Shown here: positions 1-64,000 of the stretch, in pieces
Numbering within the stretch: the first letter of the stretch is position 1
How the letters are laid out: the number at the start of each line of letters is the position of its first letter
Source: an uncultured virus (IMG/VR IMGVR_UViG_3300023110_000008)
Taxonomy: Duplodnaviria; Heunggongvirae; Uroviricota; Caudoviricetes
IMG/VR virus record: IMGVR_UViG_3300023110_000008
Reading direction: 5' to 3' (one strand)
Length of the DNA stretch: 64,000 bases
Notes under the pieces: generated by a model
Told to the model about the DNA's origin: nothing
Database searches by the model: none
The model's input: only the letters and a program-made list of their open reading frames with translations
Program-made: the position numbers and the translations under genes

Positions 1-2
1 CT

Positions 3-254
3 TCTAAACCAAAATATCTTAACACTGCTGATAAAGCAAATACTTATGGAGCAGATACTGCTGAAGTAGGTGCAAACGCTGGTGTTATTTCAGAAGGTTG
101 GCAGTTAAGAAAAACAGTTGGTTCAAGAGTACAGTGGGAGACATTAGTCGCAATGTCTTCAGGTTCAATGGGTTCAGACGTTGCAGACTTTGATGACGAT
201 TCAGACGTAGCAACACCTGATGTAGATGACGATACTGTATTAGCAGATAGTTAA
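3..254 (+). CDS. 3' part of a conserved T4-like virion-associated hypothetical protein (partial)
   Basis: Open frame from the window edge: SKPKYL...EGWQLRKTVGSRVQWETLVAM...DDDTVLADS*, stop TAA 252-254. Confidence 0.7.
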   Translation, partial: SKPKYLNTADKANTYGADTAEVGANAGVISEGWQLRKTVGSRVQWETLVAMSSGSMGSDVADFDDDSDVATPDVDDDTVLADS

Positions 255-264
255 GAATTAAATT

Positions 265-528
265 ATGAGATATAAGTTACTAGCAGGTCACGAAGCACTA
301 CAAGTAGGTTCAGGAAACGGAAGTAATTTCGCTTCTTCTACAGTGGTAAGAGTATATAACTCCGACACACAATTTAGATTGGTTTCAGTAGAAACTTCTG
401 CTAATGTGTTAATCGGTAATATGCACATTGCACCAGGTGGTTCAGTAGATATAGAAAAGAATCCATCAGATGAACTATTCATCGATGGTGGTGCAGTATT
501 TGGTACCGCAGTAGCAATTAACGCATAG
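265..528 (+). CDS. hypothetical protein, beta-rich, probably virion-associated
   Basis: 87 aa ORF in a tightly packed operon. Confidence 0.7.
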   Translation: MRYKLLAGHEALQVGSGNGSNFASSTVVRVYNSDTQFRLVSVETSANVLIGNMHIAPGGSVDIEKNPSDELFIDGGAVFGTAVAINA

Positions 529-536
529 GTAAAATT

Positions 537-980
537 ATGAAAACATTTAAAACATTTTTAGAAGAAAACAATATCGTAGGATTCCAAGGTGCTGGTCTAT
601 CCTCTGAGGCCATTCCACATGATATTGAAGACAGCATTGTAAAAGACAAAATCAATGCTATACTTGGTCACGTTGCAGTGGCTGAGTTTTTAAACCCAAA
701 AGCAGCAGTCGCTCAGATGGAAGCAAAACTTAATCAATTAGGTTTATTCAGATCAAATGTTCCATCATCTGACCCAAGAAACGAATCAGCAGACGAAGCA
801 GACTTCAGTGCTGATAGAGGTCAATTCTCATTAAACTTCTCACGTTATGGTGAAATCGTTGGTAAAACAGTTGATACACCAATCGATGAGATTGAAAAAG
901 AAGAATACGTAGTAGAACTTAACGTTAGATACGAAAAGTTAGACACAGGTTCTTATAAAGTTTACGGCGCTTTAGTATAA
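537..980 (+). CDS. putative head-internal protein with capsid-targeting-like N-terminus
   Basis: N-terminus MKTFKTFLEE resembles the T4 internal-protein CTS (MKT(F/Y)xEFxxE). Confidence 0.6.
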   Translation: MKTFKTFLEENNIVGFQGAGLSSEAIPHDIEDSIVKDKINAILGHVAVAEFLNPKAAVAQMEAKLNQLGLFRSNVPSSDPRNESADEADFSADRGQFSLNFSRYGEIVGKTVDTPIDEIEKEEYVVELNVRYEKLDTGSYKVYGALV

Positions 981-1348
981 TGAGCAGACAACTACTCGAA
1001 GACATTCGATCAAAACTCATAGAATATTCAGGTAGACCTGAACCAGATTTTAATGATAAAGAAATGTCTGAAATTCAAAAAGTGATGTCTAGAGCAGTTG
1101 GCAAGAAAGTCGACATGGGCATGAGTGATATTAGTTATCATACAGGTGGTATGGACTTCGGTGGTGAAGGACAATATGACATAGTTGTAGGTTCAAAATC
1201 CGACAACGGTAAACCTCCCTATGATATATCTGTTGTAGATAATGACTCTGGAAATGAGGTTGAAAGAAAATCTGCCAGAGATTTTAAAGGTGTGTTAAAA
1301 CTTGTTACCACACTTGCTAAAAAACATAAAAAAGGGTTAACAAGTTAA
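980..1348 (+). CDS. hypothetical protein
   Basis: 122 aa ORF, TAATG-coupled to the previous gene. Confidence 0.7.
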   Translation: MSRQLLEDIRSKLIEYSGRPEPDFNDKEMSEIQKVMSRAVGKKVDMGMSDISYHTGGMDFGGEGQYDIVVGSKSDNGKPPYDISVVDNDSGNEVERKSARDFKGVLKLVTTLAKKHKKGLTS

Positions 1349-1398
1349 TAACCTTTTCATCTACACCTATATAAAGGTGTAAACAACATTATTATATT

Positions 1399-1770
1399 AT
1401 GGGTCTATTTGACAAACTCACAGCAAAAAACTTTAATGCATATGCGATGAAGCATTACGATGATCCTCAATGTGAGGACATTGAAGATTTCCAAGAAGAT
1501 TTACGCCGATTCCGATATTTAAAACGATTATTACATAGATACCATGAGAATGGCGAACTACGTGAGCGTCTAATGCTCAATCACATTATCTGTTTATTCA
1601 ACGTATTTGGTTTTGAACCATGTATGAGAATGTTAAACTTTAAGATTAAAGACAAAACACACTGGTCATCGATCAAAACAATGTTGATTTATCTCGGTCT
1701 TATCAAAGAAGACTGGATGGCGGAAGTGCCATTAGACAATATACTAATCGAAAGACTTAGAGAATTGTGA
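1399..1770 (+). CDS. conserved T4-like hypothetical protein
   Basis: YAMKHYDDPQC...FQEDLRRFRYLKRLL...ELRERLMLNHII pattern typical of marine T4-like phages. Confidence 0.75.
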   Translation: MGLFDKLTAKNFNAYAMKHYDDPQCEDIEDFQEDLRRFRYLKRLLHRYHENGELRERLMLNHIICLFNVFGFEPCMRMLNFKIKDKTHWSSIKTMLIYLGLIKEDWMAEVPLDNILIERLREL

Positions 1771-1771
1771 T

Positions 1772-1847
1772 GCTGGATTAGCTCAGCAGGTAGAGCAGCT
1801 CACTTGTAATGAGAAGGTCGGGAGTTCGATTCTCTCATCCAGCACCA
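1772..1847 (+). tRNA. tRNA-Thr(TGT)
   Basis: Acceptor GCTGGAT/ATCCAGC, D arm, anticodon loop CT-TGT-AA, TTCGA T loop, encoded CCA. Confidence 0.95.
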
Positions 1848-1856
1848 TTTAGATAG

Positions 1857-1864
1857 CATAAATA
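1857..1864 (+). promoter_or_regulatory. T4-type late promoter (CATAAATA)
   Basis: Near-consensus TATAAATA 5 nt before ATG 1870. Confidence 0.6.
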
Positions 1865-1869
1865 GAAGT

Positions 1870-2487
1870 ATGGTAGGAAGAGTAGTAGATAGTTTAATTG
1901 TATTCAGAATTCTTAAGATGTTGACAACGCCTTTTGAGAAGACACAGGCGTATAAGTTTGGTTTTATAGACAAAAAAGGCAATAGAATTAAGAAATTGCC
2001 TGATCCAGACAATCCAAACATCACAGTAGAAAACAATCCTTTCACAAAAGCAGAAAAGAATTCACTCACACCACTACACAGATTAGTATTCAACCTTAAA
2101 AAACTTATAGAAAAACTGCCATTTGGCAAGACTGCATTCGCTTCGTATGCAGTAGCACTAGCATTACTTAAAGAAGAAACAACATTAACCTCTGATCAGA
2201 TGGATGATCTATTTGAAAAGTTCTATAGATTGATAAAAGAGGCAGACGTTGTTACACCTGAAATGATATCAGAGAGTGTTAAAGTTGGTAAACTATACGA
2301 AGACAGACCTTATAGATTAAGAAGACAAATAAAACAAAATTTTGATGAGATTGAAGAAATCAAAATTTATCCTGAGAAGACAGAAGTTGTGAACGTTAGA
2401 GAACACAGTATGGGATTCGGTATTATGATCTATCAAGGTGATATCGGAGAGGACAAAATATTGTTCACAGCAGAAGATGTTTATTGA
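1870..2487 (+). CDS. conserved T4-like hypothetical protein
   Basis: FRILKMLTTPFEKTQAYKFGFIDKKG...TPLHRLVFNLKKLI pattern. Confidence 0.75.
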   Translation: MVGRVVDSLIVFRILKMLTTPFEKTQAYKFGFIDKKGNRIKKLPDPDNPNITVENNPFTKAEKNSLTPLHRLVFNLKKLIEKLPFGKTAFASYAVALALLKEETTLTSDQMDDLFEKFYRLIKEADVVTPEMISESVKVGKLYEDRPYRLRRQIKQNFDEIEEIKIYPEKTEVVNVREHSMGFGIMIYQGDIGEDKILFTAEDVY

Positions 2488-3256
2488 AGAAATACTAAAA
2501 GTTGATACTCTTACATTCAAAGATCAAAGTGATCTAAAGAGAGCAAAATACGAAAAACTTAAAATCTTCCATGATGGATGGCAGAACATAGTATTACCTG
2601 CACCACCTAAAAACTCTTCATCACAAGCAAAGAACGAGATAAACGAAATCAAAAAAGAATACGATGGTCAATCTAAACAAGACAAGATTGATTATATCAA
2701 TTGTGATAAAGATGCATCATATTACATCAAAGAAGTACTATTAGACAACAACTACGATTTCGATGAAGACACAATCGAAATGATAGAGTCACAATGTACA
2801 CCAATCATTAGACACTATAAAAATCATTTCAATAGACCAAGACCTTATCAATTAGCAGAGGCCTTGGGAATTGACTTTAAGAGATATGAGACAGACACAG
2901 CAAGTACACCATCGTATCCTTCTGGTCATACAGTACAACCTTACGTGGTCGCAAATTACTATGGTAAATTATATCCAGAGATCAGAAGTGAACTACGAGA
3001 TGCAGCTGACATATGTGCATTCGGTAGAGTAATTGCAGGTTTACATTTTCCTAGTGATTACAGAGCAGGCATTATGTTAGCAGATCAACTTGCGGAATTC
3101 ATTAAGTACGAAGACCTTAGAGAAGATGCACCTGTCAACTCCACAGGAGCGGCAGTTGCTACAGATCAACCTCTTGTTAGAAGTCGATCTAAATATGTAA
3201 AGAAGAACAGAAAAGATTCTGAAACACTTTACAGAAAGTTACGTACTTACCTATAA
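2477..3256 (+). CDS. PAP2 / vanadium-haloperoxidase-family phosphatase
   Basis: KNHFNRPRP, PSYPSGH and RVIAGLHFPSD catalytic motifs; start taken at MFIEE (2477). Confidence 0.85.
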   Translation: MFIEEILKVDTLTFKDQSDLKRAKYEKLKIFHDGWQNIVLPAPPKNSSSQAKNEINEIKKEYDGQSKQDKIDYINCDKDASYYIKEVLLDNNYDFDEDTIEMIESQCTPIIRHYKNHFNRPRPYQLAEALGIDFKRYETDTASTPSYPSGHTVQPYVVANYYGKLYPEIRSELRDAADICAFGRVIAGLHFPSDYRAGIMLADQLAEFIKYEDLREDAPVNSTGAAVATDQPLVRSRSKYVKKNRKDSETLYRKLRTYL

Positions 3257-3259
3257 ATT

Positions 3260-4075
3260 ATGTTAAAATTCCTGAATTACTTAGCCCTACTTACCTCTCT
3301 AGCAATTGCAGGTATAGCAGCCTATTTCTCAATTATAGGTATGGCAACTATGTTTGCAGGTGCATACATCGGAACAATAGTAATGATGTCAGCATTAGAG
3401 ACAGGTAAACTTGTCACTGCGGCTTATCTACACCTTGCATGGGAAAAACTCAACTATTTAAAATACTATTTACTTGCATCTGTAGCAGTATTGATGTTAA
3501 TTACATCACTTGGTATATTTGGTTACTTGTCAAAAGCGAATATTGAAGTTAACCTAGTAGGTGATGGTAACAATTTAGAGTTGTCGATACTAGATGTTCG
3601 TATTGGTGCAGAAGAAGATAAGATTACAAGACTACAAGAAAGACTCTCAGGACTCGACCTGGTCGTCACCACAGGGCGTCCACAAGATAGAAACTATATC
3701 AATAGACAACAAAGAGATGAAAGGGCTCAGATCGCTGAAGACATTGATGCCTCAGTGGCATTGATAACTCAGTACACTGAAGAAAAACTTCCTATTCAGA
3801 GACGACAACTTGAACAGGATTCTAAGATAGGACCAATCAAATATGTTGCAGAAGTCATATATGGCGAAGAGGAAGTTGTCAAGTATCTTGACAACGCTGT
3901 CCGCTGGGTGATTTATGCGCTAATATTTGTATTTGATCCACTGGCTGTCCTGTTACTAGTCTCATCCACAGGTATGATTGCTCGTAGAGTAGAAGAGGAA
4001 AAACCTAAAGTTGTTGAGAATAGATACGTCATCCAAGTACCCAAAAAGAAAGCAAAAAGTATATTGAAAACCTAG
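3260..4075 (+). CDS. conserved membrane protein with coiled coil
   Basis: Three N-terminal hydrophobic segments, LITSLGIFGYLSKA, IGPIKYVAE, IFVFDPLAV. Confidence 0.75.
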   Translation: MLKFLNYLALLTSLAIAGIAAYFSIIGMATMFAGAYIGTIVMMSALETGKLVTAAYLHLAWEKLNYLKYYLLASVAVLMLITSLGIFGYLSKANIEVNLVGDGNNLELSILDVRIGAEEDKITRLQERLSGLDLVVTTGRPQDRNYINRQQRDERAQIAEDIDASVALITQYTEEKLPIQRRQLEQDSKIGPIKYVAEVIYGEEEVVKYLDNAVRWVIYALIFVFDPLAVLLLVSSTGMIARRVEEEKPKVVENRYVIQVPKKKAKSILKT

Positions 4076-4092
4076 TCTACCAGTAGTATAAT
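4064..4092 (+). promoter_or_regulatory. sigma70-type promoter
   Basis: TTGAAA-17-TATAAT, 8 nt before the primase ATG. Confidence 0.6.
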
Positions 4093-4100
4093 AGTATTCT

Positions 4101-5132
4101 ATGCTATGGTTAGAACGTAAATACTTGTCCCTTGTTATGTCTTCACTAGACATGGCGAAGTGGACCAATGATAATACACTAAATCACAGGTGTCCATATT
4201 GTGGCGACTCTCAAAAGAACAAGTACAAGGCCAGAGGTTATCACTTCGAAGTAGATCAATCGTTTGTATACAAGTGCCATAATTGTGGCAAGACTACATC
4301 AAGTGTAAATTTCATTAAAGATCATTTTCCTGTACAACACAAAGAATACATCAAAGAGTGGTTGAAAGAGAGTGGTAAGGGGCGTAAAAAAACAGCCCAA
4401 AAAATGCCATCAAGTGATAAATTCAAGTTTACCCCAAGGCAAGAAAATCTAAATATAAAAGATAATTCACTAGTTGCTGTTGCAGTTCCAGTAATTGAGA
4501 AAGCAGTTGCAAGAAACTATCTCTTAGAGAGAGGCATACCAGAATTTAAGATGACAAATCTATGGTATGTCGACAATGCACAAACTCTATCATATCTTTC
4601 ACCAAGATATAAAGACAGAGTTCTAGGCAATGATCCAAGAATTATTATGCCATTCTACGATGAGAATGGGAAACTAGTTGGTCTTACAGGTCGTGCCATT
4701 AACGGTTCGCCCTTAAGATATCTAACAATGAGGTTTCGGGATGATGTTCCACTCATCTTCAACATTGAGAACGTGGACAAAACAAAAACTATTTACGTCA
4801 CAGAGGGGCCGATAGATAGTTTATTCCTACCAAACAGTATCGCAGTCGGTGGTAGTGATTTTAAAAAGATCAGCGATGATATAAAAGATAATGCAATACT
4901 TATATACGACAACGAACCTAGAAACGAACAAATCATAAAGAAATTAGAAGAGGTTATCTCTTTGGGTTATCGTGTCTGTATATGGAATGATAAACGTATT
5001 GCCGATTGTAAAGATATTAATGATATGATTTCTAGTGGCATATCAGAAATAGAAGTAAAACAAATTATAGACAATTGTGTTGTCTCTGGTCTTTCAGCGA
5101 GATTACAATTGAAGGAGTATAAACGTACATGA
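4101..5132 (+). CDS. gp61: DNA primase (T4 gp61-like)
   Basis: RCPYCGDS...YKCHNCG zinc ribbon; VTEGPIDSLF and YDNEPRN Toprim motifs; KDINDM. Confidence 0.95.
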   Translation: MLWLERKYLSLVMSSLDMAKWTNDNTLNHRCPYCGDSQKNKYKARGYHFEVDQSFVYKCHNCGKTTSSVNFIKDHFPVQHKEYIKEWLKESGKGRKKTAQKMPSSDKFKFTPRQENLNIKDNSLVAVAVPVIEKAVARNYLLERGIPEFKMTNLWYVDNAQTLSYLSPRYKDRVLGNDPRIIMPFYDENGKLVGLTGRAINGSPLRYLTMRFRDDVPLIFNIENVDKTKTIYVTEGPIDSLFLPNSIAVGGSDFKKISDDIKDNAILIYDNEPRNEQIIKKLEEVISLGYRVCIWNDKRIADCKDINDMISSGISEIEVKQIIDNCVVSGLSARLQLKEYKRT

Positions 5133-7441
5133 ATTCTGAAATAAAGGTATTAAAATCTGATGGCGAAAAAGTCTCAATAGATTTAGATAAAATCCATAGA
5201 ATGGTAGAGAAGGCCTGTAGAGGTGTTACAGGTGTATCTGAGTCATTGGTAGAAATGAATAGTGGTCTACAGTTCTATGACGGCATCACAACACAAGAAA
5301 TACAAAAGATTTTAATCAAGTCTGCTAGTGATCTCATTTCACTAGAGTCGCCTAATTATCAGTTCGTTGCATCTAAACTTCTACTCTTTGCAATTCAGAA
5401 ACAAGTCTTCAACACAAAATGGAAAGATGCAGAGATATATCCTGAACTTAAAGACTTGATAGAGAGAAACATAGAGAAAGGCGTATACGACCAAGAAATA
5501 CTAGAATGGTATTCAGACGAAGAGTTAGACAAGTTAAACAAAGCCTTGAGACATAGTAGAGATTTTGACTTTACTTATGCAGGTTTACAGCAAGTTGTAG
5601 ATAAATACTTAGTACAAGACAGATCATCTGGTCAAATCTACGAAACACCACAATTCATGTACATGTTAATTGCCATGACATTGTTTAGAAACTATGGTGA
5701 GAACAGACTAGATACAGTTAAGAGATATTACGATGCTATATCTCAATTTAAGATCAACATACCGACACCTATCATGGCAGGTGTCAGAACACCATTACGA
5801 CAATTTGCAAGTTGTGTATTAGTAGATAGTGATGATTCTTTATCTTCAATTTTTGCTAGTGACATGGCTATTGGTCGTTATGTAGCACAAAGAGCAGGAA
5901 TAGGAATCAATGCAGGTAGAATCAGAGGAATTGGAAGCAAAATTAGAGGTGGTGAAGTCCAACATACAGGTGTTATCCCTTTCCTTAAGAAATTTGAGTC
6001 GACAGTTAGATGCTGTACGCAAAACGGTGTTCGAGGCGGAAGTGCTACTGTCCATTTCCCAATTTGGCACCAAGAAATTGAAGACATCATCGTCCTCAAA
6101 AACAACAAAGGCACAGAAGACAACAGAGTCAGAAAGTTAGACTATTCTATTCAACTATCAAAACTATTCTATGAAAGATTTCTTAAAAACGAAGATATTA
6201 CACTTTTTTCACCCCATGATGTGCCTGGCCTTTACGAGTTATTCGGAACCGATGATTTCGATGCAGAGTATGAGAGATACGAAAGGGCAACATCTGTACC
6301 AAAGAAAAAGATTAATGCAAGAGAATTAATTACCGATCTACTTAAAGAAAGAGCGGAGACTGGCCGAATCTATATTATGAATATAGATCACTGTAATTCT
6401 CATAGTAGTTTCCTAGACAAAGTAAACATGAGCAATCTTTGTCAGGAGATTACATTGCCTACTGATCCAATAGAACACATCGATGGCAATGGTGAGATTG
6501 CATTGTGTATCTTATCAGCAATCAATGTAGGCATAGTTAAAGAAGAAGAGTTTGAAGAGATATGTGATCTATCAGTCAGAGGGTTAGAAGAACTCATAGA
6601 TTACCAAGAATATCCTGTAGAAGCGGCTAAGATATCTACACTTGCACGTAGATCACTTGGCATTGGTTACATTGGACTTGCACATTATCTTGCTAAGAAC
6701 AAAGTAAAATACCACGAACCGAATGCTTGGCAGCTGGTACACGATTTAACAGAGAGATTCCAGTATTTCCTCCTAAAAAGTTCCAATAAGATTGCAGAAG
6801 AGAAAGGTGCATGTGATTATTTTGACAGAACAAAATATGCAGAGGGCATTCTACCTATCGACACATACAAGAACGATGTTGACGAACTAGTGAACTCAAA
6901 ACTCCATATGGATTGGAAACAACTCAGAGCAAATATAAAAAAACATGGTCTGAGACACAGTACATTGTCAGCACAAATGCCAAGTGAATCATCTAGTGTT
7001 GTATCAAATGCAACAAATGGTATTGAACCACCTAGAGATTACTTGTCAGTGAAGAAATCGAAGAAAGGTACACTGAAACAGATTGTGCCTCAATATAGTA
7101 TACTAAAGAATAGTTACACTTGCCTATGGGATATGCCATCAAACGAGGGTTATATCAATGTAGTTGCAGTGATGCAGAAGTTCTTTGATCAGGCAATATC
7201 AGGCAATTGGTCATACAATCCTGAAAATTACGAGAATGGTGAAGTGCCAATTTCTGTAATGGCAAGAGACTTATTGACAACCTATAAACTTGGTTGGAAA
7301 ACATCTTACTATCAGAACACAATGGATGGTAAGAAAGAAGATGTAATCGAAGATACACCTAGTGCTGTCGATGATGCTGCTAATGTAATGTCTAAATATG
7401 AATCCAGTGAGGAAGAAGATTGTGAAGCGTGTGCCATTTGA
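5129..7441 (+). CDS. nrdA: ribonucleotide reductase class Ia alpha subunit
   Basis: ATP cone, PTPIMAG, QFASCVL, SNLCQEI, MPSESSS, C-terminal CEAC; no intein visible. Confidence 0.97.
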   Translation: MNSEIKVLKSDGEKVSIDLDKIHRMVEKACRGVTGVSESLVEMNSGLQFYDGITTQEIQKILIKSASDLISLESPNYQFVASKLLLFAIQKQVFNTKWKDAEIYPELKDLIERNIEKGVYDQEILEWYSDEELDKLNKALRHSRDFDFTYAGLQQVVDKYLVQDRSSGQIYETPQFMYMLIAMTLFRNYGENRLDTVKRYYDAISQFKINIPTPIMAGVRTPLRQFASCVLVDSDDSLSSIFASDMAIGRYVAQRAGIGINAGRIRGIGSKIRGGEVQHTGVIPFLKKFESTVRCCTQNGVRGGSATVHFPIWHQEIEDIIVLKNNKGTEDNRVRKLDYSIQLSKLFYERFLKNEDITLFSPHDVPGLYELFGTDDFDAEYERYERATSVPKKKINARELITDLLKERAETGRIYIMNIDHCNSHSSFLDKVNMSNLCQEITLPTDPIEHIDGNGEIALCILSAINVGIVKEEEFEEICDLSVRGLEELIDYQEYPVEAAKISTLARRSLGIGYIGLAHYLAKNKVKYHEPNAWQLVHDLTERFQYFLLKSSNKIAEEKGACDYFDRTKYAEGILPIDTYKNDVDELVNSKLHMDWKQLRANIKKHGLRHSTLSAQMPSESSSVVSNATNGIEPPRDYLSVKKSKKGTLKQIVPQYSILKNSYTCLWDMPSNEGYINVVAVMQKFFDQAISGNWSYNPENYENGEVPISVMARDLLTTYKLGWKTSYYQNTMDGKKEDVIEDTPSAVDDAANVMSKYESSEEEDCEACAI

Positions 7442-8381
7442 AGAAAAGACAGTAAAGTATAAGAAACTAAACGAAGACAACAAATGGTTACGTGGTACAA
7501 CCAATGAGAACACATGGAAGTTATGGAAAGATAGATACGTAGTCATACGTAATCTAATACCTCAAGACATCATAGACTATACCATGGATATATGGCGTGC
7601 TACAGAACATAGAGGTGACGTATTAGAAGTAGAAGAGTACGAGATAACTACTGGTGGGCCTGATGGTAAACCAGTATCACTGAAGAAATCTAAAGCAGGA
7701 TATTGTACACCATGGGGTATTGCATTACACCAATATGTAACAACTGCCTTGCAGAGACACTTAGACATTGATCTAAGGCAGACATACTCTTACACACGTA
7801 GTTATGATAGAGGTGCATATCTAGGTTCACATTTAGATAGAGCGTCTTGTGAAATTAGTGCTACACTTTGTTTAGATTACAAAACAGATGACAATACGCC
7901 TTGGCCTATTTGGTTACGAAACGATGAAAACTTCATCACAATGGATAATCAACACGTCAAAGATATCACACAAAATCTAAATCATAGAGACAGAGAAAAG
8001 AACAATTGTAAGAAAGTGTTGTTAGAACCTGGTGATATTATGATGTATCAAGGGCCAAATATACCACATTGGCGTGACTATCTTGCAGGTGATTATAGTT
8101 ACCATATATTTCTACATTGGTACAATGCAAATACTCACATGGCAGGTTTCAATGAATGGTATGATGATGAGGGTGTCAAAACTAGTGCCGCTAGACAACG
8201 ATACTCAGCATTAGATTTTGATGGTAGACCAAACAGACTCATATCAAGTGACAAGAGAAGTAAACAATATCACGCCTTTCAAGCAGAATATGACAGAGAT
8301 AAACAGGCACAGATAGATTTTGTAAATAACTATGATGAACTAGTGCTAGATGTAAAAGAGAATAAAGATGACAGTATTTAA
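7398..8381 (+). CDS. 2OG-Fe(II) oxygenase-like protein inserted between nrdA and nrdB (start may be GTG 7431)
   Basis: TYSYTRSY...HLDRASCEISAT...LEPGD..MYQG..IPHWR...HIFLHW (HxD...H). Confidence 0.8.
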   Translation: MNPVRKKIVKRVPFEEKTVKYKKLNEDNKWLRGTTNENTWKLWKDRYVVIRNLIPQDIIDYTMDIWRATEHRGDVLEVEEYEITTGGPDGKPVSLKKSKAGYCTPWGIALHQYVTTALQRHLDIDLRQTYSYTRSYDRGAYLGSHLDRASCEISATLCLDYKTDDNTPWPIWLRNDENFITMDNQHVKDITQNLNHRDREKNNCKKVLLEPGDIMMYQGPNIPHWRDYLAGDYSYHIFLHWYNANTHMAGFNEWYDDEGVKTSAARQRYSALDFDGRPNRLISSDKRSKQYHAFQAEYDRDKQAQIDFVNNYDELVLDVKENKDDSI

Positions 8382-9465
8382 CAAGAACAACGTAGATTTT
8401 AAGAAGGCAAAACCATTCTTTGGTGAACCATTGAACACACAAAGATTCGATGAGTTCAAATATCCAATCTTTGACAAACTCACACAAACACAATTAGGTT
8501 TCTTTTGGAGACCTGAAGAAGTATCTCTACAAAAAGATAGAGCAGATTATCAATCACTAACCGATGCACAAAAACACATCTTTACGTCTAATTTACGATA
8601 TCAAACCCTTTTAGATTCAGTTCAAGGTAGGGCACCGTCCATAGCATTTTTACCCTTTGTGACCCTACCTGAACTTGAGTCTTGTATTATCACTTGGGAC
8701 TTCATGGAGACGATCCACAGTCGTTCCTATACACACATTATAAAGAATGTTTATGCTGACCCTAGTGATATATTCGATACAATAATAGACGAACCTGCAA
8801 TTATCAAACGTGCTGAAATGGTTACAGAGAAATATGACGATTTCATTGCACTAGGCAGGCGAAGACTCTTAGGTCTAAAAGTTGACGACTATGATCTCTA
8901 CAAGGCATTATATCTTGCCTTGATTAGTGTCAACATTTTAGAAGGTATAAGATTCTTCGTCTCTTTTGCCTGTTCATTTGGATTTGGTGAACTTAAACTC
9001 ATGGAAGGCAGTGCCAAGATTATATCATTCATTGCAAGAGACGAGGCTCAACATCTTGCAATATCACAACACATTCTAAAATGTTACAAAAACCATGAAA
9101 ACGACAAGTTAATGAACAAGGTTATGAAAGATTGTGAACCAGAAGTTTACAAAATGTACGAAGATGCAGTACAACAAGAGAAAGAGTGGGCAGAATATCT
9201 ATTCAAAGATGGATCAATGATTGGTCTATCAGTGCCTCTTCTTGGCAAATATGTAGAATACACTGCAAACAAAAGACTACGTGCAATTGGTTTGAATCCA
9301 ATCTACGACATATCATCTACTAACAACCCTTTACCTTGGACTCAACACTGGTTCAACAGTAGAGGACTACAGAATGCACCACAAGAAACAGAGATAGAAT
9401 CATATCTCATTGGTGGCATCAAACAAGATGTAACAGATGACACGTTTTCAGATTTTAAATTATAA
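8368..9465 (+). CDS. nrdB: ribonucleotide reductase class Ia beta subunit
   Basis: FFWRPEEV, QTLLDSVQGR, ETIHSRSY, LEGIRF, IARDEAQH, APQETEIESY. Confidence 0.97.
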   Translation: MTVFNKNNVDFKKAKPFFGEPLNTQRFDEFKYPIFDKLTQTQLGFFWRPEEVSLQKDRADYQSLTDAQKHIFTSNLRYQTLLDSVQGRAPSIAFLPFVTLPELESCIITWDFMETIHSRSYTHIIKNVYADPSDIFDTIIDEPAIIKRAEMVTEKYDDFIALGRRRLLGLKVDDYDLYKALYLALISVNILEGIRFFVSFACSFGFGELKLMEGSAKIISFIARDEAQHLAISQHILKCYKNHENDKLMNKVMKDCEPEVYKMYEDAVQQEKEWAEYLFKDGSMIGLSVPLLGKYVEYTANKRLRAIGLNPIYDISSTNNPLPWTQHWFNSRGLQNAPQETEIESYLIGGIKQDVTDDTFSDFKL

Positions 9466-9958
9466 CATAGTATATTTCGATGATTTCGATATATGTGTTT
9501 GCCCTAAGAATGGTAGTTCGTCTATCATATATGCAAAGACAGTACTGTTAGGGTTACAAGATCAATCATTGCCATACTCTGGATTTCTAAACAAAGAGTT
9601 CAGAGAGGGCATGCCTAGACTGGCAGTGAGACGAGATCCAGTAGACAGATTTAGATCGGCAGTAGCACAATTACGTAAGTCCAATCAGTACGCCACAGTT
9701 GACATGGCGATCTCTATGGTGTCGGAAGGTGAGATTCCAGACGAGCATTTCATACCACAGAAGATCATTATGGGTGATATAGAGGCATATGCCGAGGTTA
9801 TCCCCCTTGACCATTTAGACGATCTTATGATAAGGTTGGGCGTAGAAAATGAAGTGCATATTAACAAAATAAGAGAAAATATTGACTTAACAAATTCTCA
9901 AATTGAACAAATAAAAAACCTATATAAAATTGACTATGAAGGAGGTTGGCATGATTGA
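9437..9958 (+). CDS. sulfotransferase-family protein
   Basis: PKNGSSS (5'-PSB-like), RDPVDRFRSA (3'-PB-like), HFIPQ, LYKIDY. Confidence 0.7.
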   Translation: MTRFQILNYNIVYFDDFDICVCPKNGSSSIIYAKTVLLGLQDQSLPYSGFLNKEFREGMPRLAVRRDPVDRFRSAVAQLRKSNQYATVDMAISMVSEGEIPDEHFIPQKIIMGDIEAYAEVIPLDHLDDLMIRLGVENEVHINKIRENIDLTNSQIEQIKNLYKIDYEGGWHD

Positions 9959-10193
9959 GATATATGGTAAAACACAATGCCCTTTTTGTGACAAAGCAAA
10001 ACAACTTTGCGAAGCAAACGGCTATGCTTACGAGTACAAACAATTAGACGTAGACTTTACACGTGAAGAATTGTTTGAACAATTTCCAGGTGCTAGAACA
10101 TTTCCACAGATCAGAATTGATGACAATAACATTGGTGGTTATACAGAGCTAGAACAATGGCATAAGAATGCACTAGGACCAGTAAACGTATGA
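9951..10193 (+). CDS. nrdC: glutaredoxin
   Basis: CPFC, RTFPQI, IGGYTEL; SD GGAGG upstream of MIEIYGK. Confidence 0.92.
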   Translation: MIEIYGKTQCPFCDKAKQLCEANGYAYEYKQLDVDFTREELFEQFPGARTFPQIRIDDNNIGGYTELEQWHKNALGPVNV

Positions 10194-10474
10194 GAAGATT
10201 CTATTTGTATTTACCAGCTGAACAAGACCAAGACGTTCAGTGTGAAAGATGGAAACATCTATTCAAACAAATAGACAGAGAGTTTTGTGAAGTCAGAGTC
10301 TATACATCTGGCTTAGACTTCCAAAAATCTCAAGCAAAACACCCATTACCATATGCTGTAGAGATTAAACCAAACAAAACTGAAGGCAAAAAGAAATCTT
10401 TCGAAAGTATGTGGAAAATGATAATGATTAACACAGGCAAGACAGACGAGGATTATATACCCCAAAATGATTAA
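10190..10474 (+). CDS. hypothetical protein
   Basis: 94 aa ORF, ATGA-coupled. Confidence 0.6.
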   Translation: MRRFYLYLPAEQDQDVQCERWKHLFKQIDREFCEVRVYTSGLDFQKSQAKHPLPYAVEIKPNKTEGKKKSFESMWKMIMINTGKTDEDYIPQND

Positions 10475-10631
10475 AGTAAGATACTATTGTGATGAATGTC
10501 TCAATGAATTTGAAATTATACCTATTAACGAACCAATTGAAGAAGAAGATGAATTGACACCAAAGGTGTGTTCGTTTTGTTCTAATAAAGTGACAGATTT
10601 TTATTATGACGAATTTGATCCAGACGATTGA
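10467..10631 (+). CDS. small zinc-ribbon protein (54 aa, not in ORF track)
   Basis: MIKVRYYCDEC...KVCSFC...acidic tail; two CxxC pairs. Confidence 0.7.
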   Translation: MIKVRYYCDECLNEFEIIPINEPIEEEDELTPKVCSFCSNKVTDFYYDEFDPDD

Positions 10632-11001
10632 GTTAATCAAAAACAATCTCACAACCGATCTATTATCTAAGAGTTGGATAAACAAGAATGCCCAACAGAA
10701 GATGGCAGGTCACTGCTATCATGCATCAGCAGTATTACAAGATTTCTTTCCTGAATTAGACCTATACAGAGGTGTAGATGAAGAGGGTGAATATCATTGG
10801 TGGTGTCAAGACGGTGAAAAAATCATCGACATCACAGCAGAACAATATACTGAACGTGGTCTTACACCACCTTACAAAGATGGTAAGAAAGAACCACGCC
10901 TTGGTTTCTCATACAGAGATAAAGTACGTAAATTACACGACAGAGTTGTATCGGAGATGGAGGGCACCAAATCAGTGCCTTTTGATAACTTTTATGAATA
11001 G
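10606..11001 (+). CDS. hypothetical protein (transglutaminase/papain-like C...H...D pattern)
   Basis: GHCYHAS...YHWW...IIDITAEQY. Confidence 0.6.
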   Translation: MTNLIQTIELIKNNLTTDLLSKSWINKNAQQKMAGHCYHASAVLQDFFPELDLYRGVDEEGEYHWWCQDGEKIIDITAEQYTERGLTPPYKDGKKEPRLGFSYRDKVRKLHDRVVSEMEGTKSVPFDNFYE

Positions 11002-11437
11002 TCAGGAGAAGTACGTGAAATTCAATGACAACATAGTTGTAGATTTCAATGGTCGTATCAAAAACAAGAGACAAATAGAACAATACGTGAAGAACGTAAT
11101 TCGTTATTTCATACCAAAACTACGTAGAGTAATCTATGTCAATATCAGTATCACTAACGCCTTAGAAGATAATTGTCTAGGGTTTTGTCTAGGTGATAAG
11201 AGAAACATAGAGATCGAACTGTCACGTACTTGTTTCAACAAACCAATATCATTTGAGCAACAAATGGTCACACTAGCACACGAACTAGTACATGCAAAAC
11301 AGTTTTTAACTGGTCAACTATCGCCTAAACTAAGAAATTGGAAAGGCGAAACAAATGTCCATCCATACTCACGTAGCCCATATGAGAGAGAAGCATATAG
11401 AAAAGAGTCTTGGATATACGAGAACTTCTGGCAATAG
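10994..11437 (+). CDS. zinc metallopeptidase-like protein (HExxH)
   Basis: TLAHELVHAKQ...PYEREAY; start taken at MNSQEK. Confidence 0.75.
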   Translation: MNSQEKYVKFNDNIVVDFNGRIKNKRQIEQYVKNVIRYFIPKLRRVIYVNISITNALEDNCLGFCLGDKRNIEIELSRTCFNKPISFEQQMVTLAHELVHAKQFLTGQLSPKLRNWKGETNVHPYSRSPYEREAYRKESWIYENFWQ

Positions 11438-11443
11438 TCAACA

Positions 11444-11520
11444 GTCCTCGTAGCTCAACAGGATAGAGCAACAGTCTTCTAAACTGTAGGTTGCAGGTTC
11501 GATTCCTGCCGAGGACGCCA
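11444..11520 (+). tRNA. tRNA-Arg(TCT)
   Basis: Acceptor GTCCTCG/CGAGGAC, anticodon stem ACAGT/ACTGT, loop CT-TCT-AA, CCA end. Confidence 0.95.
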
Positions 11521-11535
11521 TTTTTTGCTTGACAA

Positions 11536-11569
11536 GGGGTTGACAATGACCCCCAAAAAATCGTAGGAT
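11536..11569 (+). promoter_or_regulatory. early sigma70-type promoter with hairpin around -35
   Basis: GGGGTT-GACAAT-GACCCC; TTGACA-18-TAGGAT. Confidence 0.75.
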
Positions 11570-11573
11570 ATAC

Positions 11574-12086
11574 ATGATGAGTAATAAAGTTAAAAGAATC
11601 TTCGTTGACATGGATGGTGTTCTAGCCGACTTTCTAAAAGGCGTAGAACAACCTGAGTATATTGGTCACCCTTTGACCAATGATGATAAAGGCCATACAG
11701 AGTATGACGAGAGAAAAGAAGAACTAACAAACAAAAGACTATTTGCTAACTTACCTCCAATGGTAGATATGTATGACTTGATAGGGTATATCAAACACAC
11801 TGAGTTACCATGGGAAATATTGACTGCTGCTGGTGTAGTCAACAGAGAGTTGGTAGTCTATGACAAACAAGAGTGGATCAAAAGATATGTAGATCCAAAT
11901 GTAGTAGTGACTTGTACATATACAGGTACTCAAAAAGCTGCCTTTGCTATCGAAGGTAATGTTCTGATCGATGATCGACCAAAGAACATCAAAGCTTGGG
12001 AAGATGCTGGTGGTATTGGTATCATTCATACCAATGCAAGAGACACTATCGAACAACTAAAGACACTCCGTAGCGCAGAAGGGTAG
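11574..12086 (+). CDS. 5'(3')-deoxyribonucleotidase (HAD family)
   Basis: FVDMDGVLADF, ILTA, LIDDRPKNI..W...GG.GI. Confidence 0.85.
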   Translation: MMSNKVKRIFVDMDGVLADFLKGVEQPEYIGHPLTNDDKGHTEYDERKEELTNKRLFANLPPMVDMYDLIGYIKHTELPWEILTAAGVVNRELVVYDKQEWIKRYVDPNVVVTCTYTGTQKAAFAIEGNVLIDDRPKNIKAWEDAGGIGIIHTNARDTIEQLKTLRSAEG

Positions 12087-12234
12087 TCGACAGAAATCGA
12101 GGAGAAGTAGCCCCCTCGACTCCGTTACGAAGTACACATTGTTGAACACTGCTGAAGAGTATTGGATGGAAGTAACAATGTGGTCCGAAAGGGTGGTCTA
12201 ACTTTTCCTCACATGCGAGGTGTTTACTAGACCC
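12081..12234 (+). ncRNA. putative structured ncRNA (long irregular rod with central bubble, 6S-like)
   Basis: Nested pairings GGGT/ACCC, GAGGAGAAGT(12099-108)/ACTTTTCCTC(12201-210), CACATTGTT(12135-43)/AACAATGTG(12174-82) in a gap between genes. Confidence 0.55.
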
Positions 12235-12277
12235 ATTCAAAACTTTGAAACATAATTTGCGGTCTATTTTTCGGTGT

Positions 12278-12313
12278 GGGAGTTTTGACTTTAAAGAAAA
12301 CTCCCCTTTTTTT
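12278..12313 (+). terminator. intrinsic terminator
   Basis: GGGAGTTTT/AAAACTCCC stem followed by a T7 run. Confidence 0.8.
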
Positions 12314-12329
12314 ATACCTAAATATTGCC

Positions 12330-12686
12330 ATGAGAAATGGTAATGATTTGTGTTTAGAGTGTGGTAGATGTTGTAATGGTGTCTATTTCAAATCTATAAA
12401 ACTACTCCACGGTGATCGTATAGACTTATTCGATGTTACCTATACACCAAAATATCAAGGAGATTTTGTACTTTCATCATTACCATGTCAACAACTAAAT
12501 CCAGATAACACATGTAAAATCTATGAAGATCGGCCTAGGGTCTGTAGAGACTTTCAATGTGTAATATTGAAGAGATATCTTGCAGAAGACGTTGATCTGG
12601 ATACTGCACTAAATATGTTGGAAGAAGATGAAAAGGCACTATACGGAAGTCATGGCCTAATGTATAATGGTAAAGATACAAAATGA
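12330..12686 (+). CDS. YkgJ-family (CxxCxxCC) Fe-S/zinc cluster protein
   Basis: CLECGRCC...PCQQL...CKIYEDRPRVCRDFQC; late promoter CCTAAATA at 12317-12324. Confidence 0.85.
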   Translation: MRNGNDLCLECGRCCNGVYFKSIKLLHGDRIDLFDVTYTPKYQGDFVLSSLPCQQLNPDNTCKIYEDRPRVCRDFQCVILKRYLAEDVDLDTALNMLEEDEKALYGSHGLMYNGKDTK

Positions 12687-12901
12687 AGAAATTTATAGAA
12701 TGGTTAAAGAGTTTATTTCAGACACGATATTTAATTACTGTATCGTTTAACTCTCAATATGGTGATGCAGACGATAGGAAGTTTATCGCTAAGAAAGTCT
12801 TTATACAGAAAGACAAACACCTAAAATTCAGAGACGAAGACGACAGAATTGTTGAATATCGCAGTGCAGCTGGTCTAAACTACATAATAGAGGACGTATA
12901 A
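12683..12901 (+). CDS. hypothetical protein
   Basis: 72 aa ORF coupled on both sides. Confidence 0.7.
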   Translation: MKKFIEWLKSLFQTRYLITVSFNSQYGDADDRKFIAKKVFIQKDKHLKFRDEDDRIVEYRSAAGLNYIIEDV

Positions 12902-13284
12902 TGAATCAATTTTTTATTGGCATTATGCTTGTTCTTGGACTTGGATGTTGGTGGTTATACTCAGAGAATGAGACCCTAAAAGACAACAACGTCAAACTAG
13001 AACTTGCAGTTGCTGAACAACAGGCTACAATTGTAGCAATACAAGAAAACTTTGAGCGACAAGCAGAAGCATTGTCCAATTTGACACGTATGAATGCGGA
13101 GATCGAAAAAGAAAAAGATCAGTACTTGGCAATTTTTAGAAAACACAACCTAGATAAAATTGCATTAATGAAACCAGGTTTGACTGAAACAAGAGTCAAC
13201 AATGCCACAAAGGCAGTATTTGAGGAGATAATGAATGATAGCAAGAACATTAGCAATCGTGACAGCCGCAATTCTGATCAGTAG
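12901..13284 (+). CDS. i-spanin (Rz-like)
   Basis: Single N-terminal TM segment then coiled coil; overlapped by a lipoprotein gene. Confidence 0.75.
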   Translation: MNQFFIGIMLVLGLGCWWLYSENETLKDNNVKLELAVAEQQATIVAIQENFERQAEALSNLTRMNAEIEKEKDQYLAIFRKHNLDKIALMKPGLTETRVNNATKAVFEEIMNDSKNISNRDSRNSDQ

Positions 13285-13726
13285 TTGTAGTATATTTGGT
13301 ACAAAGAAAGTAGAAGTTGTCAGTAAACCTGTACAATTAGATATTATACAACCAACACTACCTAGACCATTAGAATTAGACGTGCCTAAATGGTACGTAG
13401 TGTCAGAAGCAATCATTACAAATCCTTGTAAGAAAGTAGAAGATAAAAGACCTAAAGAGTGTAGTTTAGAAGAGAGAGAAAATCCAGACTGGCCTGTAGG
13501 TTATACATATCTTGACCGTTTCTTAGATGATATGAAGAGAGCAAATGCAGGCGATGTACTGTTCGTTGCTACAACAATATCAGACTATCAATTGATGTCT
13601 ACAAATGTACAAGAACTGAGACGATATATAAGAGAACTAGGAGTTGTCATAGCATATTATGAAGATGTAACAATGCCAAATGGAGATAAGGGTGTTGGTG
13701 CAAGTGTGAAAAAGAATGAAAATTAA
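13235..13726 (+). CDS. o-spanin (Rz1-like lipoprotein)
   Basis: Signal peptide with lipobox LISSC, Pro-rich linker, overlaps i-spanin 3' end. Confidence 0.75.
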   Translation: MIARTLAIVTAAILISSCSIFGTKKVEVVSKPVQLDIIQPTLPRPLELDVPKWYVVSEAIITNPCKKVEDKRPKECSLEERENPDWPVGYTYLDRFLDDMKRANAGDVLFVATTISDYQLMSTNVQELRRYIRELGVVIAYYEDVTMPNGDKGVGASVKKNEN

Positions 13727-14483
13727 CTTCGATAAAAACTTAAATAACAATTTTCAACCATGCGAGACAGATGTAGACTATTTGTTTCCAATTCCATTTC
13801 TATCAGGTAAACTCAAATTAGATCACCAGAGAGTTAGACAAGATATGGATCGATTGATCGATCAAGTCGCTGATAGACATGGTGATGATAATCTTATAAA
13901 CTATACAACATACTTTGACGAAGACATACGTGAACAAATGTATCTTTTACCTTGGTGGACATCATTCGTCAATCAAATGAAAGATACATATATCTTATTT
14001 GTAAAGAACGTATTTGAGAGTAATGTAGACTATCTATCAAGGCATGACATTCACTTCTTTGCATGGATGAATCGATACGATTCACATCATTCACATGAGG
14101 TACATAATCACGTTAACTCATTGATGAGTGGTACATATTATGTTGATGTTGACGAAGACTCACAACCTATTAAGTTCTTTAATCCAAATGTAACGACTAT
14201 CTTTGGTCATCAAGCAGGTGAGAATCAGAAACACATGCAACACAATGAGAAAATGACATACACTGGTACGAGTGGTAGTTTAAATGATATGACATTCAAA
14301 GCTCAGAGTGGTGACTTCGCCTTATGGCCTAGTTACTTGATGCATTGTGTTCCACCTGATCACAACCCAAAAGAAAGTTACACTAGATATAGTATATCAT
14401 TTAATTTAAATCATAGTAAGAAGTTAGGTTTCTATACTGAAGGTGATCAGATGAGCTATGATTTTTTAGGACGTGAAGAATGA
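13716..14483 (+). CDS. 2OG-Fe(II) oxygenase family protein
   Basis: WMNRY...HNH...SGTYY...WPSYLMHCV...RYSISFN. Confidence 0.85.
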   Translation: MKINFDKNLNNNFQPCETDVDYLFPIPFLSGKLKLDHQRVRQDMDRLIDQVADRHGDDNLINYTTYFDEDIREQMYLLPWWTSFVNQMKDTYILFVKNVFESNVDYLSRHDIHFFAWMNRYDSHHSHEVHNHVNSLMSGTYYVDVDEDSQPIKFFNPNVTTIFGHQAGENQKHMQHNEKMTYTGTSGSLNDMTFKAQSGDFALWPSYLMHCVPPDHNPKESYTRYSISFNLNHSKKLGFYTEGDQMSYDFLGREE

Positions 14484-15163
14484 GTACATATGCTATAGAT
14501 GAGTTATACAAACTCAATCCTAAATTAGAACATACGTTTGAGAACGACTGTATAACCATTGATAATTTCTATGAGAATCCAGATGCAATCTATGACCATT
14601 TGATGAAGAGAGATTACCCATTATGGAAATATAATCCAGAACGTAAGGGTAGAAATGGCATAGACTACAACGACTGTAGAATAGTAGACAAGGTTGCTCA
14701 CCCTACTAGAATATACGAGAACGAAAACCAGAGAGTCTTAGATATATGTCGTAGATACTTTTGGAAAGGTCAATACGATTGGTCAAGATTGATTGAGTTC
14801 AACTGTTTTCAAACTATCAATGTATTTGATAACAAACTACAACATTATCCACATATCGACTCAGAGTTGTCATGCCCTAACGAGACAGCAACACTGAACT
14901 TTCTTGTCTACTTAGATAAAGAAGAAGATGGTGGTACTGCCGTATATGGTGGTGAATGGATTACAAACCATGAAGAACAAAGTCTGTTATATCCAGTAGA
15001 AGAGAAATTCAACATACAACATATCATACCTGCCAAGTTCAATCGTGCTGTCATATTTCCAGGTAACAGGATGCATGGCGCATACATAAATAATTACGAT
15101 AATTATAAAGATGATAAGTGGAGATTTACACAAGTCATATTTTACCACCCATGCCAGAGATAG
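14480..15163 (+). CDS. 2OG-Fe(II) oxygenase-like protein (DUF6445-like)
   Basis: IDNFYENPD, PHID, VYL...GGT, KFNRAVIF....HG. Confidence 0.75.
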   Translation: MSTYAIDELYKLNPKLEHTFENDCITIDNFYENPDAIYDHLMKRDYPLWKYNPERKGRNGIDYNDCRIVDKVAHPTRIYENENQRVLDICRRYFWKGQYDWSRLIEFNCFQTINVFDNKLQHYPHIDSELSCPNETATLNFLVYLDKEEDGGTAVYGGEWITNHEEQSLLYPVEEKFNIQHIIPAKFNRAVIFPGNRMHGAYINNYDNYKDDKWRFTQVIFYHPCQR

Positions 15164-15729
15164 ATAAACCAAACACGAGTAAAACATGGATCAATTTTGT
15201 GCCATGCACACTTGACGATGCTATATGTGATGAACTGATAGAGCTGCATAATAGTTTACCTTATTCAGATATCAATATAAATGGTCTCAAAATACTACCG
15301 ACTGATCCAGAATTACAAGACAATTTAAAAACATACAAGTACCAATGGCCTCATGATGGCAATAGAGAACACACCACGATATATGGTGATGAACTTATAA
15401 GAGTAGAAGAGATTTTAGAAGATATCAAACCAGATCATAGAGACTATTTTAAAGTCAGTTTTTGTCAGATCATTAGATATCGTACAGGTGGGTTTTTCCA
15501 TCCTCACAAAGATCAAGCAGATCAAGATGATAGTGCTACAGCTATTATTACATTGAACGACAATTACGATGGTGGTAGATTCGTAGTAGAACCAGGTGTC
15601 ACAATCAAGGCGCCATCAGGATCAATGATTGCATTTAATAATAGTACTGAACTATGGCATATGGTCGAACCGATCTATGCAGGTGAAAGGTGGGTACTAG
15701 CAGTATGGTTTCAGAGGTATAAGAAGTAA
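15151..15729 (+). CDS. prolyl-4-hydroxylase-like 2OG-Fe(II) oxygenase
   Basis: RY..GGFFHPHKD...LNDNYDGG...WHMVEPI..GERW. Confidence 0.85.
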   Translation: MPEIDKPNTSKTWINFVPCTLDDAICDELIELHNSLPYSDININGLKILPTDPELQDNLKTYKYQWPHDGNREHTTIYGDELIRVEEILEDIKPDHRDYFKVSFCQIIRYRTGGFFHPHKDQADQDDSATAIITLNDNYDGGRFVVEPGVTIKAPSGSMIAFNNSTELWHMVEPIYAGERWVLAVWFQRYKK

Positions 15730-15899
15730 TGTTTGTACAACAAGACCCTAATGTTGCACCATGCAGTTATTGTAATAGACGTGTAATGCTTGATACAGTC
15801 AAATATCATACATCAACTAATAAAGAACCTGTACATATATTTTGTGGTGCAGAATGTAGTCTCAAATGGCATCAACGGGAGTGGGAATGCAAGGAGTAA
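15729..15899 (+). CDS. small TRASH/YHS-like zinc-binding protein (56 aa, not in ORF track)
   Basis: PCSYC...HIFCGAECSLKW; TAATG coupling. Confidence 0.65.
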   Translation: MFVQQDPNVAPCSYCNRRVMLDTVKYHTSTNKEPVHIFCGAECSLKWHQREWECKE

Positions 15900-16582
15900 T
15901 TAAAACTTTAGATTTTAAAGAGGGTGAGAGACAGAACCGATACGAGTGGTTTTTCTCACATGTGCCACGTGCAGGTGGTCATTGTATTAAAGCAATTTGT
16001 GAAGAGAATGCCTATCAAATGGATCATATTGCTGATGGTAATTTAGAAGAGGCATTTGAGAGAAAGTATCCTGAGTATAAAAACGAAGAACATTTTGTAG
16101 CTGACCATATACCATTAGAACAACAAGAAATGTTATATCCAGGTTCTGTGACTGATAACGATAGACCGATATATGCAATGGTCAGAAATCCATATGACAG
16201 AGCGGTATCGATGATTCGTTTTCTTGCATATTGGTGGTTCAGAGACAAAGCAATGTTTCCTGACAGAAGATACAGCGCTCACACAATGGTGAATATGGTC
16301 GCCTTGATGAGACCTCAACACGAGTTTATATTTTACAAAAATAAGCAGATAGCACAATTTCAAAAACTAGAAGACGACAAACCATTCACATGGGGTAATA
16401 TAGAGTTCGATTTATCTAAACACAAAAAGGTTTGGTCACATGAAGAGATTATCAAATCTAGCATGTACCCAATGACACCATTAGAATCATTTGAACCAAA
16501 TCAAACACTGATTGATATTGTCAATTTTGAATATGAGAAAGACTTTGAGTTATTAGGGTACGATGTTCGGAGTAAAGCGTAG
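15887..16582 (+). CDS. sulfotransferase-family protein
   Basis: HVPRAGG, VRNPYDRAVS, RPQ, YEKDFELLGY. Confidence 0.8.
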   Translation: MQGVIKTLDFKEGERQNRYEWFFSHVPRAGGHCIKAICEENAYQMDHIADGNLEEAFERKYPEYKNEEHFVADHIPLEQQEMLYPGSVTDNDRPIYAMVRNPYDRAVSMIRFLAYWWFRDKAMFPDRRYSAHTMVNMVALMRPQHEFIFYKNKQIAQFQKLEDDKPFTWGNIEFDLSKHKKVWSHEEIIKSSMYPMTPLESFEPNQTLIDIVNFEYEKDFELLGYDVRSKA

Positions 16583-17237
16583 AGACGCCACAGAGTACGA
16601 GTTCTATTTCATGCATCCTGCTAAGTGTGCAGGTTCATTCATAGAATTTTATATAATGGATGAGTACAAGGATTACCATAACAGGATACCAAATGATGTA
16701 CTTGACTATAAACAGACAGAACACTATACGTATTCTACACAACATTTTCATTTGTATAATGCTGAGTTATTCTGTCCTGATCTATTGACAACTGATACAC
16801 CACTATACACCATTGTAAGAAACCCATACGACAGATTTGCATCGCAATTGAAATTTCTTATGATGTACATGTTAAAGAAACCATCAGGCGATTTTGATTT
16901 TGGTGTACATGAAAGTCAAAAATGGTTATCAGGTGTCATTATGAATGAAATGTCACCTATTGGTAATATATTTCAAGCTCAGAATGCATATACACACTAT
17001 CACGGTGAAGAGAAGACAAGGTGGTTTAGACTAGAAGATATTAAAGACTACACATTAACTATCGAGTCATTACAATTTGATATGACAAGACGAGACATTA
17101 ACAATTGGTCACATGATGATGTAGCAAAAGAAGTAGGTTTTACAAGTGACCTAAATATAGAACTGAACGATGGTATGAAGGAGATAGTCAGACAAGCATA
17201 CGAAAAGGACTTTGAGTATTATGGATATGAAATTTGA
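16563..17237 (+). CDS. sulfotransferase-family protein (tandem paralog)
   Basis: HPAKCAGS, VRNPYDRFAS, YEKDFEYYGY. Confidence 0.8.
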   Translation: MFGVKRRDATEYEFYFMHPAKCAGSFIEFYIMDEYKDYHNRIPNDVLDYKQTEHYTYSTQHFHLYNAELFCPDLLTTDTPLYTIVRNPYDRFASQLKFLMMYMLKKPSGDFDFGVHESQKWLSGVIMNEMSPIGNIFQAQNAYTHYHGEEKTRWFRLEDIKDYTLTIESLQFDMTRRDINNWSHDDVAKEVGFTSDLNIELNDGMKEIVRQAYEKDFEYYGYEI

Positions 17238-17814
17238 AGACATAGGTGATCATATATTTTTATTTACAGGTGTATTTGATGACCTTATAGATGATTTTAT
17301 ACACGTGTTCGATACAGCCCATGAGAAAGGCTTGACATTGAATCGTAAAGATTATGATACTAAACATTGGACACGTAAGAAAGATGAGAGTATATTTTGC
17401 CATGATCTGCCAAGTGCCTTATTACCCCATTCACAAGAACTTGTAGACCGTATAGAGGCAGATATCATACCAGCATGGGAAGAAAAATATCCTGTATTGA
17501 CAGATGGACACTACAGAGGTCTATTCGTGTCATCAGCAAAACTACAGAAGACATTGCCAGGTGGTGGTTATCACAATTGGCATACTGAACATACACATAA
17601 AGTAGACAGCAACAGAACACTATTGGCATGGATGTTATATCTAAACGATGTCAATGATGGCGGTGAGAGTGAGTTTTTATACCAACATAGGCGAATCACA
17701 CCTGAGCGTGGCACCTTCGTGCTTTGGCCTGCAGGATTTACACACTTTCATCGTGGAAATCCACCATTGTCCGGCGAGAAATATATCGCTACAGGTTGGA
17801 TAGATTGGTTTTAG
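17227..17814 (+). CDS. 2OG-Fe(II) oxygenase
   Basis: QKT.PGGGYHNWHTE...WMLYLNDV..GGESEF...WPAGFTHFHRGNPP...KYIATGW. Confidence 0.9.
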   Translation: MKFEDIGDHIFLFTGVFDDLIDDFIHVFDTAHEKGLTLNRKDYDTKHWTRKKDESIFCHDLPSALLPHSQELVDRIEADIIPAWEEKYPVLTDGHYRGLFVSSAKLQKTLPGGGYHNWHTEHTHKVDSNRTLLAWMLYLNDVNDGGESEFLYQHRRITPERGTFVLWPAGFTHFHRGNPPLSGEKYIATGWIDWF

Positions 17815-17888
17815 CGGATATAGTATAACGGTTATTATGCGACCTTGCCAAGGTCGAGATGACAGTTCGATTCTGTCTATCCGCTCCA
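17814..17888 (+). tRNA. tRNA-Gly(GCC)
   Basis: Acceptor GCGGATA/TATCCGC, anticodon stem CGACC/GGTCG, loop TT-GCC-AA, CCA; first base shared with the upstream stop codon. Confidence 0.95.
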
Positions 17889-17897
17889 TTTTTACTA

Positions 17898-17927
17898 TTG
17901 ACAATATCGCAGATGTTGTAGTAGGAT
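17898..17927 (+). promoter_or_regulatory. early sigma70-type promoter
   Basis: TTGACA-18-TAGGAT, 7 nt before ATG 17935. Confidence 0.7.
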
Positions 17928-17934
17928 AGGTGGC

Positions 17935-18267
17935 ATGGGTTATTTAAATCTAGCAACTAGTCTACGTTACGGTCCACATGGAAAGAAACGTAAGACTCAA
18001 GCATTTAACAAAGCCAAGCGACCTAAATATGATGAGTTGATTGCACAACAAGAACGTATCTATAAACAGATAGTTCGAGAAGTAGCAGAAACTTATCCTT
18101 CGTTAGTGACGAATGCAACAGGTAACTGTACACCACGTGTAGAACCTATGCAGTACACAGGAGAAAGAAAATTATTAGGTATAGCGGCGATGCATAAATC
18201 AAACCTAGTACCTGTATTTGAAGATGATAAAAATTACGCCAAAGATTTGGCGAGAATGCGAAGATAG
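17935..18267 (+). CDS. conserved T4-like hypothetical protein
   Basis: YTG...LGIAAMHKSNLVPVF...A.DLARMRR motif. Confidence 0.75.
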   Translation: MGYLNLATSLRYGPHGKKRKTQAFNKAKRPKYDELIAQQERIYKQIVREVAETYPSLVTNATGNCTPRVEPMQYTGERKLLGIAAMHKSNLVPVFEDDKNYAKDLARMRR

Positions 18268-18276
18268 GAGTATATA

Positions 18277-19176
18277 ATGGCATTTAATATCGTAACAACC
18301 TGCGTAACCGATGATCCTAAGGTTACACCACAAGACGTAAGACGTTTGAAACTATCACTAGATAGAAACAGAGCGCTTGAGTCTGATGGTTATTTAATAG
18401 CAAAATTCTGGATTGTAACCGATTATCCCCAAGAGGAATTTGATGCACTTGGACTCAAACAAGAGGGTCCTGTAAAGTTCATTCGCTTTATGCGAGAGAG
18501 TGACGATGATGTATTGAAACACCCAAGTTTCTATCAACGCTATCTCTTCAGAAATAATTATTTTGGTGAGAATGACAAGACCATGTTCATCGATGCAAAC
18601 GTTGTTTGTCGTGAATTGGTGCAGTCAATATTATATTCTACATTACCTGATAGAGGCAATGCAGAAGAAACCAATCTAACTTTAACACAAGAAGAAACTG
18701 ATCGAATCAATAACGATAATGCTTCGACTATTGGTTTTGTGTCAGATTGGGGTGAAACTGAGGGTACTGAGTTTTTACCTTATTTCTATCAATTCAACTA
18801 TGGTCAATATCCAAACCTAGTGAATCTCATGTTCAATGAAGAGACTGTCGCTAAGTACGATACCTTTATTGAGTTTCTAGCAGGTGAACACGATGGTGTG
18901 AATCTTGCATTAGACCCAGCGATTTTAGGTAAGTACTACGTAGGTGGTGATTCAAATCCAATGAATCAACAATTGATTGACAACTATGAGAAGAACGTGA
19001 GACCTTTCTTTCCTGATAGATGGAGAGGCATTGGTGATGAACCAGTAGCGAGATATATCCATTTCGACCATGAGTATCGAACTATCACAAAACAAACATC
19101 ATTTTTATATATTGATAGAGGTGATGAGAACGTGGATCCGTTCACCGATAGATACTTAGAACTATGGGTTCTATGA
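18277..19176 (+). CDS. divergent glycosyltransferase-like protein
   Basis: N-terminal pattern NIVT...VRRL..SL.RN...FWIVTD and MFIDANVV (degenerate DxD) resemble phage GT-A proteins. Confidence 0.45.
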   Translation: MAFNIVTTCVTDDPKVTPQDVRRLKLSLDRNRALESDGYLIAKFWIVTDYPQEEFDALGLKQEGPVKFIRFMRESDDDVLKHPSFYQRYLFRNNYFGENDKTMFIDANVVCRELVQSILYSTLPDRGNAEETNLTLTQEETDRINNDNASTIGFVSDWGETEGTEFLPYFYQFNYGQYPNLVNLMFNEETVAKYDTFIEFLAGEHDGVNLALDPAILGKYYVGGDSNPMNQQLIDNYEKNVRPFFPDRWRGIGDEPVARYIHFDHEYRTITKQTSFLYIDRGDENVDPFTDRYLELWVL

Positions 19177-20553
19177 TACTTTTATAAAGAAACTAGATAC
19201 ATCGGTAGCCGAACTTGCATAACCAAACATTGAGTTAGCAAGTTCGGTTCTTTTTTGGGCATTGCCTGCATAAACGGCATCTAAGAATGCGATACATATC
19301 GCCTTTGAATTGATAAAATTACGATCTTGGCCTTGCACCTCATTCATAAATTCATCCTTTGTTAACACCGACTTCTTAGGTGTTGAATTTTTATTGTGAC
19401 GAACATATCCCTCATAGAGATAATCGTATGCGACATCATCGTCTTTAATAGATTTTAGAAAGTTCGCCTCTGTATCGTATATGGGCGTACTGAATATTTT
19501 ATTCACAAAGAAGTTGACATTACCACCACCGATCTTACCCCCAGCAGCTGCAAGACCTTTAATCTCACCTTGCCATGATGTGTCACCACTAAATGTACGA
19601 AACTGAACAAGTTTATTAGACATGGTAACGTAAATATCCTGTGAACTAAAGAAATCACCTGTTTTACCCCATGACCATGTTTTCCATGATTTATCACTGA
19701 GTTTTGTTCTATTAAATTCTTCTATTTTCTCTCTACTTTCAAGTCGTTTGAGTGAGACACCGAGACATATACCGTCATCTGCCATTTGTAAGACTTTTTT
19801 ATTGAGTTCATCGAATGTATCTATATTTGCGAGTGGTCTTTCGTGTTTAGATAGAGTGGACATCCAGATATCACCTGGGTTCCATTTGTCATCGTTGAAT
19901 GAACCAGGCGCCAAGGGTTTATCAGATTTCTTATCTAATTTCTGGACATGTGCCTTAGCGGAATATAATCCTGCCATAAAGGGAGAACCCCTATGAAAAT
20001 ATACCTTACCTCTGAATTTATTCTTATAGGTCTTATATAATATATTCGCAGTTCGAATATATATTTTCTCATCGAACCACGACTCAGGTGCGCCTTTGTA
20101 TGCCTTAGCTAGGGATACATTCGTATCTGCATAAGACGTGCAACCTGGTTTATTTAATTGTTCGAAGGTGACATTATCCACTTGTTTCTTTGCAACATTA
20201 AAGACATACGAACAATAATAACACTGTAATGACTCATTAATTGCAGTATCGTCTGATCCGCCACCTGAACCACCACTGCCTGCACTGGTTTTACCTGTCT
20301 TTAACAACCTCAATACGAAACCATCGCCCATGTCGACATTGATTTTCGCAGTGTCCTTAGCCTTGAGTTTGCTCTTTATTTTAACAAATGAATCAGTAGG
20401 TAATTTAATTTCATACAATTTTGACCGCTTCGTTAACGCCTTCTCATCACCGAAGAACTTACCATCCTTCAGATTAGACGTTATCAAAGACACATCCACG
20501 ATTCCAGACGTGTGTGCTTTGAGATCCTTTGCTTTGTCGATAATGTATGCCAT
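19171..20553 (-). CDS. PD-(D/E)xK restriction-endonuclease-fold protein
   Basis: NESLQC, DKWNPGDIW...GVSLK motif; late promoter TATAAATA (minus, 20559-20566). Confidence 0.6.
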   Translation of the reverse strand: MAYIIDKAKDLKAHTSGIVDVSLITSNLKDGKFFGDEKALTKRSKLYEIKLPTDSFVKIKSKLKAKDTAKINVDMGDGFVLRLLKTGKTSAGSGGSGGGSDDTAINESLQCYYCSYVFNVAKKQVDNVTFEQLNKPGCTSYADTNVSLAKAYKGAPESWFDEKIYIRTANILYKTYKNKFRGKVYFHRGSPFMAGLYSAKAHVQKLDKKSDKPLAPGSFNDDKWNPGDIWMSTLSKHERPLANIDTFDELNKKVLQMADDGICLGVSLKRLESREKIEEFNRTKLSDKSWKTWSWGKTGDFFSSQDIYVTMSNKLVQFRTFSGDTSWQGEIKGLAAAGGKIGGGNVNFFVNKIFSTPIYDTEANFLKSIKDDDVAYDYLYEGYVRHNKNSTPKKSVLTKDEFMNEVQGQDRNFINSKAICIAFLDAVYAGNAQKRTELANSMFGYASSATDVSSFFIKVS

Positions 20554-20625
20554 AGTGATATTTATACCTTATGACAAATCCACCCCCAACGTCAACCGTC
20601 CATACTGAAAAAGCGATCCGACACC

Positions 20626-20892
20626 CTAAATCCCACCATAGGCTATCAGATTACGGAGTATAAGAACAAACCCCACCGCATTGAGAACGATGAGAGCCCG
20701 ATCATTCCATAACATGGAGACCCAAAACCAGAGAGAAACGCCTATGAGTGAGAGAATACCATCATAGAGAGCGTATTCAGGATTACCTCTAAGGGAGAAT
20801 GCACATAGGAGAATAATAGATGCGATCCATTTCACATACCAGTCGAGACCCCTGTCCTTATGCGCTTTTGAATTTATTTTTGTCTTGGTCAT
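20626..20892 (-). CDS. small 3-TM membrane protein (DUF6552-like)
   Basis: WYVKWIASIILL...LWFWVSMLWNDRALIVLN; SD GAGG upstream. Confidence 0.7.
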   Translation of the reverse strand: MTKTKINSKAHKDRGLDWYVKWIASIILLCAFSLRGNPEYALYDGILSLIGVSLWFWVSMLWNDRALIVLNAVGFVLILRNLIAYGGI

Positions 20893-21010
20893 AGTGCCTC
20901 ATAATATATTGGTGTGCGAAAGTGTGTGATTGTGTGAAATATATTCATGGATATGTAGGTAGGAGTGGAGTGCAATATTTCGGGTTTGTGTGAGCGGGTT
21001 CGTGGGTCTT

Positions 21011-21038
21011 AGCCTATGTATATGTTGAGAGATGTCAA
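21011..21038 (-). promoter_or_regulatory. leftward early promoter
   Basis: Minus strand TTGACA-16-TAGGCT. Confidence 0.6.
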
Positions 21039-21083
21039 GCGATTCAGAGGGCTCGAAAACCCCTATTAATTGAGCTGAAATGC

Positions 21084-21111
21084 TTGACATTTTCGCCCAA
21101 TTTTGTATCCT
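21084..21111 (+). promoter_or_regulatory. rightward early promoter (divergent pair)
   Basis: TTGACA-16-TATCCT. Confidence 0.6.
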
Positions 21112-21117
21112 CCACCA

Positions 21118-21237
21118 TGTCCCCACAAGGTGACATCGACAGTTAGGTCGGTCACGCTTCGGCGGAAGGTGATCAACAAACCTGTTACTTTGAGTGTCAT
21201 GCTCATTGCCCTTACGGTTGAGATGTCACAGTGGACA
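21118..21237 (+). ncRNA. putative structured RNA / 5' leader
   Basis: TGTCC/GGACA and GTGACATC/GATGTCAC closing stems, internal GGTCAC/GTGATC with CGC-TTCG-GCG tetraloop, TGAGT/GCTCA; starts at the predicted TSS. Confidence 0.6.
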
Positions 21238-21257
21238 GTACTTAAGAGAGGTATAAT

Positions 21258-21452
21258 ATGACAAAGGCGGAGTTAAAGGCACAAATAGCGAAGGACATTG
21301 CAGCCTATGTGAGTAAGGGTGGTAAGGTTACCACTACTCCCTATAAGGCGCCTAAGAGTGGCGTCAGTGCATTTGCGAAGGTAGGTCGTTGGTATCGTGG
21401 CGCTCAGGCGTCAACGCATGATCAACGCTGGTCAGCAAACAACACCATATAA
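21258..21452 (+). CDS. small basic protein with SutA-like RNAP-binding motif
   Basis: KAELKAQIAKDIAAYVSKGGKVT resembles Pseudomonas SutA ...LAKAMEEFLSRGGKVQ; SD GAGG. Confidence 0.55.
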   Translation: MTKAELKAQIAKDIAAYVSKGGKVTTTPYKAPKSGVSAFAKVGRWYRGAQASTHDQRWSANNTI

Positions 21453-21485
21453 GGGTTGACAATAACCCTTATATTATGCAAGGAT
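21447..21485 (+). promoter_or_regulatory. early promoter inside an 11-bp perfect inverted repeat
   Basis: ATATAAGGGTT-GACAAT-AACCCTTATAT; TTGACA-18-AAGGAT. Confidence 0.7.
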
Positions 21486-21490
21486 GGTAC

Positions 21491-21685
21491 CCTATTGATG
21501 GTGTTTATTCGTAGTCGATGAAGACGGCGCAATAAACCCCCTATACAACTGCGAGGTCGGTATAGTATAATAGGATCATACACCAGTCATCTGAGAGTAC
21601 TGGTCTTGATCATGCATCATGTGAGAAGTCTCAGAGGGCGCAACCCGAACTGTCGAGCAGGGATGAAAAAGCCTGCACCCCTTTT
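21491..21685 (+). ncRNA. putative multi-domain structured RNA with possible pseudoknot
   Basis: CCTATT/AATAGG enclosing GTTTATT/AATAAAC and CTATAC/GTATAG; GATCA/TGATC with ACCAGT/ACTGGT; loop TCTGAGA complementary to TCTCAGA; GGG-CGCAA-CCC; GCAGG/CCTGC. Confidence 0.6.
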
Positions 21686-21716
21686 AACCACACACATGGA
21701 GGTGGGAGATACCCCT

Positions 21717-21896
21717 ATGTCTGATGAAATAATGTTTAGTATACGCTATTTTGACAAGAACGTGCAAACCATTAACGGTGAGCGTGTCTGGTTTACGTAC
21801 TCAGATGAGCCTTTAAGCGGGTCTGAGGCGTTCTCCATTGTCTCCCTGCTAGAGGATAGGGGTTGCGTAGTAGAATTGACTAGACTGAGCGACTAA
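21717..21896 (+). CDS. hypothetical protein (59 aa)
   Basis: MSDEIMFSIRYF...; GGAG SD upstream; the longer track start overlaps the structured RNA. Confidence 0.55.
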   Translation: MSDEIMFSIRYFDKNVQTINGERVWFTYSDEPLSGSEAFSIVSLLEDRGCVVELTRLSD

Positions 21897-21980
21897 AAAC
21901 AGTCGGAGAGCATTTCGGCATGTCGGTCCACGTCAGTTAAGCGGTTGGGGTGACCACATAAATGGAAGTAAAAAGCAAAT

Positions 21981-22139
21981 ATGTTTAGACAACCTGATTA
22001 TAAAAAATTTTTTTTGGGGTTCCTTGTGTTCTCCATACTTTTTTTACTCTGGTACAAGTACGCCACGTACGGTTGTATCGGTATGTGTATGGATTGGTAC
22101 GATGATATCCCCCTAGATGGGCTAGATAGATTAGCATGA
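21981..22139 (+). CDS. small membrane protein (52 aa)
   Basis: MFRQPDYKKFFLGFLVFSILFLLWYKY..., one TM. Confidence 0.5.
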   Translation: MFRQPDYKKFFLGFLVFSILFLLWYKYATYGCIGMCMDWYDDIPLDGLDRLA

Positions 22140-22155
22140 GAGAGATGAAATAGCG

Positions 22156-22278
22156 ATGAAAGAGATATTTCTTTTTGGCATTAAGTGTTTATTGTATCCA
22201 CTCTTTGTGTTATTGGGATTATTCATTCCCGTCTTCCTATTATTACTAGGATACACGTATCTTATCTCACTACTATGA
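22156..22278 (+). CDS. small hydrophobic peptide (40 aa)
   Basis: MKEIFLFGIKCLLYPLFVLLGLFIPVFLLLLGYTYLISLL*, ATGA-coupled to the Bfd gene. Confidence 0.5.
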   Translation: MKEIFLFGIKCLLYPLFVLLGLFIPVFLLLLGYTYLISLL

Positions 22279-22457
22279 TACTATGTGTCTGTAAGGCGAT
22301 CACGGAGAGCGAATTTAAATCTCTTTTAGAGCATAACACACTAGAGGCAATTATCGAGGACACTGGTATCTGTACACAGTGTACGTCTTGTAAGCCTCGT
22401 ATCACTGAAATAATATTGGATAAAGCACATGAGTCAATCAGCAAGGCAACGTCATAA
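22275..22457 (+). CDS. bfd: bacterioferritin-associated ferredoxin-like [2Fe-2S] protein
   Basis: MILCVCKAIT...TGICTQCTSC (CxC...CxxC). Confidence 0.8.
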   Translation: MILCVCKAITESEFKSLLEHNTLEAIIEDTGICTQCTSCKPRITEIILDKAHESISKATS

Positions 22458-22644
22458 AGAGACTGCAATCACGGTCTTTACTGGTCTTCTAATTAATTAT
22501 CCCCTTAATCTATTGGGATTGTATATTTGCATTGATTATTTTAATATGACTGATCCCTTTTGGATAGGTACTACTATTACCTTTTATATGACATTCTTAG
22601 CTTATGCGAGGGTGTTTATTATAAGGAGTTACTTCAACAAATGA
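22429..22644 (+). CDS. small membrane protein
   Basis: Two hydrophobic segments; ET...VFTGLLINYPL...R.FIIR.YF. Confidence 0.65.
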   Translation: MSQSARQRHKETAITVFTGLLINYPLNLLGLYICIDYFNMTDPFWIGTTITFYMTFLAYARVFIIRSYFNK

Positions 22645-23126
22645 TTCATGTGACAAGGATATCGGAAATGGAAAGTATGGCCGATGAGATTTTGCAGTGT
22701 GCAATTGTTCAACGCCCTATTCAATCTGATCCTGGTTATATTAATTATCCTATTGTGACGCCTTACGATACTTTTTTGTATACTCGTTTTTACGATGCAT
22801 GTCAAAGACATTATGGACCTTTTGAACTTGCTGATAATGACTTTCGTATGCATGCCTTTTTAACAGATAACAAGTTTCATGGAGGCGGTCACTACCACGA
22901 TCATGTCTCGACAGCAACGTATAATGCGGCTCTCTATGTTTCTACGGTACAGGGATGCGGAATCTCGTTTGTGTTTGGACACGATGAGATTTATTACGAA
23001 CCGAAGGTAGGCGATATGTATATCTTTGAGTCTCACGTGCAACACAAGGCTCATCCTTCATCCCATCAAAAAAGATTATCATTAAATTTAGAAATACGAG
23101 CAAAAACCCCCTTGCACTCGGAGTAA
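22641..23126 (+). CDS. 2OG-Fe(II) oxygenase-like protein
   Basis: YHDH...YNAALY...PKVGDMYIFES.VQH...RLSLNLE; start taken at MIHVT. Confidence 0.7.
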   Translation: MIHVTRISEMESMADEILQCAIVQRPIQSDPGYINYPIVTPYDTFLYTRFYDACQRHYGPFELADNDFRMHAFLTDNKFHGGGHYHDHVSTATYNAALYVSTVQGCGISFVFGHDEIYYEPKVGDMYIFESHVQHKAHPSSHQKRLSLNLEIRAKTPLHSE

Positions 23127-23139
23127 AACTGAGTATAAT
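23112..23139 (+). promoter_or_regulatory. sigma70-type promoter
   Basis: TTGCAC-16-TATAAT upstream of the DUF262-HNH gene. Confidence 0.6.
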
Positions 23140-23142
23140 GGA

Positions 23143-23190
23143 ATCATGGCAATTACGCCAATACACAACATCATGACAATTTACGTCAAT
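23143..23190 (+). repeat. tandem covarying palindromic operator-like repeat
   Basis: ATCA-TGGC-AATTAC-GCCA-AT and ATCA-TGAC-AATTTAC-GTCA-AT, directly before SD AAGGAG. Confidence 0.7.
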
Positions 23191-23204
23191 TAAGGAGAAA
23201 AATT

Positions 23205-24605
23205 ATGTTGTACCCAAAAGAGGTGAAGTTAGAACTACCACCAGAAAAAATTGTTCTTACACTACGAGAGTTGTTGTTTGACGGTTATACGTTAGACGAT
23301 GGTTCTTCATTCGTTATCGGTATGGTTGACACTCAACCAGTAGGTCAGAGGTTAGAAGTAACCACAGACACCGAGAAATCAGAAGGCATTATCACAAGCA
23401 TCATCGATAATATTAATATCGGTGAGATTACTGTTTGTGCTTCGCCTGATAATCCTGAAGGTTATGCTTACGAGTCTATTGACGGCGGTCATAGAAAAAG
23501 AGCAATCATCAACTACATCACAGGTAGAGGTCAGAAGGCCTTTACAGTGCGAGGGTTGAAATTCAGAGAACTTCCACAGGAAGAACAAGACGCCATGCTT
23601 GACAAGAAAGTCACAGTGGTGATCTATCCTATATTAGACACCTTTGTTAAGGGTTACATATTCAGAACTCTTAACATTGCAACCGATGTCAATCACCAAG
23701 AAATGTGTAACTCATTTGGTGACATTGATGTCGCTAACGTCATACGTGAAGCCGTTCGTGTTGTCGATGGTATTTGGAATACCACACACGAGTTGTTCGA
23801 AAGAACAGCATCAGGTCACTTCAAACTCTTAGAGTTCAACAATTTGAGATTGAAGACCGATGAGTTAGTGGCACGAATTATGTTTCGTTTGACACAGAAA
23901 ACAAAACTTGGTGAATCTTCGGATGCCCAAGTTCGAAAAATGTACGAAGAGTTTGACGGTGATATTGAGTCACTGAAGATCGAACTCTACAAAGTGTTAG
24001 ACTACCTAAGAATCATGGCAGTCATACACAAGCAACAGTTCGGCAAAGGACTGTCACAACAAGACTTTAAATTGTTGACCTTTTTGTTCTACTGGTTACT
24101 AGACGAAGTAGGAACTTTTTCGATTGATGACCCTAAAAGTTATTTGGTCGATTACAAGAAGGCCTTTGCGACATTAACCAACCATGCAGGCAAATACGGT
24201 AAGATGATGAATCCTACCGACATTGATCAGAAACCACGTTTCATTTCAGAATCGTTTAAAGGTTATCTTGGTGCACCGCATCACAAGAGAAAGATCGAAC
24301 AAGTCGTGCATTGGTTACTCTTAGAGTTTACACCGACACAATACATCGTTGCGAAGGATAAGAAGAGAACTTATACTTACGAAGAGAAAGTGAGAAAACT
24401 CTTAGACCAAAACTTCATTTGTGCCATCACTGGTGACAAAGTCACAATGGATGATTGTGAAGCAGCCCACATTGTTTCACACTCAGACGGTGGTTATACT
24501 ACTTACGATAACTTTGTGATGTGTCGAACAGAACACAACAGAGCCATGGGTAGTATGAACCTTGAAGATTATAAAGAAACCTACTTGAAGAATCTCAACA
24601 AGTAG
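23205..24605 (+). CDS. DUF262 (ParB-like) + HNH nuclease, GmrSD-like architecture
   Basis: IDGGHRKRAI (DGQQR-like), FRTLN; C-terminal CAITG...AAHIVSHSDGG.T..DN..C..HN. Confidence 0.8.
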   Translation: MLYPKEVKLELPPEKIVLTLRELLFDGYTLDDGSSFVIGMVDTQPVGQRLEVTTDTEKSEGIITSIIDNINIGEITVCASPDNPEGYAYESIDGGHRKRAIINYITGRGQKAFTVRGLKFRELPQEEQDAMLDKKVTVVIYPILDTFVKGYIFRTLNIATDVNHQEMCNSFGDIDVANVIREAVRVVDGIWNTTHELFERTASGHFKLLEFNNLRLKTDELVARIMFRLTQKTKLGESSDAQVRKMYEEFDGDIESLKIELYKVLDYLRIMAVIHKQQFGKGLSQQDFKLLTFLFYWLLDEVGTFSIDDPKSYLVDYKKAFATLTNHAGKYGKMMNPTDIDQKPRFISESFKGYLGAPHHKRKIEQVVHWLLLEFTPTQYIVAKDKKRTYTYEEKVRKLLDQNFICAITGDKVTMDDCEAAHIVSHSDGGYTTYDNFVMCRTEHNRAMGSMNLEDYKETYLKNLNK

Positions 24606-24623
24606 GTTATACTGGTAAGAATA

Positions 24624-24716
24624 GGGCGAAAGCTCGGGTGAGGGTGAGTGTCAAGTATCACAAAATCCACAAGTATTACACGATTGATGTGTGCGACACA
24701 ACCCCACCTTCTTTTT
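24624..24716 (+). other. structured intergenic element, possibly terminator or small RNA
   Basis: GGGC-GAAA-GCTC hairpin, then GGTG-GGGT-GTGTC/GACAC-ACCC-CACC stem followed by TTCTTTTT. Confidence 0.5.
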
Positions 24717-24730
24717 AAAGGAAATTAATT

Positions 24731-24925
24731 ATGTTAGAATTTTTATGGACAGTTCCCACATTTCTTTTTCATTTGATGATCGCCATACTCTTTTGGGGTC
24801 TTATCATAGGTGTGGTTGGATTCTCAGTCAGTTGGTTATACGAAGAAGGATATGTAAGCAAACTTAAAAATAAATTTACCAAAAAGAAAAGTAAAGACGA
24901 TGAGGATGACTATATAGGAGTATAA
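24731..24925 (+). CDS. small membrane protein
   Basis: 64 aa, long hydrophobic N-terminus, SD AAGGA. Confidence 0.65.
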   Translation: MLEFLWTVPTFLFHLMIAILFWGLIIGVVGFSVSWLYEEGYVSKLKNKFTKKKSKDDEDDYIGV

Positions 24926-24926
24926 T

Positions 24927-25103
24927 ATGGATATGAACACCTTTTCACTCCTCGTCTTTCACATAGCTTTCATTGCAGGACTATATTGGTATGCACACGA
25001 GCAAGGCAAAAAAGAAGGACGCTCTGAAATGGTGGGTGATCTTTTAGATCGTAGACTCTTAACAGTCGATAAACTCCAGAAAGAATACGATATACATCCT
25101 TAA
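24927..25103 (+). CDS. small membrane protein (58 aa, not in ORF track)
   Basis: MDMNTFSLLVFHIAFIAGLYWY...; SD AGGAG. Confidence 0.6.
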   Translation: MDMNTFSLLVFHIAFIAGLYWYAHEQGKKEGRSEMVGDLLDRRLLTVDKLQKEYDIHP

Positions 25104-25118
25104 GGTAAAAAATTTATT

Positions 25119-26249
25119 ATGAAAATTCTTGGTATTAATATTTCCCATGACACGTCAGTCGCAGTCGTTGAAGACGGCGAAGTCACACAAGTCCACGAAG
25201 AAGATAGAGTTCGCAGATCAAAGTATTGGGATCCGCAAAAACTTCCTTTATCTGAATTAAATCTACAGGCAATCGAACACAAAGGGTTATATGATTGTGA
25301 TCATGCCGCTTTTGCTACGTTTGATAGACGTACCTTTGATCCACAATTCAGTGACTTCTTTGCAGAGGATCGTCTGTTACAAAAAGATGTGATACAAAAA
25401 ATCACGGCACAACAGATGTCAAACAAAAGGTGGGATGAAATACAAGAAGAATTTGGCAGTGAAGTATTTCCTACGATTGTTGAGAACGTAGGCAATGACG
25501 AAGAAATCAAAAACGCTATCTCTAATCAGTTAGAGACACCTAAAGAAAACATCCACATGGATATAACACAACATCATTACTATCATGCCGTTTGTGGTTC
25601 TCATCTATCACCTTACGAAGAAAGTTTAGTGATCACTTGGGACGGTGGTGGTGCAAACACCTACAATGAAGAATGGCCAGGTTACCAAGAGATCGAATGT
25701 ATTTGGCATCATCAAGGCGATAAGATCACTCCTTTATGGAAACGTTTATCTAACCACAGAACGTTGGATGAACTCCAAGGCACTTATTTTTCTGGATGGG
25801 ATGAAGACTGTCTTAAATGTTTACAAGACGAGGAAGTCGAAATAGACGGTGTCCCTTGTGTTTTTACAGCCATGCCTTCTATGGGTATGAACTTCTCTAA
25901 TATGTCGTATGCTTTAGGTTGCGATAAACTAGGTCGTGCAGCTGGTAAAGTTATGGGTATGGCATCGTACAGTAAGATGTTACCTAACGTTCATACAAAA
26001 CATACATCAGCACAAAGACTCGAACACGATTCATTAGAACATGCTAAGACTGTAATTCAAAGAGCAATCGATATGAAACCAGATGTAAAGAACATTGTTC
26101 TTTCTGGTGGGTATTCATTGAATTGTACAAACAACTACAAATATCTACAGGCATTTCCTGATCATCAATTCTTTGTTGATCCAATCCCACATGATGGTGG
26201 TACAGCAGTTGGTGTTGCCTTAGATTTATGGAGAACACTCAATGCTTAA
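25119..26249 (+). CDS. carbamoyltransferase N-terminal (Kae1-like) domain, NodU/CmcH family
   Basis: ILGINISHD, EEDR..R.K, HHYYHA, DGGG, GKVMGMASY, LSGG..LNC, DGGTAVG. Confidence 0.9.
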   Translation: MKILGINISHDTSVAVVEDGEVTQVHEEDRVRRSKYWDPQKLPLSELNLQAIEHKGLYDCDHAAFATFDRRTFDPQFSDFFAEDRLLQKDVIQKITAQQMSNKRWDEIQEEFGSEVFPTIVENVGNDEEIKNAISNQLETPKENIHMDITQHHYYHAVCGSHLSPYEESLVITWDGGGANTYNEEWPGYQEIECIWHHQGDKITPLWKRLSNHRTLDELQGTYFSGWDEDCLKCLQDEEVEIDGVPCVFTAMPSMGMNFSNMSYALGCDKLGRAAGKVMGMASYSKMLPNVHTKHTSAQRLEHDSLEHAKTVIQRAIDMKPDVKNIVLSGGYSLNCTNNYKYLQAFPDHQFFVDPIPHDGGTAVGVALDLWRTLNA

Positions 26250-26907
26250 TACTCAGATTCATAGAACACTCGAACCAGTTTTAGACCAACTCATTGACAA
26301 CGAGCAAATCGTTGCAATCTTTCAGAATCATTCAGAATGGGGACCTCGAGCATTAGGTAACCGATCTATTCTATTTGACCCTAGACATCCAAATGCTAAG
26401 AACATTGTTAACACAATTAAGAAGAGAGAACATTACAGACCTTTTGCTTGTACAGTTATGGCTGAACATGCAAATGATTACTTTGAAATGTTACAACTAC
26501 CTGAGTCACCTTGGATGTCCTTTGCTATTCAGTGTAAAGAGAAAGCACTAGAAGATATTCCAACTTTAGTTCATGCTGACAACACATGCAGAATGCAGAC
26601 TGTTACAGAAGAACAAAATCCAAATTACTACAACCTTATCAAAGGTTTCTACGAGAGAACTGGTGTACCAATTATATTCAATACATCATTCAATCTTGGT
26701 GGTGAAGCAATCGTTGAGAACGTGTACGATGCAATCGATACATGTAACAGATCAATGATCAATCACCTCTACATTCCTGAAGACCAAGACTTCTACATTC
26801 CTTACGAATGTATTAGAGATAAATCTCATCTACGTGTAGACCTAACTGCCGATGAAGAAGACCTTCATGTCGAGGAAATGAAAGAAGACAAACGCTTTGA
26901 TGAATAA
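26242..26907 (+). CDS. carbamoyltransferase C-terminal (YrdC-like) domain
   Basis: EWGPRALGNRSIL, KKRE.YRPFA, H.D.TCR.QTV, NTSFNLGGE. Confidence 0.92.
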   Translation: MLNTQIHRTLEPVLDQLIDNEQIVAIFQNHSEWGPRALGNRSILFDPRHPNAKNIVNTIKKREHYRPFACTVMAEHANDYFEMLQLPESPWMSFAIQCKEKALEDIPTLVHADNTCRMQTVTEEQNPNYYNLIKGFYERTGVPIIFNTSFNLGGEAIVENVYDAIDTCNRSMINHLYIPEDQDFYIPYECIRDKSHLRVDLTADEEDLHVEEMKEDKRFDE

Positions 26908-26915
26908 ATACCTAC

Positions 26916-27302
26916 ATGGAAACTATCATAGAGGTAACAGATGAAGCTATTCAAAAACTTCTTTCGAAAAAAGAAAAAGAACGATTTAGTTATATACGGC
27001 TTGGGATTACAGGCGGAGGTTGCGCTGGCTTTGAGTATATTTTTGATTCTACTAGCGATAGACCTGATGCTGACGGAGACGTTGTAGTAGATTACGGCGA
27101 ATTGCAGTTCGTTATAGACAAACTCTCATTACCCTATTTACTAGGAATGACACTCGACTTTCGCAAAGAAGGTCTCAATGAAGTATTTAAATTTATAAAT
27201 CCTAAAGAAGAGGCTTCATGTGGTTGTGGTGTCTCTATTAACTTTGACTTAAATAAAGTAGAACAAGATGAAAAGAAAATCTTTGCAATTAATGTTGGCT
27301 AA
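26916..27302 (+). CDS. iscA: Fe-S cluster assembly A-type carrier (HesB/IscA/SufA)
   Basis: GGGCAGFEY, F.F.NP...SCGCG.S; late promoter AATAAATA 26903-26910. Confidence 0.9.
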   Translation: METIIEVTDEAIQKLLSKKEKERFSYIRLGITGGGCAGFEYIFDSTSDRPDADGDVVVDYGELQFVIDKLSLPYLLGMTLDFRKEGLNEVFKFINPKEEASCGCGVSINFDLNKVEQDEKKIFAINVG

Positions 27303-27315
27303 TCTTAGAGCAACC

Positions 27316-27486
27316 ATGTTTAGCCATTTACGAAGCACACACATGAATTATTTTCAACATCTTCTACATGCATGGAGAATGGCAGGTATTCTCATCGTAC
27401 ATGGTCTTATACCATGGGTATGGGAAACTAAAGTGAGCCAAGAAATATTAGATTATGAAAACAGCGTCAGCAAAAGCAAAAGGTAG
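27316..27486 (+). CDS. small hypothetical protein (DUF6356-like)
   Basis: HL....MNYFQHL..AW...LIVHG.IPW.WE..VS; start uncertain. Confidence 0.55.
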   Translation: MFSHLRSTHMNYFQHLLHAWRMAGILIVHGLIPWVWETKVSQEILDYENSVSKSKR

Positions 27487-27787
27487 AAACCTACAAAAGT
27501 GGGTTGTAGAAAAACTAGTCGAACACCTTAAAGCCGATCCCGAAGATATCGAATCTAGACCAATGGGTTCTAGTGGTGAAGATGTGATTATGGGAAAACA
27601 GACTAGACAAAAATTTTCCTATAGTATAGAATGTAAGAATCAGGAGAAGGTGAATGTATGGGAAGCATACAAACAGGCAGAGGCAAACTGTAAAGGTTAC
27701 GAACCAGTTGTGGTTATAAAACGTAATCATCACAAACCTCTAATTGTTATAGATGCAGAAGCATTCATCAAACTACACAATGAATGA
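27455..27787 (+). CDS. PD-(D/E)xK endonuclease / Holliday junction resolvase-like
   Basis: SAKAKGRNLQ, SRPMG..GED, SIECKNQE, YKQA. Confidence 0.8.
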   Translation: MKTASAKAKGRNLQKWVVEKLVEHLKADPEDIESRPMGSSGEDVIMGKQTRQKFSYSIECKNQEKVNVWEAYKQAEANCKGYEPVVVIKRNHHKPLIVIDAEAFIKLHNE

Positions 27788-28325
27788 ACGAGAAAGGCTA
27801 ATCGATTTATACAGATCAGGTCATGAAGACAGTGAAGAACAATGGGCAGGTTGGTCATTAAGTAAACATGCACCACTTATTAAGTTAATGTTCGAAACAC
27901 ATGATGTTAAGAATGCATTAGACTTTGGTTGTGGTAAAGGTTATCAATACTATTACAATCCATTTGCCGATCCAAAAGTGTTTATTCATCCAGAAAAAGT
28001 ATGGGGTTTTATTCCTGAGTGTTATGATCCAGGAGTAGAAATGTGGCAAGAGTTACCAGATGGACCATTCGATGCTGTCATCTGTACAGATGTCATGGAA
28101 CATATACCTGAGAATCACATACAAGAAGAACTAGAAAAAATATTTGCACGAGCAACGAAGTGTGTTTACTTCAACATTAGTTGTCGCCCAGCTTTCGCTA
28201 CATTGAAAACAGGAGAAAATGCTCACTGTACTGTTAAACCATCAACATGGTGGGATGAACAGATTGCAATTGCAAATAAAAATAACATACATGTAGAAAC
28301 AATGTATGAGGGAGAAGGATTATGA
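27780..28325 (+). CDS. class I SAM-dependent methyltransferase
   Basis: LDFGCGKG, YDPG, FDAVICTDVMEHIPE, NAH.TV....WW. Confidence 0.88.
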   Translation: MNERERLIDLYRSGHEDSEEQWAGWSLSKHAPLIKLMFETHDVKNALDFGCGKGYQYYYNPFADPKVFIHPEKVWGFIPECYDPGVEMWQELPDGPFDAVICTDVMEHIPENHIQEELEKIFARATKCVYFNISCRPAFATLKTGENAHCTVKPSTWWDEQIAIANKNNIHVETMYEGEGL

Positions 28326-28957
28326 AAGGTCAAACTTTTTTTCCATTTGGACCACCAATCTTTGTGGGACAAATTGATGATAGTATATTAAGTGAGTTTC
28401 AATCACGTTTAGATAAGTATGAGAATCAGGATGTTCCTGAAGAAAAAGATGCTTCAGGTCGTTTAGCTGGTCGTGTCAAAAAACAAATGGTCATACAAGA
28501 AGATATGTCGCAAGCCGCTATCGATGAGATATTAGGTGTAGCAGCCATGTATTACAATGGCGTATTCAAAGAACAAGACGCTACATGGACAAAAGATCAC
28601 TTCGCATTAGACGGATTATGGGTCAACTTCCAAAGGGCAAGAGAGTATAATCCACCACACATGCACAATGGTGCATTCTCATTTGTTCTATATACCAAAA
28701 ATACCATTGACTACAGCACTGTACAACAAAATGAGTATGATGATAGGGCACAGATAGAAGAAGGCCAGAGAAAGTTAGGTGGAAGTATTGATCTACTCTA
28801 TGGAGAAAATAACTTTCTTAACTGGACAGAATACAATTTCTTTCCTGAACCTGGCGATATCTTAATGTTTCCGTCATGGTTAAAACATACGGTGTTTGCA
28901 TTCTACCAAGAAGATGCTGTACGAGTAAGCGTAGCAGGTAATATTAATTTTAAGTAA
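28322..28957 (+). CDS. 2OG-Fe(II) oxygenase family protein
   Basis: WVNFQ..EYNPPHMH...SFVLY...FPSWLKH.V...RVSVAGN. Confidence 0.88.
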   Translation: MKGQTFFPFGPPIFVGQIDDSILSEFQSRLDKYENQDVPEEKDASGRLAGRVKKQMVIQEDMSQAAIDEILGVAAMYYNGVFKEQDATWTKDHFALDGLWVNFQRAREYNPPHMHNGAFSFVLYTKNTIDYSTVQQNEYDDRAQIEEGQRKLGGSIDLLYGENNFLNWTEYNFFPEPGDILMFPSWLKHTVFAFYQEDAVRVSVAGNINFK

Positions 28958-29388
28958 TGAACAAAATACAAGAAGCAATGAAACGAAAGGTCGCCAACGC
29001 CATGGGTGAGGTGGAGTACCAAATCGATTGCTTCATGGATAATAATTACAAGTCCAATTTCAAAATGGACAAGTATCTAAAACAACTAGGTTTCAAAAAG
29101 AGATTAGTCTTAATGATTAGAGAGGAATTCAACCCCCAGCTGGAAGAACTCCAGAGTGACGAGGAACAATTGATTGAAGGATACTCATTCATGACTAAGC
29201 CCCAAAAGAAAAGATTCATCCAGTTTCTTCTACAGATGCAGGAGGGGTGTGATAAGTACATAGCACTCAACGAGTCCAAATGGAAGTCAGAAACACAACT
29301 CAAACGAATAAGAAACAAAGCAAAGAAAAAACACCAAGAAAGACTAGCAGATATAGAAGCGAACAAGGGTAGAAAGTTTAGACAGTAA
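28957..29388 (+). CDS. conserved T4-like hypothetical protein
   Basis: DEQLIEGYSFM motif, basic tail; lies before rnh. Confidence 0.65.
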   Translation: MNKIQEAMKRKVANAMGEVEYQIDCFMDNNYKSNFKMDKYLKQLGFKKRLVLMIREEFNPQLEELQSDEEQLIEGYSFMTKPQKKRFIQFLLQMQEGCDKYIALNESKWKSETQLKRIRNKAKKKHQERLADIEANKGRKFRQ

Positions 29389-29432
29389 AACCCTATTGAC
29401 GGTAACACACATTATAATGTACCATTTATAAC

Positions 29433-30269
29433 ATGATATTAATAGACTTTACTCAGACCATCATTGCTGGGTTGATGGCACAACTAAAGAGTAACAATGA
29501 CGAGATTAATGAGAATATGCTACGTCATATGATTCTTAATTCTCTTAGAAATTACCAGAAAAGATATGCTGACGAGTATGGAGAAATAGTTCTTTGTACA
29601 GATGCAGGTAATCCATGGCGTAGAGATTTCTTCCCTTTGTATAAAGCAAATCGTAAGAAGTCACGTGAAGCAGACGATAGAGATTGGACTTTAATCTTTG
29701 ATACGTTACAGAAAGTTAAAGAGGAAATACGTGATAACTTTCCTTACAGATACATGTACGTTGAAAGATGTGAGGCAGATGATATCATTGCTGTACTAGT
29801 CAAACACGCCACTGAACCTGTACTGATTGTGTCAGGTGATAAAGACTTTCAACAGTTACATGATCAGAACGTAACTCAGTGGTCTCCAAACTTAAACAAG
29901 TTTGTACAGTGTGAAGACCCTAGTCTGTTTCTACAAGAACACATTCTTAAAGGTGATAAGTCAGATGGCATACCAAACATTCTATCTAACGATGATTGTT
30001 TAGATCAAGGTATCAGACAGACACCATTAAGAAAAAATATGTTAGAAAAATATCTTAGGATTAGTATTGAATCCGATGATAAATACTATCGTAACTATTT
30101 AAGAAATCAAACGTTGATTGATTTGAGTTTTATACCAGATGATATAGAACAATCTATATTAGATGAGTATAAACAAACTGCAATTGTTATTGGTAATGTT
30201 TTACCATACTTGCAGAAACATAGACTCAATCAACTACTAGATCATGCAGGAGATTTTGCAATATTATGA
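29433..30269 (+). CDS. rnh: RNase H / 5'-3' exonuclease (T4 rnh)
   Basis: MILIDF, WRR.FFP.YKANR, EADDII, SGDKDF.QL, GDKSDGIPN. Confidence 0.95.
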   Translation: MILIDFTQTIIAGLMAQLKSNNDEINENMLRHMILNSLRNYQKRYADEYGEIVLCTDAGNPWRRDFFPLYKANRKKSREADDRDWTLIFDTLQKVKEEIRDNFPYRYMYVERCEADDIIAVLVKHATEPVLIVSGDKDFQQLHDQNVTQWSPNLNKFVQCEDPSLFLQEHILKGDKSDGIPNILSNDDCLDQGIRQTPLRKNMLEKYLRISIESDDKYYRNYLRNQTLIDLSFIPDDIEQSILDEYKQTAIVIGNVLPYLQKHRLNQLLDHAGDFAIL

Positions 30270-30784
30270 GTACAGAGAAAAAACGAGGAAGAGGTCGACC
30301 AAAAGGTGCACCAAACAAACCTAAAATGGAGTTGGTGACTGAGAGGATTAACCTTACAAAAAATGCAGACTGCTTTGAGATTCTATGCCAAGCTAATTTA
30401 GTGGCAGAAGATAACGAAGATAATGCAGTTAATGGATTGAGAGCATTTCAGGACAGAAACGGTGCTGTAAGATATGTGTTACAATGGTTGTTCAGCGACA
30501 ACATCAAGTCAACACTACCTGAAGGTAAAACACCTTACAAACCTAACGATGCACCAGGTCCTGATCTATCAGAGTCACAGTTAAAGTTTGAAACTAGAAA
30601 GTTCAAATACTTTACTACAGAACAAGTACCACAACTTAGACGTGAAACAATGTGGATAGAACTACTTGAAAGCATTCCTGCTAAAGAGGCAGAAATGATG
30701 GAACTAGTGAAAGATAAGGTTAACCCCTTTAAAAATATCACTAAGGAACTTGCTCAGAAAGCTTTTCCTACAGTTCAATTTTAA
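30266..30784 (+). CDS. conserved T4-like protein (DUF6433-like) with AT-hook-like N-terminus
   Basis: KKRGRGRPKG; LPEG.TPY...RRETMWIELLE. Confidence 0.7.
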   Translation: MSTEKKRGRGRPKGAPNKPKMELVTERINLTKNADCFEILCQANLVAEDNEDNAVNGLRAFQDRNGAVRYVLQWLFSDNIKSTLPEGKTPYKPNDAPGPDLSESQLKFETRKFKYFTTEQVPQLRRETMWIELLESIPAKEAEMMELVKDKVNPFKNITKELAQKAFPTVQF

Positions 30785-30904
30785 ATAAATATATTAGTCG
30801 GCAGGGACTATACATAGAATTAAAGGGAGAGTTTATAATACTTTCCGATATGTAAACTTTCTGGTCGAGTCCGACTCCATGGATATTTTGAGGATAAAAA
30901 AATT

Positions 30905-32161
30905 ATGGCAGAAAATGAAGTGAAATCAGCATTCGCTCAAGAACAAGTCGCAGAGAAATCTGAGTCAGAACGAATTCGTGAGCGTATTCAAAACTACAAA
31001 GCACAGATAGACCCAAAGATTCTATCAGTTGTTCCAGCATTATTAGAATCACAACTTAAGGCAGGTCTAGTTAAATCTAATGAACTAGAGGCACTTATTG
31101 TTGTTAGAGACGAATTTAACAAAGCATCAATTGACTACAATACAGAACTCGAAAGAGCACAAAGACGTTTACAAGAATTAGCAGAAACAGAACTGGCTGC
31201 TAAACAAGAAGAACTTGCAAAACGTGAAGCAGAAAAAGAACAAGAGATAGTCAATGAGAGAGTTGCAAGAAAAACTGCTGAACAAGAATTAAAGATTGCT
31301 TTAGCAAAACTAGAAGCACTACAAGGTGTACAAAGCAATGTCACTTCTATGGACGTAGAACCGCCTGCATTAGCACCAGCGCCTACGCCTGCACCAGAAC
31401 CTAAACCAAAATCAAAAGCATGGGAAATGATTCGAGCTGGTCGAGCTCAAAAAGAAGAAGAACCTGAAGCAAAATTATTTGAACCAGAAGAGTTTACATT
31501 AGATGTACCAGAAGATGCAAAAGGTACAGAAGAGTTCCTAAAAGAAGTAGAGTCAGTTCAATCAGAAGCAGAAGTTAAACCTACTGTTAAAGATGAAGAC
31601 ATGGCAGCCGCTCATGATCTGATTGATGAGGAAATTACAGACTTAGGTGAAGACTTACCTACACTTAAAGTCGCAGAAGAAGACGAAGAAACAAAACCTA
31701 CATTCTCAGGACCAACGATTACAGGTGGCAATGCACCTAATCTTAAAGTCCAAATAGAAGAAGGTAAAACAATCGAAGCAAGACTAGATAAACCAATCAA
31801 GTCATATGACTCGTTAGAAGATTTGCAGGCCGCTGTTGATGAAAAAAACGAACTCAGACAAAAGTCCTTAGACGAAGAGTTAGATGAAGCAGAAGAAGAA
31901 TTCGAAGAAATCGTAATACCTTCTGAGTCAGAGTTAAAATCAATGACTAAAAAAACCATCGCTGAAACCGCTGATGCTCTAAACTTTGAGGGCATCGTTA
32001 CATCATTAACTAAAGAAGAAATGATTTCTAAATTCGTTCTAGCAACACAAGATTACATTCAGTCTTTACAAGATGCAGGCGAATTTATTGCCGCTAGTGA
32101 AACAGATGTAAAGGACGGTTCAGATGATTCCGATGATCACAGGGACGGTGGATATTTCTAG
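30905..32161 (+). CDS. large acidic coiled-coil protein
   Basis: 418 aa, Glu-rich, PAPAP linker; SD GAGGA; late promoter AATAAATA 30784-30791. Confidence 0.7.
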   Translation: MAENEVKSAFAQEQVAEKSESERIRERIQNYKAQIDPKILSVVPALLESQLKAGLVKSNELEALIVVRDEFNKASIDYNTELERAQRRLQELAETELAAKQEELAKREAEKEQEIVNERVARKTAEQELKIALAKLEALQGVQSNVTSMDVEPPALAPAPTPAPEPKPKSKAWEMIRAGRAQKEEEPEAKLFEPEEFTLDVPEDAKGTEEFLKEVESVQSEAEVKPTVKDEDMAAAHDLIDEEITDLGEDLPTLKVAEEDEETKPTFSGPTITGGNAPNLKVQIEEGKTIEARLDKPIKSYDSLEDLQAAVDEKNELRQKSLDEELDEAEEEFEEIVIPSESELKSMTKKTIAETADALNFEGIVTSLTKEEMISKFVLATQDYIQSLQDAGEFIAASETDVKDGSDDSDDHRDGGYF

Positions 32162-32591
32162 GTCGATAGTTAGAAATATATTACCAGAACAAATAAGTCC
32201 AAACTACGAATCAGAACTTTCGAACATCGAGGGTGCTGTTCGTTTGGACTTACCTCCTCTCTTTTCATCTTATCTTGGATGTAGATACGAATGCAATGAT
32301 GTATGGGTAGATGAACTAGAAGATAGACTAGAACTATCTGTATTAAAAATATCTGATACTCAACAAAAGAGCAAATTGTATTGGTTTAATCCAAGAAGAA
32401 ACCCAAAATATACAGACATTAATCCAGATGAAGATTCACAATTCATCGTACTATATAATAGCAAGTTTACCGTAGGTAACGGTATAACTTTGAAGATGAT
32501 CGAACAAACAGACGATAAGGAACGTCACATTGTAATATATGAAAATATTGATCATGGGGTTACCAGGATCGGGAAAGACAACTCTAGCTAG
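32124..32591 (+). CDS. hypothetical protein (start uncertain)
   Basis: ORF fills the gap between coupled genes. Confidence 0.55.
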   Translation: MIPMITGTVDISRSIVRNILPEQISPNYESELSNIEGAVRLDLPPLFSSYLGCRYECNDVWVDELEDRLELSVLKISDTQQKSKLYWFNPRRNPKYTDINPDEDSQFIVLYNSKFTVGNGITLKMIEQTDDKERHIVIYENIDHGVTRIGKDNSS

Positions 32592-32976
32592 AGAACTTTC
32601 CTATCACTTTTTAATTCCGCATTTTAATGCTGATACGTTAAGAGAAAAAGCAGACGATTGGGATTTCTCGGATGAAGGAAGACTTAGACAGGCATATCGC
32701 ATGTCTTTCTATGACTTCGGTATATTTGATTTTGTTTGTCCACTACCAAAGATGAGAGACGTGATAGACGCTGATTTCACCATATGGATGGACACAATCG
32801 AAGAAAGTAGATTTGAAGACACCAACAAAGTTTTTCAAGAACCAGATAAATATGATTTAAGGATTACAAAATGGATTGGACTAAACCAACTACACAACTC
32901 CTTGGAAGATTTCAACCGTGGCACCAAGGGCATACAGAGTTATTTAAAAGAGCAATTGCCAAAACTGGTCAAGTAG
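32539..32976 (+). CDS. adenylylsulfate-kinase-like P-loop kinase
   Basis: GLPGSGKTT, NAD..R...DWDFS.EGR.RQA, DFVCP, RFEDTN. Confidence 0.8.
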   Translation: MKILIMGLPGSGKTTLARELSYHFLIPHFNADTLREKADDWDFSDEGRLRQAYRMSFYDFGIFDFVCPLPKMRDVIDADFTIWMDTIEESRFEDTNKVFQEPDKYDLRITKWIGLNQLHNSLEDFNRGTKGIQSYLKEQLPKLVK

Positions 32977-33242
32977 TTATCTTACTTAGAGAACAAGACG
33001 GTACAGATAGTAACCCTTTTGATTTTGAAGAACGAGAAAATGAAATCGTTGTTGCATTAGCAAAAGAGGGTTTTAGTGTACTAGATGATTTTACAATTTT
33101 AAGAGTTCCTAACATTACACACATAACATATGGTCGTGATGTTGGTTACAAGATAGAACAAGAAACACTAGGTGCTGAAATAGAAAGTATCAGTGCCACT
33201 AAAATAAGAAATGCCAGACTCAATAAAGAAGTCTCTAGCTAA
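32871..33242 (+). CDS. cytidylyltransferase-like (HxGH) nucleotidyltransferase
   Basis: LGRFQPWHQGH, YGRDVGY, ISATKIR; own SD AAGGA. Confidence 0.85.
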   Translation: MDWTKPTTQLLGRFQPWHQGHTELFKRAIAKTGQVVILLREQDGTDSNPFDFEERENEIVVALAKEGFSVLDDFTILRVPNITHITYGRDVGYKIEQETLGAEIESISATKIRNARLNKEVSS

Positions 33243-33399
33243 AACATTTAGTTGGAGAATAACCGCCACCATAACAACGATACTCATCGCATACATCTTT
33301 ATTGGTGATATATCAATCGCATTGAGTATCGGTGGTGTTGAGTTCTTTGCCAAGATGATCATATACTTTGTCCACGAAAGAGTGTGGAATAAGATATAA
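33211..33399 (+). CDS. DUF2061 membrane protein
   Basis: KSLAKTFSWR...YFVHERVW. Confidence 0.85.
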   Translation: MPDSIKKSLAKTFSWRITATITTILIAYIFIGDISIALSIGGVEFFAKMIIYFVHERVWNKI

Positions 33400-33407
33400 A
33401 TACCCAT

Positions 33408-33656
33408 ATGAGTATAGAATATAACGATTTCGGTTTTACAGCTATGGATGCAGAAGAACTTGCTTCTGTAGATACTAAGATCGTAGAAAAAACAACAACA
33501 GCAAATGAAGTTATTGATAAGATGGATAACTTTATCAGACCTCTATTGGAAAATTTAATGAAAGATAGTGACAAGGATTATATCTATTGGCCTAATCGTT
33601 CAGAAATGATCCAAAAACAAATACAAATACTTAACGATATCCAAAAAGGTATTTGA
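33408..33656 (+). CDS. conserved T4-like hypothetical protein
   Basis: DFGFTA...PLLENL...KDYIYWPNR; perfect late promoter TATAAATA 33395-33402. Confidence 0.75.
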   Translation: MSIEYNDFGFTAMDAEELASVDTKIVEKTTTANEVIDKMDNFIRPLLENLMKDSDKDYIYWPNRSEMIQKQIQILNDIQKGI

Positions 33657-33682
33657 CAATAACCTCCATTTTTTAGTATTAT
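33653..33682 (+). promoter_or_regulatory. early sigma70-type promoter
   Basis: TTGACA-18-TATTAT. Confidence 0.7.
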
Positions 33683-33710
33683 GTCTCTTATATTAAATAG
33701 GAGAATTACT

Positions 33711-33959
33711 ATGTCTAACTATTCGTGTTACGAAGACAGTAAAGCTGTCAAACAACTCGTAGCGTATGGTCGTCACATGATTACATTATGTGAAGAAAAC
33801 AAACTATATCCCAAAGACGATTTGATGTGGAATGCAGCCGTTGTATGTGGCAATAAGTTAACTACAATAGGAACACCATGGTCTCGTATCAAATCCGTCA
33901 CTGATTTGACTGAGAATGAACGTATTGCCTTGAGACATTATCTTGACGTTAAGGGTTGA
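33711..33959 (+). CDS. hypothetical protein
   Basis: MSNYSCY...; SD AGGAG. Confidence 0.7.
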   Translation: MSNYSCYEDSKAVKQLVAYGRHMITLCEENKLYPKDDLMWNAAVVCGNKLTTIGTPWSRIKSVTDLTENERIALRHYLDVKG

Positions 33960-33985
33960 CAATGACCCCCAAAAAATGTAAGGAT
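33951..33985 (+). promoter_or_regulatory. early promoter with hairpin around -35
   Basis: GGGTT-GACAAT-GACCC; TTGACA-18-AAGGAT; near-identical to the 11536 copy. Confidence 0.75.
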
Positions 33986-34013
33986 AACCATGATGATTAA
34001 AAAAGGAGACAAT

Positions 34014-34346
34014 ATGAAAGACTTAATCTATCTATGCGATAAATTGTGTGATGATCTTAAATCAGAACACCTTAATCAATTCCCTACCCTTACAGACTAT
34101 CACTGGAATTATGAGATAGGTCGTAAGTATCTTAAGATAATCCAAAACAATGAATACCAAAGATGTGTTTGGGGTTTCATTAACCTGACTGAGTTCACAA
34201 CCAAGAAAGGCGTGTCTTTCAAAGTTGGTGATGTTCTTAAATCTGCTGGGTGGGCAAAACCTGCTCTGAATGCACCACGTGGTAATCTATTCGATGGCTA
34301 CGATGTGTTTGGTATGAGAAAATATGGTCCTGATTATTTGAGGTAA
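34014..34346 (+). CDS. conserved phage early hypothetical protein
   Basis: GRKYLKI...VWGFI...GDVLKSAGWAKPA..PRGN; SD AGGAG. Confidence 0.75.
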   Translation: MKDLIYLCDKLCDDLKSEHLNQFPTLTDYHWNYEIGRKYLKIIQNNEYQRCVWGFINLTEFTTKKGVSFKVGDVLKSAGWAKPALNAPRGNLFDGYDVFGMRKYGPDYLR

Positions 34347-34349
34347 GTT

Positions 34350-34514
34350 ATGAGATTGATACTAGGTTTAATTTTAGTTTTAGGTGGTGCTGGGGGTATC
34401 GAGAACAATCACGAAACCCTCTTACCATTAGATAGTTTAAGTGTTATAATGGTAGGATTCCTACTAATGTTATGGTTTATTAAAGACGTGGAGGATACAA
34501 ATGAGTATAACTAA
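34350..34514 (+). CDS. small membrane protein (54 aa)
   Basis: MRLILGLILVLGGAGGIE...; two hydrophobic segments. Confidence 0.55.
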   Translation: MRLILGLILVLGGAGGIENNHETLLPLDSLSVIMVGFLLMLWFIKDVEDTNEYN

Positions 34515-34674
34515 TAATAAAGAAATTATCACCACATTTGTGGATGATCATGGTGTAGAACACCATATTAACGATTTTGCACCGTCACCTGAAGATACGT
34601 TGCCTGAAGGCACATGTGTTTGTGGTGAGGTAAACTGTTCAGAGGAGTACGCTCACTGGACTAGCGGATTCTAA
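34501..34674 (+). CDS. small Cys/His protein (57 aa)
   Basis: ...CVCGEVNCSEEYAHWTSGF*; SD GGAGG. Confidence 0.6.
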   Translation: MSITNNKEIITTFVDDHGVEHHINDFAPSPEDTLPEGTCVCGEVNCSEEYAHWTSGF

Positions 34675-34803
34675 AATGGATATTTTCATTGGTATAATCT
34701 TTCTCACAATCATGGGACTATTCACGTATGTCGGTTGTGTGGTAAGTGAGGAGAAACGAACTAAGAAAAATATACCTCTCATATGGGAGAAGGAGTTTTG
34801 GAA

Positions 34804-35370
34804 ATGAATAACAGACATAGGTATGGAGTCCACGGACAACAAGCAGAACGGGAGTTGATCATTCGGCTTCTCATTGGTTTAAGTTCAGTAACAGTTGGTT
34901 TTATAATGGGCCTTTTCATAATGTTTGCATCTATGAAAGTCCATGCATCTGATCAGAACAATGAAGTGTATTGTCTAGCACAAAACATTTACTTTGAATC
35001 AGGCAATCAATCTATGGTAGGTAAGATTGCAGTATCACACGTAGTATTGAATCGTGTAGAGAGTACATTATATCCTGATACAATATGTGATGTGGTGTAT
35101 CAAGCGAAATGGCGTGAAAACTGGAAAGGCAATATGGTGCCAGTTCTTAATCAATGTCAGTTCAGTTGGTTCTGCGATGGTAAATCGGATTATCCTGAAG
35201 ATAGTAAAACATGGATTGAATCTTTGCTACTTGCAAGGCGAGTCTATGATGGTGAATGGACAGATATAACAGAAGGCGCTACTCATTATCATGCAGATTT
35301 TGTTTATCCTTATTGGGCAGATAGTTTAAATAGGACAACCACTATTGACAACCACTTGTTTTACAGATAG
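34804..35370 (+). CDS. SleB-like cell wall hydrolase with N-terminal TM segment
   Basis: CLAQNIYFES, VVLNRV...YPDTICDVVYQ, CQFSW, GATHYH, IDNHLFY. Confidence 0.92.
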   Translation: MNNRHRYGVHGQQAERELIIRLLIGLSSVTVGFIMGLFIMFASMKVHASDQNNEVYCLAQNIYFESGNQSMVGKIAVSHVVLNRVESTLYPDTICDVVYQAKWRENWKGNMVPVLNQCQFSWFCDGKSDYPEDSKTWIESLLLARRVYDGEWTDITEGATHYHADFVYPYWADSLNRTTTIDNHLFYR

Positions 35371-35379
35371 GATGGAAGA

Positions 35380-35919
35380 ATGAATTTATTTTACTTAGAC
35401 ACTAAACCTACTACATGTGCTAAACTGCACTGCGACAAACACGTGGTCAAAATGATCATAGAATATGCTCAACTTATGTCAACTGCTCATCGTATGTTAG
35501 ATGGTGTTGAGTATATGGATAAAACTAAGAATGGTAGAAACATTCGTAGATGGCGATTAAATGGTGCTTATAAAGAAGCAATGATTTACAAAGCTTCACA
35601 TATCAATCACCCTACTGCTGTCTGGACTCGTAAATCAAAAGGCAATTATGAATACTTGTACAGACTCTTTTGTGCTTTGTGTGATGAGTACACACATCGA
35701 TATGGTAAAGTTCATAAGACAGACGAATTGCTTAGAGACATTCTAGTTGATACACCAGATAATCTTCCTGATGGACGTTTTACAGCACCACCACCTGCAA
35801 TGCCAGATGATGTCAAAAATGCAAACGTCATTCTAGCGTATCAAAATTACTACAATAAATACAAAAAAGATTTTGCAAAGTGGACTAACAGACCAGTCCC
35901 AAGGTTTATGACAGCATGA
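35380..35919 (+). CDS. pyrimidine dimer DNA glycosylase-like protein (DenV family)
   Basis: MNLFYLD...HCDKHVVKMIIEYAQL.STAH, HINHP, EYTHRYGKVH. Confidence 0.85.
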   Translation: MNLFYLDTKPTTCAKLHCDKHVVKMIIEYAQLMSTAHRMLDGVEYMDKTKNGRNIRRWRLNGAYKEAMIYKASHINHPTAVWTRKSKGNYEYLYRLFCALCDEYTHRYGKVHKTDELLRDILVDTPDNLPDGRFTAPPPAMPDDVKNANVILAYQNYYNKYKKDFAKWTNRPVPRFMTA

Positions 35920-36128
35920 GAGTTCTAGTTCGAAACTATAGTACAGGCGAAGGTAGTGTTCGTATTTTTTCAGAGAGACCGTTCGGTTATAAACGTTATG
36001 TTGTAGAATGGAGATCAGACATTCAACCAGACTACGACTCTACACAAATGTATAGTGGTCTTTGGTATAAAGAAAAAGACGTAATAGAAGAGGTAGAGAA
36101 AACTCTTCATTTTGCAGGACAATTATAA
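35916..36128 (+). CDS. hypothetical protein
   Basis: 70 aa, coupled on both sides. Confidence 0.65.
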   Translation: MRVLVRNYSTGEGSVRIFSERPFGYKRYVVEWRSDIQPDYDSTQMYSGLWYKEKDVIEEVEKTLHFAGQL

Positions 36129-36427
36129 TGCCAATGTATACAGTACATAATTACGATACTGGAGAAACATATGATGTGTTTCTTAAGTTGGCTGAACGAG
36201 AAGAGTTTTTCGAAAACAACCCCAACATCAAACAATTGATATCAGCACCAAGTATTATTGGTGGTGTGACTAAACATAATGTTGGTGGTTTTGGTGAAGT
36301 CTTATCTAAAATCGGTGAAGCACACCCAGCCTCACCACTAGGTGATAGTCACGGCAACAAGTCACTTAAGAGAAGAAAAAGTGAACAGATTGTCAGAAAG
36401 CATATCGACAAACAGAACAAATCATAA
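36128..36427 (+). CDS. FmdB-like conserved T4-like protein
   Basis: MPMY...TGE...GFGEVLSKI...HP.S. Confidence 0.65.
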   Translation: MPMYTVHNYDTGETYDVFLKLAEREEFFENNPNIKQLISAPSIIGGVTKHNVGGFGEVLSKIGEAHPASPLGDSHGNKSLKRRKSEQIVRKHIDKQNKS

Positions 36428-36438
36428 TAGGATAGAGT

Positions 36439-37119
36439 ATGACTAAAATTAAGACCAGATTACTGGAGTTTGATGATCTAGAGCGTATCAGCTTAGACAC
36501 AATACAAGAAGACGGTAAAAGATTCTATGTAGATGGTCAAGGTCAAAAATATCCAAGTGTCACAACAGTTACAAGTTTACTTACAAGAGAACACATTCAA
36601 TTGTGGCGTAAGAGAATTGGTGAAGATAAAGCAGATGCTATATCTAATAGAGCTGCTAGACGAGGTACGGCATTTCACCAATTAGTGGAAGACTATCTTC
36701 GAAGAGAAAAAGAGTTCATAGAGTTTGATGATATTATCCAAGAAGGTATGTTTAAAGGTATTCGACCTGTATTAGATAGTATTGTACCTCTAGCACTTGA
36801 AGCACCATTATATTCTGTCAATCTTAAAATGGCAGGTCGAGTTGATTGTGTTGGTTTATTTGAAGACGTGTTATCTATTATCGATTTCAAAACATCATCT
36901 AAGATGAAGACAGATGATCAAGTTACACCTTGGATGATTCAAATGACAGCATACGCTATCATGGTAGAAGAGTTAACAGGCATAGAAGTTCCAGAAGTTA
37001 ATGCTCTCGTTGCTGTTGAAGGTCAAGCAGGATTTCAGTTGTTTTCTGGTGACCCACAAAATTACGTAGAACAATTATGGGATCTCAGAAAGAGATATGA
37101 GAATTTATACGGCGTATGA
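36439..37119 (+). CDS. PD-(D/E)xK (Cas4/RecB-like) exonuclease
   Basis: YPSVTT, RGT.FH..E.YL, AGRVDC, IIDFKTS, Q..AY. Confidence 0.88.
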   Translation: MTKIKTRLLEFDDLERISLDTIQEDGKRFYVDGQGQKYPSVTTVTSLLTREHIQLWRKRIGEDKADAISNRAARRGTAFHQLVEDYLRREKEFIEFDDIIQEGMFKGIRPVLDSIVPLALEAPLYSVNLKMAGRVDCVGLFEDVLSIIDFKTSSKMKTDDQVTPWMIQMTAYAIMVEELTGIEVPEVNALVAVEGQAGFQLFSGDPQNYVEQLWDLRKRYENLYGV

Positions 37120-37709
37120 TTAATATAGCAAAGTATGATCAACCATGGATTTCAATCGTAGATAATTTTTTGACAGAAGAAGAATGTGCTCATTTCATTA
37201 CACAATCTGTAAGTCAAATGAAAAAGGCATCTACTATTGCAGGTATGCATCATGCAAGAACTAATTCATATGCATGGTTAAAACATGATCATAGTGAGAT
37301 TACACAAAGAGTTGGAGATCGTATAGCACAAACAGTAAAGATGCCATTAGAAAACGCTGAGAGTTTTCAAGTTGTATATTATGATGAAGGCGAACAATAT
37401 CATTATCACTACGATGCATTCGATTATAATGCATTTACAGAAGAAGAAAAAACAAAACATTGGGACAGAGGTGGTCAAAGAATGTTAACTGCATTGTGTT
37501 ATCTAAACGATGGCTACAAAGGTGGTGAAACAGGATTTAATCAGTTTGGTATTAACGTTCAACCTAAAAAAGGTCGAATGATAGTGTGGTTCAATTGTGA
37601 ACCACGAACTAATAAAAGGGCAGAAATCTCTCAACACGCTGGTTTACCAGTTACGTATGGTGAGAAGTATGCTATGAATCTCTGGTTCAGAGAAAGTAAA
37701 TTTACGTAG
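37116..37709 (+). CDS. prolyl 4-hydroxylase-like 2OG-Fe(II) oxygenase
   Basis: NFLTEEEC, QVVYY..GEQY..HYD, QR..T.L.YLN...GGET, H.G.PV..GEK..NLW. Confidence 0.9.
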   Translation: MINIAKYDQPWISIVDNFLTEEECAHFITQSVSQMKKASTIAGMHHARTNSYAWLKHDHSEITQRVGDRIAQTVKMPLENAESFQVVYYDEGEQYHYHYDAFDYNAFTEEEKTKHWDRGGQRMLTALCYLNDGYKGGETGFNQFGINVQPKKGRMIVWFNCEPRTNKRAEISQHAGLPVTYGEKYAMNLWFRESKFT

Positions 37710-37717
37710 GAGTAATT

Positions 37718-38176
37718 ATGAGTGAAGTGAAAATTGAAGTCGGTAAGACTTATGAAATCTCATGTGCAAACAAAAAGAGTGTATATGAGTTAGAGTATTG
37801 GGCAGATGCCTATGGTGAAGATGCCAAAAAGCGTATCAAAACAGAAACCATGTGGCGAAACGGTGAGTGGTTAATCACACCAACGAATGAAGATGAAGTC
37901 GAAATGCTAACAGATGCAATGACTCAAGGAGATTCTGATTGGTTTGAACCACAAGTATTTGAAGAAAATGAGTTCTTAGAATGTTGGGATGGTTGTTCAT
38001 TCGATGTTGAAATACTAGAGTTTGATGGCGATGATGATGAAAGATCAACATTAATTGAAAATATTGAAGACGAAGGAACTGGTTGGTTCATGGACAATGA
38101 TTGGGATACCTATGATTGTGAATATCTATTCTATGGTCCAATTGTAGTAGAAGAAACAGATAAGGAGATATTCTAA
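37718..38176 (+). CDS. acidic hypothetical protein
   Basis: 152 aa, SD AGGAG. Confidence 0.7.
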   Translation: MSEVKIEVGKTYEISCANKKSVYELEYWADAYGEDAKKRIKTETMWRNGEWLITPTNEDEVEMLTDAMTQGDSDWFEPQVFEENEFLECWDGCSFDVEILEFDGDDDERSTLIENIEDEGTGWFMDNDWDTYDCEYLFYGPIVVEETDKEIF

Positions 38177-38517
38177 TGGCAGATTTTTATAACGAAGAGA
38201 AGTTTACTCTAAAACAAGATTGGAATTGGGGTAAGATATTTCATAAAGCAGATGATTGGATTCATCAACAAGCATACGATAATGCATATGACAGTATGTT
38301 AGAGTATCTTGAAATAGGAAGTGAAGACGAACTTACCGAAGTTCACTTAGACGAATGTCAAGCACTTATTGATTACTTAGAAACTCCTTATTCAGAAGAT
38401 GGACAAGGTATGGATATGAATGGTCATAGTCCAACATACTATGCATACTATAGAGTCATGATGGATTGGATTGAGAACTTTGATTACGATGAAGTTCAAG
38501 GAGCACCATTATCGTGA
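38176..38517 (+). CDS. acidic hypothetical protein
   Basis: 113 aa, TAATG coupling. Confidence 0.7.
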   Translation: MADFYNEEKFTLKQDWNWGKIFHKADDWIHQQAYDNAYDSMLEYLEIGSEDELTEVHLDECQALIDYLETPYSEDGQGMDMNGHSPTYYAYYRVMMDWIENFDYDEVQGAPLS

Positions 38518-38747
38518 TAGGCAAAAAAGAATTTACAGAACAAGTAGAACGTCTACTAATAGGAAACAAGGCAGATGTTATGAGTGCCATACTTAAAGTA
38601 TGTGAAACAAATAACATAGAACCAGAAGGTGCAAAAAGACTTCTTTCAACTCCTCTTAAAGAGAAACTAGAGGCAGAGGCAAAAGGTCTTAAACTAATAG
38701 AGAGAGGCAAAACAACGAGAGCGTCTCTTTCTTCTTTTTTTAACTAG
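38514..38747 (+). CDS. gp33: late promoter transcription co-activator (gp33)
   Basis: F...VE...AI...CE.N.IE.E...L.S..LKEKLEAEA..L; position before gp59/gp32. Confidence 0.85.
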   Translation: MIGKKEFTEQVERLLIGNKADVMSAILKVCETNNIEPEGAKRLLSTPLKEKLEAEAKGLKLIERGKTTRASLSSFFN

Positions 38748-38756
38748 GAGTATATT

Positions 38757-39050
38757 ATGAAAAAAGGTGATGTAGTATCAGTTGTAACCGTTAGCGGTGA
38801 ATACGTTGGTAAAATGAGAGAATGGTCAGACAAAGGTCTAGTGATCGATGACCCTCGTATGATTTTATCTAATCCTGAAACAGGTCAAATGGGATTTGCT
38901 AAAGGGATTGCAGTTACAGGTGAAGAGAATCCAACCGAAGCAACTTTCAGTACAGTTGTCTTCGTATGTAAATCAAACGATAAGGTTACTGAAGCACACC
39001 AACTTGCTACAGGTTCAATTGTAACACCAGATAGTAAGATCGTTAAGTAG
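38757..39050 (+). CDS. hypothetical protein (Sm-like fold candidate)
   Basis: GDVVSV....GE.VG. Confidence 0.65.
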   Translation: MKKGDVVSVVTVSGEYVGKMREWSDKGLVIDDPRMILSNPETGQMGFAKGIAVTGEENPTEATFSTVVFVCKSNDKVTEAHQLATGSIVTPDSKIVK

Positions 39051-39643
39051 TGAATAGTAGAGATAGTTTTGATGCTTATCAGTTGTATCTTGGTATAAAG
39101 TTACACTTTTATACCGACAGTTATAACTTCATTCAGTACAATGGTAAAGTCAAAGCTGATCTCAAATCATTTCTTAAACGTAACGATAGGTTTCAATTTG
39201 GTAAACTAGCACGTAAGTATAATAGAGACTTACAAGATTTCTATATTGCGAATCTTTCATTCAAAGACTATTGGGTTGGTGATCTATTAGAACCAGATGC
39301 ACACAAACGTTACACTGAATGGAAGAAACGTAATCAAAAGCTAAAGTATATGTTCGAAACAGAGGTAGGAAAGATCCTGGAAAAGAAGAAAATACAAGAG
39401 GTTTTGAAGGTAGAAAATGGAAGTCATCCATGGCTTCTGAAACAATACTTAGCAAATAACATATCAATTGAAACAATGTCTATACTAGATTCAATAACAA
39501 ACTATAGTACAGACTGGAGAAAACTTATATCAGAAACTATAATCTATCCTGATATACAGAACAAGATAGACAAATACAAAGTATTCTTATCATACGATTA
39601 CGATAAGTTTAAAAAACTATTAATTAAATTATGCTCACAATAG
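39050..39643 (+). CDS. gp59: helicase loader (gp59)
   Basis: FDAYQLYLGIKLHF..SY.F..YNGK...F.KR.DR..F.KL. Confidence 0.9.
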   Translation: MNSRDSFDAYQLYLGIKLHFYTDSYNFIQYNGKVKADLKSFLKRNDRFQFGKLARKYNRDLQDFYIANLSFKDYWVGDLLEPDAHKRYTEWKKRNQKLKYMFETEVGKILEKKKIQEVLKVENGSHPWLLKQYLANNISIETMSILDSITNYSTDWRKLISETIIYPDIQNKIDKYKVFLSYDYDKFKKLLIKLCSQ

Positions 39644-40389
39644 TAGGTAACGGACCTAGTAGACTCAACTATGATCTTAATGAGTTAGATCACTGGTGGG
39701 GTTGTAATGCTATTTACCAAGATTGCATTCCTGATTTACTGTTTGTGAGTGACTTAGCACCTCAAAGAGAGGTGTTGTTAAATAATTATTACCATGATCA
39801 TAAGATAGCAGTGGGTTCATGGGAGATACATGGCATTGAAATGCTTGAATTGATGCGAACAGGATTTGAATATTCGCACAATGATATCCGTGTAGATGTT
39901 GACTTAGAGAAACACGATAGATTTATAATACAAGGTAATGATTCGTATGTTGACTTCGTGGGTATATCCAGCTCTCACGGAAACAACATAGTTATGTATA
40001 ATATTCCGCTGCTCAAGAACATGTTTACAGGTTTATGTGCTGTAGGTCATGCTATAACACAAGGTCATAAAGAGGTATGCTTACTTGGATTTGATGCTTT
40101 ACAATATGATAATCCAGGTAATGTTTATGAAGGTAGATACAATTATTTACCTAAATATACCAAAGAGGAACGTGTGTACACAGCACAACGTTCTCAGTTT
40201 ATTGCTTTATTAAAGAAGTTTCCAGATATTGATTTTTATTGGAAAAACTCACTAGATGAAAACGAAAAAATAGAGTATAATAAACTTGATTACTATGAAA
40301 GTAGTGATAGGTGGATTCTTGGTCACGGCTTCGAAAATGACTTCATTGAACTCGAACTCGAAATACCAGACGAAGAATCTTTAGATTAA
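39631..40389 (+). CDS. DUF115/Maf-like (sialyltransferase-fold) protein
   Basis: IVGNGPSR, GCNA.Y...PD.L...D, LLGFD. Confidence 0.6.
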   Translation: MLTIVGNGPSRLNYDLNELDHWWGCNAIYQDCIPDLLFVSDLAPQREVLLNNYYHDHKIAVGSWEIHGIEMLELMRTGFEYSHNDIRVDVDLEKHDRFIIQGNDSYVDFVGISSSHGNNIVMYNIPLLKNMFTGLCAVGHAITQGHKEVCLLGFDALQYDNPGNVYEGRYNYLPKYTKEERVYTAQRSQFIALLKKFPDIDFYWKNSLDENEKIEYNKLDYYESSDRWILGHGFENDFIELELEIPDEESLD

Positions 40390-40440
40390 TACAATGCGAT
40401 ACAATGCTAATACAATGCGATACTATAGGAGAATACAATG
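40388..40440 (+). repeat. ATACAATG repeats in the gp32 leader (putative translational operator)
   Basis: AATACAATGC-GATACAATGC-TAATACAATGC-GATACTATAG-GAG-AATACAATG(start). Confidence 0.7.
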
Positions 40441-41337
40441 TCGACATCATTAGATAAACTAAGGGCAGCAATGGAAACTGCCTCACCAACTCAAGGTGAA
40501 ACAAAATCCTACGATGATGATAAGTACTGGAAACCAGAATTAGATAAATCTGGTAACGGATATGCAATCATCAGATTCCTACCAACACCTGAAGGAGAAG
40601 AAATGCCATGGGCATCTTACTTCGACCATGGGTTCCAAGGACCTGGTGGGTGGTACATAGAGAAGTCTTTGACAACTCTAGGTAAAAAAGACCCTGTGTC
40701 AGACTACAACAGTCAGTTGTGGAATACAGGCATCGAAGCCAACAAAGAGATTGCACGTAAACAGAAGCGTAGACTTCATTATGTGTCTAACATCTATGTT
40801 GTTTCAGACCCTAAGAATCCTCACAACGAGGGTAAAGTTTTCTTATACAGATATGGTAAGAAGATTTTCGAAATGTTGAAAGAAGCAATCTCACCTGCTT
40901 TTGAAGATGAGAGTGCTATTAACCCCTTTGATCTCAGAGAAGAAGGTGCGAACTTCAAAATCAAAATCAGAAAGGTTGATGGTTATTGGAACTATGACAA
41001 GTCAGAGTTCGATACTCAAATGCCACTGTTTGACGATGAAGCTCAGTTGAATACTATATATTCTTCACTGAATTCTTTGAACGAGATTATATCACCTGAT
41101 CAATTCAAATCCTATGATGAATTGAAAGAGAAACTAGACAGAGTTCTAGGTCTCTCAGGTAACGTCTCAACATCAACTGCTGAATCAGTTGCAGAAGACC
41201 TAGAAGAAGTGCCTTGGTCTAATGTCAACACTGAAGCGGTTGCAAATGAGCCTGTAATCTCATCAGCAGAAGCATCTGTCGGAGAAAGTTCAGATGATGA
41301 TGCGATGGATTACTTTAAGAAGTTAGCTGATAGCTAA
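40438..41337 (+). CDS. gp32: single-stranded DNA-binding protein (gp32)
   Basis: WKPELDKSGNGYA.IRFLP, HGFQGPGGWYIE, YGKKIF, NYDKSEF, C-terminal DDAMDYFKKLA. Confidence 0.97.
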   Translation: MSTSLDKLRAAMETASPTQGETKSYDDDKYWKPELDKSGNGYAIIRFLPTPEGEEMPWASYFDHGFQGPGGWYIEKSLTTLGKKDPVSDYNSQLWNTGIEANKEIARKQKRRLHYVSNIYVVSDPKNPHNEGKVFLYRYGKKIFEMLKEAISPAFEDESAINPFDLREEGANFKIKIRKVDGYWNYDKSEFDTQMPLFDDEAQLNTIYSSLNSLNEIISPDQFKSYDELKEKLDRVLGLSGNVSTSTAESVAEDLEEVPWSNVNTEAVANEPVISSAEASVGESSDDDAMDYFKKLADS

Positions 41338-41351
41338 TTTCTTGGAATAGG

Positions 41352-41508
41352 GAGTAGTCGTTTTTTATTATGTGTCCTATGAAAGCGACTACTTGACTGA
41401 GACCGTGGAAATGGGGGAACTCAGTATGGGTAAGGATATCGTGAAAAAGCGGGATATCTCGTGTAGAGCGGGCTGCTGTAACAGTTTGGGGCGACTACAC
41501 CTTTTTTT
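41352..41508 (+). ncRNA. putative structured RNA (four consecutive hairpins ending in a T run)
   Basis: AGTAGTCGTTTT/AAAGCGACTACT, ACTGAG/CTCAGT, GATATC/GATATC, GTGTAG/CTACAC then T7. Confidence 0.5.
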
Positions 41509-41518
41509 AAAAAGTCAC

Positions 41519-41548
41519 TAGACAGTAACTAACAATTTTTAATATAAT
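41519..41548 (+). promoter_or_regulatory. sigma70-type promoter of rpsU
   Basis: TAGACA-18-TATAAT, 6 nt before ATG. Confidence 0.65.
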
Positions 41549-41554
41549 ATAACT

Positions 41555-41788
41555 ATGACAAGTGTAAAACCAAGGCAACACCCTAAGACTAGGAACGTTG
41601 AACCTTTTGATCGTATGTTACGTAGATTTAAAAAACTATGTGACAAGAAAGGCATCGTCAAAGAAGTGAGAGACAGAGAACATTATGTCAAACCTTCAGT
41701 GAAGAGAAACGAGAAGAATCAAGCTATCAAAAGAAAGCGTAAGTTAGAGGCTAAGAGGTCTCAACAAAAGGGTTATAGACGTAGATAG
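41555..41788 (+). CDS. rpsU: ribosomal protein bS21
   Basis: [28 protein letters not shown]. Confidence 0.92.
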
Positions 41789-41874
41789 TGATCTACAATA
41801 AACTTAAATCAGCTGCATATGGTGAGGGAAGAAAATACTTTCGTTGGTGGTTGATTTGGACAAATAGATTATGA
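41788..41874 (+). CDS. 28 aa peptide linking rpsU and gapA
   Basis: GTG start overlaps the rpsU TAG; its TGA overlaps the GAPDH ATG; MIYNKLKSAAYGEGRKYFRWWLIWTNRL. Confidence 0.5.
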   Translation: MIYNKLKSAAYGEGRKYFRWWLIWTNRL

Positions 41875-42881
41875 TTAGAGTAGGTATAAATGGATTCGGT
41901 CGAATAGGTAGAAACGTCCTAAGGGCGATCTACGAGAGAAATGATTATGACGTAGAAGTTTGTCAAGTAAATGATTTAGGTGATATACATTCCAATATAC
42001 ATTTACTTAAGTACGATTCTACACACGGTAGATTTAACAAAGATGTCTTTGCATTGCCTGAAGGTGGTTTTAGAATACAAGATAAGAATTATCCTGTTGC
42101 TAATTCAAATCATTTAAACATTGAGTATCACTCTAAAAGAAACCCTAGTCTTGTACCATGGAATTGTGATGTACTTATAGAATGTACAGGTGCATTTACA
42201 GACGGAGATCGGTTTCGAAATATGCCATGGCAAACAATCATAGCACAACCTGCTTCTAACGTAGACAAGACCATTGTCTATGGTATCAATCACAAAACAA
42301 TCGAAGACACCGATAGAGTCTTCTCTAATGCATCATGTACTACAAACTGTATATCATGGTTAGCAGATATCATTGATGAGACATTTGGACTTGAACATGG
42401 TTTTATGAATACAGTTCATGCATACACCAACGACCAAGTTATAGTAGACTCTCACCATAAAGATAAGTATCGAGCAAGATCAGGTGCAAACAATATCATA
42501 CCTACAAAAACAGGTGCAGCTGAAACAGTTGCTAAGATACTACCACATTTAGAAGGCAAACTTACAGGATTTGCAACACGTGTACCTGTACAGAACGTTT
42601 CTATGTTAGACTTTACATTTAGAACAGAACGACCTACAACAAAGGCAGAGATTAGAGATAATCTCAGATTAAGAGAAGTGCAATGTCCTGAGTTCTTTGG
42701 ATTATCAGAAGAACCACTAGTTAGTTCAGACTACAACCATGATACGAGATCATGTATCGTTGATTGGAATCAAACTCAGTTCTTAGATTCAAGAACCTTT
42801 AGACTTGTTGCATGGTACGATAACGAGTGGGCATTTGCCAATCGTTTAATTGATTTGGTGCGACATGTCGGGAAAAGGTAG
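41871..42881 (+). CDS. gapA: type I glyceraldehyde-3-phosphate dehydrogenase (Epd not excluded)
   Basis: GINGFGRIGR, LLKYDSTHG, SNASCTTNC, TVHAYTNDQ, NIIPTKTGAA, WYDNEW. Confidence 0.9.
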   Translation: MIRVGINGFGRIGRNVLRAIYERNDYDVEVCQVNDLGDIHSNIHLLKYDSTHGRFNKDVFALPEGGFRIQDKNYPVANSNHLNIEYHSKRNPSLVPWNCDVLIECTGAFTDGDRFRNMPWQTIIAQPASNVDKTIVYGINHKTIEDTDRVFSNASCTTNCISWLADIIDETFGLEHGFMNTVHAYTNDQVIVDSHHKDKYRARSGANNIIPTKTGAAETVAKILPHLEGKLTGFATRVPVQNVSMLDFTFRTERPTTKAEIRDNLRLREVQCPEFFGLSEEPLVSSDYNHDTRSCIVDWNQTQFLDSRTFRLVAWYDNEWAFANRLIDLVRHVGKR

Positions 42882-43032
42882 TAAAAGAAGACCACAGGTC
42901 ATTTCAAACGATCAGTTTGCTCAGGCGTGGGATAATATCTTCACTCGTAAGGTAACGCCAGATCATGGCAAGACCCAAGTTCATAAAGATAAGACTAAGG
43001 TAATTCCTAGAAAACAGAAATATAAAGATTAA
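42865..43032 (+). CDS. small basic conserved phage protein
   Basis: MSGKGSKRRP...WDNIF. Confidence 0.65.
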   Translation: MSGKGSKRRPQVISNDQFAQAWDNIFTRKVTPDHGKTQVHKDKTKVIPRKQKYKD

Positions 43033-45110
43033 TCACTAGCTGTTTTGGGAAATAAGGCAGAATTCAAGTGTGAAACTCTATTGCCGTATTCACCTTGAGA
43101 GTAATTGGTATTATTAGTTTGAATAACGCTAGTAGCATTAATATCATTAGCAGAAGCGTAATTTCCTAGAGCTTCATATAATTCCTCTATGGTTATGCCT
43201 GTATTAGCTGCAATTGATTCTATAGTGTCATTAATTTCTCTTTGAGAATCTTTAAAACTATCAAATTCTCCTTGTTCGTCTGTTGAGGTTGTCCAATCCC
43301 ATGCATCACCATTTTTTGCATACCAATCATTAAAGTTTTGCATATCTTTCAACATAGTTAAGAATTGAGGACCCAAAGCATCTGCCTCTTCTTGCCATGC
43401 TGCAAATACACCTTCACCATATGTCGTATCTGGATCAGGTGTAAGTTCAACAGCACCTTCATATGATTGGAGATTAACGCTATCCATTATTTGTTTGTCT
43501 ATTTGTGCTTCAGCCCTGTCAATAATTTGTTGTGCTCTCCTTAGTTTCGATTCGTCAGATTCATCATCTAAACTACTCATACCAAAACCACCATATGGTG
43601 AACTATTTGCGGACATAAGTGACAGATTCATATTTTGAGTACCAAGGTTTTCCGCCAATTCTTCAACAGTTTTAATTCTAAATCCACCACCTTCTACTTT
43701 TTCAAATGGTGAACTAAGATCACCTGCGCCTGTGAACATTCCAAGATTGTTGTCATTTGCTGCCACTGAGAAAGTTTGATCGTGTATTGGAATCATTACA
43801 TTGCCATCTGCTCCAACTTGATAACCAGTGCTATATCTAAGAGCTTGATATTTGTCGAAAGATGCATCGTTTAAGAACTGGTCTTCTGTTACTGGTGAAC
43901 CATCTGGATTTGATAGAGTTAAATAACCATCAAAAGTATCAGGCATAATTAAATTGTCATCAATATTTCTGGCCTCAACATCTACATTATCTATCTTAGA
44001 TTCTTCTATAACTTTACTGATATTTTCAACATTTTGTTTGCCAATCTCGGTACTAGAGTCTAATTGTTGTTCATTAATTCTATCGACTACCTCTTCTGTT
44101 GCTCTTAAAACTTGTCCTTCTGGATCATATTCTCTTGTGATGACATCGCCAATGACTCCTGTTCTTTCGTCTGCGAACATATTCTTTCTATACTTTTCAA
44201 GTTCTTCAGGACCTATAATACCATCTCTTGCCAATTTATCAAAAGCTTCTTTTAAACCAAATAACATTTCTTCATCTGTATACTCACCTTTACGAAGTCT
44301 TTCTTCTGCAGCCTTAATTTCTTCTTCGGATGCTCCTGTTCGTTTCATTGTTTCGAGATTGGTTTTCGCTGTTGTTTTTAGATATTCACCAACATCATCC
44401 ATGTACTTGTTAGACGATAAATTCATTGCTATCTGTTCTTGTTGAAGTTGTTCAACGAGCTCGTCTTTACCAAAAACTTTAGCTATACCAATAGAAATAT
44501 TGTAACCCATGTTTCTAAGACCAGTGACAAACTCACCTTTCTTAAAATAGTTCCACAACGCCATGATTCCAAGAACTAAAGCACCAAGTAACAGACCCCA
44601 ACCTAGAATTGGCAATAGTAAACGACCAATACCACCTAATAATCCGCCTCTTGCTTTAGCGTCTTTTTTGTCTTTATCCTTTATGTCTTTTTTCTTTTCT
44701 TTCTTACGTTTCTTATCATCATCTTTGTCTTTCTTTTTAAAGATAGCTTTTAAAGGAACTGCAAGAATCTTGCCAAGACCCATTATAATATCAAAGACTG
44801 CTTTGAGTTTATCGAACAACATTTTCAGAGGTGTAAACATAGCACCGCCTCCGCCAAACAATTCATTAACACCACCCTTAATTTGATCAGTACCTTCTTT
44901 AAAAGGCTCAAACGCCTTCTTCATAGTTTCTTGGAAGTTCTTAAAGAATTCTTTCTGATTTTTTACGGTGTTGGTATCATCTGTTTTCTTACCATTTTTA
45001 CCATTTTTTTCATTGACTACTGTGAATTCAGCATCTATGATTGTAACAGGTAATGCTTTAGATGTTTTTCCGCCACCAGGATTTGGATTTGGTAATGCTA
45101 ATGTCGCCAT
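43029..45110 (-). CDS. putative tail tape measure / baseplate hub protein (gp29-like)
   Basis: 693 aa, helical with TM segments, located downstream of gp26/gp51. Confidence 0.55.
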   Translation of the reverse strand: MATLALPNPNPGGGKTSKALPVTIIDAEFTVVNEKNGKNGKKTDDTNTVKNQKEFFKNFQETMKKAFEPFKEGTDQIKGGVNELFGGGGAMFTPLKMLFDKLKAVFDIIMGLGKILAVPLKAIFKKKDKDDDKKRKKEKKKDIKDKDKKDAKARGGLLGGIGRLLLPILGWGLLLGALVLGIMALWNYFKKGEFVTGLRNMGYNISIGIAKVFGKDELVEQLQQEQIAMNLSSNKYMDDVGEYLKTTAKTNLETMKRTGASEEEIKAAEERLRKGEYTDEEMLFGLKEAFDKLARDGIIGPEELEKYRKNMFADERTGVIGDVITREYDPEGQVLRATEEVVDRINEQQLDSSTEIGKQNVENISKVIEESKIDNVDVEARNIDDNLIMPDTFDGYLTLSNPDGSPVTEDQFLNDASFDKYQALRYSTGYQVGADGNVMIPIHDQTFSVAANDNNLGMFTGAGDLSSPFEKVEGGGFRIKTVEELAENLGTQNMNLSLMSANSSPYGGFGMSSLDDESDESKLRRAQQIIDRAEAQIDKQIMDSVNLQSYEGAVELTPDPDTTYGEGVFAAWQEEADALGPQFLTMLKDMQNFNDWYAKNGDAWDWTTSTDEQGEFDSFKDSQREINDTIESIAANTGITIEELYEALGNYASANDINATSVIQTNNTNYSQGEYGNRVSHLNSALFPKTASD

Positions 45111-45113
45111 TTA

Positions 45114-45497
45114 TTATTGCTTCCCGAATGCTTTACCAGCTTCTGCAATACCAAATGACCCTAATGTTACCACAACAAATGATGTGTAGATTGTGTCTGA
45201 TATTACTAAGTCTACGCCATTAAGACCTGTGATTAGGTCAACAATACCAAAAGCAACCATCATTGCAAATGATATGAAACCTATAATTGATTTTTCGTTA
45301 ATTGCATTGTCATCCATGAAAAGAGCACCAAGTGAAAACTTCTCTTTAGGCTTTGCTTCGATAGCTGCCTTTTTGAGGTCTTTGGTTATCTCTTCCATTT
45401 CTTTGATCTTGTCGTTAGCATCATCTAACTTTAACATTAGATCAGTATACTTTTCGAGATCAATGTTGACTTCGTTTCTGTTGTCTACTTCGCTCAT
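45114..45497 (-). CDS. coiled-coil plus 2-TM membrane protein (holin-like candidate)
   Basis: NEKSIIGFISFAMMV...SFVVVTLGSFGI; SD AAGGA. Confidence 0.6.
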   Translation of the reverse strand: MSEVDNRNEVNIDLEKYTDLMLKLDDANDKIKEMEEITKDLKKAAIEAKPKEKFSLGALFMDDNAINEKSIIGFISFAMMVAFGIVDLITGLNGVDLVISDTIYTSFVVVTLGSFGIAEAGKAFGKQ

Positions 45498-45498
45498 T

Positions 45499-45642
45499 TT
45501 AATTCCTTTTACGTTTACTATTCGCCTGTCTCATTCTCTCGTTTTCTTTTTCAATGTGTTCTTTCAGAAGATTTAGGTAAATTTCCCTTTCCCATGGAAT
45601 CATATTCTCAAGTTCTGTTAAACTGTACTTATGATACTGCAT
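45499..45642 (-). CDS. gp51: baseplate hub assembly catalyst (gp51-like); frame stays open upstream into the gp26 3' end
   Basis: MQYHKYSLTELENMIPWEREIYLNLL; not in ORF track. Confidence 0.85.
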   Translation of the reverse strand: MQYHKYSLTELENMIPWEREIYLNLLKEHIEKENERMRQANSKRKRN

Positions 45643-45695
45643 CAAAGTAAAGTTTGTTTTATAATAACTTATAAAGTTATCATGTGAAAGGGCTA

Positions 45696-46403
45696 CTAAA
45701 AAAAATTCTGTAAGCCTTTAATCTGTCTAACTCTTTCATCCTTACATTTAGGGCAGACAGTTTTTGTTGTAAGCGACAATGTTGGAATGTCTTCATAGAA
45801 TTTAGTAATTTTACTAAATTGGTCTACAGTTAAACTATCTACAAACTTGTCTATTTCTGAATCAGGATATTCATCTAATTCATAAACATTCTCGCTGTCG
45901 ATAATTCGTCTCATGGACATCCTCATCATTTTTTTGTTTTGCAGTTCTTCATCTTTTGTATCAGTGATGTCGATTAACTGCTGGGCAGATGGATATTTTA
46001 AATCAACAAACAATTCTTCTGTGAGTTGAACTCTATCTTCTGCCTTGTAGTTGCCTACAACTTCTACGTCTAAAAGATTTAACTTTGATGGTATCTCGCC
46101 ATCGCATTCATCTTCTACACAATTGAATGTTACACTAGCCGTTTCACCGATAGACTTTGTTCTTATTTGTAAAAACAAATATTCTATATCTGTTGTTGTT
46201 AACTCTTTGACATCAACAGAACCGTCTGAAACAGATGTAACTATTCCTTCTAGCGCCTTAAATATTTCTTTTTGACTATCACTTTCTTTTGCCAATAACA
46301 AATTTCTTTGTTCTTTAACAAGAAATGGTCTGTAAGTCACTTCTTGTTGACTAATAGGCAGTGTAGTCGTAAACTTAGGCGCCGCCTGTATTGGTAATTC
46401 CAT
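45696..46403 (-). CDS. gp26: baseplate hub subunit / assembly chaperone (gp26)
   Basis: YRPFLVKE, DIEYLFLQIR.KSIGE, CPKC, terminal GLQNFF. Confidence 0.9.
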   Translation of the reverse strand: MELPIQAAPKFTTTLPISQQEVTYRPFLVKEQRNLLLAKESDSQKEIFKALEGIVTSVSDGSVDVKELTTTDIEYLFLQIRTKSIGETASVTFNCVEDECDGEIPSKLNLLDVEVVGNYKAEDRVQLTEELFVDLKYPSAQQLIDITDTKDEELQNKKMMRMSMRRIIDSENVYELDEYPDSEIDKFVDSLTVDQFSKITKFYEDIPTLSLTTKTVCPKCKDERVRQIKGLQNFF

Positions 46404-46417
46404 AATTTATCTCCTAA

Positions 46418-47164
46418 TTAACCAAAGAGACCACTTAAGTCTCTCAGTCTATTTTCAAATCTATTTAAAGTCTTACTCTTATTACCAAAAACTCCGAGTA
46501 AATCTCTTAAAGCACTAATGCCTCTTATTCCTCTATTTAGACCGCTAACGTTTGACGGTTTTTCATATGAAACATCAAACGTTCTGTAAGCAATAGTGCA
46601 TTCAAATTTCATAATTTCATCTGTAGATTCCCAAGATAATTCTTGAGCTGCAAATGCTACGGGATATGCTTCGTACAATGTATATTTTAAAGCACTATCT
46701 CCTTTTCTTGTTAATTGTGTAATTTCTACTTGGCCAACATAATCATTATAGTAAGAGAAAATAGGCATTGCAGAATTGCCTGTACTTTCTGAACCTGTGT
46801 AGACTATGGATTGCCAAGCATCTATTATAAATCTATCTGCAAACGTTGAGTCACATAAAAATGTAAATGTAGCTTCGTCATGTTGTGTTTGAAATGGCAT
46901 CTTTCTTGTTGCGCCATATTCTGAAAACTCTGTTGTTTCTAATGTTCTACCAGGCAATGTGGCGCTGATACATCTAATACCTTCGAACTTAAAACCTGAT
47001 AATTTTTCAGGTAAAAATAGATTTACAAGAAATCTATTTGATCTAGCACCTTGATCAAAATTAAATCTAAGACGATCTATGTTTAATTCTTCTCTTTGTT
47101 TTCTTCGTTTCTTAGCTGTAGTTACGGTTTCTCCGTATTTGTCTACATTGTAATCTTCTGCCAT
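46418..47164 (-). CDS. tail tube initiator / tube-like protein (gp54/gp19-like)
   Basis: GARSNRF, TLPGR, AYPV...L.W....I..F...Y. Confidence 0.7.
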   Translation of the reverse strand: MAEDYNVDKYGETVTTAKKRRKQREELNIDRLRFNFDQGARSNRFLVNLFLPEKLSGFKFEGIRCISATLPGRTLETTEFSEYGATRKMPFQTQHDEATFTFLCDSTFADRFIIDAWQSIVYTGSESTGNSAMPIFSYYNDYVGQVEITQLTRKGDSALKYTLYEAYPVAFAAQELSWESTDEIMKFECTIAYRTFDVSYEKPSNVSGLNRGIRGISALRDLLGVFGNKSKTLNRFENRLRDLSGLFG

Positions 47165-47172
47165 TTTTTATC

Positions 47173-47769
47173 CTATGATGATGTTAATACCTTTAAACTG
47201 TCTGCATAAACTTTTGTGACTGTATCTTTTTCGAATTGTGCAAGTGGTAACATTGCAACTATGTCCCAATATTCAGGCAGAATTTCCATTGCTGTGCCTT
47301 GAATATGGTCCATCCTATATTTCTTTAAACAAGGTTTGAAATATTTCATACGTGTGACGCTACTTAATATTTTATAAGTCATACGTATACGAGTTGTTTC
47401 ATCGTAGTTTTGATTGTTAGTATACTTGAATAATTCATCTAACAATCTAGCACGATAACGAGGTGGTATGTAATGCAAGTTTAAACCTAGAAAAGTCTTA
47501 TTTGCATAGTTCATCTCTATCATCAATACGCATGGAAAAGTATCATAGTAAGGCAATACTTCTTCATACTTTGCTATGTAAAAGAAACAGTACATTCTAC
47601 CGTCAAGAAGTCTAGCAGTTTTTTGTGTCCCTTGACGTGTGTTCGTATAGAATCTATCTGAGGATATTTTTAGTCTTCGAATTCGTTTCGTCAGCCATTT
47701 CATGGCATCAGCTGATCGTCTTCGCAATCCGCTAGGTGTTTCTTCAGCTAATCTCTTTAATAGACTCAT
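47173..47769 (-). CDS. gp2: DNA end protector protein (gp2)
   Basis: G.MY.F.Y..K...LPYYD.FP, FLGLNLHYIPP..R..L, KPC.KKY. Confidence 0.9.
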   Translation of the reverse strand: MSLLKRLAEETPSGLRRRSADAMKWLTKRIRRLKISSDRFYTNTRQGTQKTARLLDGRMYCFFYIAKYEEVLPYYDTFPCVLMIEMNYANKTFLGLNLHYIPPRYRARLLDELFKYTNNQNYDETTRIRMTYKILSSVTRMKYFKPCLKKYRMDHIQGTAMEILPEYWDIVAMLPLAQFEKDTVTKVYADSLKVLTSS

Positions 47770-48608
47770 TTGCTATTATTTATGCTGATCGTAAAATTTT
47801 CCGTGTCTATTATTCTATTGTTTTGGGGGTGTAATTCTAAAAAGTAACGTAAATCTTCAAAACTAAAGACGTATGTACCCTTTGTTTCGACTACAACGCC
47901 TCCTGTCTCGCCTGAGAGGTCGAATAATTCACGAATGTTATATCTCACGTCACCCCTAAGGATCGGCTTGGAACGCAAATAGGAGTCTCGAATTTCTTTG
48001 GAAGTGTCTAAAATACCCCTAATTGACTCATCAGCGTGCATTTCGATGATAATATTAGAAATATTTCTTGCTAGACTTTCCGTTTTAAACATACTCAACC
48101 ATTCATTGAAATTTAACTCTTTAAAACGTGAAAATTCACCTGTATTATCCCAAATGATCACAGGTTCGTCAAACTTACGTGTCTGCCGGATTGCATATAC
48201 TCGAGCAGTTCCTGGATGTATGTAAATTCCTTGTGTTGATGGCAACTTAGGTGCTTTGAAGTGCGTAAAAGGCCGTTTGTACAACCCTTGAATAGGCGAA
48301 TAGAGTCCAGTTGTCTTTATTTCGTTAATTAGATAACCGATCTTAAGTGCGTGAAATGCTTTGGTCTGATTTTGTTTTGCGGATATGAGATCGCCAGGTT
48401 CCCATTCGTTTTCTATGTCTCGTAGAAGTGCTTCGACAAATAAACATAGATTATGATCAGTGTAATCTCTTATACCAAATCCCCAATCACTTAAATCTCT
48501 ATAAGTACAGAGTCTTGGTACACTGATACAATTGTAAAATGCTTCTTCTAGGTCGACATCATGAATATGATAGTCAGTTCTAATCTCTTCTGATGGTAAA
48601 CGACTCAT
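47766..48608 (-). CDS. hypothetical protein, ParB/sulfiredoxin-like candidate (paralog A)
   Basis: FHALKIGYLI...GLYSPIQ...IHPGTAR...IIWDN...DLRYFLEL. Confidence 0.6.
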   Translation of the reverse strand: MSRLPSEEIRTDYHIHDVDLEEAFYNCISVPRLCTYRDLSDWGFGIRDYTDHNLCLFVEALLRDIENEWEPGDLISAKQNQTKAFHALKIGYLINEIKTTGLYSPIQGLYKRPFTHFKAPKLPSTQGIYIHPGTARVYAIRQTRKFDEPVIIWDNTGEFSRFKELNFNEWLSMFKTESLARNISNIIIEMHADESIRGILDTSKEIRDSYLRSKPILRGDVRYNIRELFDLSGETGGVVVETKGTYVFSFEDLRYFLELHPQNNRIIDTENFTISINNSK

Positions 48609-49449
48609 GTTCTACGATATGTTGTGTTGCTGGAAATAACTCTAAGAAGTATCTCAAATCTTGCTTCTGAAATACGTAATCGTTCTTCGTTTCTACGGTT
48701 ACGCCTTCTCCTTCTGTTCTAAAGTATTCTGTTATTTCATCATCACACTTGCCTTTCAAAACAGGCAACTCTCTTTTGTACATATCTCTCATCGATGACA
48801 TCGTTGCGATAAGATCGCTTCTTTCTTCGCCTACATGCATTTCTAAAATTTCACCATCAACATTTGCACCAAACTTATCACGTTGCGTATTAGAGAACAC
48901 ATCCATCCATTGATCGAATGATAAAGGTTCAGTATCAAATTTGTTGTAATTGTCCCAAACGATGACCTTTTTGTCTAATGCTTCCATTTGTAAATAAGCA
49001 TGAACACGTGACATACCTGGATGGAAAAAGATTTGGTTTTCTTTTGTCATTTTACTTTGTAATGTTGAGTAAAGACCTACTGTTCGTTCTTGGCTGATCA
49101 ACCAAGATATCTTACAAGCATGATAGAAGTGATTGTAGAATTCTCCTTCTAACAAGTGACCGTTTTCTTTTGTTAAATTAGGTACGTCTGATACGATACC
49201 CTTAATTAGATAAGTAGCGTAGTCTACTAAATGACTGTAGTTATAATTACCTGCACCAACCAGATGTTTATCTTTAAGTTCACCATAAGTTGTTAGATAT
49301 GGTTTACGTCTGTTTTCACAAATCCATTCGAAACATTCTTTCATTTCATTAAGAATAGTTCCTTGTTGATCATCGTTAGCTAAAAAGAAGTGTTTAAACT
49401 TCTCGTGTTTGCTAATACCTGTTTCTACTACATCATCAATTAAACGCAT
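48580..49449 (-). CDS. hypothetical protein, ParB/sulfiredoxin-like candidate (paralog B)
   Basis: YHACKISWLI...GLYSTLQ...FHPGMSR...IVWDN...DLRYFLEL. Confidence 0.6.
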   Translation of the reverse strand: MRLIDDVVETGISKHEKFKHFFLANDDQQGTILNEMKECFEWICENRRKPYLTTYGELKDKHLVGAGNYNYSHLVDYATYLIKGIVSDVPNLTKENGHLLEGEFYNHFYHACKISWLISQERTVGLYSTLQSKMTKENQIFFHPGMSRVHAYLQMEALDKKVIVWDNYNKFDTEPLSFDQWMDVFSNTQRDKFGANVDGEILEMHVGEERSDLIATMSSMRDMYKRELPVLKGKCDDEITEYFRTEGEGVTVETKNDYVFQKQDLRYFLELFPATQHIVEHESFTIRRD

Positions 49450-50188
49450 TTATAAATTTCTCCACTCTTGTTAAATCTTCTGGTGTGTCTACTGATAAAC
49501 CCTCATCATCGACTTTGACCATTTTTACATCATAACCATTTTCTAAGAATCTTAACATCTCTACAGATTCAGCACTTTCTAATGGACCAACTTTCAATTT
49601 TGGAAACATTTCCAATTTTTCTCTACTGAACATATACAGTCCTAGTTGTTGATTGAATGGCACTTCTACTTTTTGAGTAAACGGTATACCATAGCGAGAG
49701 TAATAAATGGCAGTATCATTAAGACCAAGAACAGTCTTAACAACGTTTCTATCGTGAAGTTTGTAATCATCTTTAACTTCGACATAAGCATTTGTTACTC
49801 CAATATTGTCATCGTGTGAGTCTATTAATTTATCAATCGCATCTGGATTGATCAAAGGTTCATCACCTTGTATATTTACAAAATGTGTACCGTCTACTAA
49901 CTCTAAGACTTTTGAACACCTGTCTGTACCAGTCTTGCATTCTTCATTAACAACGATACAACGAATACCTTTGATTGAACAGTATTGACTAATACGTTCA
50001 TCGTCTGTTAGTACAACAATAGTGTCAAGTCTTTTTGACATGCAAGCCCGATCAAAGACTCTTTGAATCATTGGTACGCCATTGATGAGTGCTAGAGGTT
50101 TACCCTCAAAACGAGTCGAGTGCCACCTTGCAGGTATAAACCCTACAGTGAGAGGAGTTGTTCTATTTGGTTCACTGAGACTTCGCAT
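49436..50188 (-). CDS. kdsB: 3-deoxy-manno-octulosonate cytidylyltransferase (CMP-Kdo synthetase)
   Basis: IPARWHSTRFEGKPL, TGTDR, NIQGDEP, YYSR..IP, LE..E.VE.LRFLENG, VDTPED. Confidence 0.9.
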   Translation of the reverse strand: MRSLSEPNRTTPLTVGFIPARWHSTRFEGKPLALINGVPMIQRVFDRACMSKRLDTIVVLTDDERISQYCSIKGIRCIVVNEECKTGTDRCSKVLELVDGTHFVNIQGDEPLINPDAIDKLIDSHDDNIGVTNAYVEVKDDYKLHDRNVVKTVLGLNDTAIYYSRYGIPFTQKVEVPFNQQLGLYMFSREKLEMFPKLKVGPLESAESVEMLRFLENGYDVKMVKVDDEGLSVDTPEDLTRVEKFINAFN

Positions 50189-50745
50189 TTCACTTGTCCA
50201 TATCCATAATTTGCATGTATAAAATCTACGCCTGCTCTCTGAGCACATTCGCAATCACTTTGCATATCGCCGATGTAAACTGTATCTTTGGGATCGATAT
50301 TACAAAATGCAATAGTATTTAGTAGTTGATCAGGAGAAGGTTTTCCTCTGAGGCCTTTTTTAGGTGAACAGATAAAGTCAAACTCAGGAAATCCTAATGA
50401 CTCTAATACTGTTTTTGCTCTAACGCCATCTTTAGATGTGCAGATTGCAATCTTACAACCTCTGTTTTTTAGTTCTTCTAATACTTCGAATGTTTTTGGA
50501 TATATTTCTATTTTATCTAACATAGTGTTAGACATTTCATCGTAAGTCTTTTTAATACTAACGTGATCATGGTGTATACCAATTTCTTCTAGTATATCAT
50601 TAAATGGTTTACCAATATGTTTGGCATATTCTTCGAATTGAATTTCTATTCTGTGGTTTAATTGTACAATACCCCACGATAGTTTCATATTTGGTAGAGA
50701 ATCGATTAAGACGCCGTCTAAATCAAAAACGTAAAGCTTCTTCAT
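50143..50745 (-). CDS. HAD-superfamily phosphatase (Gph-like)
   Basis: FDLDGVLIDS, CTSK, KPSPD, YIGD..SD...A..AG. Confidence 0.88.
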   Translation of the reverse strand: MKKLYVFDLDGVLIDSLPNMKLSWGIVQLNHRIEIQFEEYAKHIGKPFNDILEEIGIHHDHVSIKKTYDEMSNTMLDKIEIYPKTFEVLEELKNRGCKIAICTSKDGVRAKTVLESLGFPEFDFICSPKKGLRGKPSPDQLLNTIAFCNIDPKDTVYIGDMQSDCECAQRAGVDFIHANYGYGQVKCEVSVNQIEQLLSL

Positions 50746-51194
50746 TTGTTTTTAGGTAAAATCTCCCTTTCTGTTAGTATTCTGAAATTCAACTTTCTGT
50801 CATCGCAGTATTCTTGAGCTGCTTTAAATTTCGCCTGATTTATTATGTATGTGTTTACTTCTGTTAAATATCGTTTAGTACGTCTAGTAGGTTCTTTTGG
50901 TGGAAACAATTGTTTGTGCGGTTTAACTTCTATGATTTCTCTTATCACTTGACCATGTTTATTCACATACTTAATATAAAAGTCTGGAAAATATCTATGT
51001 ACTCTTTTGTCTAAAGGTGATCTATAAGGTATGATAAGTTCTTCACTACCCCATTCAATGATACTTTCATTGTTATCACAATAGACCATGAATCGTCTCT
51101 CTAATAGAGATCGATAAAATATCCTTGTTGGATCACCCTTATATTTTTTATAGTTCTTGGGTTTAAACCTTCCACTATATGGTTTTTTTGACAT
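50742..51194 (-). CDS. gp4: head completion nuclease (gp4)
   Basis: Y.G.FKP.N..KY.GD...I.YRS..E, W.SEE..IPY, HRYFPDF, IEVKP, NQAK. Confidence 0.92.
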   Translation of the reverse strand: MSKKPYSGRFKPKNYKKYKGDPTRIFYRSLLERRFMVYCDNNESIIEWGSEELIIPYRSPLDKRVHRYFPDFYIKYVNKHGQVIREIIEVKPHKQLFPPKEPTRRTKRYLTEVNTYIINQAKFKAAQEYCDDRKLNFRILTEREILPKNK

Positions 51195-51225
51195 AAATAA
51201 CTAAAAGACTTTCAAGGTATTTATA
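51192..51225. promoter_or_regulatory. overlapping opposite-facing late promoters
   Basis: CATAAATA (+, 51192-99) and TATAAATA (-, 51218-25) in the 35 bp gp4/gp48 gap. Confidence 0.65.
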
Positions 51226-51229
51226 ACAC

Positions 51230-52354
51230 ATGGCATATATCGATAAACTCATCAAAAAATTCAATAAGATTCAAGGTTCAATAAACTCTTTAAAAGGGGT
51301 AGCAGCTAAAATACAAGCTATCAACTATAACACTGCTATTGATCAATTAGCAGATCAAGTTGAAGAAGCAGAAAACAGAATCAATAAAAGAAGAACAAGT
51401 CTTGAAAAATCTTTGTCTGGAGTTGCATTAGCCAATACAGACGCTAAACAAGCACCTAAAATGGCGGAGAAAGGTTTGGTCTATCCTTATCATGATGAGT
51501 TAGCTAACTACTTAGTCTTTGATATTAGACCAAGACAAGATGGTGCCGATACAAGAGTTAATATTGGTGATGAAGAAACTAAGTTTACAATGCCAGATGA
51601 AATTGCTTTGTATATACCAGATACTTTAATTTCACAAGCAGCTGTACAGTACTCAGAAGAAGGCATAGGAACATTTCAAAGAGCAATTTCTAAAATAGCA
51701 GACGCCTTTGGTTCAGGCGACCTTTTAGGTACTATGAAAGATCAAGGTATGAAAGTAGGTAAAGAGTTTGCCATCAATATGTTGAATGAGTTGTCAGGTG
51801 GACTTACAAATTTAAAACAAGGTCGAGCATCAAATCCTCAAAAAGAATTGTTACTACAAGGTCTAGGTTTTAGAACATGGGATTTTACATTTGACTTCTT
51901 ACCAAGATCAGAAGAAGAAGCAAGTCAAGTAAAAGAAATTATTACAACGTTTAGATATGCAATGTTACCAGCTGTAACAACAGGAAAACTCTTTGCTGGT
52001 GATAAAGAACAGGAAGATGCAAAAAAAGCAGGTCTAAATGTTGATGAAGAAGGAAATTTCTTTAATTATCCTAATGTGTTTGATATAAGTTTTAGTGGTC
52101 CTCTTGGCGATCAAATTGACGGATTTTTACCATCAGTTTGTACAAACGCACAGGTAGATCATACTGGCGGTCAAAAGTTTTCTGCATATGAAGACGGTAT
52201 GCCAATCAAAACCACTTTAACACTTCAGTTTCAAGAAATTAGAATTTTACATCAACAGAATTACAATGTAGTTAGAGCAGGCGGTGGCGGCCGACTACTA
52301 AAAGATTCTATAAGAGATACAGAGACAGACCTTGCACCAGACCCTAACGGATAA
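51230..52354 (+). CDS. gp48: baseplate tail tube cap (gp48)
   Basis: IALYIP, NP..ELL.QG..FR...F.F...PRS.EE...V..II..F, L.L.FQE. Confidence 0.88.
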   Translation: MAYIDKLIKKFNKIQGSINSLKGVAAKIQAINYNTAIDQLADQVEEAENRINKRRTSLEKSLSGVALANTDAKQAPKMAEKGLVYPYHDELANYLVFDIRPRQDGADTRVNIGDEETKFTMPDEIALYIPDTLISQAAVQYSEEGIGTFQRAISKIADAFGSGDLLGTMKDQGMKVGKEFAINMLNELSGGLTNLKQGRASNPQKELLLQGLGFRTWDFTFDFLPRSEEEASQVKEIITTFRYAMLPAVTTGKLFAGDKEQEDAKKAGLNVDEEGNFFNYPNVFDISFSGPLGDQIDGFLPSVCTNAQVDHTGGQKFSAYEDGMPIKTTLTLQFQEIRILHQQNYNVVRAGGGGRLLKDSIRDTETDLAPDPNG

Positions 52355-52359
52355 TAATT

Positions 52360-53088
52360 ATGGCAAAACAATTCTTTAAAAATTTTCCCGAAATCAAAGT
52401 AACCTTAGACTCAGGTAAGGTTGTTCGTATAAAAGACTTTTTTAGAAAAAGTAAAATAGAACAAGAAGCAGTCAACGCAATTGTTGAATATACAAAATAT
52501 GAAATAGTTGATGGTGAGAGACCAGATATTTTAGCTACTAAACTGTATGGCAGTGGCGACTTGCATTGGACATTTTTCTTGGTCAATGACTTTGAGAACT
52601 ATTACGACTGGCATAAAGACAACGCCACTTTTGAAAAGTATATAAACACAAAATACAATGGTCTAGTTATAACAGCCAATAGTTCTACAGATATAGTATC
52701 ACGTAATGCAGCTACTGGCGCAGTCACCAAGTTTTTACTAGGTGAAGATGTCACCAGTATTTCTGGTAAAGGCAATATTATACATTTAATGCCTGAGAAA
52801 AAACAAATCGTAGTGGATGGAAAAGGATTCACTACAACTGAAACGCTAACAGGTAAAATATCTGGTGCTAGTTTTACACCAAAGAGTGTAATTGATCATA
52901 GAGATGCTCCAAGCTATTATAAAAAAGCTGATGGTACAAGAACAAATGTACCAACAACTGATTACGTTGCTGTAAGTAACTATGATCACGAGTATGAGCA
53001 TAACGAAGAAAAAAGAACAATTAAAATTATAAAACCAAGTTTAATAAATGGAATAGTCAAAAAATTTGAACAAGTAATGTCATCATGA
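52360..53088 (+). CDS. gp53: baseplate wedge subunit (gp53)
   Basis: FF..FP, Y.I.DGERPD..A.KLYG...LHW, NYD.E...NE.KR.I.I. Confidence 0.9.
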   Translation: MAKQFFKNFPEIKVTLDSGKVVRIKDFFRKSKIEQEAVNAIVEYTKYEIVDGERPDILATKLYGSGDLHWTFFLVNDFENYYDWHKDNATFEKYINTKYNGLVITANSSTDIVSRNAATGAVTKFLLGEDVTSISGKGNIIHLMPEKKQIVVDGKGFTTTETLTGKISGASFTPKSVIDHRDAPSYYKKADGTRTNVPTTDYVAVSNYDHEYEHNEEKRTIKIIKPSLINGIVKKFEQVMSS

Positions 53089-54569
53089 GCCAAAACTTCC
53101 TACCAGGTGAGTTAACTGTCGAAATGGTCATGTTAACCAACCAAGAACAAGAATCAGTAGATATCAGAAATTTAGTTACTGATATTACCATCTTTGAATC
53201 TATCGATAGTCCTTTTCTCTCTGGTCGTGTTTCAGTTGCAGATGGTTTAGGAATTTTAGAAGATTATAAAATTACAGGTCAAGAAAGTTTAACTATCAAA
53301 TACCGTGTTAAAACGGTTGTATCAGATGATGGATTCACAACAGAAGAGAACTCTATCTACAGAACTTTTAGAGTTTTCAGCGTATCAGATGTAGACGATG
53401 TAGATTTAAAACTTAAAACTTATGTATTAAATTTTGTCGATCCAAAATTATTTACGTGTAGAAAAGTTAGAATCAATAGAGTGTTGAGGGGTTCAATGTC
53501 TGAAATACTTTTGAAGGTTTTAAACAAAGATGCTCAATTTGAAAAACTACCAAGACAATATCAAATAGAATGGTGGGAAAAAACAAAAGGTGTACAACAA
53601 ATAGTTCCAACAAATTGGTCTATTATGAAAACAATAAATTATTGTGTAGACAATGCCGATCCTGAAATAAAAGGACCTTACAAAAATAGTTGTTTCTTAT
53701 ACAGTTCTCTAAATGGCGGTTTTAAATTCATGTCATTAGGTTCGATGTTAAATGGTCAGTTTGAACAAGAGATACCATTTACTTTTTATCCTAGAAACGC
53801 AGATATAGACCAAGAAAAATACGCACCAGAAAGTCCAGAAGGATTATCGACTCAGATATTAAGTTTTTATACACAAGAGAGCGGAAATACATTTCGAGGT
53901 TTAGAGGACGGCGCATATTCTTCAAAATTAATAACATACGATCCTGTCAGAAAACTTGATGCTGAATACTATTTTGATCTAAAAGAAAATTTTGAAAAAA
54001 ACAAAGACTCTCATCTTTCAGGATTTGCAATGATACGTACAGGCGATTTTGAAGTAACACATGAAGGTACAGATGTTTCACGTGATACAGCTGAAGCGCA
54101 AGAAATCTTTGTTGACTATCCATTACATCAAACATATTTGTCAGGTGGTCACATCGAGTATAGAGTAAATCCTACAAATGCATACTCAGACGAGGCTAAG
54201 TTAATTGACGATACTACAAATTCAGCAAAGACACAACCAGTTGGAAATGAATTCAGAGACAATGCAATTTTAGAAAGAAATGCTATGTTGAATCTTTTAT
54301 CTCAATTTGCCATTTCAGTAACTATACCTATGAGAACTGATATAATGGCAGGACAGATTGTAACACTAATTCTACCTAAACATAAAGTGTCTGGCGATAA
54401 GAATATTTTAAATGACAACAGATATCTAATTACTAAAATAGTACATAATGTAACACCATCTCAACATAGAGGTATGATGAATCTAATGGTAGTTCCTGAA
54501 AGTTACAAAAACAAAATAGAAGATATCCAAGCACTTGATAACTATGAAGGACCAATAAACGATGATTAG
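53085..54569 (+). CDS. baseplate hub protein (gp27-like)
   Basis: IFESI.SPFLSG...D, Y.IT.I.H; position between gp53 and gp5. Confidence 0.65.
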   Translation: MSQNFLPGELTVEMVMLTNQEQESVDIRNLVTDITIFESIDSPFLSGRVSVADGLGILEDYKITGQESLTIKYRVKTVVSDDGFTTEENSIYRTFRVFSVSDVDDVDLKLKTYVLNFVDPKLFTCRKVRINRVLRGSMSEILLKVLNKDAQFEKLPRQYQIEWWEKTKGVQQIVPTNWSIMKTINYCVDNADPEIKGPYKNSCFLYSSLNGGFKFMSLGSMLNGQFEQEIPFTFYPRNADIDQEKYAPESPEGLSTQILSFYTQESGNTFRGLEDGAYSSKLITYDPVRKLDAEYYFDLKENFEKNKDSHLSGFAMIRTGDFEVTHEGTDVSRDTAEAQEIFVDYPLHQTYLSGGHIEYRVNPTNAYSDEAKLIDDTTNSAKTQPVGNEFRDNAILERNAMLNLLSQFAISVTIPMRTDIMAGQIVTLILPKHKVSGDKNILNDNRYLITKIVHNVTPSQHRGMMNLMVVPESYKNKIEDIQALDNYEGPINDD

Positions 54570-55608
54570 ATTTTTTTACGGCATAGTTGAAGATAGAAAC
54601 GACCCATTACAGATAGGTCGTGTTAGAGTTCGTGTACATAGTGTACATACGGATAACAAAACTCAATTAGCTTCTGCCGATCTGCCTTGGTCTACAGTTA
54701 TTCTACCAACGACTGCTATAGGATTTTCAGGTTTTGGTCACGGTCATTCATTAGTCGAAGGTTCTACCGTGTTTGGTATGTTTAGAGATGATGACATGCA
54801 AGACTTCGTAGTCATGGGTGTTAACATGGGTATTAACCAGACTGGTTATAAAGAAACTATCACAGGTGAATTGTTAGATAGATCAGTCGACAAAGGCTTC
54901 AATGATCCTAGAAGAACAGATTACTCTGGTACATTAGACGGTCTAAACCCACCAGAATTGCCGTCAAGAGGCAACGAACTAACATTAAAGATCGAACATT
55001 CTCCAAGATTACCAAAAGCATTAGAGATAGATTACAAAGGTAAAGGAAGTAAAATAGAAGAATCATCTGATAGCGAATTGTTTGATGGTACAAGACCATA
55101 TTATCCTCTCAAAGATTATGAAAATGAATCCGATCTTAACAGATTTGCTAAGGGCGGTGCAATCTATACTCAATTTGATGATCTACCAAATTTAGGTGAT
55201 TTTAAACCAGATCGTTCAAAGACATTGTATCCTTTTAATAAAGTTCATCACACAGAATCAGGTCACATGATAGAAATGGATGACTCAGTGGGTGGTGAGA
55301 GATTAGCAGTCTCACATAGATCAGGTACTTTCTACGAGATACACAAAGACGGAACAGAAGTACATAGAGTTGTCAACGATAATTATACGGTCATATGTAA
55401 AGACGATAATGTATACATTGGCGGTAAATGTAATGTTAAAATTTTAGGAGATGCTACCATCGATATCGGTGGTGATGCTAAAATTGATATTGATGGAAAA
55501 GCAGACATACATTCAGATAAAGCAATGAAAATCTCATCAAGTATATCAACGACTATCACCGCACCTCTCGTTGACATAAATGGTAAGACTGTTAAACTTA
55601 ATTCATAA
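54562..55608 (+). CDS. gp5: baseplate central spike (gp5), no lysozyme domain
   Basis: GIVEDRNDP...GRVRVR, LPW, YPFN.V..TESGH..E.DD..G.ER...HRSG, beta-helix tail. Confidence 0.92.
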   Translation: MIRFFYGIVEDRNDPLQIGRVRVRVHSVHTDNKTQLASADLPWSTVILPTTAIGFSGFGHGHSLVEGSTVFGMFRDDDMQDFVVMGVNMGINQTGYKETITGELLDRSVDKGFNDPRRTDYSGTLDGLNPPELPSRGNELTLKIEHSPRLPKALEIDYKGKGSKIEESSDSELFDGTRPYYPLKDYENESDLNRFAKGGAIYTQFDDLPNLGDFKPDRSKTLYPFNKVHHTESGHMIEMDDSVGGERLAVSHRSGTFYEIHKDGTEVHRVVNDNYTVICKDDNVYIGGKCNVKILGDATIDIGGDAKIDIDGKADIHSDKAMKISSSISTTITAPLVDINGKTVKLNS

Positions 55609-57170
55609 TGACTACAGCACCAACATATGATGTACCACAAATCCCCTCGGCATTTCCATGCCCACCAGGTGATATCTTTAATCTTCCTACAAAAGAAGAG
55701 TTACTCAATGCAATCAATAAGATTGCACAAATACCAAGTGAAATTAAATCTTTTTTAGTGGAAAAGAAAGATGAGATAACAGAAGACGTAGCAAAAGAAT
55801 TACAAAAAATATCAGATGAAATCTCTGAGTTCATGGAAAAGATAGCAGACATACTATCTCCGTATTGGCAAAAAGGCACTATTCGTAATTGGCAAAAAGA
55901 AGCAAAAGATGCCATCACTGAACTCTTACAGGAATTACATCTCTATGTTCCAACGAAGATAATGGAAATTATCTCAAAACTTATTCCTTTTGATTTTAAT
56001 ATAACTGTTCTTGGCATCGAAATCAATCTTCTAAAGATATTTACTAAAGAAGAACAACTCAGAATCAAGACTCAAATTGCAGAAGATGTTGATAAGTTCT
56101 TTGCACAGGTTGCCGAAGAGTTTCAAGGATTCAAAGCAGACTTTGGTGTATTATGTAATGAGTGGAAAGCAAAGATGACATGGCAGTATATCAAAACTAA
56201 AATACAAGAACTACTAACAAACGGTTTACATAGTATCTTTGGTAAGTTGATTGACATGTTCGATGAAATATGGGATTTACTTGGACTGCCTAATCTAATT
56301 GCATTGTTTACTTTAGATGTGGGTGCTGAGATTGAAAAAGCAATTGCAAAACTAAGAGAAAAAAGAGACAAGTTAGTAGAGAAAGTTCAAAATGCAGTAG
56401 GCGAAGCAAGAGAAAAACTCGAAGAAGAATTGGCAAGAATTAATGCAGACATATTAAGTGCTATCGAAGATATTAGTCTTTTCGGTTTTAATGTTAGAAG
56501 TATTATTGGTGGGTTTATTGATGAGAATGTTGCATCTTTAGAAGAGAAAATTATGGAGTTCAAACTAGCATTAGAAGACTTCAAACAAAATTGGCAGAAG
56601 AAGTTATTAATGGAATGGGTAAAGATTGTGAAGAAGTTCTTTGATGCAATCGGTCTAGGAAAAATCTTTGAATTCTTAACATTTACATTTTGTGATTTAC
56701 TCAATCTAATAGGATTCCCTTTTGCAATCAACATAAGTAATGCGACTTTACCAAAACCTATTCATCCAGAAACAATCAAAGATGCTAGTCTTTTAGCATT
56801 GACTGGTGGATTGTTAAAATCAAATGGGTCGCAGACTACGTTTACACCAGAAGGCACAGGTGGAAACAAATACGTTTTAGTTGATGGTCAGAGAACATCA
56901 AACTTTACTGAAAATGAAGATGGATCTATCACACTTGATAGTCCTGCTGGAGAAGGCAAGACTGTATACGCAGTAGCAACTAATAAGGAATTTGCATCTT
57001 CAGGACAAACAGAATTTAGTATACCTAGTGATGTAAGTGTAAACGATCTCTCAGTATATGTGAGTGGCAAGATAGTTGAACCAGAAGATTACTCAATAAA
57101 TGCACTTTTGAGACTGGTGATTTTCGACACAGCACCAAATAGAGGATTAATTTCAATCGTATCAACATAA
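55608..57170 (+). CDS. hypothetical virion protein (amphipathic helical repeats plus C-terminal beta domain)
   Basis: 520 aa between gp5 and gp25. Confidence 0.65.
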   Translation: MTTAPTYDVPQIPSAFPCPPGDIFNLPTKEELLNAINKIAQIPSEIKSFLVEKKDEITEDVAKELQKISDEISEFMEKIADILSPYWQKGTIRNWQKEAKDAITELLQELHLYVPTKIMEIISKLIPFDFNITVLGIEINLLKIFTKEEQLRIKTQIAEDVDKFFAQVAEEFQGFKADFGVLCNEWKAKMTWQYIKTKIQELLTNGLHSIFGKLIDMFDEIWDLLGLPNLIALFTLDVGAEIEKAIAKLREKRDKLVEKVQNAVGEAREKLEEELARINADILSAIEDISLFGFNVRSIIGGFIDENVASLEEKIMEFKLALEDFKQNWQKKLLMEWVKIVKKFFDAIGLGKIFEFLTFTFCDLLNLIGFPFAINISNATLPKPIHPETIKDASLLALTGGLLKSNGSQTTFTPEGTGGNKYVLVDGQRTSNFTENEDGSITLDSPAGEGKTVYAVATNKEFASSGQTEFSIPSDVSVNDLSVYVSGKIVEPEDYSINALLRLVIFDTAPNRGLISIVST

Positions 57171-57185
57171 TCACTAAAGGAAATG

Positions 57186-57193
57186 TATAAATA
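57186..57193 (+). promoter_or_regulatory. T4-type late promoter
   Basis: Perfect TATAAATA 5 nt before the gp25 ATG. Confidence 0.75.
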
Positions 57194-57198
57194 GTTAG

Positions 57199-57618
57199 AT
57201 GACCGAGTATCTAAAACCAAATGCCAAAGTTAATGCAGTAAAAGAATCATATTCTGATCTTGATGCTCTTTTTGTTGCTCACCCAATTACTGGTGATATA
57301 ATGACTAAAAAAGATACAGATGCAATTAAAAGATCGGTCCGTAACATAGTCTTAACAAATAAATTTGAAAGACCTTTTAAACCAAACTTTGGTGCCTCTC
57401 TTAGAGATCAACTATTTGAGTTGCGTACTGAGAGATCAAAAGAAAAATTTGCTAAAAGATTAGCAGAAATGATTGAGTTGTACGAACCAAGAGTCTACAA
57501 CGTTAAAATTGGATTGAATGATGAAGATACTAATGAGATGAATGTTAGAATTTTTTATACAATCAGAAATGCATCAAGAGCACAAAACATAGAATTAACC
57601 GTAAGTAGGGTAAGGTAA
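57199..57618 (+). CDS. gp25: baseplate wedge subunit (gp25)
   Basis: YSDLD..F..HP.TGD, AIKRSVRN.VLT...ERPF.P.FG, YEPRV. Confidence 0.93.
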   Translation: MTEYLKPNAKVNAVKESYSDLDALFVAHPITGDIMTKKDTDAIKRSVRNIVLTNKFERPFKPNFGASLRDQLFELRTERSKEKFAKRLAEMIELYEPRVYNVKIGLNDEDTNEMNVRIFYTIRNASRAQNIELTVSRVR

Positions 57619-59489
57619 TGGCAGTAAAGAGTTCACAAATTAATACAACAGATCAAGATTTTGATGATATCGTAAGTAATATTAAATCATATTTAAAAGG
57701 ACAAGAGTTATTCAAAGACTATAACTTCGAAGGTTCGACCATGTCAGTTCTTATTGACATGTTAGCATATGCATCTCACATCGGTGCAATCAATACAAAC
57801 ATAGCAGCTTCAGAAATGTTCTTAGATTCAGCACAACTGAGAAAGAACGTTGTATCACGTGCTAAAGATTTAGGTTTTGTACCTGCATCTGAGAAGGCAT
57901 CAGCTGCTTATGTCAATATGCAAATGGATAATGTTGTTAACGCAGATGGTACAATCCCTACACCAAGCGATATGACATTATCAAGAGGTCAACAATTCAC
58001 AACTATCTATGACAATGTAGCATACAATTTTGTTTGCACATCATCAATCACTCCTACAAGATCAAATAAAAGTTTCAATTGGAATAATATAGAACTTGTT
58101 CAAGGTCAATACGTAACAGATCAATTTGTTTTTGATTCACAAATTAAAAACTCAAAGTTTGTTTTATCAAATGAAAGAGTTGATAAAAGTAAATTAGTAG
58201 TCACTGTTATTTCAAACGGTGTTGAAGAAACGTATGTAGATGCTAAAAGTATTTCTACGATATCTTCATCATCTAAAGTTTTTTATACACAAGAAAACGA
58301 AGAAGGATTTGTAGAGTTTTATTTTGGTGATGGTGTTCTTGGTAATCAACTATTAGATGGTGATATCATCAATGCAGTTTATGTAGTAGTTGATTTAGAA
58401 CATGCTGAGGGTGCCAAAAGATTTACACTTACACAACCAATCAATGGTTTTATAAGTGCTACTGTTACAACTGTAACTGAAGCAACAGGTGGTGCTGAAA
58501 AAGAATCAATAGATTCTATTAAATTTAAAGCAACAAAATTCTACACATCACAAAACAGATTGGTCACATTGAACGACTATAAAGCAAAAGTAAGTGAATA
58601 CTATCCAAACGCCGATGCAGTTGCAGTTTGGGGTGGTGAAGATAACGATCCACCTGATTATGGTAAAGTCTTCTTGTCACTTAAACCACAAAACTCAGAT
58701 TATTTGTCTGAGTTTGAAAAAGCAGATGTTATCAAAAAACTAAATGCATTAAACATGGTTACAGTTAAACCAGTAATTGTTGATGCAGACATTGTTAAGA
58801 TTCTGGTAACAACTGTATTTAAATACGATTCACGTGCTACTCAACTCTCAATTGGAGAAATGAAATCAGTAGTTAGAGCTGCTATCGTAAATTTCGACAA
58901 TACAAATTTAAGTAACTTTGATTCAATCTTTAGACATTCAAAATTAGTCAAAGCAATTGATGAATCAGAGGGATCGATTCTATCTAACTCAACAAACATT
59001 AGATTGAGAAAATCTCAAAAGGTAGAATTAAACAAACAAAAAGGATTAGAAATCAAATTTGGAAATGGTTTCTACCATCCTCATGACGGACACAATAAAG
59101 CAGGTGGTGGTATTTTAGTATCATCTGGTTTCAAAGTACAAGGCGATTCAGTCAACGATCATTTCTTTGATGATGACGGATCAGGTAAGATCAGAAGATA
59201 TGTTTTAGCTTCTGGTGTTAGAACTATAAAAGATTACGAGGCAGGTACCATAGATTATGGTACAGGAAAGATTACGATTGATGCCATCACTATCACTGGT
59301 ACAACCAATAGTGATACCTCAATCGACTTCACAGTTCTACCTTCTAGCAACGATGTTGTTGCAGTTAGAGGTTCTCTAATTGATATCAGTGTCGATGATA
59401 TAAACGTAGACGGCGAAGTAGACACCATCGCAAGTGGTGAGAGTAGTGCTGGTGTAGGATACACTTCTACATCCAACACAAATTATTAA
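57618..59489 (+). CDS. gp6: baseplate wedge subunit (gp6)
   Basis: DFD.I...IK.YL, DYNFEGS, E.FLDSA..R..VVS.AK.LG, QNR.VT..DY, WGGEDNDPP.YGKV. Confidence 0.95.
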   Translation: MAVKSSQINTTDQDFDDIVSNIKSYLKGQELFKDYNFEGSTMSVLIDMLAYASHIGAINTNIAASEMFLDSAQLRKNVVSRAKDLGFVPASEKASAAYVNMQMDNVVNADGTIPTPSDMTLSRGQQFTTIYDNVAYNFVCTSSITPTRSNKSFNWNNIELVQGQYVTDQFVFDSQIKNSKFVLSNERVDKSKLVVTVISNGVEETYVDAKSISTISSSSKVFYTQENEEGFVEFYFGDGVLGNQLLDGDIINAVYVVVDLEHAEGAKRFTLTQPINGFISATVTTVTEATGGAEKESIDSIKFKATKFYTSQNRLVTLNDYKAKVSEYYPNADAVAVWGGEDNDPPDYGKVFLSLKPQNSDYLSEFEKADVIKKLNALNMVTVKPVIVDADIVKILVTTVFKYDSRATQLSIGEMKSVVRAAIVNFDNTNLSNFDSIFRHSKLVKAIDESEGSILSNSTNIRLRKSQKVELNKQKGLEIKFGNGFYHPHDGHNKAGGGILVSSGFKVQGDSVNDHFFDDDGSGKIRRYVLASGVRTIKDYEAGTIDYGTGKITIDAITITGTTNSDTSIDFTVLPSSNDVVAVRGSLIDISVDDINVDGEVDTIASGESSAGVGYTSTSNTNY

Positions 59490-59560
59490 TATGCATAAAG
59501 TGGTCACGGAATTTACCGTGAGTAGTTTCCCATTCAATTGGATTATAGGAGGAAAAGAGA

Positions 59561-60043
59561 ATGGCAGATAAAAAAATAACAGCGCTTAGTTTAATAGGTG
59601 AAGCACAAATTAACGAAGGTGATTTACTTCACATCGTTGACGATCCTTCAGGAACACCTATAAACAAGAACATGACCTTAAAAAGGTTATTCAATAATGT
59701 TCCATCATTTTTAGCATTTAACGATGTTGAAACATTGGATGAATCTTCAACAGAGATTGAAGCATCAGAAGCAGTATCAATTGTTGACTTCACTGGTTAC
59801 GGTGGTGGTACAGCAGTTTCTATGACTTTAGATGCTCCTTCACATGAAGGTCAACTTAAAATTATTGTCAGAAAAGATGACAACGTTGCTCAAGACTTAA
59901 ACGTTAACGCAACAGGTTGGAATACTGGTACAACTACTGATTCAGTTTCATTAGAATCTGATACTTCAGTTGTTTTAATTGGTATTGGTTCGTTATGGTA
60001 CCATCTAGCATCTGGCGGTAGAGGCACAGTAACAGTTAGCTAA
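59561..60043 (+). CDS. virion structural protein
   Basis: MADKKITAL...GDLLHIVDDP.G.P.NK N-terminus typical of tail-associated proteins; SD AGGAGG. Confidence 0.7.
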   Translation: MADKKITALSLIGEAQINEGDLLHIVDDPSGTPINKNMTLKRLFNNVPSFLAFNDVETLDESSTEIEASEAVSIVDFTGYGGGTAVSMTLDAPSHEGQLKIIVRKDDNVAQDLNVNATGWNTGTTTDSVSLESDTSVVLIGIGSLWYHLASGGRGTVTVS

Positions 60044-60045
60044 TT

Positions 60046-63000
60046 ATGTCTCATCAAAATCACGTCTATGACAGACTATCAACGAGGTTACCATCTCTCT
60101 TACCAGATCATTTAAGAGAAGATGCACCTGTATTTGAAAGTTTTTTAGAGGCGTATTTTGAGTACTTAGAGTCCGAAATTCTAGTGCTTGATAGTATTCA
60201 AGCACTAGACGGCATTCGATTAGAGGACGGCACTCAGAAAGAAAGGGGTGCCATCCTTTTTGAAAAGAATACTTTTGCAGGCAATCCAGAAGCAGACTCA
60301 TCAAAGATACTTCTCAACGCCTCATCATTGTCTGATATTCAATCAGACCCTTTTACTAAAGATGAATACATTTATGGTCAATCTAGTGGTTCAATCGCTA
60401 AGATTAGAGTTATAAATGATAAAACATTTTTAGTTGATACAATATCAGGAAATGGTTTCACAGTAGGTGAAACTATTGTTGGTAGATCAGGCAATCAAAC
60501 AGGTGTTGTTAAAACATACAAAGAAAATAGTATTGTCGCATCAAATAGATTACTAGACTATTCTGATATTGATAGAACATTAGAAACATTTTTAAAATAC
60601 TTTCAAAAAGATTTTATACCGTCTCTTAATCTGAGAGACACACAAAATCCTAGACTTACATTAAAGAACATAGGTACTTTATACAAAGAGAAAGGTACTG
60701 AAAAGTCCATACAATTCTTAATGAGAATTCTATATGGTGAATCTTCTTCTGTTAGATATCCTATAGAAGAAACATTCTTTGCTTCAGAGTCAGAGTACGA
60801 AGAAGAAAGACAATGTAATGTCATCATGTCAGTTGGCCAAGTGCCAAAAGAGACTGACAAAATATTACAATACAGCGATGATGATGCAACTTTAGTAGTT
60901 GCTGAAGCAATCGTTGAAAAGGTTGGTATTATATCTGAAATAGACAGACAGTATCAACTTACAATTTCCAGAACACACAGAGGCACATTTCAACCAAACA
61001 AACAAGTTAAACTTGTAGATAGAGATGGTGTCACAATTTATACAGGTACTTTAACAGGTATCATATCTCAAGTCAAAAAAGATGACTCAGGCACTTATTT
61101 TCAATTAGAAGACAATTCAGGTAGTTTAAGATACGAATCAGGAAATGCCTCTTCTGGTTATACAGAAAGTAACCCAAATACCGAATCAGAGATGGGCGGT
61201 GGGTTATTATTTGAACGTGCAAGAGTTGGATCAATGTATGATCTAAACGATCAAATTAGATTCACAGGTTCAAAAGTAGATGCTAGTGAAATAGATGCAG
61301 TAGCAACTGTATCAGAATTGACTAGAGGTCCAATAGAACACATATACATTGAAAATGCAGGTACAGGTTATTCAGCAAACGATATTATTGTATTTGAAGA
61401 AGCAGGTACAGAGGGTGCTGGTGCAGAAGCGATAATAGCTGCTACTGGTGACGAACTTATTTTAGAAAACGCTACAGCATTTGATCAGTACGAATTTACT
61501 GCAACTGCTGGTCAAACTACATTTGGTGGTTTAGGTGCAAGAGATTTAAATAATAAACCTATCGCACTGAATGGTCTACAAGTTAAAGTGTTTGTAGATG
61601 GTATAGAACAGAGCAGACAAAACTATACAATTTTTTTAGATAGAGTGGTATTTGACACATCACCAACACCTGCTGGTGGTGAAAGAGTTGAATTAATATC
61701 AGAGTTTACTAGAGTTACTTTAGAACAAACAACAACTGGCGTCAATGGTTCAGTTGTCATGATCGAAGATGGTAATAATCCAGATAATGATCAGAGAATT
61801 AGAAGAATAGCAATTACTTCAGGTGGTACAGGATATCAAACACTACCTAGAGTATTTCCAGGTGGTTACATTTATGTAGATAACTACGATAGTTTTACAG
61901 TTGGTGAAACTGTAACCAATCAGGCTGCTACTGCAAACGGTGTTATATCACGTATTGATTCAAAGAACAAAAGACTTGTAATTAAAAAGACTGAATCTAA
62001 TATAGGTCACTTTGTAACTTCAGATATCATAACAGGTTCTTCTTCTGGTACAGAAGGCACAATTAAACAATCAACAGTCACAGCAGGTGAAGGTGCAAGT
62101 CTATTTGCTTGGTCATCTAAGGTCGGTGGTGTTGGCAAGATCAGAATCACATCACAAGGTTATAACTTTGATGAACATGCAGTTTTAGGCGGTGATTCAT
62201 ATTACAATATGTTGATTGGTAATCCAACTGCTGTAGCTGATTTAACAAAAGGTGTAACGTTTACTGGCAGAAAATCTGGTGCAACAGGTGAGGTAATATC
62301 ATTTGATGAACAAAGAAATTTACTTAAGTTTACAAATGTAAGTGGTACATTTGCTGAAAACGAATTTATTGATTATGCAAACGGACAATACTTTGAAGTA
62401 TTGAGATATGACCCATACGAAGCAAGAGGTGAATATGCTGGTGAAGGTGTAATAAACGATAACTTCTTCGGCAATAAAGGTTATGTATCTAGCGATACAA
62501 CTAACATACACGATGGTCTATTCTATCAATCACATTCATATGTGATTAAAGTTGGTGAATCAATCAATGCGTATAGATCGGCAGTTAAAGATTTAGTCCA
62601 TCCATCTGGTCACATTTTCTTTGGTGAAGTTGCACTTGATAGATACATCGTACAAGACGATAGAGACGGAAGATTTACAGTCGATCCTAAAAACACACTT
62701 GGTATTCAGAATACAACATTCGTACCAACTATACTACTTACAACTTATGCTTCAGAACATTTATTATTAGAAGATGCAGATCCAGATGATGCAACACTAG
62801 GTTACTTAGATACAGGTCAAGACCCTAATCTTATCAATGTAAAACAAAGAAAGTTCAAAATATTAACAGAAGATGGTTACTATATTGAAAATGAACAGGC
62901 ATTCGAGGCTAAAGCATCTACTAAGAAAGAAACATTAGTATTATTCCATACTACAGCATCTGAGTTAGAAGATTTAGCAATGCAAATCAACTTAGATGAA

Positions 63001-64000
63001 GCGGGCATACCTACAACAGGTACAGACCCAAGAACAGACGGCGCAATCACAGAACCATTAACTGAGTATGGAGATTCGTCACATAGAAACAGACATTTAA
63101 ATATAAACTCAGTAAGAACATTAATTAGTGCTGTACTTAAGTCTAAACTTAGATCAAGGTACAGTGGTATTTCAGCAATTGATCCTGTATCACAGAAACA
63201 ATATCAAAATATAGCACATGATCCAGTTGCAGAAGAAATAACAATATCAAATCAAAGATCACCAAGATTAGATGGCGTAGTATCAGTATTAAACTTATAC
63301 AACACTGATAGAGACTATCTGATTATGACTAAAGAAGATGCGGTGTCACCAATTGGTGCTAGACCTTCAGATCAAGGTACAGTGTTCCAATTTGCAGAGT
63401 TCTTAGATGAAAGAATAGCATTAGAAGACGGCAATCTCTTTAGAAGTGAAGAACCAAGAAACTATCTAAACCATGAACCACAAAACAGAGATGAGGTTGG
63501 TCCAAGAATCGTATTTGAAGATCATGCAAAGATTTACGAATTAAGTGACCCTAATGATCCTGATTCATACAACCCAGCAACAAGTGGTTATGAAGACATA
63601 AGTGGTTTAGTAGTTGAATTAGAAGATGAAACTGTACCAGAAATGCCAGAGTATTTCGTAACTGAAAGATCGGCAGAAATGTACGAACCATACTTCTATA
63701 TGGAAAATGGTGATAGAATGATTTTTGAAGATGGCAATCCAATAACAGACGAAAGATTAGGTTCAGGTAGTAACTTACATAGTTTTGCTCCTATAGGGTC
63801 TACATTTAGATCACTAAATAAGATTGCGTATCAACAAACTTATAAGATAGCATATCATATCCACCAAGAATCTGGCAACGCATCAAATATTGTAAACAAT
63901 ATCAATACAGAACCAGACTTTGGTGATAGAATACTTTTAGAAAGTGGCGGAGGTTTCATGTTGGATGAAACTAGCGAGAGTGAAGGACTAAGAATTAGTC
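60046..64000 (+). CDS. gp7: baseplate wedge initiator (gp7-like), partial, runs off the window
   Basis: LP...F..FLEAYFEYLE, LY..KGT..S..FL.RILYG, YQSHSYVIK, VK.LVHP.G..FFGE; no stop seen to the window end. Confidence 0.85.
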   Translation, partial: MSHQNHVYDRLSTRLPSLLPDHLREDAPVFESFLEAYFEYLESEILVLDSIQALDGIRLEDGTQKERGAILFEKNTFAGNPEADSSKILLNASSLSDIQSDPFTKDEYIYGQSSGSIAKIRVINDKTFLVDTISGNGFTVGETIVGRSGNQTGVVKTYKENSIVASNRLLDYSDIDRTLETFLKYFQKDFIPSLNLRDTQNPRLTLKNIGTLYKEKGTEKSIQFLMRILYGESSSVRYPIEETFFASESEYEEERQCNVIMSVGQVPKETDKILQYSDDDATLVVAEAIVEKVGIISEIDRQYQLTISRTHRGTFQPNKQVKLVDRDGVTIYTGTLTGIISQVKKDDSGTYFQLEDNSGSLRYESGNASSGYTESNPNTESEMGGGLLFERARVGSMYDLNDQIRFTGSKVDASEIDAVATVSELTRGPIEHIYIENAGTGYSANDIIVFEEAGTEGAGAEAIIAATGDELILENATAFDQYEFTATAGQTTFGGLGARDLNNKPIALNGLQVKVFVDGIEQSRQNYTIFLDRVVFDTSPTPAGGERVELISEFTRVTLEQTTTGVNGSVVMIEDGNNPDNDQRIRRIAITSGGTGYQTLPRVFPGGYIYVDNYDSFTVGETVTNQAATANGVISRIDSKNKRLVIKKTESNIGHFVTSDIITGSSSGTEGTIKQSTVTAGEGASLFAWSSKVGGVGKIRITSQGYNFDEHAVLGGDSYYNMLIGNPTAVADLTKGVTFTGRKSGATGEVISFDEQRNLLKFTNVSGTFAENEFIDYANGQYFEVLRYDPYEARGEYAGEGVINDNFFGNKGYVSSDTTNIHDGLFYQSHSYVIKVGESINAYRSAVKDLVHPSGHIFFGEVALDRYIVQDDRDGRFTVDPKNTLGIQNTTFVPTILLTTYASEHLLLEDADPDDATLGYLDTGQDPNLINVKQRKFKILTEDGYYIENEQAFEAKASTKKETLVLFHTTASELEDLAMQINLDEAGIPTTGTDPRTDGAITEPLTEYGDSSHRNRHLNINSVRTLISAVLKSKLRSRYSGISAIDPVSQKQYQNIAHDPVAEEITISNQRSPRLDGVVSVLNLYNTDRDYLIMTKEDAVSPIGARPSDQGTVFQFAEFLDERIALEDGNLFRSEEPRNYLNHEPQNRDEVGPRIVFEDHAKIYELSDPNDPDSYNPATSGYEDISGLVVELEDETVPEMPEYFVTERSAEMYEPYFYMENGDRMIFEDGNPITDERLGSGSNLHSFAPIGSTFRSLNKIAYQQTYKIAYHIHQESGNASNIVNNINTEPDFGDRILLESGGGFMLDETSESEGLRIS

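Follow-up and report, generated by a model that had tools for sequence, protein, structure and literature searches.

The closest described counterpart of the RNA reported here is the operator of gene 32 of phage T4. In both cases, the mRNA leader of a T4-like phage has an H-type pseudoknot at its far 5′ end, and an exposed ribosome-binding site follows tens of nucleotides downstream; both are gene-specific and cis-acting, our leader putatively so. The gene 32 operator is also without an Rfam model, according to PMC10690425. [quoted passage not shown] Moreover, an unstructured tract that serves cooperative protein binding follows the T4 knot, whereas two hairpins, P3 and P4, lie between knot and ribosome-binding site in our leader. 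Sequence likeness between the two was not seen.

Several other classes of RNA share parts of this architecture. Pseudoknotted riboswitch aptamers (preQ1-II/III, SAM-II/V, fluoride, ZTP) are sometimes carried by phages. Like them, our leader is a small pseudoknot of the 5′ UTR whose stems covary and whose loop and junction bases are invariant; unlike them, it has no Rfam match, no expression platform and no metabolic gene context. As in 5′ stabiliser stem-loops such as that of the ompA leader, the structure starts only a few nucleotides from the predicted 5′ end, but the conservation of its sequence far exceeds what a generic stabiliser needs. In the exoribonuclease-resistant RNAs (xrRNAs) of plant viruses, a hairpin loop pairs with downstream sequence. 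The pairing in our leader resembles this layout and does not imply a ring-like fold.

The flanks of the leader, rather than the leader itself, recall the PeSL promoter/terminator cassettes of T4-type phages (PMC2839356; PMC4122927), hairpins fused to a sigma70-like early promoter. The surroundings of our locus are alike in that a hairpin is fused to a predicted promoter of this type; they differ in that the −35 element lies in the hairpin loop and the −10 element is TAGGAT- or AAGGAT-like. This PeSL-like motif recurs between small variable ORFs, at the borders where lineages differ. Fremin et al. 2023 (PMC10690425) obtained 10,006 predictions of structured viral RNAs from IMG/VR; the searchable supplements of that study contain none of three contig identifiers of our set and no copy of the loop motif, supplement files 1 and 2 being outside the search.

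Results

A conserved leader joined to a small orphan gene

The window analysed here is a stretch of 64,000 nt from an uncultured virus of the Caudoviricetes (IMG/VR record IMGVR_UViG_3300023110_000008). A structured RNA of about 195 nt with several domains, starting at 21491, had been proposed from its sequence. The alignments indicate that only the 3′ half of the RNA as first described is conserved. The conserved unit spans positions 21578–21716 on the + strand (~140 bases) and constitutes the 5′ leader of the 59-aa orphan ORF59 (Table 1).

In total, IMG/VR, JGI/ENA metagenomes and a single MAG contig yielded 11 distinct full-length leaders. They represent six lineages (A–F, with the window in lineage A), to which the covariation set is limited, and are carried by a small group of T4-like phages, uncultured and of marine or salt-marsh origin, with genomes of ~185–210 kb. 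The metagenome scan used peptide patterns from lineages A–D only, so that E- and F-like metagenome relatives lay outside it. Scans of IMG/VR with 16- and 15-mers returned mostly chance matches, and the real contigs amounted to 2 of 14, 2 of 6, 2 of 5 and 3 of 36 stretches. One of four stretches flagged by a loose second-strand test in the 36-stretch scan (L060) was a chance match, and L035, L036 and L084 were left out as spurious protein matches. A BLASTN search of GenBank phages with window positions 20000–24000 gave no match.

The leader is joined to ORF59 in every case and is single-copy, as the covariance model found one strong match per record (the window; 4/4 records searched). It is non-coding: all three frames carry stops in lineages B, D, E and F, and homologous leader bases sit in differing frames relative to ORF59. 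Nucleotide identity was higher for the leader than for the ORF (A–B, 83 vs 72%; A–E, 73 vs 62%; D–E, 84 vs 62%; A–F, 66 vs 56%), which indicates that the leader is at least as conserved as ORF59 in distant pairs.

Searches of Rfam 15 revealed no matching family. At the gathering threshold, the whole window contained three tRNAs only; at E ≤ 10, region 21300–21950 gave two chance snoRNA-like matches (17 and 10 bits vs gathering thresholds of 35 and 41), and the five loci of lineages B–F gave one unrelated match elsewhere at E ≤ 1. On the comparative evidence, the conserved leader is a genuine RNA structure that evolution has maintained; it belongs to an uncatalogued family, and its function is putative. 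The original prediction is supported insofar as it saw a structured, pseudoknotted, non-coding leader of the ORF at 21717 outside Rfam.

Table 1. Features of the leader and its surroundings, in window coordinates
Feature	Position	Strand	Description or basis
Composite hairpin/promoter	21447–21474	+	just past the stop of ORF 21258–21452; arms TATAAGGGTT / AACCCTTATA
5′ domain of the original prediction	21491–21575	+	CCTATT/AATAGG around GTTTATT/AATAAAC and CTATAC/GTATAG; holds the leader's own predicted promoter
Predicted sigma70-type promoter of the leader	21542–21571	+	−35 TATACA 21542–47, 18-nt spacer, −10 TATAAT 21566–71; scan score 10/12
P1 hairpin	21582–87 / 21599–604	+	ACCAGT / ACTGGT; compensatory changes across lineages
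P1 loop	21588–98	+	invariant 11 nt CATCTGAGAGT; alignment
Pseudoknot 5′ strand	21590–96	+	TCTGAGA, within P1 loop; pairs with 21629–35
P1-to-knot linker	21605–21628	+	20–25 nt; ends in conserved TGAAG/GAAAG
Pseudoknot 3′ strand	21629–35	+	TCTCAGA; pairs with 21590–96
P3 mini-hairpin	21636–38 / 21644–46	+	GGG – CGCAA – CCC, then conserved GAAC(T); alignment
P4 hairpin	21657–61 / 21672–76	+	GCAGG / CCTGC; differing complementary stems by lineage
Single-stranded linker and translation initiation region	21677–21716	+	alignments
ORF59	21717–21896	+	59-aa acidic orphan; gene behind the leader in every case

Compensatory changes in P1 and the pseudoknot

Whole-leader MAFFT alignments (A2, A4 and A7) misplace P1 of lineage E, the 3′ strand of the pseudoknot in lineages C and F, and P4, and a covariance model built from A7 repeated these misplacements (A9). 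Therefore, P1 and the pseudoknot were counted on a shorter alignment (A11), in which two outer P1 pairs of lineage E remain gapped, and P4 was counted by anchored scripts. Taking one representative per lineage, 30/30 cells of P1 were paired in register (slid controls, 5–15/30), and 42/42 cells of the pseudoknot were canonical (slid controls, 6–30/42). Three pairs of P1 have changed on both sides, resulting in the stems CCAGT/ACTGG, ACCGT/ACGGT, CACAGT/ACTGTG and AGAGT/ACTCT. On A11, 98% of the 101 cells of P1 and pseudoknot were paired, compared with 29–47% in slid controls, which showed 0–1 double changes. Four pairs changed on both sides (shuffle mean 1.4; 6/500 shuffles as high), and the covariation score was 0.181 vs 0.038 after shuffling (0/500 as high).

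The pairing between TCTGAGA and TCTCAGA, put forward at the outset as a possible pseudoknot, emerged as the best-supported feature. The two strands are exact complements with a duplex energy of −10.0 kcal/mol, and their central pair, which is G:C in lineages A, B, D and E, has become C:G in two unrelated lineages, C and F, whereas the remaining six of the seven pairs are invariant. The ORF of lineage C is 88–93% identical to those of lineages B and D, both of which have G:C, and the outlier F is 37–43% identical. With C:G in both lineage C and this outlier, the flip arose at least twice or was moved by recombination. A hairpin TGAG-AAGT-CTCA, suggested as an alternative to the knot, is not conserved, and lineage C lacks the complementary arm.

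Across the six lineages, the pattern of substitutions indicates that the pairing of P1, the pseudoknot and P4 is held by compensatory change; the hairpins further 5′ were not kept, and P3 showed no covariation. No G-U pair was found that separates the + strand RNA from its complement.

Small hairpins and the translation start

The linker between P1 and the knot can form a weak, AT-rich mini-hairpin in each lineage, with 3–7 bp of differing sequence and −0.5 to −3.0 kcal/mol (in the window, candidate arms are CATG 21611–14 and CATG 21618–21). Behind the knot, the stem of P3 is invariant in lineages A, B, D, E and F, and its loop is variable (CGCAA, CGGAT, CGGAA). In lineage C, GGATGTCTACC stands in place of P3 and permits only two pairs. 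Because covariation is absent, P3 is unproven.

P4 occurs with four kinds of stem, GCAGG/CCTGC in lineages A and B, TGGGGG/CCCCCA in C, GCAAGG/CCTTGC in D and E, and a 7-bp stem of the GGTGGTG/CACCACC type in F, all closing a loop of 10–11 nt with the conserved sequence ATGA[AG]A. With equal fitting freedom, stems of at least 5 bp are found at 14–21% of arbitrary places and stems of at least 7 bp at 1.6–4.8%. P4 and the thymidines behind it could be read as a terminator-like end. In lineages A–E, a spacer of 3–5 nt (ACCCC, AAAC or AAC) separates the stem from 3–6 T, and lineage F has AATATTATAGG and no T-run. The terminator scan of the window did not call GCAGG/CCTGC with TTTT (21682–85), and metatranscriptomic RNA contigs cross P4. 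As far as these features tell, P4 with its T-run is not a conserved intrinsic terminator. An upstream ORF starting at the ATG of the P4 loop was considered as well and rejected, as the peptides diverge wherever the stem diverges.

The single-stranded region that follows contains CTTTTAAC at 21681–88, corresponding to CTTTAAC in lineages B–E and absent in F. The Shine-Dalgarno (SD) sequence GGAG (21705–08) lies inside GGAGAT, which is invariant in 6/6 lineages, and the combination of a strong SD and the ATG at 21717 (21705–19) is kept in all six. In ensemble folds, the SD was unpaired with a probability of 0.33–0.84, its best partners differ by lineage, and no SD-sequestering alternative pairing is conserved across the lineages. 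Hiding of the SD by a pseudoknot strand or by CTCC was rejected, as the pairing is not conserved.

Two candidate promoters and a lineage-specific 5′ domain

Two promoters are predicted upstream of ORF59. The one further upstream consists of a −35-like TTGACA (21456–61) in the loop of the composite hairpin, an 18-nt spacer and a −10-like AAGGAT (21480–85); the hairpin (21447–21474) was detected by a terminator-like scan and has an 11-pair stem. The associated motif TTGACAAT[GA]ACCC is kept at cassette borders in four lineages (A, B, C and F), and in the window AGGGTTGACA has 9 matches with at most one mismatch vs 3.7 expected (3/100 shuffles reach 9). If used, this promoter would plausibly give an RNA start near 21492, in agreement with the transcription start site (TSS) of the original prediction at an early promoter. 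The conserved RNA, however, begins at the second promoter. In five of the six lineages (A, C, D, E and F), 6 nt separate its −10 hexamer (TATAAT/TAGGAT) from the conserved 5′ end (AUA../ACA..); lineage B is ambiguous and without a clean −10 element at the conserved distance. Judging from the hexamers, the RNA likely starts at a putative TSS at A21578 and not at 21491, which puts the conserved RNA ~87 nt downstream of the start first proposed.

The inverted repeats described in the original prediction are all present where it had placed them, including CCTATT 21491–96 / AATAGG 21569–74, GTTTATT/AATAAAC with the inner GTC-GATGAA-GAC, CTATAC/GTATAG and GATCA/TGATC. Region 21491–21577 is unusually stable within the window genome (MFE z −2.79; 2/200 shuffles), and the hairpins of this 5′ domain are kept in none of the other lineages. 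In lineages B, C and F, a small ORF (ATGATGAGA...) begins at the homologous place, and the corresponding frame of the window stops after 7 codons. The 5′ domain is probably a decayed, lineage-specific remnant of such a small-ORF cassette, outside the conserved RNA. The notion of one multi-domain unit of 195 nt from 21491 did not hold, since its first domain and GATCA/TGATC are found only in the lineage of the window, upstream of the conserved promoter. Further upstream, the non-coding block 21112–21245 has a weak consensus fold of −5.65 kcal/mol.

Composition, folding energy and transcripts

The stretch is GC-rich, as had been noted (0.445–0.48 vs ~0.36–0.41 in the flanks), but this is part of a wider GC-rich island at ~20500–22000. 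The MFE of the whole stretch 21491–21690 corresponds to z −1.46 on the + and −1.08 on the − strand; thermodynamics alone does not mark it out. As a nested fold, the leader 21578–21716 is no stabler than shuffles (z +0.55).

Contigs of four metatranscriptome runs, which were chosen for holding the stretch, cover ~21130–21990. Single RNA contigs, which carry no strand or end information, bridge the leader and ORF59 (21530–21946 and 21360–21876). Contig depth was apparently higher over 21536–21757 than over ORF59 in two runs (X13, X15), a measure that cannot rank the parts of a gene. In three runs, RNA contigs end near 21926–21990, a weak hint of termination after ORF59. Likewise in three runs, regions 20500–21090 and 22000–22400 were without cover, which is a hint only.

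The gene behind the leader

The predicted ORF59 proteins are acidic, with pI values of 4.3–6.3. Homologues formed 6 clusters in a set of 5.8 billion proteins and comprised 14 representatives at E ≤ 1e-3 among 1.84 billion proteins, and TBLASTN against 50,697 GenBank phage records found none at E ≤ 1. Neither a Pfam nor a PHROG family matched. The AF2 model has a pLDDT of 84, and no fold match was convincing: the best Foldseek match had an E value of 0.44, the best VIA match a Z score of 5.1, which is in the commonplace range, and the best score in the Atlas search, 0.84, belonged to a match without family. The consensus fold of the 3′ UTR (−1.29 kcal/mol) showed nothing clear, and the genes downstream of ORF59 vary between lineages.

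Discussion

With moderate confidence, we regard the element as a gene-specific, cis-acting leader that serves as a protein-binding operator or as a 5′ stabiliser. Host RNA polymerase would transcribe it from the sigma70-type early promoter with the −10 element at 21566–71, and in the window phage, transcripts of promoters further upstream would also read through it. About 4 nt from its 5′ end, the RNA is predicted to fold into a compact H-type pseudoknot, in which seven bases of the invariant 11-nt loop of P1 (5–6 bp) would pair with a strand 20–25 nt downstream. The small hairpins P3 and P4 would follow, and then an unstructured linker of ~30–40 nt leading to a strong, exposed SD.

Invariant unpaired bases are found in the P1 loop, in GUGAAG before the 3′ strand of the knot and in the P4 loop AUGA(A/G)A. 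Their large number, together with the lack of an SD-sequestering alternative, suggests a recognition surface. A trans-acting protein of phage or host may bind this surface and thereby set the translation and/or the half-life of the message, and the knot at the 5′ terminus may in addition protect this end against end-dependent decay. The leader would act in cis, post-transcriptionally and on ORF59 alone. By analogy, its mode of action may be like that of the pseudoknotted 5′ operator in T4 gene 32 mRNA and of 5′ stabiliser hairpins, without membership in those families. Since ORF59 is acidic, autoregulation by its own product, which would be the simplest operator model, is unattractive. For a plain 5′ stabiliser, so many invariant unpaired bases would be needless.

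An autonomous RNA device new to DNA phages appears unlikely. It might be an xrRNA-like 5′ knot that physically blocks the 5′-end-dependent or 5′-to-3′ RNA decay of the host, so that read-through RNAs from the upstream cassettes are trimmed to a protected ORF59 message, or a new riboswitch class that senses a metabolite of the host and thereby times an early takeover protein. The second idea, in its general form, makes the pseudoknot an aptamer whose ligand is a metabolite or ion of the host, and ligand binding would tune the translation of ORF59 or transcript elongation. We consider this quite improbable. The compact pseudoknot, the many nucleotides that are unpaired yet invariant, the covariation of the stems and the position in the 5′ UTR directly behind a promoter would suit an aptamer, and as no known family matched, the leader could be a new class. 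However, a conserved expression platform is absent, given that the SD has no conserved alternative partner and that P4, with its 3–5 nt spacer and short T-run (none in F), is no terminator; P3 and its conserved flank are replaced in lineage C. Furthermore, the gene behind the leader is an acidic orphan, neither metabolic nor transport, and the element is single-copy and tied to one gene family.

The same low probability is assigned to a nuclease block, in which the 5′ knot would halt the 5′-end-dependent or 5′-to-3′ decay of longer read-through transcripts by RNase E or RNase J and leave a stable ORF59 mRNA or a stable, trans-acting leader fragment. Here, the pairing of a loop at the very 5′ end with sequence further downstream resembles the plant-virus xrRNA layout, and upstream promoters in the window and in lineage B would place the knot inside longer transcripts. 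On the other hand, a discrete end after P4 is not predicted, and contig depths cannot rank the parts of the transcript.

Antitermination is very unlikely. The leader would in this case modify RNA polymerase in cis, as the put RNA of phage HK022 does, so that it crosses the hairpin/promoter cassettes of this hyperplastic region. Its position just downstream of an early promoter, amid the terminator-like hairpins fused to promoters that abound in this region, and its high conservation without a translational switch would be compatible with such a role. But the leader stays with ORF59 in every case, although the genes further downstream vary, and the RNA contigs that end near 21926–21990 in three runs are a weak hint against it. 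The put sites consist of two stem-loops, to which the leader shows no likeness, and it has no Rfam match.

The least probable explanation, which we think hardly tenable, is that the region has no RNA function and reflects a DNA-level role (recombination cassette, operator), recent common descent or an N-terminal extension of the ORF (96 aa from TTG 21606): in the window, no stop interrupts the frame between 21606 and ATG 21717, gene callers lengthened the ORF in some relatives (P0001, P0002, P0009, P0011) and the region lies among mobile promoter/hairpin cassettes, but lineages B, D, E and F have stops in every frame, homologous bases change frame, the double changes and the base-pair insertion in P4 are unexpected for a DNA-binding site or a coding region, and the strong SD and ATG at 21705–19 persist in 6/6 lineages.

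A gene-specific, cis-acting leader of ORF59 is, then, the explanation that we prefer. Phages seldom carry structured leaders with proven pseudoknots; even the classic one of T4 gene 32 still has no Rfam model. The present leader, tied to a tiny orphan early gene, would add to these a compact pseudoknot that is backed by covariation and shows a G:C to C:G swap in nature. Such leaders appear to travel as cassettes between promoter/hairpin motifs. For the phages that carry it, the leader provides a defined handle for locating and annotating the ORF59 gene module, and it offers a clean test case for the protection or control of phage early messages. Should it act as a nuclease block or as a ligand sensor, it would be the first such element in this phage group.

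Relatives and lineages

The window comes from a T4-like myovirus whose RNase H shares no more than 47.8% identity with those of T4-like cyanomyoviruses. GenBank phages contained no match to the window DNA or to ORF59, the 59-aa orphan ORF behind the leader. Searches of IMG/VR, metagenomes and genome contigs returned three real relatives from IMG/VR, ten real loci (L025–L034) among 12 found in metagenomes (L035 and L036 were spurious and left out) and one MAG contig, L085. The related contigs of 22–52 kb are 10–28% complete according to CheckV. Altogether, 11 distinct full-length leaders were obtained, falling into six lineages (A–F), plus two pieces (L026, L027) cut by contig ends. By ORF59 protein identity, B, C and D form one group (88–93%), to which A is 69–72%, E 54–62% and F 37–43% identical.

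N-terminal extensions of two extended gene calls related to ORF59 (P0009, P0011) read as translated leader-like sequence; these protein sequences hint at two further lineages. L085 (CAZOIZ010000001.1, 111 kb) is filed under an uncultured Rhodobacterales MAG but has the same module of promoter motif, leader and ORF59 as the phage contigs, so that it is probably of phage origin and was binned into the MAG, or else a hint to the host.

Leader lineages and their distinguishing sequences
Lineage	Leaders	−10 hexamer	P1 stem	Central pseudoknot pair
A	window, G001 contig, L025, L034	TATAAT	CCAGT/ACTGG	G:C
B	L002	ambiguous	CCAGT/ACTGG	G:C
C	L028 = L029, L030, L033	TAGGAT	ACCGT/ACGGT	C:G
D	L031 = L032	TAGGAT	CACAGT/ACTGTG	G:C
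E	L043/L083	TAGGAT	AGAGT/ACTCT	G:C
F	L085	TG-n-TATAAT	CCAGT/ACTGG	C:G

A conserved pseudoknotted fold

All repeats listed in the original prediction were recovered at their positions, and the pseudoknot proposed there between TCTGAGA and TCTCAGA is kept in the six lineages: seven bases of the P1 loop pair with a strand 20–25 nt downstream. The 11-nt loop of this hairpin, CATCT[G/C]AGAGT, varies only in its central base, and the corresponding central pair is the sole variable position of both pseudoknot strands. Because lineage C sits within a group of lineages with G:C, and F is the outlier, the swap either arose two or more times or was carried over by recombination. The P1 loop is divided into 2 nt, 7 bp of pseudoknot and 2 nt, and a third loop has 20–25 nt, which we take to be compatible with a classical H-type knot.

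Covariation among the homologs was above that of shuffles in a short alignment of P1 and the pseudoknot (A11; 8 sequences, 13 pairs), in which MAFFT gaps hide the two outer P1 pairs of E. There, 98% of 101 cells were paired, four pairs had both sides changed (shuffle mean 1.4; as high in 6 of 500 shuffles) and the covariation score was 0.181 vs 0.038 in shuffles, none of 500 reaching it. Sliding the alignment by 1–3 columns left 29–47% paired and 0–1 double changes. When anchors were placed by script and each lineage was represented by a single sequence, canonical pairs filled 30/30 P1 and 42/42 pseudoknot positions, against 5–15/30 and 6–30/42 in slid controls.

The P4 stems compensate as well: four distinct complementary stems enclose a loop in which ATGA[AG]A is retained. 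At arbitrary places in these loci, the same fitting freedom yields stems of at least 5 bp in 14–21%, at least 6 bp in 5–11% and at least 7 bp in 1.6–4.8% of cases. P4 (GCAGG/CCTGC, with TTTT further on) is not a terminator, the U-run not immediately adjoining the stem and being absent from F. P3 is an unproven candidate hairpin, its GGG/CCC stem constant in five lineages while the loop varies, and absent from C; the proposed alternative hairpin TGAG-AAGT-CTCA cannot form in C either. Folded without pseudoknots, 21578–21716 is not unusually stable (z +0.55), and 21491–21690, taken as one unit, does not stand out from shuffles (z −1.46 on the plus and −1.08 on the minus strand). We are highly confident that the leader fold exists.

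Selection and transcription

In distant pairs, the leader is at least as well conserved as the ORF at the nucleotide level (identity of leader vs ORF, %: A–B 83 vs 72, A–E 73 vs 62, B–E 79 vs 66, D–E 84 vs 62, A–F 66 vs 56). The leader of lineage C is remodelled (C–D 71 vs 91), P1, the pseudoknot and P4 nonetheless being retained. Microvariants within lineage A (21572 A>G, 21581 C>A, 21611 C>T, 21695 C>T and one T lost from the run at 21682) all fall outside P1, the pseudoknot, P3 and P4. A covariance model of the leader gave a single strong match per record, for the window as for four other records searched (L033 not among them), its remaining matches having E values of 0.08–0.9; the leader is single-copy.

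The stretch is present in twenty sequencing runs, six of them RNA libraries; the best runs are labelled salt-marsh metagenomes. Four RNA libraries gave contigs over ~21130–21990, single contigs spanning 21530–21946 and 21360–21876. These contigs, which hold no information on ends, strand or level, fit read-through transcription from the conserved promoter at 21084–21111 across leader and ORF59.

Coordinates of the leader and surrounding features in the window
Feature	Position	Sequence or remark
GC-rich island	~20500–22000	GC 0.42–0.485
DUF6552 gene	20626–20892	minus strand
Conserved promoter	21084–21111	GCTTGACA, 16 nt, TATCCT
Non-coding block	within 21082–21257
64-aa ORF	21258–21452
Upstream hairpin	21447–21474	~10 bp
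Predicted upstream promoter	21456–21461, 21480–21485	TTGACA, 18-nt spacer, AAGGAT
Predicted leader promoter	21542–21547, 21566–21571	TATACA, TATAAT
Leader	21578–21716	plus strand; putative start near A21578
P1	21582–21604
Pseudoknot	21590–21596 with 21629–21635
P3	21636–21646
P4	21657–21676
SD	21705–21708
ORF59	21717–21896
ORF59 3′ UTR	21897–22025
90-aa ORF	22185–22457
Further AGGGTTGACA copies or near-copies	33952–33961, 11536, 17328, 23322

Promoters and the 5′ half

A −10 hexamer ends 6 nt ahead of the conserved 5′ end in A, C, D, E and F, with a −35-like hexamer 17–18 nt upstream. The start predicted at ~21491 agrees with a second, upstream promoter; judging from these motifs, the conserved RNA would itself start near A21578. 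The upstream promoter is embedded in a hairpin, a motif that lineages A, B, C and F share. This promoter is followed in B, C and F by a small ORF starting ATGATGAGA; D has a small ORF at the same place that continues differently, and in the window the corresponding frame is closed after 7 codons.

The proposed 5′ domain is not supported as part of the conserved RNA: its hairpins CCTATT/AATAGG, GTTTATT/AATAAAC and CTATAC/GTATAG, together with GATCA/TGATC, are kept in no other lineage, and lineage A offers no variation for testing their pairing. Most simply, 21491–21575 would be a decayed remnant of the small-ORF cassette that now holds the leader's own promoter. As 21491–21577 on its own has an unusually stable fold (z −2.79; 2 of 200 shuffles), a lineage-specific role is possible.

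The surroundings of the upstream hairpin and putative promoter resemble in layout the PeSL (promoter/terminator) cassettes of T4-type hyperplastic regions set out in PMC4122927. The AGGGTTGACA promoter/hairpin motif has 9 matches in the window at ≤1 mismatch vs 3.7 expected, and the extra copies suggest more PeSL-like cassette borders in the genome. Such cassettes of T4-type phages are reportedly also the subject of PMC2839356.

Neighbouring elements

The noted GC-richness is real (0.445–0.48 vs ~0.36–0.41 in the flanks) but belongs to a wider island, which contains the DUF6552 gene, non-coding blocks and ORF59 and looks like a cassette region of other origin. The promoter at 21084–21111, common to lineages A–D, is followed by ~130–145 nt of conserved non-coding sequence, nearly identical in A and B and shared in another version by C and D. 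Long-range complementary arms occur in the window (for example, GTGACATC / GATGTCAC), and the lineage B counterpart has T6 directly behind a closing helix. RNA contigs start at ~21130–21141 in four runs, one of which also has a contig at 21008–21157. This block could represent a small RNA or leader in its own right. The 64-aa ORF, confined to lineage A, gives a sub-threshold match to PF20661, the RNA-polymerase-binding domain of SutA (E 1.4e-5; 24.8 bits, cut-off 29.3), and possibly encodes a small phage protein contacting host RNAP.

The 3′ UTR of ORF59 (also L002 1085–1185, L083 1675–1765, L085 1812–1930) keeps the blocks AACAGT (after the stop), TCCAC and TTAAG across lineages and ends in an A6-T6/8 run, then GGGG or CGG; no consensus fold was seen across lineages. 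L032 has a comparable A/T run behind the next gene. The 90-aa ORF further downstream scores above the cut-off for PF04324 (E 2.7e-7), a BFD-like domain that binds [2Fe-2S]; behind this ORF come DUF7220 and an ORF resembling 2OG-Fe(II) oxygenases. Other lineages have different small ORFs between ORF59 and DUF7220.

Proposed role and novelty

ORF59 matched no Pfam or PHROG family and belongs to a very small family of its own, with 6 clusters and, at E≤1e-3, 14 representatives, ~10 of them of similar length. The model is a confident small beta-beta-alpha-beta fold (pLDDT 84), for which structure searches gave no convincing relative. ORF59 is acidic (pI 4.3–6.3) and has the appearance of a small early protein, one that would bind another protein rather than RNA.

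The structured leader originally predicted for this ORF is conserved, non-coding, single-copy, pseudoknotted and tied to one gene. It would act in cis, after transcription. Its many invariant unpaired bases point to a specific partner, protein or ligand, and the location of the knot at the 5′ end would be compatible with shielding from end-dependent decay. We lean, if only slightly, towards the full statement that the leader is a protein-recognised operator or stabiliser. A riboswitch, in which the invariant bases would serve a ligand, is unlikely: the SD is exposed, a switch helix is absent, and no conserved pairing that hides the SD was found across lineages. A nuclease block or stable fragment appears just as doubtful, and a put-like antitermination element is very improbable. 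Least credible is a DNA-level role or a coding function. No frame of the leader is free of stops in B, D, E or F, and homologous bases shift frame; the 96-aa frame left open in the window, like the extended calls P0001 and P0002, is an accident of lineage A.

Rfam covariance models contained no family matching the leader, in keeping with the predicted novelty. We found no description in print, in a search covering part of the PMC10690425 supplements; the leader may already be listed among the 10,006 candidates of that study. In its way of working it would come closest to the T4 gene 32 operator, or to a 5′ stabiliser; as the gene behind it differs, it is not a member of the former. The leader is a new RNA family of a kind already known.
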